A DNA stretch of 62,373 nucleotides from Stylophora pistillata (Eukaryota). The stretch is from the NCBI RefSeq assembly GCF_002571385.2, contig NW_019217792.1, positions 195,198 to 257,570 on the forward strand. The letters are read 5' to 3'. The notes beneath the pieces were generated by a model that was not told the DNA's origin, searched no databases, and saw only the letters and a list, made by a program, of their open reading frames with translations. Of this stretch, positions 1 to 62,373 are shown piece by piece. The position numbers and the translations under genes were made by a program. Positions within the stretch are counted from its first letter, which is position 1. The number at the start of each line of letters is the position of its first letter.

Positions 1-1227
1 AAAAAAAAAACGAATGTAAAAGTAGACAAATTAGTGGTCTAGAAATTCCCGGCAGTCGCAAATTTCCACGATGTCATCAAGTCCTGTCGCGACCGATGCG
101 CAAATCATCGTGTATTCCGTTATTTTATTTGCTTTATTTAAGTGTTACCAGTTAGTAGAGGGTTTTACCGTTGGCTAGATACCATAATTTATTCTTAAAT
201 AAAGTGATTGTTTGATTGATTGAATGATGGGAAACTGAGCACCCTCATGAAGAATAATCTCGCTGCATCGAGAATACTCCAAGTAGCATTTATTGCAAAG
301 TGCAAAAAGCGAGCAAAAGGCCCAAAACCTGTAGAAACCGACCACTCTTTCCCTCTAACAAAAATTCACAACTGTAACTTAAAAAAAAGGGCTCTGAGTT
401 GTACTGAAAACAAAAAAAGTCAAGATATATAAAAAGAGAGTTTGTTTGGCTGCTTCTGTAGTAAAGAATAGTAAAATTATTAACTTGTAATTTTTATTGC
501 TAGACCGACTTGGATTCAGTTGTTTTTTAGTTGTAAAAGGATTACTGTGCAATCTGGGTTCACTATGGCAAGAGTTCGGACTGTTAAAATTTGACCGGCC
601 AAAAACGGGTAGTGTCCAAGCAAAAGCATGTTTGACCAGACAACGTGACCGGCGACTGCCCGTTAGTTATTTGCAGCCTTGGTAGGAGCTCAAAGTCCAT
701 GGCTTTTTCTAAAACAAGTAACTCACTATGCAGAAAATTATCTGGTTTGTCTCAGAATTTATACATTAGGAGATTATTTGAGAATTTCCTTGGCTGCAGA
801 TCACATGAACACAATTAAGGAGCATACTCTGGGAACTTAACCCAGAAACTACATGGTAAAAATCTTAAACCCACTTTGTGCACACCAATCTAAAAACAAT
901 GTATTTATTTTTTGCTTTAAAGGAGGAAAAAGTGCAGCCAACCAACGATTTCCCTTGCAAAAACCAAAAAGAAATCCAAAAAATGCCCAACTGCACAACA
1001 AAAATCTGAACCCCCCCCTTGGGTTTTTCCTCAGAGGCAATGCAGTCAGTTATTTTAGGTCTGAATTTTAATTGAAAATGATCACACTTTGTGCCATTTT
1101 GTCCTGACCAACCTTAATACACAAACTATGCACTTTGCTAGACGTGTCCTGGTATGGAGAAACAAAATTTGTTACCAAAAAAATTAATGAATACATTTTA
1201 GAAATCGCTGGTATTTATTTTGTTTAG

Positions 1228-2524
1228 GTGAGGAGCCAGGCCGAGGCAATGGCTGGTAAATCATTCAAGGAATTTAAAGCCATTTCCTATAGATCTCAAG
1301 TTGTACAGGGTATGAATTACTTAGTGAAGGTTTGTATTTGGTATTTGTAGAGATCTAATGCAATGTAAATGTTTTCTAGGCTTAAATTTTGTTGCAGAAT
1401 AGGTCAGGATAATATTCTCCTCTCCCCTTTAGATTGTAGTTCACCACTTAATGTCATAGAGATGGCCAAGTGATATAAGGATGAGGGATAGGAGGTGGAG
1501 GCTGTTGTTAAGAGTGTAAAGAAGTGCTCCTTCTTAATCATCTTTTGAGACTTGGTGGTTTAACCCTTGGCACACTTAGAATAATTTAAAACAAGTTATT
1601 CCACAGACTTAATCTAAAAGGCTATTTAACTATTTAAAAGATATTCAAAATTTCCTCTCTCTTTGCTTAGCAATTAAATTCGTATACAATTTCTTTTAAA
1701 AGATTAAACATTTTCATTTTTATTTGCCTCAAAGTTTGTTCCAATTTCTAATAGTTTGTGTGCAAAAAGTCCGGCCTCCTCCTGTATTTTTCTTTTAAAC
1801 AGGACAATGGAAATTTAAATTTGAAAAATGAGTAGATTGATTATGAATTCAGAATTTGTCTTTAATATAGAATTTATATAATCTGGAGTTGTACCCTCTA
1901 GTCTCTTAAAGGCTATAGAACATCCACTTTTACATGCCTTGATAAAAAATTAAATCCAGTTAATTTCATTAACCATAGTTAGTGTGCCTGTTGTTCTTTT
2001 AGCATCTAATATAATGCATGCAGCTGTCTTCTGCATCTGTAAGACTCTTTCTAGCAATTTCTTACTCCAAGATGACAAAATTGGACTGAGGTACAACATG
2101 ACTAGCTCTATAACAGCAAGATAAAAAATTTACTTGTGCCTTCGCTTGAGATAAGAACTAATATGCCTCAAAAGTCCAAGTTGTTTTGACAGTTTCTTAC
2201 ATAAATCATCCATGTGTGCTTCAAAGCTAAGATCTTAATCAAAGATTAAACCAGAGACAAATGCTGTCATGCAGGCTAAGCTCAGCCAGGATTTGAAACT
2301 TTACCAGCTTATTGGTAATTTGAAGTAGTAACCTTGTATCAGCTCCTTTTAAGGATAACTTCCGTTTTATTTCTCAGGTGCAAGTAGGTGACTCTTCTTA
2401 TGTTCATTTGCGCATACACCAAAGTTTACCGCAGGATGGATCAAAAATTGAGTTAATAGCCATCAGAACTGGATTGTCGGAAGATGACAGCTTGGATGAC
2501 TTTAAAGCTGATGGAAAAAATTAG
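1228..2524 (+). CDS. Type-1 cystatin (stefin / cystatin A/B-like), exons 2 and 3; exon 1 not found, presumably upstream of the window
   Basis: Exon 1228-1329 (102 bp, AG/GT flanked) encodes VRSQAEAMAGKSFKEFKAISYRSQVVQGMNYLVK, which contains the QxVxG motif. Exon 2378-2524 encodes VQVGDSSYVHLRIHQSLPQDGSKIELIAIRTGLSEDDSLDDFKADGKN*. The phase-0 exon layout is as in stefins. Confidence 0.9.
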
Positions 2525-4062
2525 TTTTTTGACCAATTAAAAATAATGGTAGTTTGGTTGGATAACTAGTCAATTCAGAATGTCTTTTTACAGCTTAAGA
2601 GGTCAAAAGAATTCATAACTGTTGGCACAAATTAGAAAGAAAAAATAATGATTAAGTTTTGTAACTTTTTTCAGTTTAAGTTAGCTTTTTGTAAGTGAAC
2701 CCACTATCTGCAACTTACTTGTAAAACCACTACTTAACAAAAAAGGAAGGCCATGAACATTTAAAGCACTTTGCACAAACTCTCCTTTAGTAATACAATA
2801 AAAGCATCTCAACGCGGAGGAAAATGTGTGTTTTGATAACCAGATATATAGGTAAAGTCTTCTCTCACGCTTAGTGCCCCCCCCCCCCCTCTCCTGAGCT
2901 TCTCCTGGCTTCTGTAGCAAGTGATTGGATGGGATGCCACTCCATCAGGGTTGCTGTTATCATTATATACTCTTGTGTGGGGTGAGGGTTAGGGTTTGAA
3001 CAAAAGCCAACCCTGCCTGAGAGCTTGAAGCTGAACTCCCAAACACAGAGTCTTGCTGGTTAAGGGTTAAAAACAGTCAATTTAACTCCTTTTTTTCCAA
3101 TGCAATTTTGACCAAGGCTTAATTGAGATGATCTACAATTCAAGGCCTCCTTCATGGAACTTGTCTCTCAGAGAAAATCAAATCCCATGTAACTTGAGGA
3201 AAACATGTTTAAGTTCCTTGTTTCCCACTGCCCTTCTTGATGAGATAGGATTCCTACTCACAGTGATGCTTGATCGTGGGAGGAGAATCACTCTGCAATA
3301 ACCAACATGTAACTATTGGCTGCCTTGTTTAACAAAGCCATTGACAAAAGCAGTAAACTAATGGAGGCATTTCATACTCAACAATGGTGAATCAGCCTGA
3401 TTGAATTGAATGATTATTGATAATTTATACTACCAAAACAGCATACAAATGAAAGTAGTGCTGTACAAAATATTTATTTTTAATTGAATCAGTCATAACA
3501 ATCAGTGCATATCAAAGAGCTATGGAGAGTGGCTTAGAAACAATTACAAGTAAGATACTCTCAATGCTAACTCTGGTGAGAAATACAGAGCATTACCAAT
3601 CAAAAATAACATCTGTCTTTTTAATATTTACCAAAAAACAGAGGTTTCTATTGAGACCCATCAGTAGCGTATTATTTTAGCAGCTATTGTTTCCCCAAAA
3701 TTCCCATGGTGTTTGTTGAAAAGGATGGTATAGTTTTCATGCAGTAACTCACTTCCTGGTTTAGAATTCTACTGACAATCAACCCTAATAAGAAAAGGTA
3801 AATATTGCTCCTCAAACAAAAGAAAATTAAAAAAAAGAAAAATGCTGGCCCTGCCATTTGTTGAAGAATGATGAAGAAAAAAGATAGACCACTGTGGTGC
3901 TTTGCTGTCTGTGTGGTCCAATAGAGTCAAGAAACCTAATTGGTCCCTCTACCTAAACTGCAATCTTGCTGAGTATCAGAAACACCCATCAAATCAATAC
4001 ATACATGGGATAACATTTGAGTTAAAATGACTTGAATTAATCCTAACTGGATGTTGCAGATG

Positions 4063-7000
4063 TCATTGTGGTTTGAAATACTTCCAGCACCGTCCAGTGA
4101 AAGCCTAAAATGCAAAGAAAGAGTAGATATTTATAGGTCACAAACTAAAAGTCAGAGAGAGGAAAACAGTTCAAAGATTTAATCAATATATTAATAATTA
4201 AAAGTACCGTGGTTTAGGGTGAGGTGATAGTAAAAACTTTTCATAGTACAAATAGACGCATAAGAAACTGCAATGTCTTTATTGTCATGACAGCAGTGAA
4301 ACTTCGCTTGTCACACCTTTTCAAAAATTCCATAACTTTTTTTTTTTTTTTGTTCTTCCTTCCATATCTAAATATTTTTACTGTCATCACTACTTGCTTC
4401 CATGCATAAAGGCTCTAAATTTAGGACTGAACAAGAGGCACAAAGGATATCACAATATCAACCTACCTTGAGGGTCCGGTTTTGTAAAACTTCTTCCACA
4501 CTAAGTTCAGTTTGCATTAACCTAAGCTGTAAATGAAAAGAAAAATCCAGACAAGCTGATTTCGTTAGTGATCCTCCCCACTATTTGCCATACAATTCTT
4601 ATGATGTTAGTTGGAGAATTTAGTATCATAATCAATTAAAAATCCCTTAATTGTATAGGTAATCACATGCTTTCAAGTGCAATTTAGAATAAATAAGCAC
4701 GAGTTAATATCTTCAAAGACTAACAAAATTGCATGAGCCCATAGGGCAAGTGCAATTTGTGGTCTTTGAAAAAATTTACAAGTGCTTATTTATTCCAAAT
4801 TGCATGAGAAAATCATGTGATTATGTATTAATAATATACAAGAAAAAATACGAGGAAGCTTCTCATAAATATGCAAAAGAAAAGCGTGTGCATCATGTGC
4901 AAAAATAATTTATTCAAACCCTGCAAGTGACATTGACCTTGACATTGACCAATCATTCTGACCAATCAGAATGTCCAGTTAGTTACTTTCTTTGCGCTGA
5001 ATTAACCCTCTTCTGCACTGAATTACCTCTCTTCTGCACTGAATTACCCGAAAACCGCATTTATCTTAACCAACCAGAACGGAGTAATTTTTTTCATGTA
5101 TATTATTAGGTTTGATATTGTTTTTTAATTCTCATCACTTGTCTGCTTGATATTGTATTGTTATTGTAAGGAGAAACTCTGGCTTGGTCATTCATTGGAG
5201 TTAAAGGGTTAATGACGGGAAAAACTGGAATATACTGACCAACTGTCCAGTTTTGCCCATCACTCTTGCATACATAGAGTATGTTCACTCACATAGTACA
5301 GAACTCATCCAAATTAATTAGAAAAAAAGTAGAATGTCGACACAAGAATAGAATGAAAATTGAACAGGAATGGCTTGTATACTTCAAGTAACAGGCTTTT
5401 TGCCAGATGGGCATCCATGCGGACCCCCACATTTTGAGGGAAATCCTCTTTTTTCTTTCATCTTGACATTGATCTGCTCCCTTTTAGCATAGCTAAATTT
5501 GGATAGCTTCACAAAAAATAATCACTATCTTTTTTCTTCCCTGTTGGATCATTTTGAGAAATTATTTTGCAGTCTTTTTCATTAGAGATGAGTGAAGATG
5601 GGACAGTAGTAAGAGTGCTCACTTCCTTGTGGCTCTTCTTGTCCACCATTCCCAGGTCAAATTGGAAGGTTGAACGATGAGGTTTTTGTGCAGGGAGGCA
5701 AACTGGAGGACCCACAGAAACTACCCTCTGGGCAAGGACAAGAACCAACAACAAACTCAACCTATATGTGAAGCCAGATTTGGGAATTGAACCTGGACCA
5801 CCGTGTTAGTAGAATGCCCACTGCTAAATTCCCATTATTAAATTCCCATTATTTCACATTACTGTTACCTTTGTTTGTTCTTTTTTAAGATTTCTCATGA
5901 TTTGACCATTCTCAGGGTTCTTTTCTGTTTCCTCTCTGAGTTGTTTGGTGTTTTCAGAAACTACTGTGATACATTTCTTAATGGCTTGATCTCTTGTCAT
6001 GTAGCCTGACATCAACTGCATATTGAAAAAGACATTGAAATAAAGAAAAATAATTCGAAGTAAGTCACTCAAAGAATATGCATAAGGTAATCATTACTAT
6101 TTAATGAATTCCTGATAGCATCATCACTTGGCATTATATTATTTGGGAACACAAGCATATGCAAGGCTGTGCTCTAAGGAAAACTGAATGGAGCCAGTGC
6201 TCTGAAACTGTGAAATCCACGGTGCTCAGCATAGGCTTAATATGAAAAAACTAAAATTCTTGAGTTCCCCAAGAGCAAGAGTAAGGCACCAGGGGCCACC
6301 AGGCACTGCTAGACCACAGCCTTTGTATGCAAGGTTATTCTCCATCTCTACACAAAATAAGTCCCTCACGACATTAAAATATTCTACTGAGAATTCTGGG
6401 TAGCAGGCAGACAAGTCTCCCATCTTTGATGCCTACTGAACAAAATATATTTAACCACCTTGTTATTACAAAGACTGAGTGAACCTTGACTTACTCTTAT
6501 AAGCTTAGCAAACTGACTGATCCAAATACTAAAGCCAGTTTTTTTTTTTTTAATGAGGCGGTGGTTGTAGCAGTACAGTTTGATATTGTTTCTCATTTAC
6601 CTCGTTATAGAGTTCTTGACATTTTTGTTCAGCATTGATTTCACCAACAAAGGAATCTGTTGGAATACTTGTGTTCAACTTATAAATGATTGCATCATCA
6701 ACAAGTCTTAGGACCTTCAATGCTTCCTGCAACAAGACCAGATAATAAAGAAATGTCTTTTTATTTCGGTTTTTTTTTTTTTTTTTTTGATGGAAGATGC
6801 ATGAGCCTCGCGGTCAACACAACATGCTCCGGATAAAAGTTCTTACTCTGAGCTCTGGCCAAGTAATTAACCCTTTACACCCTAACATTGTTATGCATAT
6901 TCTCTATACTGTTCTCTGTATATTTCCTTTGGAGCTGGCAAGGAGAATTTGTTTAACAATCAAGAGCTTCTTTAGTTTGTCATCAGTTCCTTCATTCTCA

Positions 7001-7928
7001 TGACCTTAAAATATGATCTAGGGTTAAAATTGCATTTGTAGGGAAGACACTTCTCTTCTCTAACTTCTCTTCTTCCCTGAGGAGTACAAAATGCTAAAAG
7101 GTTAGCATTATATCAAGGGAAAGAAGCAATTCTCTTGGTCACCTGGGGCTACAGTAAGAGGTAATAAGTTCATTTCCCATATAGTGAATGATGCATTCTG
7201 GTTCCTTACCTTAAGAGCTTTTTCATATTTAGTGCCAAAATGTTGTATTGTTTAACATTTCCACTGAGGATAGCGTTTAGAAGTAACAGATTCAGTCTGA
7301 ATTTTTGGTTACATTTTGCCAGGCAAAAGAGAAATTTCCCCAAGACAATGATTCCCACAGTTTCTCTTAGGGTTTCTCTGGCAAATGTACTGGTGATAAT
7401 GGATGACCAAGTGGTAAGTTTTCTTGAAAATGGTAAATCTGCAATAGGATAGGTTTGATTGGGTCTCTTCAAGCTATAGGGCTAACAGAAAAATACAGGT
7501 CTCTTTTATTGTAAGGATAGCCCAATCCTATGGGCACACACCCTCTTAACACCCTCTGACAACCCCCCCTCCCCAAGAAAAAAATATGTACTCATAAACT
7601 GTATTCAGCAGAAGTCCCTTGAAGTTTCCAGTTGTTTGACTTAACACTTAAATTTTTATCAGATGGTACTAATTACACAGAATGACTGTAAAATGTTACA
7701 TCCTTCCTAATAAGTAACTTCTGCAAGTAGATGACGAAATCAAGTTCTAGCCTATATTGGATTATGCTGCCTGGCAATGCAACTGTAGTGCAGTTTTTCA
7801 AACATTAGCACTAAAACACAAACGATATTTCAGCCGATGTATTCAAACATTACGGTAAAGCCAGATACCTTGAATTCCCCAAAATCTTCGCATGACATTC
7901 GACTCAGCTCTTTTCCACCGGTGGCCAT
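4063..7928 (-). CDS. CCDC58: CCDC58 / MIX23 mitochondrial intermembrane-space protein, 5 exons, 144 aa
   Basis: Exons 7869-7928 (MATGGKELSRMSCEDFGEFK), 6601-6726 (EALKVLRLVDDAIIYKLNTSIPTDSF...KCQELYNE), 5869-6015 (LMSGYMTRDQAIKKCI...LKKEQTK), 4467-4526 (LRLMQTELSVEEVLQNRTLK) and 4063-4104 (AFTGRCWKYFKPQ*). All introns are GT-AG and phase 0, and the motifs are typical of CCDC58/Mix23. Confidence 0.92.
5610..5810 (-). mobile_element. Degenerate tRNA-derived SINE
   Basis: B-box-like GGTTCAATTCC followed by the central GGTTGAGTTTGTTGTTGGTTCT...CTCCAGTTT domain. Related fragments lie at ~43990-44050 and ~46052-46200 (+). Confidence 0.55.
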
Positions 7929-8243
7929 TTTAATACACACGTGCAAAGTAGATGTTCTGCTGGTTGTTAAATGAACATGGTACTAGTCCGCTGACCAGGT
8001 AATGTCCCAAGAAAGTTACGTCATAAAGTTTTAACCACCTGCCGGTGTTCGAAAATGACTTTCCGAAGTTTAATGATTAATAGACGAACGCCAAAAATCT
8101 CGAAATAATGGCGTAATGTTTGTTTTTCAGACTGATTTTTGATCATTGCTCTCTGCTATCAAGAGGACAATTTTGAAAACTTACCATTGGATTTTGATGC
8201 GTTGAGCTCAGGGTCCAAAAGATTTTGATGGAATCATTAACTG
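7929..8243. promoter_or_regulatory. Putative bidirectional promoter between CCDC58 and the TTLL2-like gene
   Basis: The two start codons diverge with 315 bp between them. The interval is locally CpG-rich and contains E-box CACGTG (~7938), CRE-like TTACGTCA (~8016) and YY1-like AATGGC motifs. Confidence 0.65.
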
Positions 8244-10343
8244 ATGGCGTCCGTTGTGTTCCGGCTTTGCGACAAAGCGCCGGATATTCTCAGAGAAGTA
8301 TGTCTAGAACGTGGATGGGAAGAATACGACGAAAGTAGAGATGAATCGAATGGCGAGTGGAATCTATGGTGGAAAACTCAGGGCTTTACTTCAGGTGAAT
8401 TCGAACACTGTCGTCCATGGCAACGCCTGAACCACTTTCCCAAATCGACAAATATCACCAAAAAAGATGGTTTAGCCAGAAATCTTAGGCGAATGAGAAC
8501 TTCATATGGAGGCTCCATGTTTGAGTTTTTTCCACAAACATTTATCCTTCCTAGTGAGTTTAAGAAGTTTGTCGCAGAATTTTTTAAACAAGATAGTGGC
8601 CAGAGATCCAAATACTGGATCTGCAAGCCGACTGAGCAGTCTTGTGGAAGAGGAATTTTTATTTTCCAAGATTTACATGATCTCACTTACGACTGTGCTG
8701 TTGTTGTGCAAAAATACATAATCAAACCATTTCTTATCTCGGGTTACAAGTTTGATTTGCGTTTGTATGCCATAGTCACATCGTATCATCCTCTCCTTCT
8801 CTACATCTATCACGAGGGTCTTGTGCGGTTTAGCACAGAAAGATTTGATTTGTCCTCACTTGACAACCGTTTTTCACATCTTACCAACACTAGTATTAAC
8901 AAAACTGGACCACAGTATTCAGCAGAAAAAGAAAGCATTGGAACTGGTTGTAAATGGACACTGAGTAAACTACGTCATTTCTTTCACAAACATAACATTG
9001 ACGATCGCCTTTTGTGGCACCGCATTACATCCATCATAATCATCACACTGCTTTCACAAATGCAAGACATACCCAGTAATAGTTCAAACTGTTTTGAACT
9101 ATTTGGCTTTGACATTCTTATTGATGAAAAATTGAAGCCATGGTTATTAGAAGTGAATTTCTCACCAGCACTGGGTAATGATTGCAGTCAAGATGAGATA
9201 GTGAAGAAACCATTGTTGAATGATATTTTGGAGAGCCTAAACTTTACTGAGCTGGACATCAAGAGAGGGGAAAGAGAAAGAGGAAGTAATTCAACCAAGA
9301 AAAAGGGGTTGAAAGGAAGCATTGCAAAAAGTGGCTCAGCAAGAAATGGTAAAAGCGTGTCCTTAAAATCCAAAATTGGCTTCAATCTCTCTTCACTAGA
9401 AGCAGAATCCAGATTTAAGCAACATGGTGACTTTGTCAAGGGACCGGTTTTAGACGGCAAGAAGCAGTATGCTCATATGGGTCCTCAAAATCAAAAGCGA
9501 AGCTATCTACAAAGACAGAAAGGTGACATGACTCTGGCTGTTTTCAGTGAAAATGACAATAAAGCAACAAATTGCAACCATAGTGGCAAACTGCCATCTT
9601 CAAAGAACAGTTTTTGTAGTTATGGAAGACTAATCACTTCAGAGGATTTTGTCAAAGCTGGAAAAATCAACTGCAATGAACCTGGTCAAGATGAAATGAA
9701 CAAAAACAAGTTGGCATCATGTGATGATATAGGTTTTCAGAGTAATCCTGATTTTGCCACATTTGCAGAGAAAAATCTTTCACTTTCAACAGATCCAAAA
9801 AAAGAAGTTGAGAAAAGTTGCACAGTACGGGAACCGTTATTGTCTTCACCAACAATAAGAGGTCAAAGTGACGGTCAGACATCTCTGCATTTATCCCAAT
9901 CTGCAAACACATGCAAGCAGCTGCCACCTCACCTGCGCTTTTGTCGCTCTAATTCAGAAGCATCATCGCTGAAATCTCTTCATTTAGTTGATAAGGGCAG
10001 TTTGTCTAACGGAAGTCCAAAAACCTTGCACCACATTCCCTCCAAGTACTCAAGGTGCCCTCCAGGGAGAACTCCTAGAAACAAAGCAACTTCGGACATT
10101 GTGAAACTTCAGCCTAAAATTGGTAATTGCATTCTTGCCTTTCCTTTCAATGAAGTGACACATAAGGCCAGTAAAGGGAAGCTTGAGCAGAAGATAGTTG
10201 TTGAAGAAATCAGGAAAATGTTGAAAGCAATAAGTAATGACATAAAAACAACACCACTACAAACCAATGAGGAATCACTGGATTTACAAAAACCATTTTG
10301 GGGGTATAGGTTAAAATTCAACACCTTTTACAGCTCCTTATAA
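8244..10343 (+). CDS. TTLL2: Tubulin-tyrosine ligase-like polyglutamylase (TTLL2-like), single coding exon, 699 aa
   Basis: TTL ATP-grasp motifs: QRLNHFPK, WICKP...GRGIFIF, VVQKYI..PFLISGYKFDLRLY, EGLVRFST, HLTNTSINK, CFELFGFDILID..LKPWLLEVNFSP. These are followed by a long low-complexity C-terminus. The subfamily call is from recollection of TTLL2 motifs. Confidence 0.85.
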   Translation: MASVVFRLCDKAPDILREVCLERGWEEYDESRDESNGEWNLWWKTQGFTSGEFEHCRPWQRLNHFPKSTNITKKDGLARNLRRMRTSYGGSMFEFFPQTFILPSEFKKFVAEFFKQDSGQRSKYWICKPTEQSCGRGIFIFQDLHDLTYDCAVVVQKYIIKPFLISGYKFDLRLYAIVTSYHPLLLYIYHEGLVRFSTERFDLSSLDNRFSHLTNTSINKTGPQYSAEKESIGTGCKWTLSKLRHFFHKHNIDDRLLWHRITSIIIITLLSQMQDIPSNSSNCFELFGFDILIDEKLKPWLLEVNFSPALGNDCSQDEIVKKPLLNDILESLNFTELDIKRGERERGSNSTKKKGLKGSIAKSGSARNGKSVSLKSKIGFNLSSLEAESRFKQHGDFVKGPVLDGKKQYAHMGPQNQKRSYLQRQKGDMTLAVFSENDNKATNCNHSGKLPSSKNSFCSYGRLITSEDFVKAGKINCNEPGQDEMNKNKLASCDDIGFQSNPDFATFAEKNLSLSTDPKKEVEKSCTVREPLLSSPTIRGQSDGQTSLHLSQSANTCKQLPPHLRFCRSNSEASSLKSLHLVDKGSLSNGSPKTLHHIPSKYSRCPPGRTPRNKATSDIVKLQPKIGNCILAFPFNEVTHKASKGKLEQKIVVEEIRKMLKAISNDIKTTPLQTNEESLDLQKPFWGYRLKFNTFYSSL

Positions 10344-11179
10344 CTAGATGTTCAGTGAAGAAGTCTTTTTTTTTTTTCTCTAATTGCATGATCTTGAAGA
10401 GTGTTGGTGTTAAAGCTATAATATATTTTTTTTTTAATTAAGGATAATAATTTATGCTGGTGTGGGGTTTAAAATGCAACAATAGTTATTGTGATGTCAA
10501 TAGTTTGAATTGATGTGTGGGGAAAAAAGATGTAGATGTAATTAAACTGCATCCTTTAATAAGAAGGAAAGGTGATAGAGAAAAAGGTTTAATTTCAAAA
10601 TAATTGAGTGAAAGTGTATTATTTAAATCATTTGGAGAGTTTTATATATTTTCAGTTAATAAACGAGTGCTTTGAATTAATAACTTAGGTTAGGTTACTT
10701 GGAATCACTCACCAAAATATATGTTGTGTGTACATGAAAAATCAATATCTTTAATTAGTAAGAATAGTTTTCCTTTTTTCCCCAAAAGGAGAAACAGATA
10801 GAACATGAAACAATAAAAATGTGCAGCTATAAACTTCAACATTCATGTGAATTTCAAAAAAGTATTCCTAGTGAAGTGTTGCACACTGTATTTACTTTGC
10901 ATATCACCTCCTTTGTAAATCTGCCATTGTACAACTTTATGACTTTTGTATTAGGTAATTGATCAAACTTTTCACTTCCATTAGTAACTAAGAGATAATT
11001 TCTCCTAACATTATCAATACACTATCGAACAGAGAGGTGTTTAGTGTAAAGAAAATATCAATTAGGACATACTATTTGATTTAAAACAAAATTCTCAGAA
11101 CTGACATGTTAAGAAATGTATGAAGGCAGAGAGGAGAATTCCTCTGGAGATCTTGGGAGTGAAAGGGTTAAATCCTGCG

Positions 11180-11373
11180 CACTAGTGAATTTGGCTGATT
11201 CACATAAGTGAGAATCCGCACTAATGATTTTGGCTAATTCACATAAGTGAGAATCGGCACTAGTGATTTTGGCTAATTCACATAAGTGAGAATCCGCACT
11301 AGTGATTTTGGCTAATTCACATAAGTGAGAATCTGCACTAGTGATTTTGGCTAATTCATGTAAGTGAGAATCT
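11180..11373. repeat. 39-bp minisatellite, about 5 copies
   Basis: The unit CACTAGTGATTTTGGCTAATTCACATAAGTGAGAATCCG repeats head-to-tail with no spacers. It produces the spurious ADSHLCELAKITS repeat in ORF 11109-11468. Confidence 0.95.
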
Positions 11374-12131
11374 GACAATGAAAAAACTTGTCTCATGCAT
11401 GTCTGCTCTTTGGCATGAATCTTGTTTGCCTGCTCATTGCTTGCTAAAGAAGTGTAAAATTTTGTCAAAATAGAGAATTTTCATTTTGGCTAAAGTGCTC
11501 TAAGAGAAAATTTTGATTTGATGGAGAGAAACTGCTTCAGATGTCAGATGCGATACAGGGTGATTTAGAGTGCTTAATTAAAGCATCAATTTCAAAAATT
11601 TGGTACACAACTCTGTTTTCTAACTACAACTCTCTCCCTATTTAGCAATTGCTCCCACAATGAAATGTTTTCAGTTATTTTTTGGACTTTGATGCTAGTC
11701 AAAGTGTGCAAAAGATTTGTCACAGTCAAATCAAATCTTAATTTCTTCACTGTGGGGAAGGGGTGGGTGGGAGTTGGGAAGTTGAGTCCCTTCAGTAATT
11801 TTCAAGGATAGTCTTTATTGCAGCTGAACAACTCTTCTTTTTCCTGAACCTTCCCCTTCTGACCCTCAATTTCCCTCCCCCCCGGCCCAACACCCTCTCA
11901 AATTTTAGAAATGAGACTAATCCACCTTGAAAAGTTTCCCATCGCCAATGCTACCACTTCATGAAATTCTCTCAGCTTCCATAAGCGCACCCGCGTTGTT
12001 TAGAAGTGTACTTGTCAGCGGCTGCCATTTAAGTACATGTGATCCATTTCTGCATGTTTCATATAATTTGAGAATTAGAGAGAAGTTTTCTGTTATCTTT
12101 ACCTGTAAAATTCGAGGTATTCCTTGCTATA

Positions 12132-15100
12132 ATGTCGACAGATCAGCTGCTACTATGTTATAATAAGGGTTGTGGAAAAAAATACAAAGAGGACGAAAAT
12201 GGAGAAGGTAATGATTATTCGTTGGATAGTTGACAAGTACTAGTCTAGTAGTTCCGTCGAAATGACTTATCGCTTGCATGATACTCATTACTGTACAACT
12301 AATTTTACTTTTTCGATCAGTTTTAAAAGTGATATCTTTTCTACTGTGACTTTTAATATATTTTGAATGATCTGCAGCCAGTTTGGTATCCGACAGCTGA
12401 AATGTACTGAAACATATTTAATATCTAGTATGTACCCAGGTAGCACTTGTTATACGTTGAAAGGGAAATGTTTAAGGACATGTTTGAAATCAAAGAAAAC
12501 CAGAGACAACATAGTTGAATAATCAAATGAAAACCCAAATGGCCTTTTTAGAAAGAAAATTTGGAATACATGTAGATGATTGGGGAAATTAAAAGTTTGC
12601 ATTAACTCTTGTCATATTATGATACAGGTTCTTTTAGTTTTGGATATAACTATCATGCTTGTTTAGGCTGGTATAGATATAATTTCCTCTCTTTTCTGAG
12701 ATTATTTGAAATGTCTGTTGAAAACAAGTGATATCAATTTTTTTACAGATGTATGTTTACATCATCCTGGTTGTCCAGTATTTCATGATGCTCTGAAGGT
12801 AAGATAGTAGTGAATCATTCTAGTATTGTTGTTCAAGTCATAGTAGAGATGCACACACTCCGATTGGTCAAGGATTGCATCAAATCTTGCTCTAATCACC
12901 TCACCTGTGCAGGGGCGCTAGATTTCAAAATGGCTGCCTCAACTTTGTTTTGGGGATTATTCAACAGAGTTCACTTAGCCTGCAACCAAGAATTGTTTAA
13001 TATATCTGAGAGGGTTATTTGTAATTCTGGCCCAGGTTGTTCAAAGGTGGGTTAAGATAACCCAGAGTTAGTGTGAAATTTGATATCAGATCTAAAAGCT
13101 TTAAAAGAAAATTCAGTTCAATTCCATTTGTCTACAATTAATTGATGACTGAATGCTCTGAAAAGAATTGGGAAAATTAGTCCAAAATGGCTTTTGAACA
13201 GAGAAATATAGAAACCTATTGGTGCTAATCAGCCTTCAAACAACTGGGCCAGCTCTGCATTCATAACCAGAGCTGTGGTCTAGCAGCGCCCGGTAGCCCC
13301 TGGCGCCTTATTTTTGCTCTTGGGCGACTCAGGAATCTTAGTTTTTTCATAAAAAGCATATGCTGGGCACTCTGGATTTCAGCTTCAGAGCACTGGGCTC
13401 CCTTCAATTTTTCTTAGAGCACAGCCTTGATAACTAGTAAGCTTGCTGTCAACTCCAAGATAGAATTTCTCTTAAAAATAGCAACAGTAACAAGCAGACA
13501 ACAAGTGAGAATTAAGAAAATTATCAATGTGGAGATTATTAGTTGATCCAAAATTGAATTCTCCAAACTGAAAATCATAAGAATTGTATGACAAACACTA
13601 ATGAGAATTACTTAGGAGATCTTGGAAGGGAAAGGGTTAATGAACATGGTTACCAGTAGGTACACTTGCATTGACATTAATGCCATTTTTAAATGAAAAA
13701 TTTTAAAAATGGCAGACTTTTGCTTGTTTTTTCATTGTTTAGGTCTCTGTCTGTGGAGGCTAGTGCAGTGAACACAGACAAAAGATATGATCACGTGATA
13801 GATTGATCACTTGTAGAAATGGGAAAGAAAGAAAAAATGATAAAAATAATTTACTCTGATTTGTAGGGCTGGTCCTGTTGCAAGAAAAGAGTTACAGACT
13901 TTACAGAATTCTTAAACATCAAGGTAAGCTAGATAACTAAGCTTTATCTTTTTTTAAGGACATTTATAATTGGAAACTGGTATACATAACCAAAATGTGA
14001 CAAACAAACTATGTAACAGAGAACAGATTTCTCAAAATGCTTTCTTTTGCTAGGGTTGCACTAAATCATGCCATACTAATGTGAAACCTCCTGAACCAGA
14101 AAAACCCAATACAGATGACAAGGCTCTCGGACTTGATGAGGTGAGATTCAACAACTGTTTTTCAAGGCCAGGTTTTTATGATTCCATTGTGTCTCTACTT
14201 ACTTATAATCATGGATACTCTTACTTTTCAGGTGATAAAAGTTAAACCACCTAAACGAAAACCAATACCAACTGAACCTGTAGAAAGACCAAGGTATTTA
14301 TATACTGTTACGGTATTATCCAAACCGCCAGAAAGATACAACTCGTACAACCCAACTACTTTATTGACTGACTTAATAACTACGGAGCGAAATCAAAACT
14401 AGTACAATAACTATCCTCGTAACTTAGAGCCCTCTATGAATCATATAACTTCAATCTCAGTGCACTACCGCACAACTCACAGTTCTCTTGAAAAACTCTT
14501 AAAACTTGTCGACGCACACAATACTTTTTCCAACGTAGCCTTCCACACGGCTCACAACAACTCCGTCCGGCTCTTGCTCCTCTGGGCTCTTCGCAACAGC
14601 AGCTTTATCTCACTAAAAAGGCCTTTTTCTCTAAGCTAGCATGACTCCTTATATACCTTTCACAAAAGTTCTAGAATGTTCTGGAGATCTTTGATATTGC
14701 TATTTTTAGTAACATTACACTACGATTACATCTTAGCAAAAATATGCTGAGTCACGGTTCTAGAAAGTTCTTCTAAAAGTTTCCGCTTAGTCAGTGTAAC
14801 TAAGTGTTCTAGAAAGTTCTTCATGCTATTTTTAGGAATCATGTAACACCGCGCTCTTTGGAAAAATATGGGCGCTCTCCATAACAATACCAACTCAAAA
14901 CTGTTTATTATGATTTTTAATTTCATTAATTGAAAAAAAATACTCATAAGAAAAATCTTTGAGGGCTTTCTCTCTGAAATGTTTTGAAATAACGTTTACC
15001 CAAAATGTGTCATGTTTTAAGTAATACTATCTGTGTTCTTGTTTCAGTGATGACCTTCCTAAGATAAAACTTAAAATGACAGTAGCAGATTCTTTGAAGA

Positions 15101-18100
15101 AAGCCCTGGTAAAACTTAAAGACCAAGAAAAGGACAAACCTGGAGTTTGCGAGGGTAAGTGACTTGAAAAATGTTTTTCAGTTTATGTGACTTTTTGGGA
15201 ATTTGAATTTTTAGGTGTAAAAGTTGTATAGAATGAGAATACTGTGTAAGTGTACAAATGCTGTTAACCCTCAAACCCCAAGAAGTGATTAACAGGTAAC
15301 TTCTCCCTATAATATGTATATTTGTATATTGTAGATTTGTATATTTTTATTATTAAGATTTTCAAACTATTTTAACTATGAATTTTGTTTCTTGTATATT
15401 ATACACGTAATTCAGTCTTCGGACTGGGAGGTGTTTCTTTTTAATAAACGATTTATCTAACATCATCCATCAAACAGGTAATGAGAATACTCAGATTTAT
15501 CACATAAAAGTTGTTACCTTGATGTAACACCAAATTCTTGTAACTAATTTTTAAGGAAATAATTTGAATATATCAACAAAGTTGAAATGGTAAATTGGCC
15601 ACCGTTACGATTATAAAAGCTGACGTTTCATCAGAGCGAATCAATGGTGAATCATCGGTGGCCAATTTACCATTTCAACTTTGTTGATATATTCAAATTA
15701 TTTTGTTACCCCCACCGATGCAGCCCCAAACAGTTTCTTTAGAAACTATCAGCCTTTATTCATGTGTAATTTTTAAGGAAATGTGTAGCAGCTAGAGGGC
15801 AGAATTAACAGTCAGATCTTTGGAGTTAGAGGGTGAAAAAAAAAAAGTGTTCAAAAGTTGTGGCTGACCTTGGAAACAAGGATCATTTCATTTCAGGTAG
15901 TGAAACTGATGGTGGAATTAAACCTGGAACAACCTGCAAGAACAGTGGATGTATCACTGTAAGTTTTTCAGACTTTACTAAATTAAATGGGATGAGTCAA
16001 CCTTGGAAACAAAATTGTAACCCTGTTATTTGTTTTGCTATTTTTTAGTCATATGTAGATGAGAGTACAAATGATGATAAGTGTTGGCATCATTATGGAG
16101 TACCAGTGTTTCATGAAGGGTAAGGAACTGTTGACTTTGTTAGATAAAAATGACCCTAAGGAGAGGAAATACTTTCAACCCAGGCAAGGGGGAGAAGATC
16201 GCACTTCCACCCATAGGAAGTATTTTCCTAAAATTGAAATTGAGATGAGGTTAAGGAATCTTCTTTAAAAAAAAAAATAATTTACTGAACTTGAATAAAG
16301 TTTCCATGTTTTTGTTAGTCCCGGCAATCCTTAGTTACTCTACATTACTTTTAAATTGCTCATAATTCTTCTGTGTTCTACCTCAGGAAATGATTGTAAC
16401 GAACTTTTTTCCCAATTAACCCTTTAAGTCCTGAGTTGACCTCGTTCCCAGGGTCTCTCATCTTCCCGCCCCCTGGAGCGAGAGAAGAGAGACCCTGGGA
16501 ACAGGGTTGGTCTTAAGAGTGATTAGCCTCTGATTTCTCTTTACAGTATCAACCCTGATCAAACATTAACCCTTTAGCTGAGTGACCAAGACAGATTTTC
16601 TCCTTACAGTAGCAATGCAATGTTGAGCAGACAAGTAAAGAGAATAAAGAAAAATATCAGTTAGGGGATTATCAGTTGATCCAATACCAAATTCTCCAAA
16701 CTTGCACCATAAGAATTGTATGGCAGACAGTAGGGAGAATTATTAAGAAGATCTTTGGAGTGAAATGGTTAAGGTTGTAGAGAAATATGAAATGATTGCC
16801 AATACCATTGGTAATGTCTAGAGAACAGTATGGAGAATGTACATGCTGATGTTAGACTATAAAGAGTGAAAGGCAATTCACTTCCATGTGTTTTTGGGCA
16901 AGGCAACAGAAAGTCACAAGACCTCTTTCCACCCCGGAGAAGAACTGGGTACCAGGGGCCCTGTTTCTCAAAAGTCCCGGTAACTTAATGGGCCCATAAA
17001 GCTGTTCTGCTTTCATTCAAGATGGGGATTTCAAAAGTTTTGAGAATGTTACAGTAAAATTATCAGCGAAAGAAACAAAAAGGACTGGTTTGGCTGCCAG
17101 AACCTGCTTTCCTATCCTTTAAATTTTGATTTTAAAACATGGCTTCGGGCCCGTTAAGTTACCAGGACTTTCGAGAAATAGGCCTCAGGAAGTTGTCGGG
17201 GAATACTCACAAAATACTGAGGAGAGAGATGGGCTGGTTTCCTGTTCTTCCTCTTCCTGCTAGGACTTGAGTAACCCTTTCACTCTCATGGATACCCACT
17301 GTGTCATTTCACCTTAAACTGTCAATACATCATCCACCAGAAAGGTGATGAGAAGAAAGAAAAAAATATCAATGAGGGAATAGTGTTTGATTTAACATCA
17401 AATTCTCATAGCTCTAATTGTAAGAAATGTATTGAGGACAGAGAAGTGAATTGATAATGAGATCTTGGGAGTGAAAGAGTTGAACTTCAGCAAGATGGAG
17501 TTTAGTGCCCAAAAGGATTAACTTTTAATTACCTTTACCCAGTTGGTGAGGAAGAATTCAATATACTGGCAACTGATTTCAGGTATAAATTTTGGTCTTG
17601 TTGTCGGAAACGAACAACAGACTTTGATGAGTTCTTGAAACAGGAAGGATGCGCGTCGGGGTCTCACAGATGGGAACTAACGGAAGAGGTAGGTGGCATC
17701 CAAACTGATGTGTTGTTATAATTTGTACTGTGCAAGGCCCATCTATAGGAACTGTGGTGGGATATTTCGTGTGGTTTGTTTTTTTCGTCTCATTTACAAA
17801 TTTTTCATCAAATTGTAGAAAACCATAAAATATAGGCAGGGCTTGACACTAACAGTAACCCACTAGTGACAGACTAGTAGAAATTTGGCCAGTGGCTTTC
17901 GATTTCCACTAGCCAGTTTGGCTCGGAAACAAACTGAAATTTGTCATAACATCTAAGATGTCACTAACCACTCAGCTTGTAAGCTGAAAAGTTTGTCAAA
18001 CCCTGATAGAGGCAGAAAGAGAGAGAAATTTGAAGGACTTAGAAACAAAGAAAGATGGAATAAGTTTGGATTTTTTAGTGGGAGAGGATGGAAAAAGTAT

Positions 18101-20850
18101 TATAAAATATATATTTTTGGCATCATGCACACATTTAGTTTTTTATCTTCTTGATTTACTTTTATTGGCAGGAAAAGGCAAAAAGAGTTGTTTGCCGGTA
18201 AGAGTTTACATTAACTTTTCAAGCTCACTTTAGATCAGCCAACTGAATGGCCATAACAAGACAGTAAAGCCAATTTGAAATTAAAATCTCTTTGTCAGTG
18301 CCATGTGACTAATGCATTTCTTTTAGTCCCTTTTTAAACTTTTCATACCTTCAACTACAAATACTACTCTCTGGGTGTGTTTTCAATTGCAAAACTCAGG
18401 GGTACAAGGGATTGGAAGGTCATGACCCTGGCCATGGGTAATAACATTACAAATGGAACACTGAATTCAAAAATTGGGAGTGGAACTAAAAGTAGATTGC
18501 TTTGGTCACATCTATAACCCTTTCACTCTCGTTGTTAACCTTTTAATTCCCAGAAGTGATTACATGTAACTTCTCCCTTTAATATCCAGTTATTACCCAT
18601 CAAACAGGTAATGAGAATTCTCAAACGTATCTGGTAGAAATTTTTGTCTTAATCTAAATCCATATTCTAGTAGCTAAAATAAGGGAATGTGTAGCAATGA
18701 GAGGGGAGAATTAACTATCAGATCTCAGGAGGTAAAGGGGTCATCCTCGGTGTAAAACCTGAGGAGGTTTTCTTTGTTTCATGAGGTATTGTTTTGTTGT
18801 ACGCTATTGTTTATAATGTTTTGTTGTCTTTGTTTTACGTCACTCGTGAGCTTCACAGGTTTTTACACCGAGGATGAGCTAGTTAAAGGGTTGATAAACT
18901 GACAGGCAGAAAGGTGATGAGAAGCAAAGAAAATTAGGGAAATTAATTTTGTTATCAGTTAGGAGACAGTTTTTAAATCCAGGGAAATGGAAATTTCATC
19001 AAAGAATTCCTATGCAGACGACATGTTTGTGTTCCTTTCCAGGTATGACTGGTTCAAGATGGGAAACTTTATCGTCATTTCAGTATTTGCTAAGCTGAGT
19101 GATCCTCAACAAACTTTTGTAGAAGCAAATAAAACAATTGTAAGTTGAACATTTCAATACTATTGACAGATATAGGTAATGGACAAGTGACCAAATTCCC
19201 TGTGCATGTAACACTTTGCTGGCAAGAAACCATTCCATCCACATAACCATTCTACCTTTCGAAAAGTGTCCAAGTTCTCTTAAGCACCCATCTGTCAAAT
19301 AAGAACAACCCTACTTCCTCACTCTCTTAAATGGTAAGGATACAAAGAAACCCATTTCTATTTATAACCTTAAAGCTTCCTCTATAGCAGAATCAGTGTT
19401 TGAGAGTAGTAAGCATCCCCCTCCTGTAGGTGCCCCCCATTCACTTTTTAGCCAAAACTTTAATAAACTGCTGAGGTGCTTATTTGAAAAACAGTATCTG
19501 ACCAGCATGATTATTTATTTTTACTTCAGGTGAAAGCCCATGTGGTGTTTGGGGGCTCAAATGTATTTGAACTTCAGCTCAATCTTCATGGGGTGAGTTG
19601 TAGTTTAAAATTACTTTGGAAAAGTTAGCTAGGGAAATCCAATATACAAAAATCAATTAAGTATCATGATAGCAGTTTTTAAAATGAAGTATGTCTTATT
19701 GTCTTGGATGTAAATTTGATATTTTATGGCCATTTGGGAGAACACAATATCTTATTTTATTACACGACTCAGGCAGTCAGAGGGCCAATAACTAAAATCA
19801 ACCAATCAAAATGCTCTATTGCCAGTCAATATTTTCTCAGTATTGGTCCCGAATGGTTCCGAATGATACCGCACTTGTGTCCCTTTGAACTTCAGTCGTA
19901 TAATAAATCTCTTATTAACCAAGCTTGCTCGGGACCGTACTGGAAGAATATCGGCCCTCGGTCTTTTTTGTACGGACCTCGCTGCGCTCGGTCCGTACTG
20001 TCAAGACCTTGGGCCAATATTCTCCCAGTACAGCCCTCACGCTTGGTTAATAAGATATATATATAATATGCCCTCCTGAATTTAAGTGTTTGTTTGATGT
20101 TAATGTTGGAACGTTTATTCCTTGGCATTTGGTGTTGATGTCATCTCAGCTCACCAGTATTAAATCACAATTGAACCTTTGTAAGATCAGAAAGAAAAGT
20201 CTTTTGGAAAGAAGAGTGGGACTGGAAGGACAAAACAGGTTGTTTAAATTGGCTGAGACATAGGCATACTCAATTTGTTTTGGATTGAGCAACAGCCAAT
20301 CTAATAATAAGGAGTTTAGGAAAACTCAATGCTAAAACAAGTAAACTGTACAAAGTATTGCAGCGCCTTGCCCCAATATTGGTTTTAGATTCAAATCTGG
20401 TTGTTTTAGTAGGTGGTGCATGGTTTCCAGACCAATCACAAATTGATTGTAGTGAAGCCTCACATGATGAAATCCCTTGTCACTTGTAACATAATTGTCA
20501 GGCAGACTTCAGATAAGCAGACAAGTAGGAAATATTCAGATCGATGTCAGCTTCTGAGCAACTGTGCACCCCCACCCCTCCCTTAATCCAACAAGTGTTG
20601 AGTTAGGGGAAGGGTGGGTACAGAGTTGTGCAGATACTGATACTGATCAAAACATTTCTGTTAGGAAGGAGCTAAATCTTCGCACAATGGTTTCTTTTTT
20701 AAGGTGATTATTCCAGAACAAAGTTCAGTGATGTTATCCCAGACCAAGGTGGAGATAAAACTACGAAAAGAAGACATCGGAAGGTGGCCTTCTCTGGAAC
20801 TAAAGAAACCAACTGAAGAAAACCCAGTGAAAGTGGAAGAGTCAAAATAA
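12132..20850 (+). CDS. CHORDC1: CHORDC1 (CHP-1/Morgana), CHORD-CHORD-CS HSP90 co-chaperone, 13 exons, 336 aa
   Basis: Exons 12132-12207, 12749-12798, 13867-13923, 14054-14140, 14232-14293, 15048-15154, 15897-15958, 16049-16119, 17583-17688, 18172-18197, 19043-19139, 19530-19592 and 20704-20850 join in frame (1011 bp). CHORD1: CYNKGCG...[36 protein letters not shown]2: CKNSGC...[33 protein letters not shown] domain: CRYDWF...TKVEIKLRK...W. Confidence 0.95.
13030..13250. mobile_element. TIR-bounded MITE (Harbinger-like)
   Basis: GGCCCAGGTTGTTCAAAGG...CCTTCAAACAACTGGGCC inverted termini. Similar architecture occurs at ~16955-17186 and ~39937-40136. Confidence 0.6.
13268..13429. mobile_element. 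MITE with CA(G/A)...TG termini and 5-bp TSD (hAT5-like); second copy inverted at ~6162-6324
   Basis: TIRs CAGAGCTGTG / CACAGCCTTG are flanked by the direct repeat ATAAC. A homologous copy lies in CCDC58 intron 2. Confidence 0.7.
14306..14886 (-). mobile_element. Solo LTR (581 bp, Gypsy-like 4-bp TSD) in CHORDC1 intron 5
   Basis: TGTTA...TAACA termini with an ATAC direct repeat at 14302-14305 and 14887-14890. On the minus strand there is a TATATAA box (14649-14655) and AATAAA (14360-14365) in U3-R order. Confidence 0.8.
14668..14820. promoter_or_regulatory. Cluster of three heat-shock elements plus an ARE/AP-1 site in the LTR U3
   Basis: nTTCnnGAAnnTTCn at 14668-14682 (gTTCtaGAAtgTTCt), 14757-14771 and 14806-14820 (gTTCtaGAAagTTCt). 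GTGACTCAGCA on the minus strand at 14745-14755. Confidence 0.75.
15561..15766. mobile_element. Hairpin retro-insert (Penelope-like/retrozyme-type remnant) with 16-bp TSD
   Basis: Perfect 48-bp inverted arms at 15557-15604 and 15656-15703. Flanking direct repeat TAATTTTTAAGGAAAT at 15545-15560 and 15767-15782. A partial copy lies at 43583-43617. Confidence 0.65.
16417..16871. mobile_element. Nested TTAA-CCCTT...AAGGG-TTAA MITEs (piggyBac-type), representative of a family with >10 copies in the window
   Basis: An inner ~200-bp copy (16570-16768) has TTAA on both sides and sits in the TTAA of an outer copy. A palindromic GGGTCTCTC...GAGAGACCC insert lies at ~16439-16509. Related copies are at ~5105-5211, 6867-7027, 10970-11172, 13440-13640, 15264-15833, 17273-17482, 18536-18742, 22240-22375, 23198-23390, 28436-28650, 29839-30050 and 52261-52473. 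Confidence 0.75.
17837..18005. mobile_element. MITE CAGGGCTTGACA...TGTCAAACCCTG with 5-bp TSD (hAT5-like); copies at 56350-56512 and ~57677-57850
   Basis: Inverted termini. The TSD is ATAGG/ATAGA here and a perfect GCTGG at 56345-56349 / 56513-56517. Confidence 0.75.
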
Positions 20851-23009
20851 ATTCAATTTTTAAAATGAGAAACGTACATAACAAATAACAGTCAGAAACA
20901 TCAAACACGATATGTATCACAGAAGTTTTCTTGTGCATGGCAATTTTCTTGTAGTTTTGGAATACTCTGTGGTTATTATTTAATCTTCTTTCTGCTTGCC
21001 TTGGATAAAAGAAAAAGAAAAACAGAGGGAATAAACACTGCAGTGCAATGGTCATTTGGTTATTTCCCTACCGATTTTCTTCGGCAAGACACGACGCGAG
21101 CTATTGACCCTTTTTTTTAAATGAGCTTAGGAATTAGCAAAAATGGTGTGAAGAAAACAATTTTACAAATACAGAAATACTGTCTTATCTGTTGACAATA
21201 AGGTAATAAAGAAATTGGAACTGATTGTGGCGGTCGTTTAAGCAGTTTTTCCACATTCTCCGAAATGGCAAATGGCTACTTGCTTTAGCAATGTTACCCT
21301 TGCTCATCGGAGGGCGTTACCGCAAGGACCTCCTGATCCATCAAATATTTGTCTCGCTCCTAATTAGTTGTATAAGGGCGTTACCCACGCCAAAAGAACC
21401 ATTTGCACAACCTGCTGTGCGCATAAATAAATCTTTAGTCATTTTTGGTAGAATTATCAAACCGACGCTACAAAAAGATATTCCACCCACGCTAATGCAA
21501 TTGAACGTTTAACTAGAGTGCAAAAAAGCTCTCTTCGCTCAGCCGTCCAAGTCTGCTCTTCCCCAACCGCGACCCCTACTGACCACGGATTACACTATCT
21601 GTAACATCCAAGCAACTTAATGTTCCAAGAAAATAAGTTTTCGGTCAGTTTTGTACCAAAAAACAGTCGCAATCAGGTCTCAAAACTATGTAACCCACTA
21701 AAAACACGGAACCCTCCGATATCTCAGGGGAAAATTTGAACCTAGTGTTTGGTTGCTGCGTTGGTAGAGCATTAGTACGCGAAAACTGATCCGATGGTCG
21801 ACTTTCGATCACTCGAAGGGAACTTTTTAGGTCCCAAGCGTGACCAAAAGAAAACAACGTTCCTTCTTCATGAGTTTTTTTTTTTTTTTACAAAAGTGAC
21901 TGTTACCATATTATATTCAACAATTCACTATTTCAGTAACTGTGCAGTCCTGAAAACAGTAAAACACCAACAATGTATCACCATATTACCAAGAATTTAT
22001 TTCAAATCCCTTTTGAGAAGTTCCTCTACAGAGTGGCACAATTAAAATTAAGAAACGTTGTCAGGTATCAGAGTAAGTGCGTCTACTGTAAGACCCATTC
22101 CAACGAACACTACTCATCGCATCACGGCACAGGGCCTCTTTTTAACCCAACTTGTGTCTTTCACTACTTATAGGTACTAATTCTATTGGAACTAACGCGA
22201 GAAACTGTAAAAGTTCCTAAGGGAAGGGAGGGAAAAGGCTTAACCTCTAAGAGTGACAAGAATCTAGTTTCTCCTGACAATGTCACCCCTGAGTCACACA
22301 GAGAGGTCATGAAAATAAATCAAATGTGTAGAGAACAGTACTGAGAACATATATACTGATGTCGGGGTGTAAAGGCTCGAGAAAACCCTTCAAAGAAACA
22401 CTACCCACAAAAAGAGCTAACTTCACTTGTAGCATTTCTAAGAATACTTTTTTTTTTAAAGAAAAGGTAACGCTTTCTATGTTCCTCTAGCTACCTACAC
22501 TTTTATCATCTAAGAAGTCATAAAATTTTTAATTTTGCACGAATGGAAACACGTTAAAAAATTACTTTTAAACGAGACTTGGCACATAGAATTGATTTAA
22601 ATCGATAACTTAATCGTTCCAAGTTTCAAATATATATTTATATATTAATATTAGGTCACGTTCATTGACAGAAAAATAAGTTAATAACCATGATTATACA
22701 TAAGCTGATAGATAACGTAATAAATATCCTTGTATCAACGTCATAAATGTGCTCTTAACTTTGACATTAAGTGAGGAGGGTTTTTCCTTTTTCGGCCACT
22801 TTTTTTCTCAATCTACGAACGATCCTTATTTCTAACACGATAAAATCTAAATCGACACCTACTGCTCGAAACCGATAAATTATTCTCGTGATAAGTTCCA
22901 CATTATATTAAAAAGCTAGTCTGCTAAAAGGGTAAAACAGCCCGTTGCTACCATGCTTAGGTGGCGGTAGCGTTTAAGGAATTGCTGGGCGCTTTTTGTA
23001 TCATTTTGT

Positions 23010-61133
<38,124 letters not shown>

Positions 61134-61420
61134 GTCTACTGACTTGAGTTGACGTTTTCAGTCAGACAAATAGTTTTTATTACTATGCAGGGCTAAAGTA
61201 ACTAAGAAACTTGGGAATGCACCCTGTACTGTACACTCTAGCACAAGCTAACAGACACTGGTGAAATCAATCGAGAAACGTGGTTGAATGATTGTTTTTC
61301 CACGAAGAATTGGACTTTGGCGCTTACACACGTGAATGGCATGCCATGGTGTTACAGGAAATGTAACCAATTAAAAACCACTTCCGGTCCGGCCCGAGTA
61401 CCCGAGTCACGCGTAAATTT
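61134..61420 (-). promoter_or_regulatory. Putative glutamate synthase promoter and 5' leader with a probable UTR intron
   Basis: CpG-rich patch, ETS motif CCGGAAGTG (61380-61388) and donor GTAAG at 61327. Candidate AG acceptors lie at ~61183-61204. Confidence 0.45.
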
Positions 61421-62373
61421 TTCATTGGTGTAGAGCAAGGCGAAACTTTAAAAATATATATATATATATATAAATAAATGTTTTGCAATTGCTTGAAATG
61501 ATAATTAGGTATTCTCAATGTCGAAATTTCCATATGATTATGAATTTTTTAAGGAGAAATGATAAAGATCATGACATGTCTGGCGCCGTCCTTGTGTGTG
61601 AGGAGTATCTGTGTCACAAGAAATGACTTATATTGCAATCAATCAAGCTACGATTTTTTTTTTTTTTTTTATAATTTCGATTTAATTCGTTTATCCCCGT
61701 AAAGCCTGTGATGCGAACTGTAAATCTGATCCGGAAATGCTATGAACAGTTTTTAAGCGGAGGTCCCTTTATCGTTGTGGGTCAGTAAAGCCAGATGTCG
61801 TATCATCTGCTTTGCTCAATGCAGTTGCAGTTCCACTTCCTATCAGAAAAAAATGACAGTTAAGGGATACCCTTGAATACCTAATGACTCACCAAGGATT
61901 GTGCGTCCAGAAATGAAGAGATCTAAGCAGAAATTCAAAGCTTTGCCTCTCTTGAGTAGTGTTTTATCATCGCCAAGCTGAACGCTTGAGTATAGAGGTA
62001 TGTCACAGGCGCATAACAGGCGCGAAGCGTGGTCGTTTTTTCAAGTACGCACAAGTACATATGATCTAGAAACTTAAGTAAACTGAGCGAAAAATACTGC
62101 GTTCTTTATTTCTTGTTTGAAATAGTAGTGTGAATACAAACAAAGAACAAAGCATCTTGCCCTCATTTTGAGCAAACTTGGCGCAAACACAACATTGTTT
62201 TCAAATTTTTCTGGTCACCTCAAGTACGCAAGTGCGTATATGCGAAAAAGACGCTACGCGCTTGCATGAATTACATGACTGGGGGAACTGCTGGCATTTA
62301 TCTGTATTGCTCCAGACTAGAACAAGAATCTGAGTGGAATTCTATATTATTCAAGCGAATGGGTTGAGTTTTA

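Follow-up and report, generated by a model that had tools for sequence, protein, structure and literature searches.

Features of the locus: an antisense solo LTR in intron 5 of CHORDC1

The window, by which we mean the whole stretch of 62,373 nucleotides that was analysed, carries a gene whose exons were searched one by one for Pfam domains. All matches are on the plus strand: CHORD pieces at 12745-12800, 13861-13923 and 17584-17667, and after them, at 20683-20769, a CS piece. CHORDC1/morgana is characterised by a pair of CHORD zinc domains with a CS domain behind them, and as the genome contains no other CHORD matches than those of this gene, we regard it as the CHORDC1/morgana orthologue. 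This agrees with an earlier interpretation made from the letters of the DNA (the sequence-only reading), which had already named the gene CHORDC1. The gene encodes an HSP90 co-chaperone. The bins of RNA reads over its exons hold only reads with the first mate on the minus strand, which places the gene on the plus strand. Upstream of its start codon there is a perfect three-unit heat-shock element (HSE), a candidate for a native HSE of CHORDC1 (Table 1).

The solo LTR described here lies antisense in intron 5 of this gene. On the window strand the LTR ends read TGTTACGG...CCATAACA between the two ATAC copies, and the element has a 5-bp terminal inverted repeat, TGTTA/TAACA. Direct reading of the letters thus confirmed what had been described before, namely a 581-bp TG...CA element with an ATAC target-site duplication that begins, in antisense orientation, 12 bp after the exon-5 donor. 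In one RNA run (X22), seven molecule ends fell at 14621, close to where the transcription start is predicted. They could mark the U3/R border, but the sequence there is rich in indels and local alignments tend to break in it, so we did not rely on them.

Table 1. Features of the CHORDC1 locus and of the LTR in its intron 5 (window coordinates)
Feature	Position	Strand	Remarks
Perfect three-unit HSE, candidate native CHORDC1 HSE	11841..11853	+	~290 bp upstream of ATG
CHORDC1 exon 1, coding part	12133..12207	+	starts at ATG 12133
CHORDC1 exon 5, inter-CHORD linker	14232..14293	+	donor GT 14294-14295
Target-site duplication ATAC, left copy	14302..14305	.	direct reading
Solo LTR, U3-R-U5	14306..14886	-	581 bp; termini TGTTATGG...CCGTAACA on LTR strand
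AATAAA polyadenylation signal, near R/U5 border	14360..14365	-	kept in 10/10 aligned full-length copies
Predicted transcription start, U3/R border	14618..14626	-	inferred from TATA spacing
TATA box TATATAA	14649..14655	-	LTR positions 232-238; same place in most copies
Proximal HSE	14669..14681	-	LTR position 206; 13 bp upstream of TATA box
bZIP-type site GTGACTCAGCA (ARE/AP-1/MARE-like)	14745..14755	-	adjoins middle HSE
Middle HSE	14758..14770	-	LTR position 117
Second bZIP-like half site TGACTAAGC	14785..14793	-	adjoins distal HSE
Distal HSE, GAACTTTCTAGAA on LTR strand	14807..14819	-	LTR position 68
Target-site duplication ATAC, right copy	14887..14890	.	direct reading
CHORDC1 exon 6	15048..15143	+	start exact, end approximate

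Heat-shock elements and bZIP-type sites in U3

The U3 region contains three perfect three-unit HSEs, as the sequence-only reading had stated, and the proximal one is flanked by two imperfect units. At all three HSEs TTCnnGAAnnTTC is perfect; the whole 62-kb window has only four such sites, these three included, against an expectation of 1.3. For the comparison with shuffled sequence that had been suggested for these motifs, the LTR was dinucleotide-shuffled 20,000 times: three perfect HSEs never arose, and 0.65% of the shuffles contained at least one. The distal and middle HSEs lie within one internal duplication of ~49 bp and are therefore not independent events. No perfect three-unit HSE was present in R/U5 of any copy scanned.

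The conservation of the HSEs across copies, the other check that had been proposed, was also examined. The HSEs occupy the same three LTR positions in copies of 69-100% identity. In 21 diverged copies the core retention was 62% for each HSE, as against 17% for random U3 windows of the same shape, and this level was reached by 0 of 20,000 permutations, in a test whose strength hinges on the quality of the alignment and which uses copies with a shared ancestry. It supersedes an earlier test on nine sequences only (p = 0.06), in which column variation was 0.049 in the HSE core triplets versus 0.148 in the spacers. The HSE/TATA layout already pointed out from the single copy is thus a conserved feature of the LTR family and not an accident of one copy, and the aligned copies show that the HSEs were kept throughout the history of the active lineages.

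The claim that the LTR is also loaded with antioxidant-response elements is weaker than the sequence-only reading had it. There is one bZIP-type site, which contains the TGACnnnGC core expected of a target of Nrf2/CNC-sMaf and is conserved no better than other parts of U3 (column diversity 0.13, compared with 0.087 for the remaining U3). The core TGACTCAGCA occurs once in the window, and because 11% of the shuffles also yield one, the site alone is not beyond chance. GTGACTCAGCA is found in the young subfamily described below and in the window copy; older copies read TTAGTCAGCA instead. At the second, bZIP-like half site, the older copies L008 and L009/L044 read TGCTGACTCAGCG.

For comparison with host promoters we used only one hsp70 gene, that on C602, in which a pair of perfect HSEs precedes the TATA box. 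Among other hsp70-type genes, those on C21 and C128 had no perfect HSE within 800 bp upstream, and that on C3538 had a two-unit element only. A capture of the LTR promoter from the host hsp70 gene was considered and rejected, since the matching blocks were not collinear and the local alignment score of 33 was within the range of shuffled sequences (mean 22, maximum 36).

Copies, age and transcription of the family

A genome search with the LTR, as had been advised, yielded 173-182 candidate loci (about 180), and the matches that were scored number at least 46. Nine further full-length copies of 638-660 bp have the same termini, with terminal point changes in L006 and L008, and most of them have a 4-bp duplication of their own; TTAA, CAGA, ACTA, CCCA, ATAA, AATA and TCTT were read at other copies. 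Beside one copy (L032), positions 4056-4378 hold the tail of an RT_RNaseH domain (Pfam, E 4.7e-20), a stop and GAAGGGGGAGGG, and the LTR follows from 4379; pol ends directly after RNase H, 46 bp ahead of the LTR. The common termini, the copy-specific duplications and the RNase H and polypurine tract beside this copy bear out the earlier view that the window element is a solo LTR of a genuine LTR-retrotransposon family.

In the sister element L042, RVT_1 (7749-8354) is followed by RT_RNaseH (8367-8921), and upstream of RT there are Integrase_H2C2, rve and Integrase_p58_C. L042 and the tail of L032 thus both show the Ty3/gypsy trait of an RT_RNaseH-type RNase H after RT, and neither has the canonical PR-RT-RH-IN order with integrase last. 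This gene order would fit a Gmr1-like variant, an assignment that is provisional because L042 is degraded and has nested inserts. Neither a PBS junction of a 5' LTR nor an intact two-LTR element was readable in the assembly, as the interiors of the young copies are N gaps; the LTR pair on C987 (L031) likewise has an N gap between its members, and no ORFs.

A young subfamily comprises more than 15 copies, at 99-100% identity. The terminal branches of young copies measure 0.002-0.008, and that of the window copy 0.075. Although its private branch thus amounts to 7.5%, the window copy has lost none of the 27 HSE core bases and still has its TATA box. The chance of such retention under pure neutral decay is roughly 0.07-0.25, and the copy may be under mild constraint; all three HSEs are also kept by 4 of ~20 old copies.

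The stretch occurs in RNA runs labelled 'coral metagenome', which bears out the probable coral of the sequence-only reading, here a stony coral. Reads from four runs, with coded conditions, were analysed. The LTR was covered by RNA in three studies, and in X21 and X24 80-98% of this was in LTR sense. The reads on the window LTR derive from the young subfamily: all 23 best-supported variant letters (23/23) are those of the young subfamily and not of the window copy. Reads with the window copy's own letters (such as A at 14318, T at 14373 and A at 14391) were almost absent from the four runs, which is weak evidence as the conditions are coded. Two bins on from the LTR (13984-14147) there was no minus-strand signal, and no joint of the LTR to CHORDC1 exons was among the joints listed. 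The family has therefore been recently mobile and its young subfamily is transcribed; the window copy is old and probably a relic in decay, whose motifs would all have survived by chance.

Proposed activation by heat-shock factor and comparable systems

Probably the window element is an old solo LTR of a family with HSE promoters that would be fired by heat-shock factor (HSF), the window copy itself being a relic with no visible effect on CHORDC1. A Ty3/gypsy-type retrotransposon would have inserted antisense, 12 bp into intron 5, and LTR-LTR recombination would then have left the solo LTR. The family's U3 promoter consists of the three HSEs, each a putative trimer site for HSF and two of them paired with a bZIP-type site, with the proximal HSE standing 13 bp above the TATA box much as in an hsp70 promoter. 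Host HSF, the genes for which are present in the genome, would bind the HSEs under proteotoxic or heat stress, and transcription would fire ~30 bp below the TATA box. Host stress would in this way lead to a burst of genomic RNA from the active elements, as in ONSEN and the Macrostomum LTR families.

It is rather unlikely that the TTCTAGAA-based repeats are not functional HSEs, and that they serve another factor or constitutive or germline expression in a family that does not respond to heat. Such a view could draw on the young-subfamily transcripts in runs of coded, possibly unstressed, condition, on the single internal duplication that gave rise to two of the HSEs, and on two HSE-bearing copia families of Macrostomum that are unresponsive to heat (PMC12801592). 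It is difficult to reconcile, however, with a motif that is a canonical alternating nGAAn array of 3-5 units in phase, that has an hsp-promoter-like spacing to the TATA box and is of the same type as that upstream of the host hsp70 gene, and whose core triplets vary less than its spacers; STAT sites require TTCnnnGAA and do not fit.

We consider it improbable, more so than the preceding possibility, that the window copy has been co-opted and, under heat, either enhances CHORDC1 from within the intron or fires an antisense transcript that modulates the splicing or expression of this gene. Such a link has its appeal, the product of the gene being an HSP90 co-chaperone. The LTR is 2.2 kb away from the start of CHORDC1, with a splice donor at a distance of 12 bp, and in spite of its age none of its three HSEs, nor its TATA box, has been lost; another family copy lies ~7 kb upstream of ABCA-type exons. 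The four runs, in which the coded conditions make an absence of signal weak evidence, nevertheless gave no locus-specific reads, no antisense run-on past 14306 and no listed LTR-exon joint. The LTR's own AATAAA should also end an antisense transcript inside the LTR, before exon 5. Retention of all three HSEs is not unusual among the old copies, CHORDC1 has an upstream HSE of its own, and the antisense orientation, which is usual for LTRs surviving in introns, is the pattern of a neutral survivor. With a promoter and a terminator of its own the window copy forms a self-contained unit, and no effect of it on CHORDC1 is visible in the data at hand, so the suggestion of the sequence-only reading that it is an intronic enhancer or antisense promoter of this gene is currently unsupported.

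That the element is not an LTR at all but a MITE, SINE or segmental fragment with a chance cluster of motifs is scarcely credible, for although no two-LTR full-length element is readable in the assembly, the TG..CA termini, the 4-bp duplications that differ between copies, the RNase H, stop and polypurine tract directly upstream of one copy, the arrangement of TATA and AATAAA in LTR order and the shuffling result all speak against it.

The preferred reading, an HSF-fired LTR family, has precedents. In Arabidopsis and other Brassicaceae, the Ty1/copia element ONSEN (ATCOPIA78) is activated by heat; binding of HsfA2 is proven for it, and its solo or new copies can make neighbouring genes heat-responsive. 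The coral family resembles ONSEN in having an LTR promoter with HSEs, which recruit heat-shock factor in ONSEN and would putatively do so here. As ONSEN is a copia element of plants and the coral family is gypsy-type and from an animal, this likeness would be a convergence and not a sign of membership. The coral family shows the layout of HSE-driven LTRs, in which HSEs with three or more units lie in U3 ahead of the TATA box and the start site: its HSEs are at LTR positions 68, 117 and 206, and TATA is at 232 (Table 1).

In the flatworm Macrostomum lignano, Ty3/Mdg4 LTR families of the Mag, CsRN1 and Gmr1/Osvaldo clades carry HSEs, and their heat induction and its HSE dependence were shown by RNA-seq, qPCR and a mutated reporter (Mob DNA 2025, PMC12801592). 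The coral family shares with them an animal host, a Ty3/gypsy-type pol and a U3 in which canonical nGAAnnTTCnnGAAn sites, between one and four of them, come before the start; the Gmr1/Osvaldo family belongs to a clade with integrase before RT, an order apparently common to L042. It differs in its host, a stony coral, in a heat response that is predicted from sequence, and in the pairing of two HSEs with bZIP-type sites. The coral family appears to be a cnidarian addition to the known HSE-bearing LTR elements, and our literature search found no HSE-bearing LTRs in corals or cnidarians. Exact-pattern scans of metagenomes for the proximal HSE-TATA block and the U5 end gave no match and are uninformative on other corals.

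Other mobile elements also carry HSEs. Helitron1_CE of Caenorhabditis elegans spreads HSF-1 sites and can bring host genes under heat-shock control, a rewiring that was demonstrated by experiment (Garrigues et al., eLife 2019, as cited in PMC12801592); unlike the coral LTR family, it is a rolling-circle DNA transposon. In another coral, Acropora hyacinthus, LTR elements were up to 250-fold higher after heat, and the work as summarised there gives no cis-regulatory explanation (Traylor-Knowles et al. 2017, as cited in PMC12801592). The conserved candidate HSF sites in the LTR promoter of the present family would offer a concrete explanation, in cis, for such heat-induced bursts of LTR RNA.

It is conceivable, and we put it forward tentatively, that in this mobile, Gmr1-like Ty3/gypsy-type coral family heat at the level of bleaching would trigger transcription, and perhaps transposition, via HSF, and that the ~180 solo LTRs form a reservoir of heat-responsive promoters or enhancers, some of them wired to host genes such as the ABCA transporter and possibly CHORDC1. 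If heat drives the family, warming events would bring more insertional mutation and a spread of heat-responsive promoters in coral genomes, with a bearing on somatic and germline variation and on the evolution of bleaching-related stress networks. Together with Brassicaceae and the flatworm, this would then make three independent cases in which LTR elements have hijacked the heat-shock response. The copy near the ABCA-type exons (L023, C44:788295-788825) is a diverged one, in sense orientation, and carries a five-unit HSE.

The solo LTR in CHORDC1 and the family to which it belongs

Every structural statement of the sequence-only reading on the window copy was borne out when the sequence was read directly. 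A TG...CA element lies antisense to CHORDC1 and is flanked by an ATAC duplication: the first ATAC (14302-14305) precedes TGTTACGG..., and the second (14887-14890) comes after ...CCATAACA, which ends at 14886. The element begins 12 bp inside intron 5, past the exon-5 donor (exon end, 14293; GT, 14294-14295). The claimed three perfect three-unit heat-shock elements (HSEs) and the spacing of about 13 bp between the proximal HSE and TATATAA were both found, and the proximal HSE has two more, imperfect units. An internal duplication of ~49 bp holds both distal HSEs, and a bZIP-type site adjoins each. Three HSEs occurred in none of 20,000 dinucleotide-preserving shuffles of the 581-bp LTR and at least one in 0.65%; in the entire 62-kb window, four perfect three-unit HSEs were observed versus 1.3 expected.

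Features of the window and of related loci in the same genome
Feature	Position	Strand	Remark
Perfect three-unit HSEs (TTCnnGAAnnTTC)	14669-14681, 14758-14770, 14807-14819		inside window copy
TATATAA	14649-14655	minus	13 bp below proximal HSE
ARE-like site GTGACTCAGCA	14745-14755		window copy
CHORDC1 exon 1	starts 12133		ATG
Perfect three-unit HSE (TTCCTGAACCTTC)	11841-11853		~290 bp upstream of CHORDC1 ATG
CHORD-domain matches	13861-13923, 17584-17667	plus	genome search
Extra CHORD piece	12745-12800		exon-by-exon Pfam scan
CS-domain piece	20683-20769		exon-by-exon Pfam scan
hsp70 promoter, L061 (G000:C602:26000-26900)	HSEs 468-480, 557-569; TATA 711		imperfect array upstream of TATA
L042 domain-bearing stretches	2806-3800, 7342-7527, 7749-8921		degraded sister element

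The genome search that had been proposed for other copies with the same termini gave at least 46 scored matches among 173-182 candidate loci. Nine other full-length copies (638-660 bp) have the termini TGTTATGG...CCGTAACA in common, and most of them carry a 4-bp duplication of their own (TTAA, CAGA, ACTA, CCCA, ATAA, AATA); such copies are solo LTRs. At L032, a family copy on contig C1662, the LTR has no duplication. An open frame upstream of it matches the end of Pfam RT_RNaseH (E 4.7e-20) and closes with a stop; 46 bp follow, and then a polypurine tract, GAAGGGGGAGGG, that abuts the LTR. This LTR is therefore the 3' LTR of an element. The common termini, the locus-specific duplications and this one copy with RNase H and polypurine tract confirm that the window copy is a solo LTR of an LTR retrotransposon family.

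In the assembly, N runs take up the remaining interior of L032 and the interior next to every other young copy. In L042 (G000:C260:312500-322499), a degraded sister element with nested insertions, integrase pieces (H2C2, rve core, p58 C-terminal domain) stand upstream of RVT_1 and RT_RNaseH, and a related LTR follows; in both L032 and L042, pol ends at RNase H shortly before the LTR. This suggests a Ty3/gypsy-type family with Gmr1-like order, integrase before RT, and so a cnidarian case of that arrangement; the assignment is provisional because of the insertions nested in L042.

The family has been mobile recently. More than 15 copies are mutually 99-100% identical, and in a maximum-likelihood tree the terminal branches of these young copies measure 0.002-0.008. 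The window copy, with a private branch of 0.075 (median of old solo LTRs, 0.072), is typical of the old copies and branches below the lineage leading to the young subfamily. At L032, 216 bp of host DNA past the 3' LTR (5018-5233) are repeated before an N gap (2757-2972) with 97.7% identity; this resembles a hemizygous insertion with both haplotypes assembled in tandem and hints at a very recent insertion.

Conservation of the heat-shock elements

In a ten-copy full-length alignment, the HSEs occupy LTR positions 68, 117 and 206; the TATA box follows at 232, and an AATAAA stands near 520. Two or three perfect HSEs are still present at equivalent positions in copies down to 69-77% identity, and no perfect three-unit HSE was found in R/U5 of any scanned copy. 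The conservation check proposed in the sequence-only reading was carried out on 21 diverged, non-redundant copies: the nine-base core was perfectly kept in 62% per HSE versus a mean of 17% for U3 windows of the same shape, and none of 20,000 random window triples equalled this retention. A smaller test on nine sequences gave p = 0.06, the diversity of the core triplets (0.049) being lower than that of the spacers (0.148). We regard the HSEs as a feature of the family, and at the level of sequence the proposed coral LTR family with a stress promoter has good support. The retention of 62% is close to the neutral-decay prediction for terminal branches of ~0.07 if the ancestor had all three sites; we therefore read the pattern as purifying selection on the HSEs where lineages are active and as neutral decay once copies are solo.

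The antioxidant half of the claim fared less well. The ARE-like site is present, but a single such site arises by chance in 11% of shuffles; it is no better conserved than its surroundings (diversity 0.13 vs 0.087 background) and older copies have TTAGTCAGCA at its position, so this half is weak.

A diverged member, L023 (G000:C44:788295-788825, plus strand; 531 bp, duplication TCTT), carries a perfect HSE of five units, with TATATAA 13 bp below it. This copy is in sense orientation to ABCA-type exons that begin ~7 kb downstream (C44:795583 onward). HSF DNA-binding domains are encoded at four loci in the genome. For the hsp70 gene read in L061, one of several hsp70 matches on contig C602, two perfect three-unit HSEs precede the TATA box by 150-240 bp, and the promoter is a useful native reference; the likeness of the LTR to it was not beyond chance.

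HSE-bearing LTR promoters are established in the plant element ONSEN. The coral family shares them with ONSEN and with families of the flatworm Macrostomum lignano, its own heat response being inferred from sequence. As the plant and flatworm cases are known already and literature searches turned up no cnidarian LTR described as carrying HSEs, the coral family would add a cnidarian member to a known kind of element. In M. lignano (four Ty3/Mdg4 families, one Gmr1/Osvaldo), mutation of the HSEs abolishes the heat response, and for the coral Acropora hyacinthus the same paper notes heat-induced increases in LTR elements of up to 250-fold, without a known cis element (PMC12801592; 2025).

Transcription of the LTR and the question of CHORDC1

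The stretch occurs in RNA runs labelled 'coral metagenome', so its source is a coral. Reads were aligned to window positions 13000-17900 (4.9 kb) at 84% likeness, a setting meant to capture reads of the family as well as those of the locus. The three raw-read libraries, X21, X22 and X24 (coded conditions), are stranded; in the CHORDC1 exon bins, all first mates fall on the minus strand. Reads over the LTR were mostly opposite to CHORDC1 in X21 (40-56 vs 5-11) and X24 (25 vs 3.6) and of mixed orientation in X22; the dominant orientation is minus-strand RNA, the sense of the LTR. Nearly all of them differ from the window copy. Their best-supported variant letters equal the young subfamily at 23 of 23 positions, versus 18-19 of 23 for older copies, and young elements are therefore the source of the transcripts. 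In the poly(A) contig run X1, summed depth over R-U5 (14312-14639) was ~5x10^5 versus ~200 on the CHORDC1 exons, a poor expression measure but a very large difference. Two X1 contigs have loose ends at 14302, where they run past the U5 end into ~174 nt unlike the window, which may be the leader or primer-binding region of full-length elements that are expressed.

The HSE-HSE-HSE-TATA layout of U3 is kept in a family whose young members are transcribed in the LTR sense. Under heat, host HSF trimers would bind the HSE arrays and drive minus-strand transcription from ~14620; a transcript of the solo LTR would stop at the LTR's own AATAAA (14360-14365), so that this copy would be a closed mini-unit, with little read-through expected into exon 5.

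Only two CHORD-domain matches were found in the 397.6-Mb genome, both in the window, and scans of single exons against Pfam added a further CHORD piece and a CS-domain piece, the domain order being read exon by exon. This identifies the gene as the CHORD-CHORD-CS co-chaperone CHORDC1/morgana, with the LTR antisense in intron 5.

Regulation of CHORDC1 by the window copy, as had been proposed, was unsupported. Almost no reads carry the private letters of this copy, the runs of coded condition gave no minus-strand signal in the second bin to the left of the LTR (13984-14147), and there was no LTR-CHORDC1 exon joint among the joints listed. A possible enhancer effect on CHORDC1, whose start lies 2.2 kb from the LTR, likewise found no support. 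The gene also has a perfect HSE of its own upstream of the ATG. This may be the native heat-shock element of CHORDC1, in which case those borne by the LTR would be redundant.

Other repeats in CHORDC1 introns (15460-15787 and 16608-16771) drew very deep RNA coverage from both strands (1,000-2,500 per bin for X21 and X22) and showed many loose ends. They belong to abundant transcribed repeat families that have no relation to the LTR, and a related piece was found within L042 (5401-5679).
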